NCBI GenBank assembly: GCA_965644315.1
Contig: CBFFRQ010000027.1
Span: 1 to 64,000, forward strand
Length of the DNA stretch: 64,000 nucleotides
Source of the DNA: Caecitellus pseudoparvulus
Taxonomy: Eukaryota; Protista; Bigyra: Bicosoecida
Direction: 5' to 3'
In this document: positions 1 to 64,000 of the stretch, piece after piece
How positions within the stretch are numbered: the first letter of the stretch is position 1
Layout: each line of letters opens with the position of its first letter
The notes under the pieces: model-generated
What the model saw: only the letters and a program-made list of their open reading frames with translations
Databases searched by the model: none
Told to the model about the DNA's origin: nothing
Position numbers and translations under genes: made by a program

Positions 1-235
1 CCATGCGCTTGGCACCCACATCATGTTGAGGCCGCGCCGCGGCTTGCTGGTGGCGCTTGCGTTCAAGGCGAGTAGTTCGAGCTTCTGAAGCCAGCCGCTC
101 CTGAACCTCACGAAGCCGTTGGACTTGTGCTTCTTTGTACGCCTTCATCCGCCTGCGACGACAATGGACCATATGGCCGCCAAGAGCTCGTTCGTCGTCG
201 AACTCCTTGTTGCAGAGCTTGCAGCGGGCGCTCAT
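1..235 (-). CDS. 5' end of a zinc-finger (C-x2-C-x12-H-x3-C) protein, possibly a transposase; runs off the left edge
   Basis: Manual translation from ATG at 235: MSARCKLCNKEFDDERALGGHMVHCRRRRMKAYKEAQVQRLREVQERL..., open to position 1. Not in the ORF track because it has no stop in the window. Confidence 0.7.
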   Translation of the reverse strand, partial: MSARCKLCNKEFDDERALGGHMVHCRRRRMKAYKEAQVQRLREVQERLASEARTTRLERKRHQQAAARPQHDVGAKRM

Positions 236-526
236 TCTGAGTCTTCTGTAGCGTGAGGGCACCGGCGGAGTTCCGTTGCTTGCGTTGGCGCCCCTACCGT
301 ACGTACGCAACGCGCACAGCGAGGCGAGAACGCAACACAATGCCAGGCAGCCGTAGCATCTTCATGTTGGTCGTTGGTGTGTGTTGGGCTGTGGGCATTG
401 AAGGCGCCTTGCAACCTCGTCCAGTGCATTTCCAGTCTGTCTCGACATTCCACCGTTGCATGTACTTTCAGACCCACCAAGTCCTCAGATACGCTTTTTG
501 TTGCACACCCACCCCAACCATTCACC

Positions 527-2569
527 ATGTCACTTCACTTTGATGAAATGGGCTCTGACAGCGAGGATGCAGGGGACACAACGGCAAGTGTCGTGGCTTC
601 GTTAAGTATCGCCACACCCCTCGAGGCTGCACACCTCTTCAACCGCAGCACGGCTGCCAAAGCTGTGATGGCCGGGAAACGTCGACGGGATGTTGTGCTT
701 TGGGCATCTCACCCTGGCAACTGCACTGGGTCCGTCGTTGGGGTGCCTGACGTTCTGGAGGGTAATGGTACGTACTGGTTCGCGCCACAGGATCGACGCC
801 CGTGCAGCGCCTCCCCACCCCACCCTAGCATCATGTGCAGGTGATGCCAACGCACTCACATGCCTTGATGACAGGGAGCTATTCGGCACAGCTAGGGGCG
901 GTTCTAGTGCTGCCATTGCGGCTCGTACGTACCTGCTCTGCAGTCACGGTAGCCACAGCGTTCTAACGGCCACTGCTAAGCTTCGTTGGACCGGACCAAT
1001 CCCGCTCCCCTTCCCCAGAAGCCTTCGCCGCAAATACAATGGCGAGCTGCAGACCGATCAAGGCACCAAGGCCGCTTGACCTTGCTGAGAAGCTTGAATC
1101 GGCGAAGGAGCTGCTTGAGTCTATTGGCACGCCCAGCGAGAAACGTCTCATCGAGTTGTTGAACGAGGTTTTCGTTTGGAGCGCAAACACCATGTCCCTT
1201 GTCCAACTCTCACTTGGCCTGGGGCAATTCAGAACTTCACAGGTAGTGGGTATGGTTGGTCCACTAACGCAGAAGCAGGAAGCAAAGAACTCCAAGAAAC
1301 GTGGAGCTCGTGGGGGAGACCAGCTGGGTGAACTCTTAGAGCCCGTGGGGGGCGCAGACTCAATCCCATGGCCCCGAAAGTTCAGGGCAGAAGCCCGCCG
1401 CATCGTGGTCGACCTCATCCTCGAGAACCCTTCGTTCATCTTGGCAGACCCCGAGAACCTGGTAGACACACTACGAGCAGCCATCGAGGCAGTTGAGGCC
1501 GAGCAGAACGTTGCCCGAGAGGTGGCTGGAGCCACAGAGGAAGGGGGAGATGGGGTGCCGGTTGGAGCACAAGCCACGAGCCGGGCTCTAGACGACCCTA
1601 GGTTCTCAGCACCGTGGAAGTTCAAATGCCTCGAAAACGTGATAGCAGCAGCGAGGAAGGTTTCGATACAGAAGGAGCTTACCGAGCGGGGTGGCGTGCT
1701 TTGCGCGCTGAAGGACATGGCGAAGAGCAGCAAGAGTGCGAGTTACGCCGGGCTGAAGGCCGCCATGAGCAATGTCAGGAGCAAGTGCCGCGCCAAAATC
1801 ACGAGGTGAGTGCCCAGAGGACTCCTTCCGAGTCCGTGGAGCGCAGCATAGCAGACTTCTGAGCATTGCGCAGTTCGGAATGCCTAGGAAAGTTCGAACC
1901 GTGGCACGAGATGCAGAGGAAGTACGAGCCAGTCCATGAGAAGTGCACCGGAGGTGCAAGCATTCAGCTTGACCACGACCCAGCCTTCTTCGAGGTGTCT
2001 TCCGAGGACCCTGAGTACCGCCACAGTTGGGTGCCCAAGGTAAGTATGTGTGTGAGTCTAGACCCGCACAGGTGATGCTGGGCCCGAATGCTCCTTTCTC
2101 ATGCATTCTCTTTGTGCCACAGGCTGAGAGGGGCAAAAAAAGGGCTGATCGATCAAGGCACCGCCTGTGCTTGCAGGAAGTCAACGTTGCCCGTGAGGCC
2201 ATCGTCAATCATACCACCATCAAGGCTGTTTTCAAACGCCGGGGATCCGAGGACTCCAGTAGCGGCCCCCGTTTCGACCCCAGCTTCAGGCGTTTGGAAG
2301 CGGCGCTCAGTGGCCCAGAAGATGTGGCAAAAGGGGCCAGGATTGTCTTACGATGGATGGAGGCTGCGTACAACGTTGCTGTCGACTGCTTGAACGTGAA
2401 GAACAAGCAGTGGGTGACTGATTGTGGGGACCTGAGCAGCCTGACCGTTGACGACAAGGTGCGTGCGTGCTGTATGTTGGCCATGCTGTGGACGTCGTTA
2501 CGCATGAAGCACCACGTACAGACGGAGATGGCCGTGCTTACGCACAAAATTGTGTCCAGGATAACCTGA
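527..2569 (+). CDS. Hypothetical protein, ~574 aa, 5 exons (527-767, 841-924, 1019-1805, 1874-2039, 2123-2569)
   Basis: Four GT-AG introns (donors gtacgt, gtacgt, gtgagt, gtaagt) join track ORFs 374, 690, 1039, 1866 and 2027 with consistent phases. No recognisable domain. Confidence 0.65.
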
Positions 2570-2684
2570 CATGCCCTCCCTCGACCTGGCGCCGAGCCAT
2601 CCGTGCTGAAGCTACTTCATTGTTCTTCAGGTTGTCAAGGTGTGTTTCAATGCAATCGATTCACGGCAGACCGAACTTGTTGCG

Positions 2685-2900
2685 CTAGCGAAGAATGTAC
2701 TACTAGGAAAAATGTCCAGCTGGGCGGTGCGCTAGTAGTGCGCTGGGCGGCCCTCCGTACTAGTAGCGCCTCGCCCAGCGAAATTTACTAGTACCGAGCA
2801 CAACCACCCCCGCTCACTAGTGTGCCTCTGGGCATGCATTCTCACTAGCATTGCAGTCGCCCCACTCACTTCACTAGCGCAAAATTGAGCTCTAGAAAAA
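2685..2900. repeat. Phased array of nine CTAG palindromes with variable spacers
   Basis: CTAG starts at 2685, 2703, 2732, 2760, 2788, 2817, 2845, 2874 and 2892 (spacings 18, 29, 28, 28, 29, 28, 29, 18). CTAG is sparse elsewhere in the window. Confidence 0.9.
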
Positions 2901-3387
2901 AAACACTCTTCAAACTCTCCTTACAGAGCGCGCTCAGGTGACGGATGGCCGGGTGCTTCCGAGACTGCTGCAGCATCAGTGCGCCCTTCAGCAGCACGAA
3001 TCACAGGACTGCATTGAAAACGTACCCTGTGTAGCTCGTGGGCGCTGGGAGCCTCGCCATTCGACTGCAAGGCCGTGCAACCACGTGCTCTTGCCCGAAC
3101 ATCGCACAGCGACATTTGCAGGGCAGAGCCGCGCAGGAAGTCAGAGGCCCTAAATCCGAACGCGCCAACAACGTCAAGCATCCCCAGCTTTTGTCAGCTT
3201 GTCGTGTCCATACAAGGTCACTTGCACCGTTTCGTTGCTCGACAAGTGCGCCGGCACCAGGGCAGGAGTCCGCGGCGCCCCACACCATCGGCGCGCCTGC
3301 AAAGCAAGAGCACTTCAGCTGAACAGCAGTGCTAGGCACACCCTGCTCTAGCAGCACAAGCCCCCATCTGCCCCTGCAAGGCAACAC

Positions 3388-5657
3388 ATGCCACTGGGCG
3401 TCTCCATGGCCTTGGCGAGCAACCCGGAGCCGGTGGAGAGCAGTGAGTGATGGCTGGCAAGGCATTTCCCCTGCCTCGGCTTCCTGCATGCGCTGCCACG
3501 CTTTCGCGGGCAACGTCAGCGCCCGCGACAGCACCAGCCCCCCTGCACGCACATCTTCATGTGCTGTGCGCAGTCCCCAGCTCTCACCCTCCCACGCCGC
3601 GGCGGCAGGGCAAGGGGGGGGCGCCGAGCGGCAGCAGCAGCACGCCAAGGCAGCCTGCTGCTGCTAGCAAGCGTCAGGTGCAGTCAGGCAGCCAGGGCTC
3701 AGTGCGCGTTGGCGTGTGGCAGGGGAGCCTGTGTGCTGTCAAACAGTACAACGAGGGACAGGACCGGGCGTGGGCTGTGGAGGTGAACGCTGTGAGTGCT
3801 GCGCAGGCAGAGAGCTGGCTGGTCTGCCCCGGACGATGGCAACACCTTCCCCCGCCTTCCGCAGGCCACTGTCATCGCAAACCGCCACGCGCACATCATG
3901 GTGTTCTACCAGTGCTCCCAGGGGGCAGATGGGAAGCTGGTGCACTGTGAGTTGGCCCTCCTGGACGCCTTCGACTTCTACAAGTCCTCCCACATCAAAG
4001 GGTGAGTGCATGCGCTGGAGGGCGTTTCGCACGTTCGACGCACGGCAAGTGCCGTCCCACCCGCTCCACTTCGACAGGTTGCGGCAGTACTCCTTCATCC
4101 GCGAGTGGATGCTGCAAATCGCCCACGCCCTCTCCTTCCTGCACGAAGCGCGCGTGGCCCACAGAGATGGTGTGTTGCACTGAGCCAGCTTGTGTACATC
4201 AGTGGCGCATGCAACACCTGCATCACACTGCCCCGCCCTGCCCGCTGCCCCCCCTCGCAGTCAAGCCAGAGAACATCTTGATCGTCCCTAAGACAGCAGG
4301 CGCGGCCAGCCAGCGCCTGCCAGAAGGCGCACACGAACAGTACAGGGCACTGCAAGCCGAGCTGCGAGAAACGGCAGGCCAGCTTTCCGTTGCCCCCGAC
4401 ACCGCCAGCCAGCGCCTGCACGACTACATGGCCAAGCTGTGTGACTTTGGCTCTGCTTTTGTCGCCAGTGTTGAGTCCCGGGACCGCAAGGTGCCGCTGA
4501 AAGACCTGCCCGGGCGCACGCCACGCGGCTCGTCCAAGTACGCCTGCCCCATGGTGTGCTGGATGCACTTGGCCCGCGTGGAGGAGGCCACTGTGGCCGG
4601 CATATGGGAGGCGGGTGTGCCGGTGCCGCCACTGTTCAAGGACGGCTACAACCCCTTCGCTGCCGACGTGTGGAGTTACGGCGTGACGGTCTTCGTGCTG
4701 GCTTCGGGGCGGCACCCCTTCCGCATGGCCCACGTCAAGGACAAGGGTTTCCGGGCCTTCGTGCGCAGCACACAGCCTCACAGCATGCAGGACCAGGCTG
4801 TCCTGGCGCCGGGCGCGGCCATTTGGGAGGACTCCCCCAACTTGGCGTGGATGTGGCCGCCGGGCGTGTCCCAGGGCCTCGCGCACTTGCTGCTCAAATG
4901 CCTGACCGTCGACCTGGACCAGCGCTGGACCATGGCACAGGTGCAGCAGCACCCCTGGTTTGGCGACCCGCACTGGCTGCCCCCTGAGGGTGTGCCTGCC
5001 TACCCTCACACCGGCCCCGTCACCCCCTTCGGCAGCTTCGGCCCAGGCACCAACGGCGGCGAGACATCCACCGCCCCGCCCAGCACACACGAGGGCAGCC
5101 TGGCCACACTCAGCACTGCCCGCCCGATGAAAGGCTACGACGAAGCCTCCACCGGTGCGCGCAGCTACCTGCCTGGATATGCCGGCTCGCTGCCTTCCCT
5201 GGCAGGGGGCGCGACGCCGTTTGAGGACAGGACTCCGCAGAACCAGTGGGAGGAAGGGGAGGACCAGCTGCGCTCGGACACGCCCCCTGATCATGGGGAT
5301 GAGGTGGACTTGCCGCCCCTGACGATGCGGGATTCCGTCACGGCAGCTGCCGGGGCGGGGGGCGGGGCAGGAGTGCTGCGGCCCATGCAACGGGCAGTCC
5401 GCTCAAGGTCCAGCCCCGCCAAAGCCCGGTCCCCCCTTGCAGAGGGAGTCAAGGGCGCCTCTGGCAACCGCAGTCCCCTGGCCAGGGGGGGCGAGGGCGG
5501 GCTGGGCGGCAAGTACCGCGTCTCCGTGCAGCGTGGCAACAAGGACACGACGCACGTCGGCCCAGAGGCGTTGGCCCGCCTGGTTCGCAGCCAGGGAAAG
5601 GGCGGGATGGAGCAGCCTGGGATCGTGCACTCAGCGCCACAGTCCGCAAACGCGTGA
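3388..5657 (+). CDS. Ser/Thr protein kinase, 5 exons (3388-3442, 3574-3791, 3865-4001, 4078-4169, 4261-5657)
   Basis: Spliced product has SGSQGSV (Gly loop), CAVK, HRDVKPEN, KLCDFG, DVWSYGV and QHPWF, then a disordered tail. The first exon is the least certain. Confidence 0.92.
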
Positions 5658-5820
5658 AGCGTGCCAGCCTGCAAGGCTGCGGTTCCCATGTGGGCACCTG
5701 AGTGGAGGCTGACAAAATAATGAATTCTGTGTCACTCCAGCTTACCTGACTCCACGTTCCACCAGGCACGACCCAACCCGGCAAGTTCGCGCTCCCACCC
5801 CCTCTTGCCGCTGTTGCAGC

Positions 5821-6520
5821 ATGGCTGCTGCCAGCACCACTGAGCCTGAGCTGGCCGCTGACGTGGCCCAGCGAGTGCAGAAAGCCCACACAGAGTTCAG
5901 CGACGGGACGAAGTACACAGAGAACATCCCTTTCAACCTCGTCACCGTGTCGGTGGACCAGGCAGCCACAGCTTCCTCTGGCCGCGGTGTGCGTGTCCAC
6001 TCAGCTGCACTGCACTTGCACAAAGTCCCAGCCACGCGCAGCTCCGGGCACGCCACCGTGGGATTTTTCCGCAGGTGTACACCATCACACTGTCCAGTGT
6101 TGGGCCAGAATCGACTGTTGAGAGCCTGGAGCTGCGAAAGCACTACAGCGAGCTCACGCCGCTGTCCAAGAAGGTGCGCTTGCTGCTTCGCACAGCCAGC
6201 AACGCGATGGGTGCTCAGCGGGCCTCACACCCTGCGTCCGCAGGCTGCCGCTGTGCCCCAGCTGAAGGCATCTTTGCTACCCTCTGCTGGCATGTGGGAG
6301 AAGTCCTCAGATGCCAAGGTCATGGCAGCGCGCATGAACGCGCTGCAAACCTTCCTTCAGGTGAGGCGCAGCCGCCTCGCTCGCTTGCGCAGTTGTGTAG
6401 CACTGGTTGCCCGTGTGACCACAGGCAACCCTTGTGGCTGTGACGACTGTGCAAGGCACGACAGTGCCCCTGGACATCATCAAGACGCTGTGTGGAGACT
6501 CCTTCCCTGGCTCCGCGTGA
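5821..6520 (+). CDS. Small PX (phox homology) domain protein, 4 exons
   Basis: Spliced product VYTITL...LRKHYSEL...LLPSAGMW...AARMNALQTFLQ follows the PX pattern RRYSEF / LP / R..L..FL. Stop TGA at 6518-6520. Confidence 0.7.
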
Positions 6521-6613
6521 CGTGCGCCGGCTGCGTCCTCGCAAAATACACACCCGAAGCACGGCAGGGGGAACTTGCGGGTACCGAGCTTGTCATTGCC
6601 TGCACCTTGGCCA

Positions 6614-9600
6614 ATGGCGTCTTTCAGCCGAGTTCCGCGCGCCCACGCCGCTCTGGCGGCCATGCCGGGCGTGCGTGTCCTGCGGAAATTGGGCCCACGC
6701 CTGCTCCAGGGAACGGCACGCCACTGCGCGCTACCCAGCGTAATTGGAGAGGCAGGCCTCAAGCAATCCCATAGACACATGTCGTCCTCGTCTTTCCCGG
6801 GCATTGACGAGGACGACGGCGGCTTTGGCGAGTTACTGAAAGAGCTCAGCAGCGCCGAACCAACTTCCGCAAGGCACACTGCTCTGGACGGCGAAGCGGA
6901 GCTGCTGCACGCCGTGCCAGAGAATGCCGGCTTGGACCCCGCGGATGATGATGTGGGCGTGGCAGACGCGCAGTTCCTGCGCCGCTGGCGAGACATCTTT
7001 GCAGACAGAGAACGCACGGCCGTGAAGGCACGGCACAACCCATACGTGCCTTTCAGCGCTGGTGCCGACGCCTCCCCCGCAGCGCCCCCTGAAAAGCTCG
7101 TGCGCGGCATCGACAGCATTCTGGCCGGGCGCAACGTCGCCAACATCAAAGCCCACTGGCGGGACATGTCTGCTTCCCTGCAGCAACGCAACGCCGACCT
7201 GCTCAAGTCTGTGCAGGGTGCCAGCGGACGCCACGCAGGCGTGGCCAGTCGGCGCCAAGCCGCCAACATGCCCGGCCACGCCGTGCACGGGCCGGGGGAG
7301 AGTGCGCCTCTACTGTATGGGCCCCGTGAGACGCTGGCCTTCACACTGCACCGCACACTGCCGCTGTTCGGCGTTGCCGCCACGTTGTTCCGGGAGGTGG
7401 CCGAGTCACTGCCTTCGTGGACCCCACGTACCATGCTGGACGTGGGCAGCGGGACAGGGGCCGCCATCTGGGCTGCACGGGAGGTGTGGTCGGGGCCTGA
7501 CAAGGCGGGGGCTGAGGCACATGCCACCGTGGGCAGTGCGCTGGCCGCCGCAGCAGCTGGTGCAGATGCCGCCACCGCCCTGGGCAAGGGGGGTGTGCTG
7601 CAAGAAATCGTGGCCGTGGAGCCCAGCCGCAGCATGCAGCAGGTCTCGGAACACCTGCTGCATGATGTTCCGGGTGTGGTCTTCCGCCGCAGCCTCGCTG
7701 ATGTCGAGCGCACTGTCGCCGGCTCCACACGGGGCAGTCTTGGCGTGTACGACTTGGTCGTGGCACAGCACACGCTGAGCGAGCTCACTTCCGAGCGCGA
7801 GCGCGCAGACATGACGGCGAGGTTGTGGGAACTAGTTGCGCCTGGGGGCGTCCTGGTCATTGCCGACAAGGGCACCCGGTGGGGTTTCCACGTCGTCGGC
7901 TCGGCACGTGAAGGGCTGTTGACTCGCATGACCGTTAAGGAGCAGGTGCAACGCAGCCAGAAGGGACACACCCTGCCGCTGGACCCCACCTTGCCCGCTC
8001 TGCCCACTCCTTCCGAGGCTGCCAAGGCTCTGCTGGCTGAAGGGGGGTCAAGGGGGGTGTCGCTTCCGCTGGATGCGGGCACTGGGCCCACAGTGCATGA
8101 CGAGGGAGAGGTGGACTCGGCTGAGCTGCTTGCGGCGCTGCAGGGGGAGGGGGGTGTTGCGGAGCCGGTGGAGGGCTCCTCCGCGTATTACGCGCCAACG
8201 GCACACCTCGTCCCTGACACGGACGAACCTGGTCGACAGGTCCTCGCCATCAAAGACACTTCTGGGAACATTCCAAGTGACGCCGACTGGGGCACAGTGC
8301 CGGGCACACAGTCGCACGCCACTGGTGCGCCCCCTGCCGACGGCCCTGGTACGACTGGGCGTCGCAAGCGGCGGGCGGCACAGCGCACACCTGAAGCCGT
8401 CCGCCCAACACCCAGCGTGAGTGAATCACAGCAACCCACAGCGCAGGCACGCGGCTCAGTGTCCCTGACAGACACCCGTCCAGGCGCCAAGGCCCAGCAA
8501 GTGGACGTCACCGCGCAAGCCAACGCAGCTGCCGCAGCACGTGCAGGTCTGGCTCCCACTGCCTCCAGCGTGCTGCCGGGTGCGGACGCCGCCAGTGCAC
8601 CAGGTGCATTTGCAGCGGCACAAGCTGCCCAGGCGGAGCTGGTGGCGTCCCTGCAAGCAGCCGGACAGGTCGGGCTGCAGGGGGGCTCAGACCTGGCCAG
8701 CCGCTCTCAGGCGCTGGCAGCCCAGAGCGCAGGCGGGGAGGGGGTGTCACTGGCGGCACAGTGTGCGGCACGGCGCAGTGGGCCAGCGCCGACATCTCGC
8801 CGCAAGCAGGCGTCCCTAGCCAGCACTGTGGGGCGCCTGGCCAAGGTGGGCACTGCTCTGGATGACACGGGCGCCGCCGTCATCGGGCCATGTCCACACG
8901 CCCTTGCCTGCCCCGTCCGCGCAGCTGCCGCGTCCTCCAACACCAAGGCGGACTTCTGCACCATGGGCAGGGTGGTGAACACCCACAAGGCCTCCACTGC
9001 CAAGCAGCACCGCCGGACACTGCCCACTGCAGTCGAGCGGTATGCCTACATCACCCTGCGCAAGACAGATGACGCATCCCGGTGGCAGCACCCGCCCGCG
9101 ACACGGGCTGGACACACCCTCTTTGCCTCTGCGTTTGAGCACCAGGCTGAAAAGTGGCACCAAAACGCCGTCGCACTCCCCGCAGCGGCATCGGTGCTCG
9201 CACAAGAGGAGGCGACGGCAGTGAGCAGAGGGCGTGCCATGTGGCTGGCAACCTTCCGAGACCGTGCACTTGCTGTCGAGGCGCAGGATGCAGCTGCTGC
9301 CAGGACAGGCGAGGCAACGCGGGCGTTAGAACACGATGAGGACGGGCGTGCGTTGCTGCCGCCACTGCCAGACTCCTCAGACTCTTCCGACTCCTCAGAC
9401 TCCACCGATGCCGCCGGGAGTGGCTCCAGCAGCGAGTCCGATGACGAAGTGTCCCCCTTCTCAGCCGTCGACGCAACGAACCGCAGCGGCCTGTCGCAAG
9501 AGGTCGCACAAGCTGGCGCCCTCGCACAGCGAGCCGTGAGTGGCGGGGATGACCTTGACGTCGTGCAGCTGCTCCAAGACGTGCAGCACCCGTACGAGGA

Positions 9601-11524
9601 TGAGGAGACGATGCAAAGCATGCTCGCGTACAGGCCTGTGGATGTGCCTGCCCAGCCCCCGCAGCCTCCTCCCCCCACTGCGTTTAACGCATTCGAACCG
9701 CCGCCCGCCGATCCGTACCAGCAGTCCCTGCTGCCCTGCACGTGGTTTGAGCGCCACAAAGTGCGAGACATGACTGGGCGTATGACACGATATGGACGAG
9801 GTGCCATCGGCGGCAGCGGGGACGCGTTCAAGAGTGCCTTTCAGCAGGTGACGACGCCGCAGCCGAGGGTGGGGGCGGACGGCCAGCCGCTGGAGGAAGA
9901 CGTGGCTGCAGCCATGGACATCATAGAGTCGGCTCGCGTGGCGGTGTCCTCGGGGCAGGAGAGCCTTGATGCAGACGCCCTGTGGCAGCAGGTGCTGGGG
10001 CAATTGACCAACGAGTTCACAGCTCCCAGCGGCAAGTTCGGGCCGCGCGGTGGCGAGTGGCTGCCAGCGACCGAGCTGCCGAGCCACGTCGCCGCTGTGT
10101 CGTCCTCCCTCAGGCGCAATGTCACAGCGCAAGGCACGGTGCGCCTGCCCACTCCTCAGGGCATTGTGGAGGTGCCTGAGGACGTGCATGCGGCAGCGTT
10201 GCTGGCAGCGGGGTGGGTGCCACCTCCCCCCACGCAAGACACGCGACCCCTGCTGGCACCAGACCCATCAGCCCCCCCCACCGCTCCTGGCTCGCCACCC
10301 TCACCCCCTGCATCGAAGGCAGAGCCAGCAGCCGCGTGGCTGCAGCTCGCATCGCCCAGCGGCCAGCCCAGTCAGCAGCCGGAACACGGCAGCAAGTCCC
10401 CCCTTCTCAAGTACAGTGCTGACGGTGTGCCGGAAAAACCGCCCAAGACTGCCTCCCCGGCCGTCAAGGCTGCCTACCGAGCCGAAATGTTCGCAAACAA
10501 GCCCCAGACCTTCGAGCGTTTTGGCTCCGAGTGGTTGCAGGGCAAAGTCGACCGCCTCGCCGACGAGCCGTTCGAAGCCGACACAGTGCGGCGCGGGCAG
10601 TTGCTGGAAGCAGCGTTGGCAGAGGCGCTGGCTGGCGGCCTTCCAGGGGCAGGGCAGTGGGCGCGCATCATTCGCCACCCACGCAAGAACAAGAAGCACG
10701 TCATCCTGGACGTCTGCACACCACAAGGCACGCTGGAACGCCGTGTCGTGTCCAAAGCCCGCACGACGTGGCGCTTCCCCGGCGCATACCGAGCAGCACG
10801 CAAGGCCACATGGGGAGGGCTGTGGCCGAATTGGATCGCCCGCGTGGAGGACAAGACTGCTGCAGCCCTTGCGAGGCGAGCCCGCAAAGACCGTGCAGCC
10901 GCGCAGCTTGCCGCTTCACATCGCCAGAACAGCCTGCCTGGCTCGGAAGCGAGTTCTGCAGATAGCACCTCCATCGTGCCGCAAACGCGCCGCTCTGGCG
11001 GCCTCATGCCCATGACACGGTCAACAGCTGAACGCAGAGCGGCGCGGGCCATGGACACCCCCCGCCTTCTTGCAGTTGCTGCGGAGGAGCTGCAGCAGGT
11101 CGCAGCCGCCGAGGGCCGCCCGTTGCGCCCAGAAGAAGCAGCTGTTGTGGCTGTCGCGGCAGACCCGTCATCCCTCCCCTCAGGCGCGCTGGAGAGCACT
11201 GCTGCAGGGCCTCTTGGCGGCTCCCTGACCACCACCCAAGACGCTGTGCGTGCTGTGGCGGCGCTGAGGCGGCAGCGTGGCGGGCCTGCCGGGGAGTCTG
11301 CGCCCGACCCAGCATTCGCACGCCACACGGCACGAGCCCAGCGACACAGGCAAGCTGCCAAAGCTGCTTCCATGGCGAAAGCTGCTCCCTCGTCGCCACC
11401 GGCTGTCGTCATGCGCGAATTGCGAGACATGGGGGTGCTGGGGTCAAGCAGGGGCGCCGCGGCCAAGCGTGCGGCGCGGGAGGCGGTGCTTGCCAAGCGC
11501 AAGAGGGGCGCCCACAAGCGATGA
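6614..11524 (+). CDS. RSM22: Mitoribosome small-subunit assembly factor, Rsm22/METTL17-like methyltransferase fold, with very large insertions
   Basis: Arg/Ala-rich transit-peptide-like N-terminus; MLDVGSGTG, VEPSRSM, YDLVVAQHTLSEL, PGGVLVIADKG, GPCPHALACP, WARIIRHPRKNKKHVILDVC and YRAARKATWG in family order. Confidence 0.9.
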   Translation: MASFSRVPRAHAALAAMPGVRVLRKLGPRLLQGTARHCALPSVIGEAGLKQSHRHMSSSSFPGIDEDDGGFGELLKELSSAEPTSARHTALDGEAELLHAVPENAGLDPADDDVGVADAQFLRRWRDIFADRERTAVKARHNPYVPFSAGADASPAAPPEKLVRGIDSILAGRNVANIKAHWRDMSASLQQRNADLLKSVQGASGRHAGVASRRQAANMPGHAVHGPGESAPLLYGPRETLAFTLHRTLPLFGVAATLFREVAESLPSWTPRTMLDVGSGTGAAIWAAREVWSGPDKAGAEAHATVGSALAAAAAGADAATALGKGGVLQEIVAVEPSRSMQQVSEHLLHDVPGVVFRRSLADVERTVAGSTRGSLGVYDLVVAQHTLSELTSERERADMTARLWELVAPGGVLVIADKGTRWGFHVVGSAREGLLTRMTVKEQVQRSQKGHTLPLDPTLPALPTPSEAAKALLAEGGSRGVSLPLDAGTGPTVHDEGEVDSAELLAALQGEGGVAEPVEGSSAYYAPTAHLVPDTDEPGRQVLAIKDTSGNIPSDADWGTVPGTQSHATGAPPADGPGTTGRRKRRAAQRTPEAVRPTPSVSESQQPTAQARGSVSLTDTRPGAKAQQVDVTAQANAAAAARAGLAPTASSVLPGADAASAPGAFAAAQAAQAELVASLQAAGQVGLQGGSDLASRSQALAAQSAGGEGVSLAAQCAARRSGPAPTSRRKQASLASTVGRLAKVGTALDDTGAAVIGPCPHALACPVRAAAASSNTKADFCTMGRVVNTHKASTAKQHRRTLPTAVERYAYITLRKTDDASRWQHPPATRAGHTLFASAFEHQAEKWHQNAVALPAAASVLAQEEATAVSRGRAMWLATFRDRALAVEAQDAAAARTGEATRALEHDEDGRALLPPLPDSSDSSDSSDSTDAAGSGSSSESDDEVSPFSAVDATNRSGLSQEVAQAGALAQRAVSGGDDLDVVQLLQDVQHPYEDEETMQSMLAYRPVDVPAQPPQPPPPTAFNAFEPPPADPYQQSLLPCTWFERHKVRDMTGRMTRYGRGAIGGSGDAFKSAFQQVTTPQPRVGADGQPLEEDVAAAMDIIESARVAVSSGQESLDADALWQQVLGQLTNEFTAPSGKFGPRGGEWLPATELPSHVAAVSSSLRRNVTAQGTVRLPTPQGIVEVPEDVHAAALLAAGWVPPPPTQDTRPLLAPDPSAPPTAPGSPPSPPASKAEPAAAWLQLASPSGQPSQQPEHGSKSPLLKYSADGVPEKPPKTASPAVKAAYRAEMFANKPQTFERFGSEWLQGKVDRLADEPFEADTVRRGQLLEAALAEALAGGLPGAGQWARIIRHPRKNKKHVILDVCTPQGTLERRVVSKARTTWRFPGAYRAARKATWGGLWPNWIARVEDKTAAALARRARKDRAAAQLAASHRQNSLPGSEASSADSTSIVPQTRRSGGLMPMTRSTAERRAARAMDTPRLLAVAAEELQQVAAAEGRPLRPEEAAVVAVAADPSSLPSGALESTAAGPLGGSLTTTQDAVRAVAALRRQRGGPAGESAPDPAFARHTARAQRHRQAAKAASMAKAAPSSPPAVVMRELRDMGVLGSSRGAAAKRAAREAVLAKRKRGAHKR

Positions 11525-11531
11525 ATTCAAA

Positions 11532-12980
11532 CTACTTCATCACCCAGAACCCCCTCTTTCGCAACTGGTGCCGTTTCATGATCAGAGCGCCGCGGCTGTG
11601 CCGCAACGGCTCCTCGCCCACCCACAGCATGTCACGCCGCAGCAGGCCAAGGTCGTACCGATCCCCTTCCTCCGGCGGCTTCACCAGCGCTGCAGTGTCA
11701 CACTCTGGTAGTGCAAGCACCATGCGCACTATCCCCTCGTACCCACGGTAGGTGGCTGTACTGATCCAATCGCCCAGGTCGACCAAGTCTTCGCAGCCAG
11801 GCTGCGTGAAAGCGACCCATCGCTGGAAAAACAAGAACTCCCGCGCGACTTCCACATCCCCATACTCGAATACATGATACCGCAATTTATCGTGCTTAAT
11901 GTCGGCGTGAGTCTGGCGCTCCTGCACAAGCTGGAAGACAATGGCAAGAGTCTCCGCGGCTCGCCCTCGACAGCAGCTCAAAGCAGCGTTCGCCAAGTCA
12001 GTCCCACTGAGGAACCGCTCTCCTGCTGCTTGCTCGATCTTCAAAATCTCTCGAACGAGCGGCACAAAGGCTTGCCCGCATGCAATCCAGAAGCTCTCAC
12101 GCAACCAGCCTTGACGATCGTCTGGCATTATACTCAGCACCTCCTCTGCGCCTGAAGCGTTGACAAGGAACAAGTACACGTCCAAGTTTCGATGGCCGCG
12201 GAACTGAAGCCTGTCGTCCAAGTCAATCTTGGTTGGGGGCTGCAGCTTGCTCCGTGCGAATTCCGGCAAGCTGAACGCGAGGCTCAGCAGACGAGTGCTG
12301 TAGCAGTACAGCAAGGTGCGCAGCACAGCGTATGGCCCGTGCTTGTCTCCCACTGTGAGGTCCAGGCCATGGGCTTGAGAGGCCTCCAGAATGCTCATAC
12401 TCACGCCTGCGCGGCGCCGTTCTCGATTCTCCAACAGCACTCCCATGGCGTCACCTCCTTCCGGGCTGCAGTCAAAGCGGCGGTCGCCCTCCAGCTCAAG
12501 CAGGAGCTTCACTGTACTGCCAGCACCCCCCTCACAGGCGGAGCGGAAAGCCCCCTCTGGTTGGGAATCCGCTTTTGCGTGCACGTCGATCCTCCGGTCG
12601 CCTCCCAGTGCCAGCAGCTGCCGCACGACTTGATCTGATCCGCAACGACAGGCAGCGCGAAAGGCGGCCTCTGGCCCGGCTGAATCAGGGGCGTGAACAT
12701 CCACAGCTTTCTCGCCCTTCAAAGCAAGGACAAGCTCCAGGCCCATTGCGTTGTCTGCCTCGCAGCACCATGTCAGCGCCTGCTGTGCCTGCTCAGGAGA
12801 GCACTCTGCTCTCAGACGGGGCGCTGCGCAGTTCAATAGCAGAGTATGTCGGGCCAAGCATTCGGGCAGTGAAAAGGGTATACGCCTTGATTGAATGTGG
12901 AGAATGAATTTTGCCCGCCCACTGCACTGCGACATGTGGCCATGTGCTGCACGTCGAGCTGTGCTCGGCGTGGTGAGCAC
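11532..12980 (-). CDS. Degenerate ankyrin-repeat protein (start uncertain)
   Basis: Repeats VDVHA...EAAFRAACRCG..VVRQLL and IDVHA...EGAFRSACEGG..VKLLL plus further helix-pair repeats; apparently intronless. Confidence 0.7.
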   Translation of the reverse strand: MLTTPSTARRAAHGHMSQCSGRAKFILHIQSRRIPFSLPECLARHTLLLNCAAPRLRAECSPEQAQQALTWCCEADNAMGLELVLALKGEKAVDVHAPDSAGPEAAFRAACRCGSDQVVRQLLALGGDRRIDVHAKADSQPEGAFRSACEGGAGSTVKLLLELEGDRRFDCSPEGGDAMGVLLENRERRRAGVSMSILEASQAHGLDLTVGDKHGPYAVLRTLLYCYSTRLLSLAFSLPEFARSKLQPPTKIDLDDRLQFRGHRNLDVYLFLVNASGAEEVLSIMPDDRQGWLRESFWIACGQAFVPLVREILKIEQAAGERFLSGTDLANAALSCCRGRAAETLAIVFQLVQERQTHADIKHDKLRYHVFEYGDVEVAREFLFFQRWVAFTQPGCEDLVDLGDWISTATYRGYEGIVRMVLALPECDTAALVKPPEEGDRYDLGLLRRDMLWVGEEPLRHSRGALIMKRHQLRKRGFWVMK

Positions 12981-12998
12981 TGGTGAGCGGTGTCCCCC

Positions 12999-15048
12999 TC
13001 ACTCGACATCGATCTCCTCCGTCTCGCCTTCCGAGCCATCGGGGAATGCGGAAGCGGGGAAGACTACATCAATGTCGGTCGTGTTTGAGAAGCCAGCCTG
13101 CCGCAGCGTCGCGTCCAGGTCAGTCAGCTGCTTGCCGCCCACGATCACGGCTCGTGGTGTGCCCATGCTGGTCTCGATGGTGTGCATGATGTCATGCACG
13201 ACGCTTTCGTCCAGCTGCTCGTCAGTCAGGTCCATGGTGACGGTGTGCATCACTAGCGCCTCCCCCTCCCCGTCAGTGCTGCCGCCGTCCACGGTCACCC
13301 CCTCTTCGTCATTCCCAGCCGCACTGCCAGCAGGCGTGGGCTCTGGAGCAGCGGCTCCAGGCGCCTTCGACGACGGCCCAGGTGGTGTAGGCGCTGCTGG
13401 CTTGGGGGCAGTGGTGGGCTGTGCCACCTTGGAGTCACCTTCAGGCTGAGTGGGCGCAGGCTGAGGCTTGCTGGAGGGGGGCTTGGGAGGGGGTGTCGTC
13501 TTGGCCGAGGGTGGGCCCCGTGGAGGGGTGCTCCCCCCAACACTAGGCGGCCGCTTGGGCGGTGTGGTGGCGCCAGGTGGGGGTGGCCGAGCGGGTGCAC
13601 CTCCACTGACGCCGCGCGGTGGTGTGCCCCGCCCAGGGACGGCACCGGGAGCAGCCTGCCCGGCGGGAGGTGTGGCTTTGACACCTGGCGCCGGGCGGGG
13701 CGGAAGGCCGGACGATGCAGGGGGTGTGGCGGTCTTGGGGGCACTGGCTCCGCCGCGAGGCGCTGCGCTGGGCCCAGGCTGCGGGGCGGACCTGCCGGGC
13801 TTGGGGCCAGGAGCAGGAGGTGCAGGGGATGGAGTCACGCGCTTAGCCGCAGCAGGCAGGCCAGGCGGTGTGGGCTGCTCAGCCTTGGCTGCTGGCACAG
13901 GCGCAACAGAGGTGCTGGGCACCTTTTGCTGTGAGGCTGGTGTGGCGGGCTTGGGCTTGCTGGCAAGGGGGGTAGGCGAGGGGGATGCGGAGGGAGCAGC
14001 AGTGGGCGGGGACACAGTCTTAGGGCCGCCTCTGTTGGGCAGGCGAGCAGGCGGGGCAACGCCGCTGACTTTGACTGGCGCTGGTGCTGGCGCCAGTGCT
14101 GGAGTTGGGGCTGGTGCTGGTGCTGGGCCTGGGGCTGGGGCTGGGGCTGGTGCAGACGAAGGCTCATCAGCGAGCAGCACTTGCAAGTCAATGTCGGTGT
14201 CAGCAGCCATGCCCAAGCTTGCCAGCGTCGCATCATGGTCCAAGAGAATGGATCCTTTGTACCGAATGGCTTCCGCGCGGGGGTTGACTGTCTCTTGCAG
14301 GCCTTGCAGCAAGTCTGCCACCGTGCTGTGCAACTGCTCACGCCCGAGCTGGATGGTTGTGTGTGCCTCCGAGCTGAACGGCTCCTGGGCTGGTGGCTGG
14401 GAGCCGCTGGAAGTGCTCGTTGGGAGTGATGGGCTTGGCTGGGCTTGAGGTTGGGGCGCTGGCTTGGGCGCTGGCGTGAGCGGCGCGGCGGGGGGAGCCG
14501 GCAGGCGCTGAGGAGACATGGGTGCCTCCGACGGCAGCACCAGCTGGGGCGCGATGGAGGCGGCAGAGAGGCGTTCGTGGTGCTTGTCCAGTTGCTGCTG
14601 CAGCATGGCCGCTCGCCCATTGGCCACGGCTAGCTGGCGCTTGAGGAAGGCCACTTCTTCCTGAGCACGGTGAGCAATGTGTGGCACGGTGCACCAGCAG
14701 AGCAGCGTGTGGCATGCTTGCTCATTGCAACACAGGGGGACTCTACAACGCAACAACAAACACAAATATTACACAAAAAAACAGACACGTGCTTGGCAGG
14801 GGCAGCAGCAGGTCTTGTACGACACGCAGGGCAAGGCGGGGCACGGAGCGGGAAAAGTCGCGTGCCACCTCACGCGCACTCACATCCTTGGCTGCCAGCT
14901 GCTCACGGAGAGACTGCAGCTCCTCGTGCAGTGAATCCTGACCCATGTTTCCCTCACTGCAGGCCTTGACGCGAGCTTCAAGGGCATGCATGGACACCGC
15001 AAGTGCAGCCATGTCCACCGAGTGGACTTGCATCGTGCCTGCCTGCAT
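12999..15048 (-). CDS. Coiled-coil and Pro-rich protein with two ubiquitin-like domains; intron ~14662-14883; start uncertain
   Basis: Exon 1 ends LREQLAAKD|gtgagt and splices in frame to EEVAFLKRQL. Two similar segments (YKGSILLDHDATLASLGM..TDIDL and VGGKQLTDLDATLRQAGF..TDIDV) match the ubiquitin-fold G+.L.D..TL...G pattern. Confidence 0.7.
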
Positions 15049-15772
15049 GCTGGCTCACACTGCTCGTGCTCGCCTCCCACGGCGGAGCCTCCACACAGGC
15101 GCGCACCGCTGCCGTGCGTCGTACCAGGCTTAGCTTGCACTCGAGCTGAGCTCCCGTGGCAGTGGAGCTGGATAACTGCCTTGAGGTCGGCTGTATCAGT
15201 ATTGAACCTCGTCGCCGATTGCCTGACCAGCTCCAACCCCCCATAGCAACGACAAGTAGGTACGCAGCCCCGATGAACGACCCTTGGCGAGCACAAACCT
15301 GCCCAAGGACACAAATTCACGCTCATGAATGATAAGCCCGCCGCCGGCGTGGCACGCTGCACTGCTCCAGAGTCTTCGTCACAGTAAGCGACGTGGCGTT
15401 GTGCTGCGGAACTTGGACTCGCAAGGGAGGCACCCTCAATCGGATATCTAGGGGCGCAGCGCCCATTCAACGGGTATGTAGAGGCTTAAGTTGATTGTTT
15501 GGTCGGGTTTGCCCAAGTTGCAACAGCTCAGTGATACTCTGAGTCGTGAACGCTGGTTGCCGCCAGTCGACGATGTTGTACCAACTGCACTGCAAGCAGC
15601 ACCTGCCCTGCAAAGCAGAACGCATTGACTGCAGGACCCACCCTTTTGGTTCACCATAGCACAGTATTCGTGTTTGCCCCTTCTCTACAGGCTCTCGTTC
15701 CGGCCCCGCAACTTGAGAGCCGTGCTCGTCTAGTGGTCGCAAGCGACGTGCTTTCAGGCTTGCGCGCCCAAC

Positions 15773-18700
15773 ATGGCTGCTCCCCCTCCCCCCTCTGGAC
15801 GGGGTCCACCACCTGGTGGCCCACCCAAAGGCAAGCCGCCTGGAGGACCACCTGGTACACCACCACCTGGTGGCCCACCCAAAGGCAAGCCGCCTGGAGG
15901 ACCACCTGGTACACCACCACCTGGTGGCCCACCCAAAGGCAAGCCGCCTGGAGGACCACCTGGTACACCACCACCTGGTGGCCCACCCAAAGGCAAGCCG
16001 CCTGGAGGACCACCTGGTACACCACCACCTGGCGGAGCAAAGTTCAAAGTTGGCGAGCGTGTGAAGTCTCGATACCGAGGCAAAGGCAGCCGGTGGTTCA
16101 ATGGCAAAGTGGAACGCGTGGTGCCTGGCACCCCTCCTAAGTATGACATCAAATATGACGATGGTGACTCCGAGAAAGCCGCCCTCGAAAAGAACATCAA
16201 GAGCAGGGACAACCCTGAGCCAAAGGGAAGCACGTCACCGAGTACTAGCCCCTCACCTCCTAGCAAGGGCGCTCCACCGCCTGTGAAGGGTGCGCCACCA
16301 CCTGGTGGTCCGCCCAAGGGTGGCACGCCTCCCCCACCAGGCAAGGGCGCTCCACCGCCTGTGAAGGGTGCGCCACCACCTGGCGGTCCGCCCAAGGGTG
16401 GCGCGCCTCCTCCGCCTGGCAAGGGCGCTCCACCGCCTGTGAAGGGTGCGCCACCACCTGGCGGTCCGCCCAAGGGTGGCGCACCTCCCCCACCAGGCAT
16501 GGGCGCTCCACCGCCTGGCAAGGGTGCGCCACCACCTGGCGGTCCGCCCAAGGGTGGCGCACCTACTCCGCCAGGCATGGGCGCTCCACCGCCTGGCAAG
16601 GGTGTGCCACCACCTGGCGGTCCGCCCAAGGGTGGCACGCCTCCCCCACCAGGCAAGGGCGCTCCACCGCCTGTGAAGGGTGTGCCACCACCTGGCGGTC
16701 CGCCCAAGGGTGGCACGCCTCCCCCACCAGGCAAGGGCGCTCCACCGCCTGTGAAGGGTGCGCCACCACCTGGTGGTCCGCCAAGTCCCAAGTCAGGTGC
16801 GAAGGCCAAAACGCCCAAAGGCACCCCTCCACCCCCAGGTGCGCCGCCACCTGCAGGACAGACTAAGGTGCCATCACGTGGATCACCTCCAACCTCTGCT
16901 CCACCCCCTGCGAAGGGCGCGCCACCTCCGGGCAAGGGCGCGCCACCTCCGGGCAAGGGCGCACCACCTCCGGGCAAGGGTGCTCCACCACCGGGCAAGG
17001 GCGCACCACCACCGGGCAAGGGCGCACCACCTCCGGGCAAGGGCGCACCACCTCCGGGCAAGGGCGCACCACCACCGGGCAAGGGCGCACCACCACCGGG
17101 CAAGGGCGCACCACCTCCGGGCAAGGGCGCACCACCTCCGGGCAAGGGCGCACCACCTCCGGGCAAGGGCGCACCACCTCCAGGCAAGGGCGCACCACCT
17201 CCAGGCAAGGGCGCACCACCTCCGGGCAAGGGCGCACCACCTCCGGGCAAGGGCGCACCACCTCCGGGCAAGGGCGCACCACCTCCGGGCAAGGGCGCAC
17301 CACCACCGGGCAAGGGCGCACCACCACCGGGCAAGGGCGCACCACCTCCGGGCAAGGGCGCACCACCTCCGGGCAAGGGCGCACCACCTCCGGGCAAGGG
17401 CGCACCACCACCGGGCAAGGGCGCACCACCTCCGGGCAAGGGCGCACCACCACCGGGCAAGGGCGCACCACCACCGGGCAAGGGTGCACCACCACCGGGC
17501 AAGGGCGCACCACCTCCGGGCAAGGGCGCACCACCACCGGGCAAGGGCGCACCACCTCCGGGCAAGGGCGCACCACCACCGGGCAAGGGCGCACCACCAC
17601 CGGGCAAGGGTGGTCCCCCGGCTGTGGGGAAGGCGTCGCCCAAGGCTGGTCAGAGCGCACCACCACCGGGCAAGGGCGCACCACCTCCGGGCAAGGGCGC
17701 ACCACCTCCGGGCAAGGGTGCACCACCACCGGGCAAGGGCGCACCACCACCGGGCAAGGGCGCACCACCACCGGGCAAGGGCGCACCACCACCGGGCAAG
17801 GGTGGTCCCCCGGCTGTGGGGAAGGCGTCGCCCAAGGCTGGTCAGAGCGCACCACCACCGGGCAAGGGCGCACCACCACCGGGCAAGGGCGCACCACCAC
17901 CGGGCAAGGGTGGTCCCCCGGCTGTGGGGAAGGCGTCGCCCAAGGCTGGTCAGAGCGCACCACCACCGGGCAAGGGCGCACCACCACCGGGCAAGGGTGG
18001 TCCCCCGGCTGTGGGGAAGGCGTCGCCCAAGGCTGGTCAGAGCGCACCACCACCGGGCAAGGGCGCACCACCACCGGGCAAGGGTGGTCCCCCGGCTGTG
18101 GGGAAGGCGTCGCCCAAGGCTGGTCAGAGCGCACCACCACCGGGCAAGGGTGGTCCCCCGGCCGTGGGGAAGGCGTCGCCCAAGGCTGGTCAGAGCGCAC
18201 CACCTCCAGGAATCAGCGCTCGGCCCAAGCCTGTGCCTCATTCAAAACCAGGTGGCCCACCTGGTCTGGGCACGAAAACTTCGCCCACTCCCTCTGCGAA
18301 GTCCTCGGCCAAGACACCCCCAAGGACATCTCCTGCTGCAAGCGGCAAAGCTCCCGGTTTGAAACCGCCACCAGGATCGACAAGCCAGCAGCCCAGGGGA
18401 CCACCCGGCATGCCCAAGACAGGGGGGGTGGCATCCAGTGGTGCACCTTCTGGCGGTCCGCCGGGCATGCCAAAGAGACAGGATTCCACCTCATCACCGC
18501 CCACCACAACGGGTCCAGCCAAGCCAAAGCCTTCTCCGAAGCCAGCACCTGGCACGACAACCAAGCCAGCGCCTGGTGCACGGGGTCCAGCACCCGGCAC
18601 GACAACCAAGCCAGCGCCTGGTGCACGGGGTCCAGCACCCGGCACGACAGCCAAGCCAGCGCCTGGTCCACGGGGTCCAGCACCTGGCACGACAACCAAG

Positions 18701-21700
18701 CCAGCGCCTGGTGCACGGGGTCCAGCACCCGGCACGACAGCCAAGCCAGCGCCTGGTGCACGGGGTCCAGCACCCGGCACGACGGCCAAGCCAGCGCCTG
18801 GTGCACGGGGTCCAGCACCCGGCACGACAACCAAGCCAGCGCCTGGTGCACGGGGTCCAGCACCCGGCACGACAGCACCCGGCACGACGGCCAAGCCAGC
18901 GCCTGGTGCACGGGGTCCAGCACCCGGCACGACAACCAAGCCAGCGCCTGGTGCACGGGGTCCAGCACCCGGCACGACAACCAAGCCAGCGCCTGGTGCA
19001 CGGGGTCCAGCACCCGGCACGACGGCCAAGCCAGCGCCTGGTGCACGGGGTCCAGCACCCGGCACGACGGCCAAGCCAGCGCCTGGTGCACGGGGTCCAG
19101 CACCCGGCACGACGGCCAAGCCAGCGCCTGGTGCACGGGGTCCAGCACCTGGCACGACAACCAAGCCAGCGCCTGGTGCACGGAGTCCAGCACCCGGCAC
19201 GACAGCCAAGCGAGCGCCTGGTGCACGGGGTCCAGCACCCGGCTTGTCAACAAAGCCGGGAGCACCTCGCGCACCCCCAGGCATCGCGAATACCGCATCT
19301 GCGGCAGCTCCTGGCGGTATGCCTCAAGCTGCGCCAGGTGTCTCTTCACCATCCCATGCACCGAGCCGGACAGCGCGTACAGTTCCCGCCGCTGTCCAGC
19401 CTCCCAAGCCAGCCCACTCTGCGCCACCGAGCGCCCAAGCAACCGCCGCCGCTGAGACGGTGTCTGTGTCGCTGGCGCGCTCCTTCCGGTCCTCTCCACG
19501 CAAGCTGAACGCACGGTCGTACGATCGGGTGGGCAAGGCAGCCTACGTGTCATACCGCAGCCTTATGCATGGAGACGCCGAGGGATCTCAGGTATCAAGC
19601 ATGCCCATGAGCTCACCTGCTCCTGTGCCAATTGCTCCAGGCACACCGCTGCAGCAAGTAGCGTCGGCGTCCACCCCTGGGCGGCTGGACTCGCCAGGCA
19701 TGCGGGCTCTGGCGCGAGGCAATGTTCCGGGACCCTTGGGCGCCGGCGGGGAAGCAGCAACCGCCAGCCCAGCCTCCAGGCCAGGATCAAGCAAGCACTT
19801 GACTGCCGTGAGTGTGTCCGAAGGCACCACAGCCAGGCCCGGCACTAGCGCTATGCTTGCGGCGGCGAGGGCAGCTGGCGCTAGTGCTGTGTCCGCGGCC
19901 CCTTCGTCCAAGGCACCTGTCACCCCTGCGCACACGTCTGGCCGGATGACTGTGTCAGCTCTGGCCTCCACAGGCAAGGTTGGCACTCCTGGGCAAGAGA
20001 GCCCTGCCAAGGCTGCGTCTATCCCTGCTCAGGGCAGAGGGGACATGTACGATCTGCGCTCAGCGCCACCTAGTATCTACTCACCGTACTCCAACACCCT
20101 GGCGCAGGGTGGTGCAGCCCCTGCACCAGCTCAGCCCCAACCAGACGTGCAGACAGGGGCGGCAGAGCAGGCAACCGGTGTGGTTGCAGCGACAGCAGCT
20201 GCAAGTCCCACGACACCAGCACAAGTACCAGCACCGGTGGCAGCTCCGACGGCAACTTCCCCCCCGCAAACGCCCCCACACACCTCTCCGGCAGCAGAGC
20301 AGGGCTCTGGACACCAGCTGGTGCTGGCACCCGCCCCAGCGCCAGTGCCACAGCGCCACGCCGTGGTGAGTGTGCCAGTGGCTTGGACGGGAGAAGGATG
20401 GGAGGTCCTGCCTCCTGAGGCTGGGCAGCACGCCTTGCAGTTGGAAGACCTGGGCGGGGAGGGGGAGGGTGGTCCGGCGCTGGGGCCTGAGGGCGAGCCT
20501 GCTCCGGGCACCATTGTCCTGGTACCCGTCCCTGCCGACAGCGCCATCGCACTGGGCCAGATCTTGCTGCCGTGCGGCACAGTGCAGGATGGCGAAGAGC
20601 TGTGGACACCCTTCGGACAGGCGCCTCCGTCGCTTCAAGGCGGTGGCCCGGACGCTTCCCCACGAGGCATGGACCCGGCAGTGGCCCAGGAAATGGCTGC
20701 TATGCGGTCTCAGCTGGCGCTGGTGACCAATGCCCTTACCTCCCTGCAAGCCTCCATGCACCGGCCCAGGACGCACACCACCTCCACCGCCTCCTCTGCC
20801 GCATCGGAAGGCTCTTCACCCACATCTGCCCCTGATTCTGAGGGAGCGTCTCGACGCAGCCCCAGTTTGCCTCGCAGCGTCGGGCCCCGGGCGACCTCTG
20901 AACGAGATGGGCATTCCCCCAGTCAGAACATGGACCACCAGGATGGCGTGTTCCGGGTCAGAGGAGCATCCGCGCCACATGGCTCGTCGGATCGTGCAGG
21001 GCAGGCACATCACATGCCTGGCCTCAAGGTCACGACCGAGCACTCCGGTGTACATGCGCACCAACCTCACCCTCAGCACCAGCAGCACCAGCATCAGCCG
21101 TCTCATGGTCAGCAGGGTGGTCCGTACACTGGTCCTGATGGCTACCCTCAGCAGCACCAGCAGCATCAGCCGCCTCATGGGCAGCAGGGTGGTCCGTACA
21201 CTGGTCCTGATGGCTACCCTCAGCAGCACCAGCAGCACCAGCCGCCTCATGGGCAGCAGGGTGGTCCGTACACTGGTCCTGATGGCTACCCTCAGCAGCA
21301 CCAGCAGCACCAGCCGCCTCATGGGCAGCAGGGTGGTCCGTACACTGGTCCTGATGGCTACCCTCAGCAGCACCAGCAGCATCAGCCGCCCCATGGGCAG
21401 CAGGGTGGTCCGTACACTGGTCCTGATGGCTACCCTCAGCACCAGCATCAGCAGCATCAGCCGCCCCATGGGCAGCAGGGTGGTCCGTACACTGGTCCTG
21501 ATGGCTACCCTCAGCAGCACCAGCAGCATCAGCCGCAGCCTCATGGGCAGCAGGGTGGTCCGTACACTGGTCCTGATGGCTACCCTCAGCAGCACCAGCA
21601 GCATCAGCCGCCTCATGGGCAGCAGGGTGGTCCGTACACTGGTCCTGATGGCTACCCTCAGCAGCACCAGCAGCACCAGCCGCCTCGTGGGCAGCAGGGT

Positions 21701-23254
21701 GGTCCGTACACTGGTCCTGATGGCTACCCTCAGCAGCACCAGCAGCACCAGCCGCCTCATGGGCAGCAGGGTGGTCCGTACACTGGTCCTGATGGCTACC
21801 CTCAGCAGCACCAGCAGCACCAGCCGCCTCATGGGCAGCAGTGGCCAGCCCAGGCCCACACAAGGCCAGCGTATGGGCGCGGACATTTCGGTAGCTTCGG
21901 CCCACTGGGGTCACCACCCGCCATGCCTCGCGGGCGGGTGGACCGAGATGGTGTGCTGCGCATGGGTGACGAGGCGGGGAGCATGTCCCACGTGCGACCT
22001 CAGATCGCGCTGCGAGGGGGCAGCCCAGAGCACCGCCAGCAGGGTGCGCCCGGGGCCGCAGGACCCAGTGCAGGACAGTACGTGCACGGCATGCGTATTT
22101 CGAGGGAGAGCGATGAGGAGTCTGTGGGCAGCAGTGACTCCGACAGCAGCGCAGGGCAGTCTTTCAGTGATGAGCCGTCCTTTGCGCGGCGGCCTGAGAC
22201 CTACAGTGGCCAGTTCCACGCCAGGCGGCAGCTGCAGCAGGCAGGGGAGAGTGCTCCTCACACGCCTGTGGGAGGTTCGCCCTCTGCCACCCGCCAACTG
22301 CCAGTGGTGGGTGTGGAGCAGCAGAAGGGGGCGGCGTTTGTGTGGCATGACGTGAACAGCCAAGGCCCCACCGTTCCGTTCCCGGAGCGGGGTGCGCCTG
22401 AGTCCCCTGAGGCGTTGCCGACGCCTGGTGCGTTCTCACAGCCAGGAGTCACCCCCGTTCGCCCACTGCCTGTGGAAGACGTGACCCCCCCGCCAGCCAG
22501 CCACACTCCTGGAGACACGCAGCATGCGGCGCCAAAGCCCACGGCATCCGCCTCAGAACACCCGTACCTCGCCACCGCCCGTGCCCGGGAAGAGCAGTTA
22601 GCCAGGCAGCAAGCAGCGTATGATGAGGCGTACGAGGCCTACATGCGGCAGTACCTGCAACAGACGTCGGGTGCCAGTCTGCCTCCACACGCACGGCAGG
22701 CGCTTGGCTCTGTTCCGCTGCCCCAGGCCCATGCGGAGCCACCACCCCCTCCCCGCCGGCGTGAGAGGGGGGCACGGAAGAAGGCAGAGCGTGAGGCGCA
22801 AGCACCTGCTCCGCCAGTGTTCGCGTACCCTCGCTCGGCGAGCCAGGCAGGCAGGTCGCGCGTGACGGAGGCTGCCGAGGCGGCAGCTGTGCGGGCGTTT
22901 GGCTCACCAGAGTTCGCACCACACGGTGGCCGTGGTGGCGAGGGGGGGCGAGGTGAAAGACCAGCTTCTGCGCGTGCTGGGGCGCTGCGTGTGACTGACG
23001 AGGAGTATGGCCGAATTGTGAACCGACTGCACCACACACACACGTCAGCGTCGGCCACGCGGCGAGCAGCCAGCCCCAGGGCTGGGACGGGCACAGGAAA
23101 ATATGGCCCTCGGCGCACAGGGCCTGCGTCTCGACCCCATGGCGCGGGCGAGCGACTGGCTGCTGCGCGGGAAATGACGGCGGAAACGGACCGCGCGGCA
23201 GCGGCGTACCGCTCGCGCATTCGAGCGGCTGCTGAAGGCAAAGCTGACTATTAG
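15773..23254 (+). CDS. 2493-aa Pro/Gly-rich repetitive protein with one Tudor/Agenet-like domain
   Basis: Single long ORF; [23 protein letters not shown]...[11 protein letters not shown] is Tudor-like; all repeat unit lengths are multiples of 3. Confidence 0.85.
15806..16030 (+). repeat. Coding tandem repeat, 54 bp x ~4 ([18 protein letters not shown])
   Basis: Near-identical 54-bp units read directly. Confidence 0.95.
16265..16783 (+). repeat. Coding tandem repeat, 78 bp x ~6.5 ([26 protein letters not shown])
   Basis: Read directly from DNA and protein. Confidence 0.9.
16913..18210 (+). repeat. Coding minisatellite, 21 bp (GKGAPPP); ~33 pure units, then interleaved with [16 protein letters not shown] units
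   Basis: ggcaagggcgcaccacc(t/a)ccg repeated, varying mainly at synonymous sites. Confidence 0.97.
18538..19243 (+). repeat. Coding tandem repeat, 45 bp x ~15 ([14 protein letters not shown][T/A])
   Basis: Read directly. Confidence 0.95.
21095..21840 (+). repeat. Coding tandem repeat, 72 bp x ~10 ([24 protein letters not shown])
   Basis: Read directly; the occasional indels are 3 bp. Confidence 0.95.
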
Positions 23255-23375
23255 TGCCTGCAGCTACCTGCAATGCAAAGTGGCGTGCTGCTTTGGTTTG
23301 CCCACAGTTGGTTGCCCACGAAACCCACCGTGCGAGCCAGTATCGGTGCATTGCTGGACTGAATACTTCAGGTGT

Positions 23376-25023
23376 TCAGTGCTCCAGGATGCGGAGGTTC
23401 CCAGTGACGACTTTGTCCTCCAGGACGGCGCCATCGGGGATGTCTACCCGGGCACCCTCTTGGGCAACGATGATGACAGTGCCCCGCAGCGTGACACCCT
23501 TGCCGAAGTGCACATCGCCGGAGACGGTGAGGTGGTCCAGCTCCAGCATGTCCGGGATGTGGGCCAGGCGCTGGTGATAGTCGGCAATCTTCCCGAACTC
23601 CGGACCCAGCTTGATGACAGGGGTGGCGGTGCCTTCGCGGCCTGGGTTTCGGTTCACGGAGCCGTGTTTGATCTCGTAGATGTTGCTTTGGATGGAGAGC
23701 AAGTCGGAAGTGTTCTTCACCGGCACAAAGCGAAGGCGGTCGACGGAAATAGCGATGGCTTTCGGGAAGAATTCAATAGCGCTGCCTGCCGTCGTCTCCA
23801 GCTGCACGACGTCTCGCTCCAGCACTGACCGTGACGTAACGATGACACTGGGTGCAATGGCGTTGTCCTCCACCAGCTGCTTCATTGTGGACAGGGACAC
23901 CCACAGGTTGTTCGTGTTGAACCAACCGAACTTCTTGGTGCTCTTGAACTCCTCCGTGGCGCCTGATGGCACTTGCAGCGCCTCCAGCACCTTCAAACTC
24001 GTCCCACCACCTGCCTTCTTGTGCTGGATGAGGGTGCCGCCCTGTACGTCGCTGCGGGTTTTGCGCGTGACCTCCATGGCAAAGTCGGCGCCCGAGTTGA
24101 CCAGGTGGTACATGATGCGGAAATCCAGCGTGCCACCAAGGTTGTCCACGTTGGAGATGAAGACATACTCCCGCCCCTCTGCCAGCAGCGTGTCCAGAAC
24201 ACCTGAGCGGGCCAGCGCACGGTACACGTCGCCGTGGCCAGGAGGGTACCACACGTCTCGGTTGCTGGCGCCGAATTGCTCCGTGGCCAGGAGGGTGTAG
24301 TGGTCGCGCTCGATGCAGGGGAAGCAGGACTGCTGGAAGCAAGTGATGGAGACGTTGTGAGCGGCGTACTTGCGCACGATGCGGAGCGTTTCGTCGTGGG
24401 TGTTGAAGGAGTTCATGAGGATGAGGGGGACATCCACACCGTGCTTGACGTTCAAGTACTCGATCTGGCGCACGGTCATGTCCAGGAAGGTCAGGCCGCC
24501 CCGCACACGCAAGGCCGACTTGGAGCCGCGCAGACCCATAGATGTGCCCAGGCCTCCGTTCAGCTTCACCACAGCCACCTTCCGAAGCAGCTCTTGGCGC
24601 AGCTCGTCGTTGACAGGGCATGGCTCAAGATCACTATGTTTGGACACAAAGTCTGTGGATGGCGGCGCCACAGAGGACCTGCAGAGGGGGGGCAGCGCTT
24701 GCCGTGTGGCGTTTCAACTCGCTCGCAAGCACCCGGCATCAAACTGCCCCACACGCCACCCACGCACCATTCCAGGGGATTGGCAGACTGGTGGCGGTAC
24801 CTGGCTACGAGTCGCGAAAATTCCCGTGCCGAGGAGAAGTCCATGATGCCAGCCTTCTGAATGGCCTGCAAGGTTCTCAGCCGAGCGAGGCACGTGAAAC
24901 GCTGGCAACCAGCGGCGCTCAAGCATCACCCACCTCAGCAAGCTCTGTATCTTCATGGAGCACCTTGCCTCGAACATCTGAGGAATCGGTACCTCCGCTA
25001 CTGCCACTGCCCTGTGCAGCCAT
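23376..25023 (-). CDS. UGP1: UTP-glucose-1-phosphate uridylyltransferase, 3 exons
   Basis: KLNGGLGTSMG..GSKS, LMNSFNTH, WYPPGHGD, FISNVDNLG, FNTNNLW, RFVPVK and C-terminal LRILEH. Two short 5' introns join MAAQGSG... in frame. Confidence 0.97.
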
Positions 25024-25301
25024 GTTGTCCAATCACTGGCCACCGACTTGCGGGTGGCGCAGCGGTGCCAGTCGAAGCTCTCTCAAACCACGGCACCAGG
25101 CTCTCGTGTCTGCCAGGACAGACCCCAGCACTTGGGTCAGGGTGGGCAAGGCGGGGCCGGTTGTGAGAAGATTTGCCGATGCGATAGCACTGTGTTTGGT
25201 GCCAGCTTGCGCTCAATTACGCGTACATTCCGAAACACATCATCGAAGAGTGTGGGAGTCCCAACCCCACGGCGGCTGGAGAAGCGCCGTTGACACGTCC
25301 T

Positions 25302-27122
25302 TCACTCAGAGCGTGAGGCCACCCGTCGCAGCACCATTGCCCGGCGAAGCTGCCACGCAGCAGGGCTCACCAGCCCTCGCAGCGTCTCCAGCGCAGCTGC
25401 ACGGGCCTCCGCCCCCCGCACCTGCCGCCGACGGGGCAAAACGTGCACGATGCGCCTGCTATGGGCACTCAGCCCGCCAGGCCGAGTATCTGCCACGGCT
25501 GCCAGCAGTGCCTCCAGCTGCCCCGCATGCTGCCTCACGACGGCCGCCAACGTCGCTGCGATGAGCTGTTCATAGGGGTGCCACCCACCACTCGCGAGGA
25601 GGTAATGCACCACCGCCAGGGCATTGCCGCCGGTCACCTCGCCCCACGTACACTTGCCAGGCGGCCGCACCGCCACTGGAACACGCCGCAGGCACTGTTC
25701 AGAGCAAGGCACCTGCCCCGCCCCCTCCCACACACGCAGCGAACGCCACTCGCTTCTCACATCTTCACGCACGGCTGGCGCCCAACCCAGTGCAGCAGCA
25801 ATAGGCCGCACACTGGCCTCGTGACTGGCCAGCACGCTCAGCAGTCCTGCCAGTTGCTGGGGTGTCTGGTGCCGCATCTCGCAGAACACACACGGCACGA
25901 ACATGCTCATGATGGCCGGCGTGGTCAGGCACGGGGCGCCATCCGTTGGACTGCGCTCCCAAGCCAGGGGCGCCCACCCGAAGCCACGAAACTGCCTCTT
26001 GCGATCTTTGAAGTCAATAGGAGGGCGCTGGGCCAGCTCGCGCAGGCAGGAACACACTGCTTCGTGCACTGCAGGAAATTCGCGAGCAGCCTCCAACACC
26101 GCGTACGCCCAGGTACACTGTCGCTCTGTACAACAGACACGAGCAATGATGGGCGCAAGTTCATGGATCAAGTGTCGAGCATAGTCCAGTGCAAAAACGA
26201 CACACTTCGCCGCCCCGTGTTCGGGGTCTTGGCGCATGGCCCGCCCCACGCTGCGCCGCAGCACTCGCCGAACAATGTACGGCGCCACAGGCGACCCGGA
26301 CTTGAGGTGTTGCAGCAAGCACAAGAACACGTCATTGTGGCCGTATTTGGCAGCAAGGTCCAGGCCACACGGTGACTGGCCGTTTGCAGTGGCCAGGTAG
26401 TTGAAGTCGTTCAGGTTGTACACGCAGATTGTGCCGTCCACTTGCACACCCAGTGTTCGCGCCTGCTCGAAGCAGTGGTGCGCCAGGTCCAAACTGCCGT
26501 GCATGCAGCTCACCCACAGTAGGGACTGCAGCGCCTCGCGCATATTCCGCGTCCGCCTTTCAGGCGTGGAGATGTCTGTAACGATATCCAGCACTGGCTG
26601 GCAAAGTTCCAACATGGTGGACAGGGGCCGATCGGGGCGCGCCTGCAGGGCGTGCAGCGTGTGAGCTACAGTGACGGCGACAATATCACGCGGTTCATGC
26701 CCCCGTGTGCCTTCCTGCTCTTCGTGCTTGGCTGCTCGGATGCCGCTGCAGAGCGCGTCCAGGAGCGGGACACGGGACCGGTGCAACGCAGTGGCCATCG
26801 CCTCGCCGAGCGACTGCACCGTGCAACGGTAGGAGAGCCCGTTGAGGAAGGCACCTGGGTGGCCGTACACGGCCGAAGCCAGCTTCGCAACGATATCCAG
26901 CCGATCTTCCTGTATGGCCTGGTCCAGCAGCCGGCTGAACTGGCATTGTTGGATGCGGATCTGGGCAAACGTGAGGCCTGGCGGCGGCATCAATGTGTCC
27001 GCATCAGCTGCATCGATGAGGAGCCATACATCCGCCCACTTGAAGCTAGACTCTGCCCTCATGCCCACGAAAAACGCATGCAGCCCTTTCAGGCTGATGG
27101 GGCGGGTAGCGCTGGCGGCCAT
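25302..27122 (-). CDS. Hypothetical helical-repeat protein with a degenerate ankyrin repeat
   Basis: Intronless 606-aa ORF containing LDLAAKYGHNDVFLCLL; candidate promoter motif just upstream of the ATG. Confidence 0.65.
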   Translation of the reverse strand: MAASATRPISLKGLHAFFVGMRAESSFKWADVWLLIDAADADTLMPPPGLTFAQIRIQQCQFSRLLDQAIQEDRLDIVAKLASAVYGHPGAFLNGLSYRCTVQSLGEAMATALHRSRVPLLDALCSGIRAAKHEEQEGTRGHEPRDIVAVTVAHTLHALQARPDRPLSTMLELCQPVLDIVTDISTPERRTRNMREALQSLLWVSCMHGSLDLAHHCFEQARTLGVQVDGTICVYNLNDFNYLATANGQSPCGLDLAAKYGHNDVFLCLLQHLKSGSPVAPYIVRRVLRRSVGRAMRQDPEHGAAKCVVFALDYARHLIHELAPIIARVCCTERQCTWAYAVLEAAREFPAVHEAVCSCLRELAQRPPIDFKDRKRQFRGFGWAPLAWERSPTDGAPCLTTPAIMSMFVPCVFCEMRHQTPQQLAGLLSVLASHEASVRPIAAALGWAPAVREDVRSEWRSLRVWEGAGQVPCSEQCLRRVPVAVRPPGKCTWGEVTGGNALAVVHYLLASGGWHPYEQLIAATLAAVVRQHAGQLEALLAAVADTRPGGLSAHSRRIVHVLPRRRQVRGAEARAAALETLRGLVSPAAWQLRRAMVLRRVASRSE

Positions 27123-27127
27123 GCAGT

Positions 27128-27139
27128 CGCGGAAATTGC
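27128..27139 (-). promoter_or_regulatory. Candidate core-promoter element GCAATTTCCGCG
   Basis: The identical 12-mer lies just upstream of the ATGs at 27122 and 37472 (37485-37496); a variant CAACTTCCGC lies upstream of ATG 28967. Resembles the oomycete FPR consensus CAWTTTNYY. Confidence 0.4.
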
Positions 27140-27308
27140 GCCTGACACGCCAATTCGCACCAACTGTCCGCGGAGCATCTGCAGCGCCTCAATCCCTGAG
27201 ATACACGAAAAAGCTTGGATCGACAACAATCGCTGTATTGAATTGGAACGCGACAGACAAAACGACTTGCAAGAGGCACTGGGGGCGCTGGGATTTGGGA
27301 GGGCTGCC

Positions 27309-28967
27309 TCACACAACGGCGGGGTTGGTGTGCAGCTGCTCGTGGATGAAGGTGTCACAGGTCTGGCAGAAGGTCTGCAGGGAGGCAGGGCACACGAAAC
27401 GTGCGTGCTGGGGTGGAATGACGAAGGCACACCCCGCACACACGGCCGCGTCGGTGGTCACGACGACGTGAGGAGCAGGCACGTCATCCTCCGCCTCCCC
27501 CGCTGCCTGCGCCACCACCACGCCTGGCAGCTGGCCAGCGGTGGGGGCGGAGGAGCCTGTGGCGGACGGCACACTCAGGAAGGGCGGCACTGGGTCCATG
27601 TAGTGGTGACTGCGGGCCAGCTGGGCGGCCGCAACCAGCTGCAGCCCGCACACCTCACAGGCACTGGGCAGGGTGGGCGCGATGCTGGCGCAGCGGGGGC
27701 ACAGGTATCCTTCGGCACACACGTGCCCTGCTGTGCTGAGGGCGTTGGCGTGGGCCAGCATGCGGGGAAACCCCATAAGCACCATGGCCGGGTCAGCGGC
27801 AGCTTCGGATGCGCTGCGTGGTGGCGGCGGGATGATCTCTGCCAGCAGCCCTGTGAGGTGGTCGTACGTCTCGGCGACGCCGTACTTGCCGCCGCTCTTC
27901 TGTGGGGGGGGGGGGGGGTGGAGCGGAGGGGGTTCGTGAGGGTTGCCAGGTCGGGTGGGGCGGCACACATGGTGAGAGAGCACGAGCAAGCCTCAGACAG
28001 AAATCTCTTCTCCATGGGGTTAAGGTGTAGAAAGAGTCAGAGTTAAAAATTGTGGGATCGTCACAGGCAGCAGCGGGTGCGCTGAGCAACACACGAGCAC
28101 GTACCTCAGCTATGCGGCGAGCCACAAAGACCTCCCCCGACAGCCCGATGACGTGGACAGTCGTGCCTTGCATGCCCTCCACTGTGCGCCAAATGTCCCC
28201 TGCGTCCACGCTGGACAGTGCTCCGTGCACGATCAGCACTTCGCGGCCAGCTTGCGTCGGCACGAGGCTGAGTTCGTGCGTTGCCGTCTCCAACGCCGCC
28301 TGGAAGGAGAAACTGCCGTCCAGCACAGGCCCGCCGCCACACATGGCAGTGACGGCTGCAGATGTAGTGGTTGAGGTGCCAGAGCGGCCGCGTTGTTCAG
28401 CCTGCCCGCCCAGCGCGTCGAGGGGGTCCGTGATGTGCTTTGGCGTGGCAGTGAGGGGGCTCAACACGTGGCCCATGCCTGACCGCACCGCCACGACGCT
28501 GAGACTGCCGACGGGGTTCTGGTCGAACCACTCCTTGGTGAAGTCCTTCAAGGCCATGCACGTGGCGACGAGGCGGGAGGGGGGCAGGTCTGACGCAAGC
28601 ATGGCTGCGCTGGCGTCCACTACCACAACCAAATGCCGCAGCATACCCCGCTGCACTGCGCCGAGGGACTCGCTCTTCTTAGCCCTGCAGAGGAGGCAGG
28701 AGTCACAACAGTGCAACCCATACCCGGTGTCCAGGTCGCCACACTGCAGTGCAGTCTGGCACGCACCGTGCAGCGGCTTGGCGCTCTTGCTCTGCGGCAT
28801 CTGTCAGCCGGCCGTGTTCGTCCACTTGCAGGCCCTCCCAGGGCCGCTCATACGCCTGTTCCCAAGCATACTCGCCACCTGAGGATGTGTGTGTGCGCGA
28901 ATTTGCGTGGGCCGTCGGCGGTAGCAGAGCAGGGGTGCTGCAGCGACGCACCAGCGCCACCCGCCAT
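27309..28967 (-). CDS. GTF2H2: TFIIH subunit p44/Ssl1, 4 exons
   Basis: YAWEQAYERPWE, RGMLRHLVVVVDAS, WFDQNPVG, REVLIVHGALSSVDAGDI, MGFP, GYLCPRC...CEVCGL, LARSHH and FCQTCDTFIHEQLH. Confidence 0.95.
27990..28068 (-). ncRNA. Candidate intronic box C/D snoRNA in intron 3 of TFIIH p44
   Basis: Minus strand reads gcc-t-GTGACGA (box C variant)...CTGA (D')...gagatttctgt-CTGA (box D)-ggc, with a gcc/ggc terminal stem. It forms an AT-rich island in an unusually long (~205 nt) intron, in sense with the host gene. Confidence 0.7.
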
Positions 28968-29299
28968 GATGGTGTGGCTGCGGAAGTTGGGCAAATGCCG
29001 CCGAACTTGTGGCGGCTCGCGGCACACCCCTGCAGGGGCCCACTGACTCCCCCCGAGGTGTGCACGTATCAGTCAACACACGTGGGTGTCCAGGAGATGC
29101 CTGCCTGGGAACACGTGGCGTGGGCAGGCTGGTCACGGCGGTGCAGTCAAGCCATGCCGGCACTACCCAACCACCACGCACACACGCTGGCGCCGCACAG
29201 AGCTGCACGGCACTCACACGCGCCTGCACAGCCAGCTGAGCACACCGAGTCACTGTCACGTTTGGGAGTGTGTGTTTTGTGCCGCGGCGGGGCAGTGCC

Positions 29300-30813
29300 A
29301 TGTCGGCTGTGCCGGTTGGCGGGGAGGCTGCAGCCCCCCCTGCCGAGGCAGCTGGCAGTGGGCCAGTGACGGTGAGAGCCACGCGCCCGCGGCGAGCGTG
29401 GGCACCTGCGACACAGCACGCGCCGCTTGCCCACAGGCGGACACCTTCCACAGCAAGACCTTCCTCACCTCCATTCGAGATGGCGGCAAGGCGTTGGACG
29501 TGGAGGAGCCGGCGTCGTGAGTGCGGCAGGTCGCAGTGCGACCAGGGCGACAGCACGTGCCGCCGCATCCTCGCCGCCACGAGTCGCCCTGCGCCCGCTG
29601 CCCTGCGCAGCATGCACCGTGTGCGCAAGTTACACGGTCAGATGAACTCGGTGGTGTCCACGCTGAACGAAAAGGTGCGTTGGCGCAGGCGTTGGCCGGT
29701 GACGAAACGCCTGAAACGCCACGCTCCTTCCTGACCCGGCAGATCGCGAGGGTGTTGCAGATCCAGGAGAAGGAGTTCCTGGAGGCATATCGTGGACACA
29801 TGTACGGCGTGCAGCGGGAGCTGCGCATGTGGCAGGAGAAGGCTGACGAGGAAGCCGCCCGCGCACTGCGGGACGCCAAGGTGCAGCGCTTGGAGGAGGA
29901 GTCTGCTTGGTTCCGCGCCGAGGCGCTGCGGCTGAACAAGTACACGGGGGCCATGAAGACAGACTTGAAGAACATGCAGGGACACATGGATAGCCTGGAG
30001 GAGGACCGGGCGTGGCTGGAGAAGCAGCTCAAAGCGGCGAAACGCGAAAACGCACTGCTGCGCGCAGAGGTGGCCGTGGCGGCACAGGGCGGGCAGCAGG
30101 ACGAGGCAGGGGAGCTGCTGGCTGCCCTGGCAGAAGGGGGTGGTGAAACGCCTGACGTCATTGCCCTGAAGCGCCGTGTGGAGGAGTTGACAGCGCAGGT
30201 GTCAGCGGCGCAGAGACGGGTGGCGGAGCTGTCCACTGGCACCTCGGGTGGTGTCGGAGATGGCAGCGCACACACCGGCAGCGCAGGGGGTGGCGGGGTG
30301 TCTTCACAACAAGAGCAGATGCACGCGTTGTTTCTGAAGTGTGTGGCCAGCGTGCGGGAGGCCACTGACCCAGGCAGCGTGGTCAGTGACCTTTCATTTT
30401 CCGCATACACACCTCCCGAGCGACGCGCCATCATCGCGCGCCTCCTGGAAGACGACTTCATCCTGAACTCCCTGCACGCACTGGTGTTCGGGCAACAGCA
30501 GGCGGCGGCGGCAGAGGTGCCTGGCAGCGGCCCTCACAGTGCAGGCACCCCCACCGCTGCGTCACAAGCCGCCCTGAGCCGGGTGGGCAGCAGCATGCCA
30601 CCGGACAGCGCACTTCACAGTGCCGTTCGCAGTCTGCCTGACTCCACGGGTGCCCCTGCATCTCTGGACGGCGGCAGTGGGAGTGGTGGGGGAGGTGGTG
30701 GTGGCGGTAGCATGTCTGGGCGGGGTGGCGGCACACCGGCGGGGTCAGCCCTTGATGCGTTACGGGCCCGCCATGCTGCGTTGGAGCAGGAGGACCAGCC
30801 GAGAGGCGACTAG
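29300..30813 (+). CDS. Coiled-coil protein of unknown function, 4 exons
   Basis: Three short introns join MSAVPVGG..., ADTFHSKTFLT..., MHRVRKLHGQMN... and IARVLQIQEKEFLEAYRGHMYGVQREL...; strong heptad pattern. Confidence 0.75.
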
Positions 30814-31051
30814 AGTCCACGGACACAGCGCTGCCCCCTGCTCTCAGTGCTTGCACTGGCTCGGCGTGGAGCTGCAAGTCAAACCAGTGTGCAGCGTTGG
30901 GCGGCACGTGCAAGACCTGCCCAGCGCCGCCCATCGACACTCACAGCGCCAAATCCAACTCCCCACGATACACAGGGAAGCCACCTGCTGGGCGTCCACT
31001 CGCCACGCCAGCACTGTGCCTGCTGGCGCCGCCAGCGCCCACCTTGCAGTC

Positions 31052-34000
31052 ATGCCTGGCAGCTCCCCTCGACCCAGGGCACCACGCCCAATGCCGGGGG
31101 GTGTGCCGCCCCCCCGACCGGGTCGACCACCCCCTCTGCGTCAACAACAAGCGCCGGAATCACCCCGGGCGCCGTCCCCCGCGCGGCCCCCCCGTGCGCC
31201 GCCAGCCTCGCAACCACAGCCGCGAGGGCTGCCGCCTTCAAATTCCGCAGGGAAACTGCACACTGGCGGCAGCTCTGATTCCCTGCTCTCGACACGCAGC
31301 AGCTCCAGAGGCAAGACACCGCCCGCACACGTCCCCCGGCCATCTGGGTCGCCACAGCCCCGAGGTGGCGGCGGGCCGCGACCAGGAGGTGCCAGCAGCA
31401 CGTCGCAGCGCGACCAGGCCACTCCTGCAAGCACCTCCGCCAGCCCCCCCTCACGGGCATCACCCCCCCCCCGCGGCGCGAGCAGCCCCCCTCGCAGTCC
31501 ACGAGGGGGTTCGCCTGCCTCTCCTGGCAGGTCGCAGTCGGCAGGTCGCAGGCGCAGCGTCGCGTCACTGCGCTCCACCACCTCAGCCCGCAGCGGTGCA
31601 AGCAGCAGTAGCCAGCGGGGAGGGGGGGGAGGCAACCGGCTGGGGAGGGGTGGGCCCACCACCCTCGCCCCGCCCCAGCCCTCCTACCGGGCTGCCGACG
31701 ACTCCATGTTCGTGGCGGGGCACGTGTCAGCGCTGCAGGCGTCGTCGGCGCTGCTGGCGGAGTCACTGGAGTGGAACGCTCGACACGTCGTCAGCGATGA
31801 GGTGTCTGCGACCGGCGTCGCGGGGCCCCTGGGTGCTGCCTGGTACAGAGCCAAGCAGGCCGCATCGGCCAGCCAGGGGACTGCCCCGCCGACACACGCA
31901 TTGGAGGGTGCGACGGGGTCGCGTCGCGACGTGCTGCGCGGCTTCTCGCCCTACGACGCGACGCCCACGGCCAGCGAGGTGTGGGAGTACAGGGTGCTGG
32001 GCGACGCGGCTCGTGCGCGGGAGGCGTCTGTGGCACGCCAGGCGGTGGACCAGGCAGCGGCCATTCGAGAGGAAATTGCGGAATTTGGAGAAGGCAGCGA
32101 CCTGGAGGAAGACGACGACGGAGCGGGGTCGGCGGGGGGCGCCGGCGCCGCGACCATGCGCAGCAGTGCGACCGCGGCGCGACGCCGCAGCACGGCGTTT
32201 TTCGCGAGCGACGCGGCCTCCACCATCCTCGGGGCGGGCAGTGTAGCAGGCGGCGCCAGCACCATGTACATGCGCGTGAGGGCCAAGGGCAGCCGGACGG
32301 GGTCGAAACGCATCGTCGCGACGCCGACGGTGATCCCACTGCTGAGCGAGGACACGGACTCGCCCTCTGCGACGCGCCTGCCGCCGTTCGTGCGACCTGA
32401 CCCCAACTCGCACACCGACGGCGTCATCGCCAACATGCGACGCATGGGCGGCGACGTGCGACCCCTCACCACGGGCGGCGGGGGGGGCGACGAAGTGCTG
32501 GACACGTCTGCTCGTGCGTTGCCAGAGGGAGTCACTGACGACGCGGATGCCGTCGCTGCCATGCACTTGGGGCTGCGCCAGAAGTATGGCGAGTTCCTGT
32601 ACGTGCTGCCGGCTGCGGAAGGTGAGGCGAGTTTGTCCGCACACGAGGCGGCCCATGCGCCCATGCCCAACCGCGACACGGCCGCACTGGCAGATAGAAC
32701 GGCTGTGCTGGGGCAGGGCCATGGCGGGGCGGGGTCGGAGGCGGGGCGCAGCGTGGCGGCCGCCGCAACGCAGCGCACGTCTGCTGCGTTTCGCCAGGAG
32801 GCCCTCGCAGGCACGTTCTCCACCCAGTGGGCCCGGGCACATGGGGGGTACTCTGTCGCACGGTCGGCTGACACGTGTGTGGAGGGAGGCAGCGACCCCG
32901 GCGTCGTGGGGGGCGGTCGCAAGACGCCCTTCGCAGTGGACCCCAATTTCGCTCTGTTCCAGGCGCTGCCGGAGGAGGCAGGTGTTCGGGCTCGCCTGGG
33001 GCAGTTGTGGAACACCTGGGCCGATGCGTGGGAGGCGGAGGCGGAGGCGGCGCTGGCCGAGGGCGACGGGGGGTCGGCACGTGCGACCAGCCGCGACGAG
33101 TCTGCGACCTTCGGCAAGCCCCGCTCGGGCGACGACCTCGTCGCGGGCGACATCGTCTCTGGCGAGGGGCGAGCTGGGCAGGGCAAGCAGCAGCAGGTCG
33201 CAGCGCGACGCTTGGCACGTCGCGCCGAGCGAGCCCGTCGCGAGGCGGTCGCAGACGCCGCAGAAGGTTCGCAGGGCGAGGGCGCAGCGGGGCACGTGGA
33301 GGACGGTGCGACGGCGTGGGGTCCAGAGGCCGACGGCTTGGACGCGCCTGCGGAAATTGACGACGAGGAGCAGGGCGGGGACAGCGCCGGGGGGGGGCGA
33401 CTGGCCCTGACTGTGGGCGACGTGACGGGGGTCCTGCGACGTGTCGCGGCCTCGGCGACCGCGCCGACCCCAGAGGAGCGCGCCGCGGGCTCCGTCCCTG
33501 GCGCTGCCGTCGCATTCCGGTCGGCGGCGGCGGGGGTCGGCATGCGACCGCCCTCAGCGGACGCACTGGTGCCCAGTGTGTACACGGGCGCCGACGCCCG
33601 CACAGCGCCTGGTGCGACCTCTGCCGCGACAGGCGCGTCTCGCAGCGGGTCGCGCCTGGTCGCAGGTGCGCCCCTGCCCGCGTCCGCCCCCGCTGGGCTG
33701 GGATCGGTGCGAACTGCCGCAACCGGGTCCACCCACCCGCTGACAGCGGGGGGTGCGGACGTCACGTACGACGCGATGAACGTGTTGAACATGACGACGC
33801 CGACGCTGGTCGCAAGTGCGATGAACGCGCTCAACGGCCTCCTCGACGCGCTGACGGCGGAAACGTCCATGGTACTGGCAGAAGCAGCCACTGGCACAAG
33901 TGGGGGCATGCCCAGTGAGGCGGGGGTGACGGGCGACGGGGGGCCACTCACCGCCCGTGCTGGCATAAGCTCGGGGCAGCTGGAGTTGCTGCGTGCTGAC

Positions 34001-35743
34001 TCGGGGGGGGGCGGCTTCAGTCCGGGTCGACGGGGGGGGGCCCCCTCGTCACCTGGCCTCCGCTCCCCAACACATGGTCGCAGCATGACGGTGGAGTCCA
34101 TCCCTGAAGGCTTCGGGCGCGAGGATGACGAGGAGGAGGCGGAGGAGGGGGCGGAGGGTGTGGCTGCGGAAATTGGACCCTGGGGCTTGTCCACCGCCGC
34201 CGCCTTCAGCCCCGAGCAGCGGCTGCGGGATGAAAAGGCCGCCGCCGCAGCAGCAGCAGCAGTGGCACAGCGACGAGCAGGTGCCTTGGAGAAGGCCGAC
34301 CGCTTGGCCGCCATGTCGCACCGCGTGCAGACGGTGCGGGTCGCAGTCGCCGAGATGGCGAATCGGTGGCGCACCGGCACTGCCACGGCCCTCAAGAGTC
34401 TGGCGCAGCTGGAGCACGAGGTGGAGGTGCGAGGGGAAGCGCTGGAGCTCATGCGGGACAATGCGTGGAACACGGAACAGCACATCGAGGCCCTGCAGAA
34501 ACAAATCTCCACCCTGAAGACGGCCGTGCTGCATGACTTGGCGGAGTCGGCCATGCAGCAGCGGGGCGGAGGCGGCGGTCGCGCGGCGCCGCCGGCCCCC
34601 ATTGCGATTCAAGATCGCGCGTCTGCACCCCGCGTCCGCCGCAGCACCATGGCTGCCATGCCTCGCAGCCCGCACACTGGCACACCCCTGAGCCTGGCGT
34701 CCACGCCGCCGAGCAGTGCTGGGGGTGGTGGTCGGCCAGGCGGAGCACGTCGCATGGTGCGACGCAGCATGGTCGCACAGCAGGCCAAGCGGCGCCTGGC
34801 GACGGGGCAGGACTCCCCTCGGGCCCAGGCTCGCAATGCGGCGCTGCAGGGCGTATTACGCGAAGACCCCCGGCAAGCAGCTGCCGCCGAAGCTGCCGCC
34901 GCGTCGCACGCTGCAGCCTACGACGCCGCCCTTGCCGACGCCGAGACACGCCTGCAGGCGCTGCTGGAGGAACGCAAGGAGGGCACCCCAACCCAGAACA
35001 GTGGCCTGGACACGCCGGAACACCAGCAGGTGGCCAGCATTGTAGAGGCAGGCGGCAGCCCAGCGGACGCAGCTGATGCGTTGCAGTTGGAGCTGCGCCG
35101 TCGACCAGCGCCCCCCGGCGCCAGTGACTCGCCGGCGCCCACTGCGGAGGGCAGCAGTCCCGCCTCCACAGGGCGTTTCGCGGCCCTGGGCGGCTCCCCC
35201 ACGCGCTCCCCCACCCGCCCCGACATTTCCGCCATGTTGAATCGACTGGAGGTGCCACTGGCCGCTGCCACTGCCCGCCGCCAGACGAAGTCGCCAAAGT
35301 CCCCAGCTGTCAAGGGGGTCACATCACCCGCACATCAGACCACGTCTGAGCGGGAGCGTCCCCCGGCAGTGGCCCACCCCCGTCGACTGGAGGGGGGTGA
35401 CGTGGACGTGGGTGGCAGTGATTCCGCACTGCGCGTCGCACCGCGAACGGGCTCCACACGCCTGCAACTGCACCTGGATGAGGCAGCACACGCCAACTCC
35501 ACGTGTGCTGACTTGTGGACGGCGGTGCGAGGTAAGGTCGCACGTCCCATCGCCGCGCTGAAGCTCGTGTTGGACGACGCAGCGGACGAGGCCATGCACG
35601 CCGCCACTGCTGGTGTCAAGGCCAGATCCAGGCGGTATTCCAGGCTGGCCGTGTCCACTCGGCCTCTGCCCAATGGACCTCTGTCACTCAAGGCGGCAGG
35701 GGTGCCGCTCACGCCCACCCTGGAAGTGCACTTTGCCAAGTGA
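31052..35743 (+). CDS. Large low-complexity protein (~1560 aa) with coiled-coil segments
   Basis: 4.7-kb open frame; first ATG downstream of the previous gene's stop is at 31052; coiled coil around 34220-34560. Confidence 0.75.
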   Translation: MPGSSPRPRAPRPMPGGVPPPRPGRPPPLRQQQAPESPRAPSPARPPRAPPASQPQPRGLPPSNSAGKLHTGGSSDSLLSTRSSSRGKTPPAHVPRPSGSPQPRGGGGPRPGGASSTSQRDQATPASTSASPPSRASPPPRGASSPPRSPRGGSPASPGRSQSAGRRRSVASLRSTTSARSGASSSSQRGGGGGNRLGRGGPTTLAPPQPSYRAADDSMFVAGHVSALQASSALLAESLEWNARHVVSDEVSATGVAGPLGAAWYRAKQAASASQGTAPPTHALEGATGSRRDVLRGFSPYDATPTASEVWEYRVLGDAARAREASVARQAVDQAAAIREEIAEFGEGSDLEEDDDGAGSAGGAGAATMRSSATAARRRSTAFFASDAASTILGAGSVAGGASTMYMRVRAKGSRTGSKRIVATPTVIPLLSEDTDSPSATRLPPFVRPDPNSHTDGVIANMRRMGGDVRPLTTGGGGGDEVLDTSARALPEGVTDDADAVAAMHLGLRQKYGEFLYVLPAAEGEASLSAHEAAHAPMPNRDTAALADRTAVLGQGHGGAGSEAGRSVAAAATQRTSAAFRQEALAGTFSTQWARAHGGYSVARSADTCVEGGSDPGVVGGGRKTPFAVDPNFALFQALPEEAGVRARLGQLWNTWADAWEAEAEAALAEGDGGSARATSRDESATFGKPRSGDDLVAGDIVSGEGRAGQGKQQQVAARRLARRAERARREAVADAAEGSQGEGAAGHVEDGATAWGPEADGLDAPAEIDDEEQGGDSAGGGRLALTVGDVTGVLRRVAASATAPTPEERAAGSVPGAAVAFRSAAAGVGMRPPSADALVPSVYTGADARTAPGATSAATGASRSGSRLVAGAPLPASAPAGLGSVRTAATGSTHPLTAGGADVTYDAMNVLNMTTPTLVASAMNALNGLLDALTAETSMVLAEAATGTSGGMPSEAGVTGDGGPLTARAGISSGQLELLRADSGGGGFSPGRRGGAPSSPGLRSPTHGRSMTVESIPEGFGREDDEEEAEEGAEGVAAEIGPWGLSTAAAFSPEQRLRDEKAAAAAAAAVAQRRAGALEKADRLAAMSHRVQTVRVAVAEMANRWRTGTATALKSLAQLEHEVEVRGEALELMRDNAWNTEQHIEALQKQISTLKTAVLHDLAESAMQQRGGGGGRAAPPAPIAIQDRASAPRVRRSTMAAMPRSPHTGTPLSLASTPPSSAGGGGRPGGARRMVRRSMVAQQAKRRLATGQDSPRAQARNAALQGVLREDPRQAAAAEAAAASHAAAYDAALADAETRLQALLEERKEGTPTQNSGLDTPEHQQVASIVEAGGSPADAADALQLELRRRPAPPGASDSPAPTAEGSSPASTGRFAALGGSPTRSPTRPDISAMLNRLEVPLAAATARRQTKSPKSPAVKGVTSPAHQTTSERERPPAVAHPRRLEGGDVDVGGSDSALRVAPRTGSTRLQLHLDEAAHANSTCADLWTAVRGKVARPIAALKLVLDDAADEAMHAATAGVKARSRRYSRLAVSTRPLPNGPLSLKAAGVPLTPTLEVHFAK

Positions 35744-35833
35744 GGGTGGGGCGGATGTGACCGCTTCTGTGGGGCGGTGTCCGCTGCAAGCCCTGCCCAT
35801 GCCAATGCATTCCCAGCAGGCTAGTGCAGGTCA

Positions 35834-37472
35834 CTACCTGTACCTCCGAGGGGGGGATCGCGACCTGTCACGGCCCCGGTGGTGTCTCCGCCGCTCCTCA
35901 TACCGCCGCGCATCTGACCGCCCCTCGTCATACCGCCGCTCGTCATACCGCCGCTCACGACCCCACCTCCCCCTGTCTCCATACCGGCCGTCGTCACGGC
36001 GGCGGTGCGATCTATGGTCGTCCTGCTCATCGTGAGCCCTGCGATCCCCACGGTCGTTGCGCGATCTCCAGTCGTCCCTCCGCCCGCCATCGTGCGTGCT
36101 GCGTTCCGCACGCTGCCCCCCCCGCCCCACCGAGGGGGGGGCATACCCCCCTGATCCAGGAGGGTGCTGGGGCCTTGACGAGACAGGCCCATTTGCAGCT
36201 ATCGCCTGGTTTGGGAGCCCGAGGTGGGCCGCACGCGTCGCTTGGCGGGCGGCGGCAGTGAGTCCACCGGCACCGCCAGCTGCCGCCCGAGCGCGCTGAC
36301 TCCACAGCTTGGCGACGGATTGACTAAAGTCCACTTTGATGCGGCGATCATCTGGGGAGGGGGTGGTGGGGCATGGGTGAGCGGTGTGCACATGCGCAGG
36401 GCGGCGGCAGCGGGTCGCACGCACCGATGAGCACGTTGTTCATCTTGAGGTATGCCGCCTCACACGCGGCGCGGTCCGCGAACTCGATGAAGGCGTACCC
36501 CAAGCTGTCGCCCGTCTTCCAGTCCCGCTGGATCTCGCAGGACAGAATCTCGCCGTGTCTGGAGAAGATCAGCTCCAGGTCTCCGTCGGTGGTCACGGGG
36601 TTCAACTTGGCCACAAACAGCACCGTGTCCGGCGGCGCCAGGTCTGCGTCGGGCAGGTCCCCCACCATCTCCAGCACCACAGCACGGGAACGCGCCTCCT
36701 CAGCCGCAGCTTGCTCTGCCTTGGCTGCCCGGGCCGCTGCAGCCGCCTCGCTGTCCCCCTCTGCTTCGGCCGCGGCGGCAAGTGCGGAATTTGAAGCCGC
36801 AAACTCCAGGCGAGCCTCCACCGTCTCCGCCTCTGGGCGCCCGTCACTGGTGGCCAGGCGTGGTCGGGGCAGTTTGTCTGCGCCTGGTACGCCCGGCGTT
36901 GGGTCGAACAGCACATGGGCGGCGCGGATGCGGACGTCTTGCAGGGGGCGACCGCCCTTGTCAAGGAACAACCCCGACAACACCGGCAACACCTCCGCAC
37001 CCTCCACCACCTCCCCGAATATGGTGTGGGTCTTGTCCATGGCGGGCAGGGGCCGGTCCAGCGTGATGTAGAACTGGCTGGCTGCCGTGTGGGCACCGCC
37101 GTGCAGTGCCATGCCCAGGAGACCGGCACCGGAGTGCTTGCGGCCGGCAGCCCCCACCTCGCTGCGAATGAACCGGTGCGCCTCGCCCTGCACCGCACTG
37201 AGAAAGGGGGGGGGGAAGGGGTGCATAGGGTACGGAGTGTGTGCACCGCCGCGCTGCGCCACTGCGCACCCGTGAATGCTCGTGCCACCACGGCCTGTGC
37301 CAGTCAAATCGCCTGTCTGCGCCAGCTGCCCAGGCAAGATGCTGAAGAAGAGACACCCGTCGTACATGCCGGCCGCTGCAAGTTTCAGGAAGTTCTGGCT
37401 GGCAATGGGGCACTCCTCTGTGAAGAGGTCCACCGTCACCGCCCCCGCTGACGTGTCCAGCAATACACTCAT
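35834..37472 (-). CDS. PPIL4: Cyclophilin-RRM protein (PPIL4/CYP59-like) with an R/D-rich tail, 3 exons
   Basis: MSVLLDTSAG..VDLF..CP...NFLKL, QTGD.TGTG.GG, SQFYITL, HTIFGEVVEG; LEMVGDLPDAD..PP..VLFVAKLNPVT; RDWKTGDSLGYAFIEF; NVLI|DDRRIKVDFSQSV. Confidence 0.96.
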
Positions 37473-37916
37473 GGCTGGCACGGGCGCGGAAATTGCTTGC
37501 TCCCACCCACTCCCTCGCGGAGCAGCGGCCAGGCAGCCACACAGCCTTGCCGGAGCAGCCGTGTGCTGAATTGTGTTCCACGTAAGTTTCTTTATGTTTT
37601 CGTTTGTGCACTGGGCAGGTGCAGGCACATGGAGCGGCAGCGCGCACGGAAGGAGCCAGCCCCCCTTCATCCAGGCGTGAGCCCCCCCCCCTGCCAAACC
37701 ACTCCCAGCCCTGGCCAGGCGGTCGAAACCCCCGTACACGGCACTTCCATCCACCCCAATGCTACTTGCATTCCATTCCTCCCACAACTGCATTGGATGG
37801 CCTGAGGCACCCATCGCCCTGGCCGAATTCGTCACGCTGCCGAGGCGTGTTGGGCTTACCCCTTTGCACCTTGCAGTGCTCGAGAACGGCGCTCCCTGTG
37901 GAACTGGGCAGTCAGC

Positions 37917-40900
37917 ATGGCCGGCCCATTTGCATCTGTTGCACCCCCCCCTCGACGGGGCCTTCCAACCACCCCTGCCCCCTTTCCTGCGCATGCTGTG
38001 GCGCTGGAGGCGGCAGCTGGCGCAGCTGCCCAAGCCACCGCCGACAAAACGGATGTGGCACCGCCTGGACACGCCGCCGGGGGGCAGACGCCGCACCTCC
38101 CCTGGACACCCCTCCAGCTGGCCGCAGCGGCGGGGGATGTGGAGGTGGTGGACCGCCTCATGCGGAGGGGTGGCGCCACCGGCTCCGCACTTGACCTGAT
38201 GGCAGCGCTACTGCCATGTGACGTGCGTACTGCGCCTGGGGTGGCTCGTGACCCCATGCTGGTGCCGTCCGAGTCAGTCATGCAACGCCGCCTGGACGTG
38301 CTGCGTTGCCTGTTGACTCACGGCTGCTCCTGCGATGAGCCCCCGCCACGCCAGGCGACTGCCTGGCGCTTCATCACCATTTTCCGCGCCTGGTCACCCC
38401 TGGCCCTTGTGAGTCACTGGGGCAGTGTGGCGGGCGTGGCCGCCTTGTTGCAGGCGGGTGCCAGCGGCACATCACCACCCCCAGGCCGCATGCAACCCCT
38501 TGTTCTGGCTGCAGCGGGCGGACACACTGACGTCTGTGCTGCGTTGCTGGATGCGGGCGCCAGCTTGCACATGCCCCAAGGCGACGACCTGCTGCCCCTC
38601 CCCGCCGCCGCCGGGTCCGGGTCACTGGACACGGTGCGGTTTCTCGCCGCGAGGTGCGGGTTGCTGGCCCGTGGCGAGCGCGAGCTGCCGCCTGTCAGCG
38701 CCTTCGCACTGGTGGAAGCGGCGACTCACGGCCACAGTGACGTCATGGAGTACCTGCTGGGGCTGGGCGTATCCCCCGACGCAGTGGATGAGGGGGGGGT
38801 CTGCGCACTGTGTGCCGCGGCCGAGGCGGGGGAGCAGGCGGCCGCCTTGCAGCTGCTGGATGCCGGCGCCACGCCCACAGGCAGCAACGAGTCAAGCAAG
38901 GCCCATGATTCGCCCCTGGCGTGTGCGGCCCGGGGGGGGTGTCTCCAGCTCACCCAGCGCCTGCTGGCAGCAGCACCTGTGCACCCGACCACCCTGCGCC
39001 TGGCGCTTGAGGGCGTGAGCAGCCAGGGCAGTCTGCCCTGCGCACAGGCACTGCTGGCAGCCCTGCCAGCAGACACACACCACGCAACCTTCCTACACCG
39101 GTCAGTGCTCACCGCTGCCGAGGCTGGGCATGTGGGCGTTCTGGAGGCCCTCCTGCGAGCAGGCGCCCCGCCGAACGCGAGCAAGCACAACGGCTGCAGC
39201 GCCTTGTGGCTTGCGTGTGTCAAGGGACATGTGGATTGTGTGAAGGTGCTGTTGGGTGCTGGTGCGGACGTGAATGCGGAGACTTCGCGGGGCTCCACGC
39301 CGCTCACCCTGGCTGCGGAGAAATGTGGCAGCGACATCGTGCGCCTGCTGATCGACGCCGGTGCAGACGTGCACGCCATCACAAATGCTGGTACCTGCAG
39401 TGTGTACTTTGCAGCGCATGCAGGCCATGCAGACAACTTGCGCCTGCTGCTGGCGGCGGGTGCGGGGCCTTCTGTGCGGAAACGGAGCGGCGACCTGCCC
39501 CTCATCACAGCGGCGCGAAACGGCCACGCGGAGTGCGTGCAGGTGCTGCTGGAGGCGGGGGCCGATCCCAACGACACCATGCAGACAGGGGCCACCGCCA
39601 TCCAGGCCGCATCACTGCGAGGACACACGGAAGCAGTGCGCGCGCTGTTGGCCGGCGGCGCCACTCCTGACAAACGCAGCGGCAAGAACCTGGGCGCACT
39701 GGGCGGCGCCAGCGAGCGAGGGCACACGGAAATAGTCAGGCTGCTCCTGGCAGCAGGCGTTAGCCCCGATGCCGCGTACGGAAAGAGTGAGAACACGGGG
39801 CTGTGGCTGGCGTCGAGGTGGGGCAAGCCTGACGTGGTGCAAGTATTGCTGGAAGCAGGCGCTGACCCGAACTTCATCACGCACCAAGGGCACAACACCG
39901 CTCTCTGTGCGGCCTGCTGCTACAAGCACTGGGACATCGCAGGCCTGCTCCTAGAAGCGGGGGCTGACCCCAACATCCGCACTGCCGCTGGCAGCAGCAT
40001 CATCTGGCAGGCGGCCACACACGGCAACCTGCCGACGCTGCAGCGCCTGATCGCAGCGGGGGCCGACGTCAACTTCGCAAACAGCAGGGGGTCCACGCCG
40101 CTGTCCGTGGCATCACAAGGGGGGTTCCTGGACATCGTGCGGGCCCTGCTGGCGGCAGGTGCGGAAGTGAACCACCGACTGCAGTCAGGGAACACCAGCC
40201 TCTTCCACGCGGCGCGGGACGGGCACTTGGAGGTCGTGCGCTTGCTGCTGGCTCACGGCGCAGACCCCACCCTCAGCGCGCGGCCGCAGCACCCACCCCT
40301 CGTCATTGCAGCCAGAGGCCGGCACTGGCCAGTGGTGCTGGAGCTGCTGCCCACCGCGACGCCAGGCGGCTTTGCCCTAGAGAGCACGCTGGAGCAAGCC
40401 GCTGAGGCGGGCCATGTGCCGACTGTGCAAGCTGTGATCGACGCGGGGGTGACCCCTGTGGCCGAAGGCGCCATCGCTTGCCTGGAGGTGGCCCTGGCAC
40501 ACGGCAACAACGACTGCGCTCGCTTGCTGCGGGACGCCGGGTGGACCGTGCCTGTCATCAACCCCTTCCAGTCCAAGGCCTTTGCCCAAGTGGGCTGGCT
40601 AGATCCTGGCATGGTGGAGTGGCTTCTGGACCTTGGCTTTTCCGCAAATGCCTCGGACGACGATGGAACGTCCGCACTCATGCTGGCAGCCAACCAGCCA
40701 GGCCCGCACTGCCCGAAAATCATGCAGCTTCTCATGCAGAGGGGTGCAGACATCTGGTGCACCAACAAGCAGGGGCTCAATGCGGTGTGTGGTGCCGTGG
40801 CATTCGGCATTGACCAGCTGCGTGCTCTGCTCAGCGCCCTGCCCGAGGGCACCAGTCTGCACGGCATGGCCGCCCCCCGCCTTCTGGACCTGGCCATGCT

Positions 40901-41600
40901 GCACGAAGATGAGACACAAGTGCTGCCACTCGTCCATGCGTTGCTGCGTGCCGGTGTGCACACGGGCGGCATCGTGCGGAACGGCAGCACGACGTGGCTG
41001 GCCCGGGGCAACCCCACCGCGGCCCACACACAGGCGCTGCTGGAAGTGTTCCAAGGCACGGGCATCTCCTTCCTCCCCGCGCACTGCATTGTGACCATGT
41101 GCCAGAGCAAGGGCCTCTCCGTACCTGCTCTCTGCTGCCTGCTACTGACGCGAGTGGCGCTGTTTCGCTCCGTAGCAGAGCCTGCGGGCATTGCCTGGCC
41201 TGAGGAGGCAGAACGCGAGAACACCGGAGTGCACTTGCGCCTGGACACATGGACGAAGGATGGAATCACTGCCATGGTCAAGATCGAAGTGCCTCGGCCT
41301 GGCCCGGACGAGGACGGGGAGGAGTTGGCTTTCGCGACGAAGCCGCTCCCGCACATGCGCTTGGTGCTCAGTGCCATCAGCTACTTCTGCAACAAAGTCG
41401 CCCAGAACGCCTCTTCTCACAAAGTCATGGGGCTGGTAGCAGAGGGCATCGCTCGAGCGTTCCCTGAGGAATCTGCCGCCCTTGTGGCGGAGTCGTCTGT
41501 CCTGGAGAGCGCCCTGTTGCGAGGTGTGGCACGGCACGGCCGGTGGCACATTCGCAGGCGTGTGGTGCTGGCCATGGCGGCGCTGCAGCAGGGGCGGTGA
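37917..41600 (+). CDS. Long ankyrin-repeat protein (~20 repeats)
   Basis: Many canonical G.TPL..AA..GH...V..LL.AGAD.N units; intronless. Confidence 0.95.
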   Translation: MAGPFASVAPPPRRGLPTTPAPFPAHAVALEAAAGAAAQATADKTDVAPPGHAAGGQTPHLPWTPLQLAAAAGDVEVVDRLMRRGGATGSALDLMAALLPCDVRTAPGVARDPMLVPSESVMQRRLDVLRCLLTHGCSCDEPPPRQATAWRFITIFRAWSPLALVSHWGSVAGVAALLQAGASGTSPPPGRMQPLVLAAAGGHTDVCAALLDAGASLHMPQGDDLLPLPAAAGSGSLDTVRFLAARCGLLARGERELPPVSAFALVEAATHGHSDVMEYLLGLGVSPDAVDEGGVCALCAAAEAGEQAAALQLLDAGATPTGSNESSKAHDSPLACAARGGCLQLTQRLLAAAPVHPTTLRLALEGVSSQGSLPCAQALLAALPADTHHATFLHRSVLTAAEAGHVGVLEALLRAGAPPNASKHNGCSALWLACVKGHVDCVKVLLGAGADVNAETSRGSTPLTLAAEKCGSDIVRLLIDAGADVHAITNAGTCSVYFAAHAGHADNLRLLLAAGAGPSVRKRSGDLPLITAARNGHAECVQVLLEAGADPNDTMQTGATAIQAASLRGHTEAVRALLAGGATPDKRSGKNLGALGGASERGHTEIVRLLLAAGVSPDAAYGKSENTGLWLASRWGKPDVVQVLLEAGADPNFITHQGHNTALCAACCYKHWDIAGLLLEAGADPNIRTAAGSSIIWQAATHGNLPTLQRLIAAGADVNFANSRGSTPLSVASQGGFLDIVRALLAAGAEVNHRLQSGNTSLFHAARDGHLEVVRLLLAHGADPTLSARPQHPPLVIAARGRHWPVVLELLPTATPGGFALESTLEQAAEAGHVPTVQAVIDAGVTPVAEGAIACLEVALAHGNNDCARLLRDAGWTVPVINPFQSKAFAQVGWLDPGMVEWLLDLGFSANASDDDGTSALMLAANQPGPHCPKIMQLLMQRGADIWCTNKQGLNAVCGAVAFGIDQLRALLSALPEGTSLHGMAAPRLLDLAMLHEDETQVLPLVHALLRAGVHTGGIVRNGSTTWLARGNPTAAHTQALLEVFQGTGISFLPAHCIVTMCQSKGLSVPALCCLLLTRVALFRSVAEPAGIAWPEEAERENTGVHLRLDTWTKDGITAMVKIEVPRPGPDEDGEELAFATKPLPHMRLVLSAISYFCNKVAQNASSHKVMGLVAEGIARAFPEESAALVAESSVLESALLRGVARHGRWHIRRRVVLAMAALQQGR

Positions 41601-41722
41601 CTGCGGGCATGTGGGGCGTGCATGGTGCCTGGCGTGTGGTTGGGAGTCAGTGCATTTGGAGCCTGTCACACATGCACCCCTTCCCCGCCCAAAGGCCGGC
41701 AATGCAGACCTCTGGGCGGCCA

Positions 41723-44195
41723 TCAGGACCGCCCCAGACCCAGAAGGTCGTCCTCCCCGCCAGAATCGTCATCGACACCCACTGCCTTCACATCTACAGT
41801 GTGCTGCGTGGTGTCACCACCCGCATCCCCTGACGGCAGCGGCGGTGCAGAGGGCTCGGGGTCGCCTGGGCTCAGCACGCCACGGCCCGCTCCCGCCGAC
41901 ACGATGGGAGACGTCGGTGGGGGCACACTGGCGCCTGCACCAGCGGCGACAGGTGCCGAGTGCAGGCGGGAATGGACAGTAGCGGACAGCGGCGTGCCTG
42001 TCGTGCCGGCTCCGGCACTCACGACGCGTGGAAGTGAGGCTCGGAACGAGAACGTCCCTGTGGCTTCGTCAAAGCTGGGGCGGGAGCGTTGGCGCACGAG
42101 GTCTCCGGGGCTGCCTGAGGCAGCTGGCCCGAGGGACAGGCCGGGGGAGGAAGGAGGGGGGATGTGGGGGGGGCTCAGCACCCCACCTGCCAGCTCCGGC
42201 GACGGCGGCGCCACAGACGTCGTGCCTGACGCTTCCCCCAGACCCAGCAGGTCCACAGATGCGTCGAGGGAGGAGGCCGGAATGCCAGCCAGAGCCACCT
42301 CGCCAGCCTGCTCACGGGCCTGGCGAGCTGCCAGGATGATGCGGGTGTCCAGGCCGCCCAGCGGCGGCTTGCGCTCCTTGGGCGCAGCGGACACCACCAG
42401 GCTGTTGTAGTGGTCCCCGCCGTGGTACGTGAGGAGGATGGGCGCCACAGACGCCGCTTGCAGCTCTGCGTCGGGCAGCTCCCCGTCAAAGTGCAGTGTG
42501 GAGGGCTCCAGCACTTGCCCCCGCGCGTGGAACTCGTCGGATGAATACACGACCACAGGTCGGTCGAACACCTCCTCTGCCGCGATCTGTTCCGGGTACC
42601 CCCCCCACGACGTGTCTGCCTGCATGCGCGTGCAGTACTCCTCCAGCGACCCAACGCCGTCCACGCCAGCGGCGATGATGCTGAAGGTGTCGGCGTGTTT
42701 CCGCATGTGCTGCAGCAGCTTGGCTTTCACTGTTCCGTACAGCTCTGCGTCGCCGTAGATCTGGTGCGCGATGGCCCGGAACAGGCACTTGTTGTCGTTG
42801 GAGATGGGCACGACTTCGAAGCCTGCAGAGGCCAGGGCGGCCCGGAACACCTCGTCTTTCTCCCGGCGTTCCTTCTGCACTGTGCTCTCGGCGGAAGTGG
42901 TGACGGAGCCGTGCGGCTGCAGGCGCGCGGCGATGTCGGGGTTGGAGCAGTCGAACCACATGTCCGGGCGGTGGGGAGCGTCCACGAACCGCACCATGAC
43001 TGCGTCTGGGTGTGTGCGCAGCACCTCACCCCACCGCCACTGCTGGTCCCACCCGCCGTGGGCGTAGGGTGCCTTGAACATGTCCAGCACATCCACGTAC
43101 TGCCCAACGCCCCACGCGTGCAGGGGGGCGGATGACTTGGCCCCTGCCACCTCCACGTTGGAGGCGGTGGGGTCCACCACGATGGTTTCTGTGGCGGTGG
43201 GCCGGTTTGTGGCGTAGGAGGGGCCAGAGGTGTAGGACACCTCCAGGGCGGTGAAGTCGCCGTCACGAGTCACCGACGTAATACGCGCCAGCACCCACTT
43301 GCCGGAGGGAGTTGGCAGCTGCACGTCCACCCATGCGCCCACGGAGTACGTGTCGGGGTCGCTGGGCACGAGGGTGGCGGGGGAGGAGGGGGGGACGGGG
43401 GATGCGCCGGGGGGGGCCCCCCCCCCCCTGTCAACCAGAGTCCCCCCCTCACCACCCATGGCTTGCACGGGGGTCGTCGGCAGAGTGGGTGTGCCGCCCA
43501 GTGCCGTGGGCGAGAACGGCTGCGACTCCAGATCGCGGTACTGTGGTGTGCTGCCCGTGGAGCGCGAGCCACAGGCTGCGAGGCGGCTGGGGAAGTCGCT
43601 TGCGTCCAGCCACTTGTCGCACTCGGGCGACGGGAAGCCGTCGAACTTGATGCAGATCTTGGACCCGTCAGCCTCCATCTGCTTCACAGTGCCCTTGAAC
43701 CACTGCTGCATGGGGCGGCCGCTGCGCTCGCCTTCGAAGTAGTCCAGCACGTCCACCCGGCTGCCGACGCTGAGGGAGGCAGGCGGCCCCTGGGACGCAG
43801 GACCGCTCGACACATGGTGTTGGCGTGGAGACTGGCGGTGAGACTCGTGGGCTTGCTGTGATGCGCCCGAAGAGTGCTGGCCCACGGCAGAGTGTGTGCC
43901 TGTGGCAGGGGAGGTGGCTGGCGTGGTGGTGGCACGAAACGCCCTCCCGGCACGCCAACTCACCCATGGGCGCGAGGAGCGACAGGTCCGTCTTGAGGTC
44001 CAGGGTGTATGACCGACCTAGTGTGCGGTTGCCCCACTCGTCCTCAGAGCGCTCGTTGGTGGTGACAATGACCTTGTTGCGCTGGACTGAAGTTACTTCC
44101 CCGACCGTCCAGCCGCTATGCCGCGTCTTAATGTCCACGAGATCCCCCTCAGCCACGCTGTTCGCGGCGTTTGCCTTGGAAGATTTCGAGCCCAT
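41723..44195 (-). CDS. OTU-family deubiquitinase with four Tudor/MBT-like repeats and a predicted N-myristoylation site, 2 exons
   Basis: Starts MGSKSSK; one intron after LLAPMG; four 'V/EG..VD...W..G/A.V/I' repeats; OTU motifs DNKCLFRAIAHQIYGD, WGGYPE and YHGGDHYNS. Confidence 0.9.
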
Positions 44196-44599
44196 GACTC
44201 ACTGTGCAAGGGCGCCTCACAGCCGCCGACCTTTCCGGCGCAAGCCTGTGGTGCAAGCGCCAAGGGCTGTGGAGAAGTTTGCAGCGAAACTCCCCCACAA
44301 CGCAAACGATGCAAACCCCGCAATGCACGGGGCTTGGGGCCTTGCTGCAACTAATGGCTGGTGTCGGGTTCGTTGTTTGAGTATGGGCACAGTGAAAGGC
44401 TTGCAGGTGGGATTTGAATTGGTCCAGCGCGGGTGCTGTCGGGCAACGACTTGTTGTCAGGCTTGGGCCTGCGAGTGCTCGGACGGCCGCCCAGCACAGC
44501 AGCCCAATTCACATCCCCCGGACAACCGCAACGCCTCCATGTGCCACATCGATCCAGCGTGCCACTGCCCCTCCCTGCACCCCGCCAGCCCTTTGCACC

Positions 44600-45877
44600 A
44601 TGTCTGAGGCGTGGTGCTGTGGCTTCGTGGAGACGGTGGGGTGGCTGACACTGCTGGCTGGTGCAGCTGCCGTGGTGCAGTTGATTCTCTTCATGCGCCA
44701 GGATGCCGATAGTGGGGTGTACTACAAGGACCTTCCAGCGGGGGCGTTCAAGGGCAAGACGGTGCTGCTTGTCGGCGCCAGCAGCGGCAGTGCGTGCGGC
44801 AGCTGTAATTTCCGCACACGCCGACGGAGGCCGCCCTGCCACACACCCGGACCGCCTTGGCGCAGTTGGCGAGGAGCTCGCCTATGCAATGGCTTCGCGT
44901 GGAGCCAAGGTGCTGGCGGCTGCGCGCCGGCTGCCCTTGCTGGAGAAAGTCGTCAAGAAGTGTGCCTCCCTCGGCGGCGCCGGGTCCGAGGCAGTGCAGC
45001 TGGACATGTTGGACACTGACAGCCACGCAGGCGTCATCTCGGGCCTGCTGAAGAAGCATGGGCGCATCGATATTTTGGTGAACAACGCAGGGCGCTCGCA
45101 GCGAGCCATGGTGGAGGACACGGCTTTGGAGGTGGACGTCGGCATGCTGGCGCTGAACGTGACCGGCGTCATCTCCATTACCAAGGCCCTCCTGCCACAC
45201 TTCCTGCAGCGAGGCGCCGGACAGATCATGGTGACTTCCTCTGTCGTGCGTCCTCCTTCACGGTGCCCTGCCGCTCGCGCCAGCTGACCCTGTGCCGTGC
45301 CCCGTGCTTTCCCAGGCCGGCAAGGTTGGCAGCACTATTTCCGCATCGTACTCTGCAAGCAAACACGCCATCCAGGGCTACTTCAACGCCCTGCGCTCTG
45401 AAGTGGGGTTCCGAGGCATCTCAGTGCACCTGGCCTGCCCTGGCCCGGTCGCCACACCCATCCAAGAGCACGCCTTCGCAGAGACAGCGGGGGCCAAAGT
45501 GGACACCAGCAAGCCTGACACGACGAAGCGCATGACTGCCGCTGTGCGTGCCTGCAGCGCCACACTGCCCCCACACCCTCGCCCAACCCTACACCTTGCC
45601 CCCTTTACAGCGCTGTGCACACCTCATGGCGGTGCAGCTGCACCATGGCGTGTATGAGGCTTGGATGGCGCCGCAGCCCATCCTGCTCTTCACGGCGCTT
45701 GGGCAGTACATGCCGACTCTGTTCACGTCCCTGCAGACGCTGTGGTACGGCCCTGCCCGGGTGAACGCCTTCCGCAGTGGTGACATGGGCTACTCAGCCG
45801 TGAATTCTGCCTCGGGTGCTCTTGCTGGCATTCTCTCCGCCATTCTCGGCAAATCCCCCAAGCCAAAAGCGGACTGA
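44600..45877 (+). CDS. DHRS7: Short-chain dehydrogenase/reductase, DHRS7-like, 4 exons
   Basis: N-terminal hydrophobic anchor; spliced GASSGIGEELA, IDILVNNAGRSQR, YSASKHAIQGYFNALRSE and CPGPV. Confidence 0.88.
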
Positions 45878-45941
45878 CCCCCTGGCGGCCATAAATGCAA
45901 CGTGTCATCATATTTTCAATATTTTCCGTGTCTAACAGCCA

Positions 45942-46013
45942 GCTTCTGTAGCTCAGGGGTAGAGCGTCGCTTTCATAAGGCGCAGGTCAAGGGTTCGATC
46001 CCCTTCAGGAGCA
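45942..46013 (+). tRNA. tRNA-Met(CAT), elongator type
   Basis: Cloverleaf: acceptor GCTTCTG/CAGGAGC, D stem GCTC/GAGC, anticodon loop TTCATAA, T arm AAGGG-TTCGATC-CCCTT. G1:C72 and TTC argue against the initiator. Confidence 0.95.
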
Positions 46014-46015
46014 CC

Positions 46016-46021
46016 TTTTTT
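46016..46021 (+). terminator. RNA polymerase III terminator (T6)
   Basis: T run 2 nt after the tRNA 3' end. Confidence 0.85.
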
Positions 46022-46098
46022 CCACACCATGGCTTCACGAAACGCAGCCTCCAAGCCGAACGTGCACACTCAACACGTGAGACATAATACAGATGCAT

Positions 46099-48054
46099 TC
46101 ACACCTGTGTGCCTTGTTGCTGGCGCGCCACGAGCGCAGCCAAGCTGCCTTCGGGCGGCACGTCGCCGGCTGAGCCGACGTCGGCCAAGTCCGCAGTCTG
46201 CGCCTGCCCCCTCGGCAGCACTTGCGCAGCCCGAGGCGACACCCCAGACGGCACGTGAGCTATCCCTGGCAGCTGCTCCCCCTTGGTGGTGAGGGAGATG
46301 ACTTGTCCAAATGACAGCCGCTTGCCTTGCCCTGCTTGCTCGGCAGAGGATGACAAGTGGGGGGACCGAGCGAGAGGGGACACCGTGCCTGGGTGTGGCG
46401 TGACAAAGGTGGGGGGCGGTGTCCGCGCAGGGGTCGTGGGCGCAGTGCCTTGCCTCAGCATGGACTGCACCGCCCCAGCACACTTCTGCAGGAACAGCAC
46501 CTGTTCCGGCGTCACTTCCGGGCCGGGCGAGGCGGAGCCCCCTGTCTGCGCCTGCACCCCCCCCCACTCCCACGCAGCGCCATCTGAGCTGTTCTGGAAC
46601 CCTGCCGCCTGCATGAGGTGGGGGGTCCCAGGCAATTGCCCCAGGGACCGCTTGTACGCTGAACCCTTCGTTGACACGCGTTTGTACCGGGGCGAAGCAG
46701 GGTGCCGCGCCAGATTCTCCAGGCTCAGCAGCAGAAAACGCAGCCCCGCCGCGCCAACACTCCCTTGGTCTGTGCCTGCATGGGTGCGCAGTGCAGCCCT
46801 GAACCGCTCCAGGGCCTCCGCCAGCGGCTCAGGCAGGCTAGGAGTCGCTTCTGTAGGGGGGGTCGCAGCAGCCGCGGGGGGGGTCCATGCAGCCACCAAC
46901 TGCCCCAACTGCCCCCCCTCCTCGCTGTCCACCGCACCGTCGTTGTCTTCTTCCCTGTCTGATGTGCCCGTGATGGCGCCCGCAGCAGCCGGAGGCGCCA
47001 CGCCACTCGCCCCACCCCCACGCACCTTGCCAGGCGACGGCTGCTGTGGAATGGCAGAGCTCCACGTAACGCGCCGAGGAGTGGTGCCTGGCGGCGGTCG
47101 AGGGGGTGTGCCTGCGCTGGCAAGGCGCCGGCGGGGTGGCCCTCGCCGCAACGCGCTGCTGGGGGCTGGTGTCATGGCCCCCCCCTGCTTGGCTGTCGCC
47201 CACGTCTGGGCACTGCCCCCCCCGCTCACTTCCGTGGCAGTGGAGGCGCTCCCGTGCCTGCTCGCACCTCCACTCCCCTGTGCTGACAGTAGGGGCGTCG
47301 ATAGGGAGCTGGCCAGTGGCGAGATGAGGCCGGTGAAGGCGCCTTGCAGGGCCCCCAACTGACCCTTGATGCTGGCCAGGTCTGCCACCATGCCCGCCAG
47401 CATCTGGGGTGTGCCTGGTGGCATGGTCTCTACAGCTGGCGCAGCGGACACGGTTGTGCCTGGTGTTGCACTGGCTTCCTCGTGTGCCTGGTGCAGCGAG
47501 GGTGCGGCGGGTGCGGGGGGCGTCACGGGCACGGCAGCTGTTTGGGACGCAGCAGCTGCCGCTGCCGTGCTGCCTGGGCCCCAGTCCGTGAGTGGGCCGG
47601 TGGAGGGTGCTGGTAGGCGTGGCAGGGTCGCGGTATGAGTTTGGCCCACGTCCGCCACCGCCTCCTCCTCGCCCAGCCACCGCCGCACCAGCGCCTGGCC
47701 ACGGGAGATGAAGGACTGTGCCTGAGCCAGGGCTACATCCGGGCCAATGTCCTCCACGTGGCGCCACGCCACGCCCAGCGCAAATCCGAGCGCTGCAGTC
47801 ATGGCCAGGGCAGGGGAGCTGGCTGCCGCAGCAGATGCGAAGCGGCCAGTGCTGGGCACAACGCTCGTTGTGGTGGCCCTGGCCACAGCAGCCTCGATTT
47901 GAGACGCCGAGAAGCCTTGCGACCGAAGGAAAGCCACTTTTTCTGCTAGTGGTACGTGAGCCAGCCGCTCGTGTTGCAGCAGGGCGACAGCCTGGCTTAG
48001 AGCAGGCGCGCTGGCGCTTGGCGGAATTTGGCCCCCTCCACTTGCCCCAGCCAT
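46099..48054 (-). CDS. PEX14: Peroxin-14-like protein with a PUB domain
   Basis: Pex14 N-domain (AVALLQHERLAHVPLAEKVAFLRSQGFSASQIEAA), hydrophobic segment, short coiled coil, PUB (LENLARHP...RYKRV...LMQAAGF) and C-terminal SFGQVISL..KGEQLPGI..VP. Confidence 0.85.
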   Translation of the reverse strand: MAGASGGGQIPPSASAPALSQAVALLQHERLAHVPLAEKVAFLRSQGFSASQIEAAVARATTTSVVPSTGRFASAAAASSPALAMTAALGFALGVAWRHVEDIGPDVALAQAQSFISRGQALVRRWLGEEEAVADVGQTHTATLPRLPAPSTGPLTDWGPGSTAAAAAASQTAAVPVTPPAPAAPSLHQAHEEASATPGTTVSAAPAVETMPPGTPQMLAGMVADLASIKGQLGALQGAFTGLISPLASSLSTPLLSAQGSGGASRHGSASTATEVSGGGSAQTWATAKQGGAMTPAPSSALRRGPPRRRLASAGTPPRPPPGTTPRRVTWSSAIPQQPSPGKVRGGGASGVAPPAAAGAITGTSDREEDNDGAVDSEEGGQLGQLVAAWTPPAAAATPPTEATPSLPEPLAEALERFRAALRTHAGTDQGSVGAAGLRFLLLSLENLARHPASPRYKRVSTKGSAYKRSLGQLPGTPHLMQAAGFQNSSDGAAWEWGGVQAQTGGSASPGPEVTPEQVLFLQKCAGAVQSMLRQGTAPTTPARTPPPTFVTPHPGTVSPLARSPHLSSSAEQAGQGKRLSFGQVISLTTKGEQLPGIAHVPSGVSPRAAQVLPRGQAQTADLADVGSAGDVPPEGSLAALVARQQQGTQV

Positions 48055-48264
48055 CCTGCCCTGTCACGGAAGAAATTCAGGCTGCTGGGAGTACAAATAA
48101 CGGGCTCCTATGTGTCACTTTCCGTGAGCTGCTCAATAATATGGCAGTGGATTTCACCTTTGCCTGGCCACGGACAGTGCGAGCCGGACAGATCTGACAG
48201 AGCAGGCAACCAAGTACATTTTACAGCCTACACCGAGCCAGGCATTCGCGCAGCGCTAACACTC

Positions 48265-49593
48265 CTACTCCTGTTTGAAGCAGGGTGGGACAGGGCTGGT
48301 GCCTCCCGTTGCCACGCCCTGCGTGTTGGTGCAAGCGTAGAACTTGTCGCCCCACGGCTCCGTGCTGGGGTTGCGCACCACGACATTGTCAAAGCGAATG
48401 CCAGTCATGGGGTTGGTCTCGTTGCCCAGGATGACACCTGGCGACAGCGCCGCGCCTTGCACCGTGATGTCCTTGAAGGTGATGTCGCTCCACGTGATGC
48501 CGGCTGGCACAGGGCAGGGCAAGCCTGGCACGAACGGCCACAGCAGGTTGCAGGCGCCCTCGTAGCTTGCCTGCTGGGGGCCGATCCAAATGGCCCACTG
48601 GGTGGGGTTCCACAGGCTGATGTTCTGGTACGTCACGCCCGTGATCTCGCCGGTGTACCCCGCCGGTGCAGGTCGGCTCTTCATGTACAGCCCCTTGAAC
48701 GAATTGGGCATGATGCTGTCACGGAACGTGACGTTGCGGACGCAGCTGTGGTGGGCAGAGGGGCCGATGGAGCCGACGGTCAGCCCCACCCCCGACACAT
48801 TCACGCGCTCCACGAGCCAGTTCTCGCTACACTGCGCGCGGATGTTGGAGGCGTCCAGCTGCTTCACACACACGCAGTCGTCGTCGTTCCACACCGTGAC
48901 ATCGTGCACCCACACGTTGGCGCCGGCGATGTCGAAGCCGTCTGTGTTGAAGGCACCCATATTGTACCAGTCGTGGTCGGTGGCGTTGTCGCGGTGCACC
49001 TCCACAGCGCTGTGCCGCACTTCGATGCCGTTCACGTCGTTGGCGAAAAACGTCCAGTACGGGCTCTGCTTCAGCAGCAGGTTCTCCACCAGCAAGTCGC
49101 TGGAGTTGTAAATGTGCAGCAGGCGGGGGCGGTTCTCCCCGATGAGCAGGTACGAGATGTACCCCCACCAACCCTCCCCACTGCCGTCCAGGGTGCCTGT
49201 GCCGCTGGACGTGAAAGTGACGTTGTTGAGGTTGGACAAGTACCAGCACTCCAGCACCCTGCCGTCGGCCTGCCGCGGCCACGCTGTCTGGTTGTTGTTC
49301 CACTTCAGTGTCCCGTCAATGCGCAGCACAGCGTCGTACAGATCGCCCCCCGTCACGCCGCCAGCGACATGGAAGGTGCCATTCGGCACGAGCAGCGTGT
49401 CCCCGCGCCCCACCATGGCCAAGGCCTTGTTCATCACGGCCGTGTTGTGCTGGCAAACACGCAGAGACGGGTCATCTTCAATTGCCCCGATGTCCTTGAT
49501 GTTGATAACGTTGCCTCCTGCAGCGGTGCTGATGAAACACGCTGCTGCCAGCGCACATGCAAGTGCACTGCACTTGGACCCACACCTTCGCAT
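48265..49593 (-). CDS. Secreted glycoside hydrolase family 28 (polygalacturonase-like)
   Basis: Signal-peptide-like start at ATG 49593; GTLDGSGEGWW, RPRL, SPYWT, NTDGFD, DDDCVCVK and LTVGS. Confidence 0.93.
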   Translation of the reverse strand: MRRCGSKCSALACALAAACFISTAAGGNVINIKDIGAIEDDPSLRVCQHNTAVMNKALAMVGRGDTLLVPNGTFHVAGGVTGGDLYDAVLRIDGTLKWNNNQTAWPRQADGRVLECWYLSNLNNVTFTSSGTGTLDGSGEGWWGYISYLLIGENRPRLLHIYNSSDLLVENLLLKQSPYWTFFANDVNGIEVRHSAVEVHRDNATDHDWYNMGAFNTDGFDIAGANVWVHDVTVWNDDDCVCVKQLDASNIRAQCSENWLVERVNVSGVGLTVGSIGPSAHHSCVRNVTFRDSIMPNSFKGLYMKSRPAPAGYTGEITGVTYQNISLWNPTQWAIWIGPQQASYEGACNLLWPFVPGLPCPVPAGITWSDITFKDITVQGAALSPGVILGNETNPMTGIRFDNVVVRNPSTEPWGDKFYACTNTQGVATGGTSPVPPCFKQE

Positions 49594-50135
49594 GCTGCTC
49601 CAGGCTACCTGCAACGCGTCTGCGCGTGAGAACGGCTGAGGTTGCAGGAGGGGGAGTTGAAAGCCCTGCACGTTGCAGAGCAGTGCATGTCCCCAACTTC
49701 CAAGCGAGACACACGCACCTGGGGGAAGTGGGCAGCTTTGCAGCTCTGGCCAGGCGACTGAGCGCCGAAGATCTGGGCTGCAAGGTGCACACGACTGCCT
49801 TTGTGAAAATAAGAGGCAAGATGGTTAGGTTTTGTATTTTTCGATACTGCCCCGTGTCTGAAATGGACCACCCAAGGACTCGGGCAGCACGCGCGTCCGT
49901 CTCACGGTACTTTGAGTTAGACTTTTTGTGTGCCGACACCGCTCACGCTCCTTTCAGTCTTGACTAACTTGTCTCAGGCGATATCAATTCCTTTTGCTTC
50001 TCCAAGAAGAGAGCCATAAACGAGCCCCACAATCAGTACCTGCAACGTGCAGGACACTGCTGCACTTGAGCACACCAGTCCACCGCGTCACGGGCAGCGT
50101 GTGCGGTAATTGCACCTTCCATCGGCATACACACC

Positions 50136-50561
50136 ATGCCGACTGAGACACGCGCGGAGAAGGACATCAAGCTGGGCAAGCTCATGTTCTTTGTGGGGCT
50201 CCCAGCTCTGCCCTGGATGTGGGTGGCGAACCTGCTGTACTTCCGCAAACGATGGGCAGAGGGCAAGCTGCCAGCAGAGGCGATTGGGTGTGCGTTGCAC
50301 TGCGTCTGCCCGCACGCCGCCTGCACGGCACGCTGTCACCCCCCCATTTCCACCCACCCAGGGCTCAAGCTCTCCATGGTTGGCGTGCTGGTGTGGGTCA
50401 TCGCCATCGTGGCCTGGATCGTGGCGTATCAAGTGGAGCGGCCTTTCCCTGGCCTGGCCGTGTGGGCGCCGCCTCGGTACTGGTTCTGGAACGAGCTGCC
50501 GTGGAAGTGGACCAGTGGCATCCGGTCAGACTTCTCTTCCCCTGATGAAGCAGTGGCTTGA
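50136..50561 (+). CDS. PSENEN: Gamma-secretase subunit PEN-2-like protein, 2 exons (intron ~50291-50361)
   Basis: KLGKLMFFVGLPALPWMWVANLLYF resembles the PEN-2 F..G...LP..W.VN...F pattern; second hydrophobic segment ends WIVAYQ. Confidence 0.8.
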   Translation: MPTETRAEKDIKLGKLMFFVGLPALPWMWVANLLYFRKRWAEGKLPAEAIGCALHCVCPHAACTARCHPPISTHPGLKLSMVGVLVWVIAIVAWIVAYQVERPFPGLAVWAPPRYWFWNELPWKWTSGIRSDFSSPDEAVA

Positions 50562-50920
50562 GCGGGGCCACGTGCTTGTCCGGCCTTGCTCCAGGAAAGC
50601 TTGCCTTGCAGAGAAGTGGCAGCCACACAGCTGGACAGGCGCAGCAGGCGACTGCCGCTCAAGCGCAGCGGATGTTAATGTCGGCAAGCTCGCGGCCTCC
50701 TCTTTATGTCATCCGGCGCATGCTGGGCGCTTGGCGCCTGCGGCGGTGCGGGTGCGGAGGCTCGGCATTTGCTCCATCGACGCAAATCATGCTGCCCAGG
50801 ACTCACCATGACGACGCCATGAATGCATGCATGAGTCGAGAGAGGCTTGTGCATTGAGTGCACCACACAGAGTGTGGTGTGACAGCTGCGTGCTGTGCAT
50901 TCCTGCCGCCAATCGCAGCC

Positions 50921-53900
50921 ATGCTGCACATGCACCTGACGCCGCTGGAGCGCAAGGCATTTGATCGGGGGGACATGCCACCGCCCAGCTCCCGCATCTG
51001 GAAGCGCGGCGCCTTTGCCGCGACGTTCGGCGATGCTTTTGTGGAAGGTGCGCCTGCCAGCTGCCGAGGCGCGTGTGTGCGCGCTCCCACCTCCTGAACG
51101 CCGCGAGCTGCGCAGGAACTGACCTTGAGGGTGGGCTCATCGCGCCGAGCCTGAAGGTGATGAGCGACACGCTGCATCGAGTCGTGGCGCGGGGCACGGA
51201 CATGGAGTTAGATGACAAGACAACTTCCGCCATCCTGTGCTTTGCCTCCAAGTGCGCACGGGGGGCTGGCTTTGACAAGGTGCGCAGTGTCGGCCGCCGC
51301 ATTTTCCGCACCCTGCTCACGGCGTTCTGCATGCTCCTAGCGCAGTGGGACCGCTTTGAAATCCCAGAGTACCTGGAGCGACTGCATGGGTACCTGAAAT
51401 CGCTGAAGCCCGGGGACTATGCCGTGCTGCCGGGAGGTACGTGGCGTCCGCACGCTGTCCGCGGCGTGTGTCCGCCTCACCACGCCAACTGCCTCGACCT
51501 TGCAGGGTGGAGAACCGGCGCTGGCGGCCACGCCATCATCAATGTCGTGGAGCGCAACGCAGATGGAAGTGCACGGTTCACCGTGTGCAACTCGGGGCAG
51601 GGCTTGGGGCACCACCCTCAGTCCACGAAGGCCTTCCCAAGCATGGCTGCGTTGGGCAGCATGTCCCTGGACAACATCCCCTGGAGCCGCGTGGTGGACC
51701 CAGGCTTCCTCTTCTCCCTCGTGAACTTGTTCACCAACAACAGGTCGCACGAGAGCGTCGGGTACTTCTACGACGTGCTCATGCCGCACCTGGCAGGGGA
51801 GCCGCTGAACACCGCCGTGGCTCGCACAGAGCAGGTGCAGGATTGGGACACGCCCCAGCGAGCAGGGACGTGCTTTTACCGGTGCTGCCTGGTGGCCCTG
51901 CGCTACTGCCTGCGCCGTGCTGGCCTGACCAAGGTGCAGGTGAAGTCCACGAAGCTGGCCATGCGCGTAGAGTTCATGCGCTGGGCGCTGTTCGACCTGC
52001 GCCGGGGCGGGGATGTGGAGGAGGAGGACCAGGAGGCCATGGAGGAGTGGCGCCGGGGCCTGCTGGACATGTCGGGGGACGGCTCCGGCCCCCGCACCTC
52101 CCGCACCGCCCTGCGCCTGGAGCGTCTGGGCGTCCTGCCCCCACTCCGTGACGCCAAGGGGGGGCAAGAGGGGGAGGAGGGGGGGGGTGCGGCGGAGAGC
52201 AAGGAGGGGGATGCCGCCCCTGACGTGCCTGCCCCCGTGCCAGGGCTGGAGGTGCCGCACACCCTGGACACCCTGCCCGCCCTGCCCGAGGCGGAGCCGG
52301 TGGAGGGGCCGCTCCTGCTGCCCGAGAGCCAGCTCATCATGCTGGGCATCGCTTGCCAGCAGACGGCCCACGCGGCGCTGAAGCACCGGGAGCGCGAGGG
52401 GGGCCTGGACGAAGCTGGCCTGCAGCGCATCACGGCCGTCATCGAGGAGGTCAAGGCCGCCATGACCAGCGACAACGTCAAGGTGGTGGGCACCTCCGAC
52501 GCCCTGCCGCCCAAGCTGGACCTGCGCACTGTCGCCACGGCCTTCCAGCCCTTCGGCAACATGGACCTGCTGGCCAACACAGAGGACGCCTCGCGCTTCG
52601 CAGGCAAGTCCAAGGGCGAGCTGCCCGACCCTTACGTGGACCTGTGCGAGGGCGCGCCGCCTCTGTACACGCCTGCCGGCCGCCCTGTGCCTGGGCAGTG
52701 GGGGGACATGATGGCCCTCATGCGCCGCGTACTGCAGCGCTGCCACAAGCTGGAACAGAAGGCGTCCGTCACCTCCGCGCGGACGTCTGCGCACCAACGC
52801 CTGGCGCTGGTGCAGCACGTTATCCTGCACCGCATGCCCGTGCCTGTGGCGTGGACTGCGGAGCGGGCGGCGGCGGACCCGGCAGACGTGGCTGATGCGT
52901 GGACCCCCGAGGAGCTGTCGCTGGAGGACCAGCGGGGCATGCTGGTGTTCCTCTTCCGCCTCATGGCGTACCTCGTGTCCAGCATGAAGTCGGTGTCCTA
53001 CGAGCGCCTCATGGCGGGGGCCCACCTTATCTGCTGCGCCAAGGTCACCGCCATCATCCAGCACGTCGCGTGCCTGGTGCCCAACGTCGACCGCCCCGCT
53101 GGTGCCGACGCTGAAGCGTGCATGGCCCAGGCCAGCCCCGTCACCCAGCTGATGGTGGGCTGTGGCCCAGCGGCGGCGTTCTTGCAGGAGGTGTACGGGG
53201 AGGCGGAGGCGGCTGCCACAGCGGGCCAGGCCAAGGGAGGCCTTGTGCGCGAGGCGGTGGAGTACCACGAGACCAAGCCTGGCGCAGCTGAGGCCGCCCT
53301 GGAGTCCAAGGGTGATGGGGAGGCTTCCGCCTCGGCCAAGGCTGCGAGCAGCAGCGGGGCCGCAGGTGAAGGCGCCGACGGCGATGCCGACGCCGAAGGC
53401 GAGAAGGAAGAGGAGGAGGGGGAGGATGCAGTGGCGGCGGGCCGTGAGGCCGCTGCCACGGCGATCGGCTCCCTGGCCACCCGGGAGTCCGTCGCCATCA
53501 AGGGCACTCTGCCGCCTGTTGCGCCAGTGCACGTGCTGGGGTTCGTCAGCGCCGCCCAGTTCGACCTGGCAGGCATGACAGATACGTGCCTGGTGACGGA
53601 GCCGGCGGCTGCGGTGGCACGCGGCGACCTCATCCGCTACTTCCGTGACACGGAGAAGGGGCAGGTGGTGCGCTTGTTCCACTACAACACCGTCCTGGCC
53701 ATCACTGAGGACGACCCCGTGTTCCTCTTCTCACGCGCCCTGGCCCTGGCCCTGGGCAAGCGCTGGTCCAAGCCCTTCGGGCGGTACCGCATCCCCAAGA
53801 CCGCCCTGGAGCGCACCATGATGTGGTTCACCGCGGGATTCGACCAGATGCCCGAGTTTGACATCCTGCGCGACATGGGGCTGCTGATCAAGTTGGTGAC

Positions 53901-56900
53901 CTTCCCTGACCCTTCACGGCGGCTGTTTGGCGGGGAGTTCACCTCCAGCACCTGCACGCCGCAGTGGCACGACTACTTCGACATGATGCCCCTGCCGGGG
54001 GGCAAGTGGGCTGCCGTCATCCGCGTCAGCTGCCTGTCGCGGTCCAACATGCCGCCCTTCCCCATCCCCCCCCACACCCTGGACATGTCCACAGTGTGCG
54101 CCTTCGTGGAGGGCGTGGAGAAGCGCGTCAAGGGCAAGTATGCCGGGCCGGTGGACACCACGAACATGAACTGGGACTACCCCCTCGCCACGGCGGAGAC
54201 GGTGCGGCAGGCCAAGGAAGCCGCCTCTCGGACGTCGCCTGGCACGCAGCTGCACCGCCTGGTGTCTGAGGAGGACATCCTGCACGTGAAGCGCCTGCCG
54301 TTCGACGGCGTGCTGTCCCGCCAGGAGTGCGAGGAGCTCATGTGCCTGCTGACGGCGCCGTACGTCCGCATCCCGCTGGTGCTCAACTTCTTCGCCAACA
54401 ACCGACTGGGGGCGCTGTTCGACCCCAGCATCCGGCGCCTCATCGAACGCATCCTGTTCGAGCCCCTCGCATACGCGCCAGAGGAGGCGAGCGCCGCGGG
54501 GGCAGCAGCGGGCGAGGCACCCCCCCTGGAAGACGCCCTGAAGACCACCACCATCTCCACCGTGCCGCTGAGGGAGGACATTGACGGCAACGTCGTGCTG
54601 CCAGATGGAGCCGGCAGCAAGCGGCAGACGACGACGGCAGCCAACACCTTCTCAGCCTTCGGCACTCGGTACGGCCTGCTAGCCAATGAGCTGCAGGCAC
54701 ACCCTGGGAACGTCGTGCGGCCCATCATTGAGCTGGCGCAGCAAGTGGACGACAACTGCACGGGGTCCTTCACCTCCTCCTTCGTCACCCTGCTCGTGTA
54801 CATCCTGCGCCTGGCTGTGGACGTGGAGGGGTTCCTCGTCTTCGTCTGCAAGCACGCCGATGCTATGCCGCTGGGGACCGCCAGCACTGCTGAGGCCAAG
54901 CACTGGCTTCGACAGCTGCGCCTTATTACACGAGGCGTGCTGCTGAAGCGCCTGGAAGGCTACATCAGCGAGGCAGAGGAGTGCGTGGCCAGCGAAGACT
55001 CCGGCAGCGGACAGAAGTCTGGCAGTGTTCCCCTCCCGCCAAGCGGCGGCGGCAAGCGCCCCGGAGGGCGTGGTGGGCCTGGTAGCACCAGCCGCGCCCT
55101 GCTGGCTCTGTCCCGCTTACACGCGCACCGTGCGCTTGTGTTCAAGCACGGCGGCTTCAACCCCGACGCAGACGAGGTGGCTGTGCCTCTCTCTGCCCCC
55201 GAGGCGCTGCAGCTGCTGTCTTCCATCGCCCAGTGCAACGCCTGGACCACAACGTCCTCCTCCCCCCTCATGGAGAAGGCCCTGTCCAAGACTGCCAAGC
55301 TCGACAGCGGGCGCGGCGGCCCCAGCCACAGAGGCAACAGGGCCGGCTCCACGGCGCCAGTGTTCAAGAAGGGCACACGGGAGGCAGCGTACCCCGAACG
55401 AGACGGGCTGACGTACTGGGTGCCCATGGCAGCTGTGGCCGCGGTGCTGCAGGCACAGCGTGAGGCAGCCATCCACGCCCTGCAGTCTGCCGCGCTCCCG
55501 AGCATCAGCAGCGCCAGCCGCCAGCTGAATGCCTCCCTGAACGCCATTGTGGCTTGTGCAGCCGGCAAGGCGGCCAGCACCTCCATGCTGTGGAAGCCCG
55601 TGTTCAAGACCGACCTGCGGTGCAAGCGCGTCATTGAGACGCCACACCCCTGCAGCAACAGCGGCACGCAGCTGTGGCACGTGCACTTCCCCGGCTCCAA
55701 GCGCATCGTGCTGAGCGTGGACAGCAAGTCACGCATGGGGCAAGGGCACTTGACCTTCTTCAAGGACGCCAACTGCAACTCGCACTGGGGCCGGGAGAAG
55801 GTCTCAGACAACTACGGCAGCGGTGGCAATGGCTTCTACGGTGTGGGGGGCACGCCTCCCCTCATCATCCCCACTGATGAGTTCTACGTCGGGTACATCA
55901 CGCCACCCGAGCCCACCCGCCCCCTGCACCTGGCGAAGAAGGAGGAATCGCAAGCCGGCTACAGCACCCAGTACGAGAAGGTGTGGGGCTTCAAGCTCAC
56001 CATCGAGGCATCTGTGGATGCGAGCACGGCTGTGGAGCTGTCCAAGGAGCCGATTCCCGAGGGCGCCGGCACCGCGGGTGACGCTGGGCGCACGTGGCCC
56101 CTCGGCTGGGCGTATGACGCCCTGGCTCGCGCTGGGAACGTCAAGGCAGAGGCTGTGCGCCTGCTGGGGGAGCGCCTGGCGTCGGAGCCGTTGCCGCGGG
56201 AAGGGCAGGTGGACTCGGCAGGCAGCGGGCTGTTCTCCAACCCCAACGGCATGGAGCTGAACCTGCAGACGTGCGAAGTGTACCAAGGCGGCCGCCAGCT
56301 GCTGCCAACGCCACAGACAGTGCGGTCTTCCGAGGAGTACAAGGCAGTGTTCAAGAGCGAGAACCCGCTCTGTGGCGTGCACGAAATTCGCGGCCAGTGC
56401 TCGACGTACTCGCTGGACAGCGGCAAGCACACGTACTTCATGACCGAGTGGAAGACGGCACAGGCTCCCACACACGAGCTGGTGCGCAGCGGCCCCGACA
56501 TCGCCCCTGCCATCGACAAGCTCAGCGCTCCAGAGTCCGAGGCAGGAGCAGCCATGCAGCGCGCCAGCTCCCAGTCTGTGCTGCATGGCCTGGAGGTGAT
56601 CAACCTGCACCACTCCAGCCGGATGTCGGCTCCCGCCTTTGGCACTGCAGATGAAGATGAAGCAGGCAGCTTCCTGCGCAACCTGCCTGACCTGCCGGCC
56701 GATTCGGAGGATGCGCTGAGGGCGGCGGTGTCTGCCCGCACTTCTGCGGACGAGGAGCGGTACCGCGTGTCCAAGACACCTGTGGACGCGCTGGATGTCA
56801 GCACCATGAAGGAGCTGCAACAAGACGCCGCCGTGACGGACAGTGAGGTGTACTACGGCTGCCCCCGTGTGGTGGAGGGTGTGCTGCAGTGGCAAGGCGA

Positions 56901-59900
56901 AGCGTACAGTGAAGCGTACCGCCGACAGAGCTGTGGCTGGGTGAGCGACGTGCTGGAGAAGTGTGAGGACCTGCCAGACACGATGAAGGGCGACGCTTGG
57001 GTGTCCCTGGTCATCCGGCACCCAGAGGGGCTGGCTGAGAAGGTCAAGGCGCACTATGAGTCCTTCGACGCGAGCTCCCAGTCAGGCAGCGTGTCGCTGC
57101 CTGGAGCCCGGGATGAGGACGAGGTGCTGGGGCGCATGCTGCTGACGAAGACGCTGTCGTCTGACTACCACTACGACTACCGGTCAGAGACGGGGGACGA
57201 CGAGGGCGGCACCAGCACAGGCCCGCCTGACTTCTGGATGGAGATCCAAATCATGCGGTACCGCAAGGAGGTGCGCATCTTCGTCCTGAGGGAGCTCGCC
57301 CGCAGGGCCACGCGGTCCTTCGTCTTCTCCACGGATGGCCGCTACGCCAACAAGTTCTACCTGTCCACCCTGCTGAACGCCCGTGCCTTCCCGTGGTTGA
57401 AGAATGCCCGCTTCGCCTCGTGCAACTCATCCGAGTCGTACGCTGACCGACACTACTACGGCGGCAGTCCTGACGTTGTCATTACACGGCGCTTGCAAGC
57501 GTCTCGAGATGCAGAGGAAGGTGCAGACGAGGACTCCACCCAGGAGGATGACGACGACGCTGCCAGTGGCGCGGGCAGCTCAGACAGCGAGGGCGAAGGC
57601 GCGGGCAGCTCCGGCGCGTCGTCAGACCCAAGCTCCCTGGCCATGTCCATCCTCGCGTCTCAGGAGGAGACCTTCCTGCCACCCACCGTGCTGTCCTCCC
57701 TGCTTCCTGACGGCATTTGCAGTCAGTACGACTTCTGGCTGTCGGGGAAACCCTCGGGCACCAGGGAGGTCGTCAGCTTCCGAGGGTACCCTAGATCTTT
57801 CCGCGCCGGCCGCACATTCCTGGAATTGGATTTGAAGCGCGTGCCCCGCCTGTCTGATGGAAAAGAGACCTTGCAGTGGGAGGCATGGGTGCGGCGGTTC
57901 ACCCTTGCCGCGTCCACCCACAGACGGACCGCCTCAGGCGCTGCTGCGGGTGACGGCGACAGCGAACCCACCATCCGCATCGCAAAGATCGAGCTGCTCC
58001 TGGACGCCTCCCGTGCCGCCGTGGGCAGCACGCTGGAGAAGATCGCTTCGGTCATGCTGCGCATGGAGGGCCTGTCGGACACGTTGTTCTGGTCCGAACT
58101 GCCTGTTCCGTCTGAGGACGCGTGGACGTTCAAGCAGCCAGACGGCACGCTGGCAGTGCCGCCTTGCGAGGTGCAGCCTGGCGCAGACGTCGCCGTGAGC
58201 AAGGTGGAGGTGCTCTCCCTCGGATGCAGCTTCACGCCCAAGGGTGCGTCTGCCTGGCTGCAGTCCCGCCGCGCCGAGACGCTGGGCGACCACGCCTCAG
58301 GCGTGCGCCTCATGAGCGACGACTTCGACGGGCTGTACGTCAGCGACGCGCGGTCCTCCGAGCTGGCCCGGCACTTGCACGGCATGCCCTTCGCCATCGT
58401 GCTGGAGAACGAGCAGCTGGAGCAGTTCATCATGGCGCCCAACTACCCCGTCGTGAACACCAAGGTGAGTCGGGGCTCCCCCTTCTCCACGGAAATCACC
58501 GCCACCCGAGACCCAGACTGGCGGAGGTCGGTGAACACGCGGTACTACCTGTACGCGCTGCACCGTTCAGGCGCCTTCTTGACGTGCCCCTCCGTGGGTG
58601 CCGCGTTCTACCTCGTCCGGCTCGCGATGTATGCTCGGGACTACCGTCGGGCCAGCGAGCTGCTGCGCGCCGCGTACAAGGACTCGTCCATGACTGGCGA
58701 GGAGCAGTTCATGTTCAACGCCCTGCTGCAGTGCAGCGGCGACCAGCACCCGGATGCACATGCGCTGCGTCTGCACTGCGCCCTGATCGGCAACGCCTCC
58801 GGCATCTTCGACTCCCTGAAAGAAGTGCGCCTCATCGGCAGCAAGCAGGGCCACCGCAACGTGGGGCGCAGCGTCAGGGGCTCAGGTGCCCGCGAGTGGC
58901 AGCGAGTGATTGAGAACGACCTCGGGTCGTACATGGCCAAAGAAGACCACGTCGGCTTCTACGCAACCCTGACCCCTGTGCAGTTGCAAGAGCTGGGGCG
59001 TGCGGCGTGTCTCAGCGGCGCCGCCCTCATTCCTTACTTGGCTGCGGCAGTGGACTGCGGGCCCTCCCAGTCAGCCGACGTGGTGCCGCCGCCACCCTCT
59101 GGCTCCCTGCGCTTGGAGCGCCTGCCATCGCGCCTCGCCGCCACTGACGAAGGCGGACAGCTGGTGCGGCTGTACAAGGCCGTGAGCAGCAGCTCCATGT
59201 GCATGGGCACAGCTGGCCTCGTGAAGCCCCACTTGCCCAAACCTGGCCGGTACTACATGCATGTGGCCTTTGCCAAGGCCAAGCACATGGAGTTGACAGC
59301 CAGTAAGGCTAGCGAGCTGCCACCCGGGGCGACACTGAAGTTCTTCCTGGACGCGGAGTTCACAAAGCAGGTGGGCCCCGAGTACTCAGGCTCAGCCATG
59401 GTGGTGGACAAGGAGACGAACCCCAACCTCAAGGGCCGGATGCAGTTCTCGGAGCACTCCTGGCGCCAAGGGCAGCGTGTCGTGTTCAAGCCCAACTGGT
59501 CGGGCGTCAAGGGGGAGCGCCCCGTGACCCTCTTCACAGACTCTGTGTATGTCGTCATGGACTACTTGCCGGAGGGCTGTGACAAAGATGCAGTGCTGGC
59601 AGGCGACCCCATCGATGCCTCCGCCCAAACGGACAGCACTGCTCAGCACTTCACTGGAGTGGTGCAGGCGGGCCTCAAAGCCATTGACACCTCCGAGATC
59701 CAGCGTGGGGACGAGGACCTCCCCTACACCTTCGACCTTCGCTTCACTGCAGTGGCGCCTGTCTCTGCCGTGCCGTGGGGCCCCAGCGTCGAGGCGGGCA
59801 TGGCGGAACTGAAGGCATTGAGGGAGCGCCACGCACAGGACACCACTGAAGCCGGCAAGGGCTCCCCTCCACCGTCTGTCAGCTGGTGGCGGGACGAGGA

Positions 59901-62900
59901 CATGATCTTGAAGGACCCCGACGGGCATTACGTCAAGTTGGATCTGATTGCGCAGGCTGAAGAGAGCATCACGGACTCGAACCTCTTCGCCATGCTGCAT
60001 TCCTGCTTGTCAACGCTGCGCCCACGAGCGGACGGCGTCTTTTTGTCAGAGCTGTACCACGTCCTGCCCTTCCCCGGGGACTTCTCCTCCGGTCAGCGCG
60101 ACTGGACACCGACTGTCACCAACGCGCTCAGTGACGCGACGTACCTGGGGCAGGCCTACATCGGCTTCTTCCTGCCTCTCTACTGCATGCTGGTCGGCCA
60201 ACACCGCCTGGACATCTTCCGCGAGACGGAGACGGAGACGGAGCGACGGAAGGAGGAAGTGACGAGGAAGGCCGCCGCGGCAGCCGCTGAGAAGTGGGAC
60301 ATGGAAGAGGCGGAGCGCCGAAAGCGAGCTGCAGAGGCCAGTACAGAGGGTGACAGCGGGGCGCAGACCGAGGACGCTGCTGAGGCGGCAGAGTTTGCCC
60401 TCGGCGGCGGAGCCGCGGCTGCAGTCGTGGAGGATACCACGCCTCAGCCTTCCCGCGCACGCGAGGCCGCCATCGAAGCAGCTGTGACAGCGGCCCAAGA
60501 AGAGCTGGGCGCCGAGATGCTGCATGAGATGCGCCAGTTCGGCAACCCTGCTCCAGGCACTGCGACGCTGGTGAAACTCATGGCGGCAAGCATGATGGAT
60601 GCTCTGGAGAGGTCCAACATGCACTCGCACAATTCGACGCTGGCGTCGCTGCAGGACCGGCGCATGGCGGTGGCGATCCTGCTCCTGTTCGCCGTCGCGG
60701 CAGAGCACGACGCGCAGTACGGCGACGCCGTCAAGTTGACGGCTGCACTGCCGGAGTTGCCGCTGTCGCACGCTGCGGCCGTGAGGATGGTGTACGAGGA
60801 TGCGGGCGTGCTGAAGCCCACGACGGCTGCTGGGATCGCCCTGCGCGAGGAGCTGGACCGCAAGATCGAAATGGTCAAGGCGTCGAGGCCGGCACTGGCT
60901 TCTGCGCGAACGCTGCGGCACCTGAAGAACCCCTTCCGACGGGGGCGCGTCAAGTCGTCTCAGTCGCACAACCGACGTGGCGATGAGGGCGTGCTGAAGC
61001 AGACCGACGACATTTTCCAGCGCGTGTTCGAGAAGAAGATTTTCCGTGCTGCCGCCATGATCGCCTCCTCCTCATACTTGCGCTTCAAGTACCTGCGCGA
61101 GCCCACACCCATGTACGTCATGATCGAGGGGGCGCTTTCGCACCACGTGCGCATCCAGCCGCGGCATATTCACCCCCAGAAACAACCGAAAGCGTCCAAC
61201 TACCAGCGGAGGGCGTTCTCGCTTCCCACGACTGACGTGTCCAGGGAGGTGGTGGAGACGCTGAGCCAGCCTCTCTCTGACTGCGCTGCGTTCGTGGAGG
61301 CTGAGAGCGAGGCAGCAGCAGTTGCTTCGGAGGCCGCTTCTGCAGCACTGTCACTCGACAGCCTGCCGTTTGAAGTGCGCCACCTGTCCGTGGCACACTC
61401 GCACTCTGGCCAGCAGTTCCTGGAGCGCATGGAGGGCGATCTGCAGCGCAGCAGGGGCAAGTCCTCTGCCGCTGCTACACTGAAGGCACTGACCTCCGCC
61501 ACCGTGGGCCACATGAAGGCCGCTCTGTCCTCAGCGCTCTCACAGGGCAGCTTGGCGGACCTGGATGCCGACAGCCTGCGCGCCTTGGGCCCCCAGGCCA
61601 CCGAGGTTGTCGCAGGCCTGGCTGAGTTCTCGCGACACCTGCACGGCGTGCTGCACTCCTCTCAAGCTGCTACCTGGTCCGAAGCCGAGCGCCTGTACAC
61701 CGACGCCAACTCGGAAAACGTCGCCGGCACGCCCAGCACGTCAGACGCAGTGCTGTTCAGAGCTCGGCGACTCTCTGGCGTGCAGCCCATCGCAAGCCTG
61801 CTGCACGTCATGGGCAGCGTGCTGTCCACTGCTGGCGAGGCAGACTTGCAAGACTGCAACTCCTTCATCGGCCCAGACGAGTCGGACTCGCTCTTCGAGC
61901 GAGCTGCGTTGCTGATGATGCAGTCGGTACGGGCGAGCCAGGCGGCATCTGCCATGATGGAGGTGACTGGTCTGCTGAAGAAGCTGCAGGGGTGCTTCGT
62001 GGAGGCCTTGCAGTCTCTGCTTGTGCAGCCGCACCCCGGCTCTGCATCCGCGACCACAGCCCTCCTCCCGTCCGGCGCAGAGCTGGCGGCACTGTACCGC
62101 ACTGGCTTTGACTTTGTGCAAGCGCACGCCCTGTGCATGCAGGCTGCAACCGCCGTGCGTTCAGCCGTGGACACGCTGGCGGCAGCAGCTTCCGTGTCCT
62201 CCGAGGATGCCTTGCAGGCACTGCACCTGCACATGGCTGTCGGCACTTTCATGCTGGACTTTGACACAGACAAGCTGCTGCAAGACGTTGCCAGCGGCGC
62301 CGTCCAGAAGCTACTTGACTGCTTGCCGTCAGTGCGCGCTGGGTGCTGTGTGGAGGGGCAAGCGGTGCAGGCACATGTGCACCGCGAGGAGCCCAGCGTG
62401 GTCAGCGAGCGCCGTGTGGCAGTGACGCTGGACACGCTGTCCTCCAGCTCTGCCGCTGCCGCGCGCCGTCTTCGTCAGCAACGGCACTTCTTGGAGCAGA
62501 GCGACTCGGCCATTGCCTTCGACCCTCGCTTCCTGGCCTTTGAGTTTGTGCTGGGCCTTGTGCTGCGCAAGCGCCAGGTGGAGCTGGTGGAGGACTTCTA
62601 CGCGGCTGCCATGGCAGGCAAGTCCTCTGTGCACCAGATGCTCATGGGTATGGGCAAGACCAGCGTCATTTCGCCGCTGCTGGTGCTGATGCTGGCAGAC
62701 GGGCAGAGCTTGGTGACGCAGGTGGTGCCCGACGCCCTCTTGCACCAGACACAGGATGTGCTGCGGGCGCGCTTCAGCTCCATCATGCAGATCCAGATTT
62801 CCACCCTGGCCTTTGAGCGGTCCGACCCTGCGTTGGACACCGTGGACAAGCTGGAAGGCCTGCTGGACAGGGTCAACCGTGTGCGCCTGGACGGCGGCGT

Positions 62901-64000
62901 GATGGTGACGACGCCCGCTTCCCTGAAGAGCATGATGCTGCAGTACTTGGACTACTTGCAGAGTGTGCAGGCCAGTCAGAAGATGCTGGAGGTGTCACCC
63001 GGCGACCCGGCAGTGGAGGGCAAACTGAAGCTGTTCATGAACGCCCGCACGTCCCGCAGCAAGGAGCTGAAGGCGGACGTGCTGCGGGACATCATGCGCA
63101 TGTGGGGGCCCGCCACCCGCGGCCGCCTGTTGATGGACGAGGTGGACCTCATTTTGAACCCCCTCAAGTCGGAGTTGAACTTCCCCATCGGCGCCAAGGT
63201 GCCGCTGGACTTTAGCCCCTGGCGCTGGGAGTTCGCCATGCACCTCATGGACGCGGTGTTCTATGCGAGCGGGGAGAAGCTGACGCCCGGCGCGACGGGG
63301 CACGACATGCCCATCACCATCACCGCCGAGGGCATCCTGGATAAGCTGCGCGCGTGTGTGGACGAAGGCACGCGCCAGCTGGCCATCCAGCGCAAGCCTC
63401 ACCTGCTCATTCTCCAGGAAGACTTCTTCAACACGCACCTGCGGCCGCTGATGGCGCAGTGGTCTGCTGTGTGGTTCAACTACCACGCTGACGAGTTCCA
63501 CACACCAGGCGCCCCTGTCGCTGAGGCTGACTCTGCTGCCTTCATGATGTGCGACTTCACAGTCCCAGAGGGCTTGGCGGAACGCGTCGTGGCGGGCTGC
63601 ACGCCCATGGGCATGCAGGCGCTGAACTTGATCCGGGACTGGATGAACTCGTTGCTGTTCTTCTGCCTGTCCAAGGTGCACCGTGTGTCCTTCGGCGTGC
63701 TGCAGCAGCGCGACATGCACCGCCTGCGAACGCAGCACACCTCCTCCTCCACCACGCCGTCCCGCATGCTGAACGCTGTGCCCTTCGTCGGCAAGGACTC
63801 CCCCAGCCCCGCCTCGGAGTTCGCACACCCTGACGTGCTGGTGGGGTTGACGGTGCTGAGCTTCCGCTACTCCGGCCTCCGTGGCTCAGACGTCGCCAAG
63901 CTCGTCACGCAGCTCAAGAAGGACCTGTCCAGTGAGCCGGGCCCCTTCGAGTCTCGCAAGTCATACCAGCTGTTCGCAAAGTGGACCTCCCTCGCCGCCG
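50921..64000 (+). CDS. Giant multidomain protein (>4,200 aa, 3'-truncated): predicted Cys-protease domain, CUB-like domains, DUF3638-like P-loop and DUF3645-like motif
   Basis: Short 5' exons, then one exon from 51506 that reads in the same frame at both ends; the ORF track lists no closed ORF in that frame. Motifs: LPGGW...GGHAI...VCNSGQGL.HHP, PQRAGTC, ETPHP...WGFKLTI, QMLMGMGKTSVISPLL, LMDEVDLILNPLKSELNFP and AVPFVGKDSPS..SEFAHPDV. Start uncertain. Confidence 0.88.

Follow-up and report, generated by a model that had tools for sequence, protein, structure and literature searches.

A phased CTAG array in Caecitellus pseudoparvulus as the likely subterminal repeat region of a Plavaka-related DNA transposon

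An array of nine CTAG sites in the genome of Caecitellus pseudoparvulus is probably the subterminal repeat region at one end of an active cut-and-paste transposon, which belongs to a new Plavaka-related lineage of the CMCT clade (CACTA/EnSpm-Mirage-Chapaev-Transib). The array is located near the start of the window, the stretch of 64,000 nucleotides that was analysed (contig CBFFRQ010000027.1, positions 1 to 64,000, forward strand). The analysis defines, for this marine protist, a lineage of active DNA transposons that had not been recognised before, with its boundaries, target site duplication, genes and a non-autonomous sister family. The first-pass annotation, made without database searches, had described the array as the best candidate for an undescribed system in this DNA. 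This assessment was overstated, as the array is better read as transposon subterminal repeats, an ordinary kind of feature in an undescribed active lineage. The unusual trait is the strict pitch at one end, which is apparently conserved while the motif changes.

Structure of the CTAG array

The nine CTAG sites start at window positions 2685, 2703, 2732, 2760, 2788, 2817, 2845, 2874 and 2892, and the spacings given by the first-pass annotation were reproduced exactly, with 18-29-28-28-29-28-29-18 bp from core to core. The seven inner cores follow a period of 28-29 bp, and a core doublet of 18 bp is found at either edge. CTAG is under-represented 4.6-fold in the window, which has a G+C content of 66 % (44 occurrences seen vs 202 expected), and the Poisson probability for nine CTAG within 216 bp is ~1e-14. 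When the inner sites were placed at random 2,000,000 times, the six central intervals never agreed to within 1 bp. The CTAG array is not a chance product. Further depleted tetranucleotides in the window are TATA (2 seen, 55 expected), TTAA (9 seen, 55 expected), CCGG and CGCG; TGCA and CATG are enriched across it.

Tandem Repeats Finder reported no repeat in the array region. Therefore, the spacers are truly dissimilar, and the view that this is not an ordinary tandem repeat is upheld. The finer resemblances within the array were also recovered. Positions 2719-2742 match the reverse complement of 2756-2779 at 20/24 positions, the modules at the two ends of the array agree at 20/30, and spacers 85 bp apart share a similarity that is modest (0.41, p ~0.025 with the cores held fixed). 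A G-rich mid-spacer motif, CTGGGC/GCCCAG, recurs in the array in both orientations and is only loosely kept in the sister family described below. The distance to the upstream orphan gene, given as about 115 bp, was likewise found: its TGA ends at 2569, and the first CTAG follows 116 bp on. A search against Rfam yielded no match for the array.

Boundaries of the element and target site duplication

The array had been assigned to a putative mobile element, and this is borne out by a shared end, differing flanks, 2-bp duplications and an empty site. Since the copies share their sequence up to position 2944 and then diverge in the flanks, the array lies inside the end of a repeated element, 45 bp from the right terminus and with the element body to its left (Table 1). 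The full extent was obtained from a walk along contig C15 (locus L044) and a genome search, which gave a cut-and-paste DNA transposon of 6,848 bp. The contig of the window (C27) begins inside this element, and the rest of the same insertion is located on C15 (L044).

The perfect part of the terminal inverted repeat consists of the last 7 bp, GTGACGG (2938-2944). The far end of the element reads CCGTCACTGGAGG... and opens with CCGTCAC, so that the two ends share the perfect heptamer CCGTCAC/GTGACGG. An imperfect inverted repeat of ~60 bp extends between the ends (43/68 columns, p = 0.0045 vs shuffles). Direct repeats of 2 bp occur at copies for which both flanks are available, namely AT/AT (C69) and CG/CG (C102). 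Alignment of contigs of four other runs to window positions 1-4500 revealed an empty site in run X4, a marine metagenome, as ...GGCGGGCC-AT-GGCCGGG..., which has AT once, and the occupied site has AT on both sides. Therefore, the duplication is AT and the boundaries are exact. The X4 sequence before 2945 is the reverse complement of the far-end flank on C15 with one mismatch. It also follows from the empty site that C15:1-6832 and window positions 1-2944 are one insertion that was assembled twice.

Other types of repeat were considered and rejected. A giant element with 2.9-kb inverted repeats had come into question because both ends of C15 carry the array and because breaks occur in four contigs ~2,930-2,946 bp inside the element. 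This was ruled out, as the element measures 6.85 kb and C15:8134-9960 is a host-like sterol-sensing gene. A telomere-linked repeat was ruled out because the contig ends are without telomere repeats. Helitrons have neither inverted termini nor a target duplication, end in 5'-TC..CTRR-3' and encode a Rep/helicase protein. A Helitron 3' end was ruled out by the inverted termini, the 2-bp duplication and the DDE-type transposase; the hairpin at 2719-2792 stands 150 bp from the element end.

Table 1. Features of the element in the window
Feature	Position	Strand	Basis
Right-hand 2,944 bp of one transposon copy	1-2944		100 % matches at 12 loci, all ending at ~2944
First exon of the transposase (ATG at 235-233) with C2H2-type zinc finger; continues beyond the contig start	1-235	-	Sequence, Pfam
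Intergenic region between the divergent genes; presumed shared promoter	236-526		Gene orientation only
Multi-exon orphan gene, reading towards the array; candidate TnpA-like accessory DNA-binding protein	527-2569	+	GT-AG introns
Subterminal array of nine CTAG cores, mostly ACTAG[T/C]	2685-2895		Site positions, randomization, sister-family conservation
Imperfect palindrome over the left array half; symmetry partners 2703/2788 and 2732/2760	2700-2795		ssDNA fold, 20/24 inverted match
Terminal 49 bp: A-run, then terminus ...CAGGTGACGG	2896-2944		Common to all copies
Target site duplication AT	2945-2946		Empty site in run X4

Genes and classification of the transposase

Both element genes read outwards to the ends. 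The transposase is a DDE enzyme of ~1,100 amino acids, which continues on C15 as two long ORFs, and its first exon has a Pfam match to zf-C2H2_6 below the threshold (E = 4e-4). The pieces of the transposase ORF were searched individually with unjoined exons. Under these conditions, neither the transposase ORFs nor the orphan gene matched when ten element ORFs were searched against Pfam, again at E <= 10, and no recombinase family was found in the ORFs of the 6.8-kb element. Word-indexed protein searches with the element proteins and profile searches against the PDB returned nothing, nor did JGI metagenome contigs when scanned with 30-mers and at the protein level. The AlphaFold models were poor, both with a pLDDT of 40-42, and the low-confidence model of the orphan protein is helical.

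An exhaustive HMMER search of 1.84 billion representatives found five relatives only, four of which have 739-1,155 amino acids and 26-35 % identity. The alignments of the transposase contain an invariant D in FMDE, followed by SxD..EAW, Cys motifs, H(3)H (KAHEIQH) and DTDxGE. The ORFs of the element contribute SADMVEAW..CVQC, then KAHEIQH, then DTDNGE, and H237, H241, D258 and E261 are invariant in 5 sequences. The CMCT clade is defined by C(2)C and H(3-4)H motifs and by duplications of 2-5 bp (PMC12730594). In the transposase, this signature of the CACTA-Plavaka-Transib group appears as C(2)C / H(3)H, and the 2-bp duplication is within the range of the clade. CMCT termini are 5'-CA..TG-3' 'in most cases' (PMC12730594). 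Such ends were not found here, as the termini are CCGTCAC..GTGACGG with CAC at positions 5-7, not at position 1.

One of the relatives, P0002, has a Pfam match to Plavaka (PF18759) over the homologous region with E = 6.7e-5 and 22.7 bits, which is under the cut-off of 26.3, and the protein atlas gave a weak Plavaka hint for the transposase with a score of 0.92. Because of the motifs, the duplication and the sub-threshold match of P0002, and despite termini other than CA..TG, the element is most likely a new Plavaka-like lineage of the CMCT clade; it is not claimed as Plavaka itself. An assignment to hAT, prompted by the zinc finger, was ruled out by the 2-bp duplication, which is 8 bp in hAT, and by the Cys/His motifs.

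Copies, variation and recent activity

The host genome comprises 30.6 Mb in 215 contigs, has GT-AG introns and is also found in marine metagenomes. A 361-bp query covering the array matched 12 loci at 100 %, one at 84 % and eight at ~69 %. Past position 2944, seven of the 12 identical loci run into seven unrelated flanks. An initial copy number of at least 12 was corrected by the empty site and matching flank dinucleotides: five loci at contig ends duplicate insertions already counted at five loci with flanks, and the real number is ~8. Chains of the form CTAG-N24/25-CTAG-N24/25-CTAG, a search proposed by the first-pass annotation, have 80 hits in the genome, all of them in these element families (21 loci), vs 3 for a control pattern.

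Copy counts in the assembly are inflated, as it holds the same insertions twice. This concerns C15/C27, the pair of the window, and also C15/C36, C63/C200 and C19/C51. In this pattern, one contig stops 16 bp before the array terminus is reached, and the partner contig starts 2.9 kb inside the element. The copy on C19 carries a 4.4-kb insertion (G000 C19:474701-479112) in the first transposase exon at element position L044:2940-2946. The query ranges overlap by 8 bp there, possibly an 8-bp duplication from another transposon. Four contigs, including that of the window, break at this point, probably because the assembly graph branches there.

The array is fixed within the element, with the same sequence in every copy and in other strains. 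A change in the order or orientation of the spacers between copies, which the first-pass annotation had suggested to look for, was not seen: one arrangement is present in all copies and in the contigs of the other runs. The stretch 1967-2882, which includes the array, has 0 differences in runs X3 and X4. In these runs the element has 0-1 differences over 2.9 kb, and the host flank differs by 3-4 %. A near-identical element (window positions 1-2944) next to diverged host flanks (2945-4500) was observed in runs X3, X4 and X8. In addition, other flanks follow position 2944 in runs X4 and X8. Since the element is near-identical where host flanks are diverged, and since the flanks differ, the element appears to be recent and active in natural populations. 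The near-identity across samples suggests either activity in the very recent past or spreading from one diverged strain to another. An element that is identical where the host DNA differs by 3-4 % would thus be moving or spreading in natural populations. In run X6, one contig with a depth of 104 of ~1,250 skips 90 bp inside the array, from 2712 to 2803. This unverified skip may reflect a deletion, a divergent copy or, as the run is noisy, an artefact.

Sister family and conservation of the cores

The array was aligned with the copy at 84 % and with the eight copies at 69 %, which include the sister family. Cores 1-7 are invariant in 28/28 columns compared to 68 % of the other array columns (P ~1.8e-5), with the caveat that the cores in part served as anchors for this alignment. 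Every spacer has a counterpart with positional homology in the sister family, where the spacings are 28, 28, 30, 29 and 28 bp, and blocks adjacent to the cores are conserved, e.g. ATGCATTCTCACTAG. The alignment indicates that selection keeps the cores and roughly the spacing while the spacers drift.

The transposase is missing from the 3.4-kb members of the sister family, which retain the two ends and an orphan gene homologue. The homologue is found at the same place with 40-70 % amino acid identity, and in-frame stops occur in three of four sister-family copies. In the copy on C44 (G000 C44:140497-152380), the transposase region is 86 % identical to the family described here, and the ends and the orphan gene are ~69 % identical. 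This split indicates a joint divergence of the ends and the orphan gene, at a higher rate than that of the transposase. The C44 copy is a long sister-family mosaic with ~5 kb of extra DNA before the far end.

The far end and the nearest distinct relative

The far end of the element (L044:6478-6808) contains 11 CACTAG[T/C] motifs, all of which point to the far terminus. Their spacings are irregular, with 18, 43, 29, 18, 44, 40, 17, 42, 30 and 49 bp. The TCACTAG cores at 2817, 2845 and 2874 in the array point to the terminus at 2944. Thus, the (C)ACTAG motif is common to both ends in inverted orientation, and the pitch is regular at one end only. Core doublets of 17-18 bp have five occurrences over both ends. 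A test of whether the far-end spacings share the helical phase of the array was marginal (p ~0.03-0.05). According to the first-pass annotation, arrays that are identical in all copies and mirrored at the other end would represent an ordinary subterminal repeat. The identity is confirmed; the mirror holds for the motif, which is the same and inverted, but not for the spacing.

The metagenomic contig L046 encodes P0002, which is the nearest distinct relative of the transposase with 35 % identity. This contig contains a 29-bp tandem repeat of 8.3 units with 91 % matches at 143-383, whose CGTGAGGTGG-like sub-sites are alternately 13 and 16 bp apart. The repeat begins ~85 bp inside the only CCGTCAC of the contig (L046:56) and lies on the same side of the transposase gene. 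It therefore has the heptamer, the side, the 29-bp period and the number of ~8 units in common with the element in the window. In contrast, its repeats are direct and have no CTAG core, there is no orphan gene between array and transposase, and its terminus is deduced from a single contig. As a 29-bp repeat is present at CCGTCAC in L046, the period and the terminal heptamer look like properties of the family level, while the motif differs. A gene of 199 amino acids called over the L046 repeat (59-658) is probably spurious.

Proposed function of the array

The first-pass annotation had offered subterminal protein-binding repeats as its most conservative reading. The location 45 bp from the terminus, the invariance and the presence of the motif at the other end support repeats of an element end, and we infer that the cores are protein docking sites. 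The short cores would serve as candidate docking sites for a protein encoded by the element itself, which could be the transposase with its N-terminal C2H2 finger, the product of the orphan gene in a role like that of TnpA in maize, or both. With numerous weak sites at a fixed pitch of 28-29 bp, an oligomer might bind cooperatively. Once bound, such an oligomer could mark this end as distinct and pair the ends for cleavage at CCGTCAC/GTGACGG. In a more specific form of this model, the conserved transposase finger would read the ACTAG cores, and the fast-evolving orphan protein would read the mid-spacer motif CTGGGC/GCCCAG. As CTAG is rare in the genome, ACTAG sites would meet few competitors in the host DNA.

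Several observations count against the docking-site model. The pitch of 28.5 bp corresponds to 2.7 helical turns, so that neighbouring sites of the array do not face the same side of the helix. The irregular far end and the loss of the last two cores in the sister family also count against it. The strict pitch combined with free spacers, which is kept in distant relatives, offers a natural case for studying how transposases measure and tell apart the two ends of an element.

Alternative explanations

The first alternative is structural. At the end of the transposon, the array could be extruded as an extended, imperfect hairpin or cruciform that serves in cleavage or replication, and would not act through separate binding sites. 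The ssDNA fold of window positions 2675-2944 is better than all 200 shuffles (z = -3.65), the left half of the array is an imperfect palindrome of ~95 bp, and the inner inverted match around GCGCTAG / CTAGTAGCGC is retained in the sister family, where it is even better. However, palindromic cores and inverted pairs of binding sites yield the same signal, and no such symmetry exists in the right array half or at the far end. The repeats of L046 are purely direct, and the three lineages at hand are too few for a covariation test. Taken together, a structural role in place of binding sites is unlikely.

Slightly less probable still is a barrier at the edge of the element, in which the array would be the 3' UTR and terminator of the orphan gene and would block transcription or translation between host and element through TAG stops in all frames on both strands. 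The position of the array 116 bp downstream of the orphan stop and the outward reading of both genes fit this idea. CTAG holds TAG on both strands, and a pitch of 28/29 bp rotates through all frames. Furthermore, TnpA bound to the subterminal repeats of En/Spm blocks RNA polymerase (PMC2613891). Stop codons, however, need neither a fixed pitch nor conserved flanks such as CACTAG, and the 29-bp repeat of L046 has no stop-codon core.

The array could also be an old tandem duplication with a unit of 28-29 bp or 85 bp, which has drifted without a function and kept its CTAG cores by chance. The weak similarity at a shift of 85 bp would agree with this, as would the young 29-bp tandem repeat at the same position in L046. 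Against it, a divergence of 31 % has altered the spacers and left the cores invariant, the pitch varies by no more than 1-2 bp, and the far end is enriched in the same motif. Decay is therefore about as improbable as the barrier.

The remaining proposals of the first-pass annotation, invertible mini-cassettes or a repeat-spacer array giving ~28-nt RNAs, are scarcely credible: they have only the outward form in their favour (short palindromes, fixed pitch, dissimilar spacers), whereas no rearranged version was seen in any copy or in the contigs of the four other runs, a comparison at contig level in which rare variants are possible, the spacers are homologous by position in diverged families, and neither a recombinase gene in the element nor an Rfam match was found. 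A shufflon-type system was rejected on account of the single arrangement and the missing recombinase family. A CRISPR-like array was rejected because the 'repeat' is limited to a core of 4-8 bp, because the spacers do not vary between copies and are homologous to those of diverged families, and because the host is a eukaryote with spliced genes.

Comparison with known transposons

Among known systems, the subterminal repeats of CACTA (En/Spm) elements resemble those described here, as short motifs in direct and inverted orientation lie within a few hundred bp of both asymmetric ends. TnpA binds the En/Spm subterminal repeats, and such proteins and repeats diversify together (PMC2613891). CACTA elements combine a conserved transposase with a fast-evolving accessory protein that has no detectable similarity between families (PMC2613891). 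The element described here also has two proteins, and its ends and accessory gene diverge together. In contrast to CACTA, the two proteins come from two divergent genes and not from alternative splicing, the motif is a palindromic core of 4-8 bp and not a 12-bp motif, and one end has a strict pitch of 28-29 bp. The duplication of 2 bp and the termini CCGTCAC..GTGACGG, instead of CACTA..TAGTG, are further differences.

Target duplications of Plavaka elements are 2 bp (PlavakaA) or 2-3 bp (PlavakaB) (PMC12730594). The 2-bp duplication and the sub-threshold Pfam match in the catalytic region of P0002 are in line with Plavaka. However, the ORFs of the element itself have no Pfam Plavaka match, the termini of Plavaka are TGT..ACA or CATCA..TGATG, and the host is a marine GC-rich protist, unlike the hosts of fungal Plavaka. 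A phased subterminal array is not mentioned for Plavaka in PMC12730594, a text in which the word 'subterminal' is absent.

In the Hermes octamer, several BED fingers bind one transposon end asymmetrically (PMC10368747). Many short subterminal repeats and an N-terminal zinc finger in the transposase are shared with this hAT element, and here both the oligomer and the binding are predicted only. Hermes belongs to a different superfamily, since hAT makes 8-bp duplications.

Possible conservation of the pitch in related elements

A more speculative reading concerns the pitch itself. The lineage may use a 'ruler' at one end, consisting of ~8 units with a pitch of 28-29 bp at CCGTCAC, which would be kept at 35 % protein identity while the motif turns over (ACTAG and CTGGGC vs CGTGAGGTGG). 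This is a tentative possibility, and the odds are rather against it. If true, selection would keep the geometry of a protein filament or ring and not the DNA words, and the orphan gene would encode an array-binding partner of a new, unrecognisable class, in co-evolution with the spacers. On the DNA available for L047 and L050, the contigs of further relatives, no phased array was found, which counts against the docking-site model above.

Both contigs contain divergent accessory genes for 427-453 amino acids that adjoin the transposase (L047:730-2091 and L050:3785-5068). The two accessory proteins are homologous to each other with 28 % identity (E = 1.6e-12); no Pfam family and no detectable similarity to the orphan gene were found for them. 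At the end of contig L050, a stretch of 75 bp (10421-10495) starts with CCGTCAC and finishes with GTGACGG. This stretch may represent the two ends of a related element, either joined or in miniature form.
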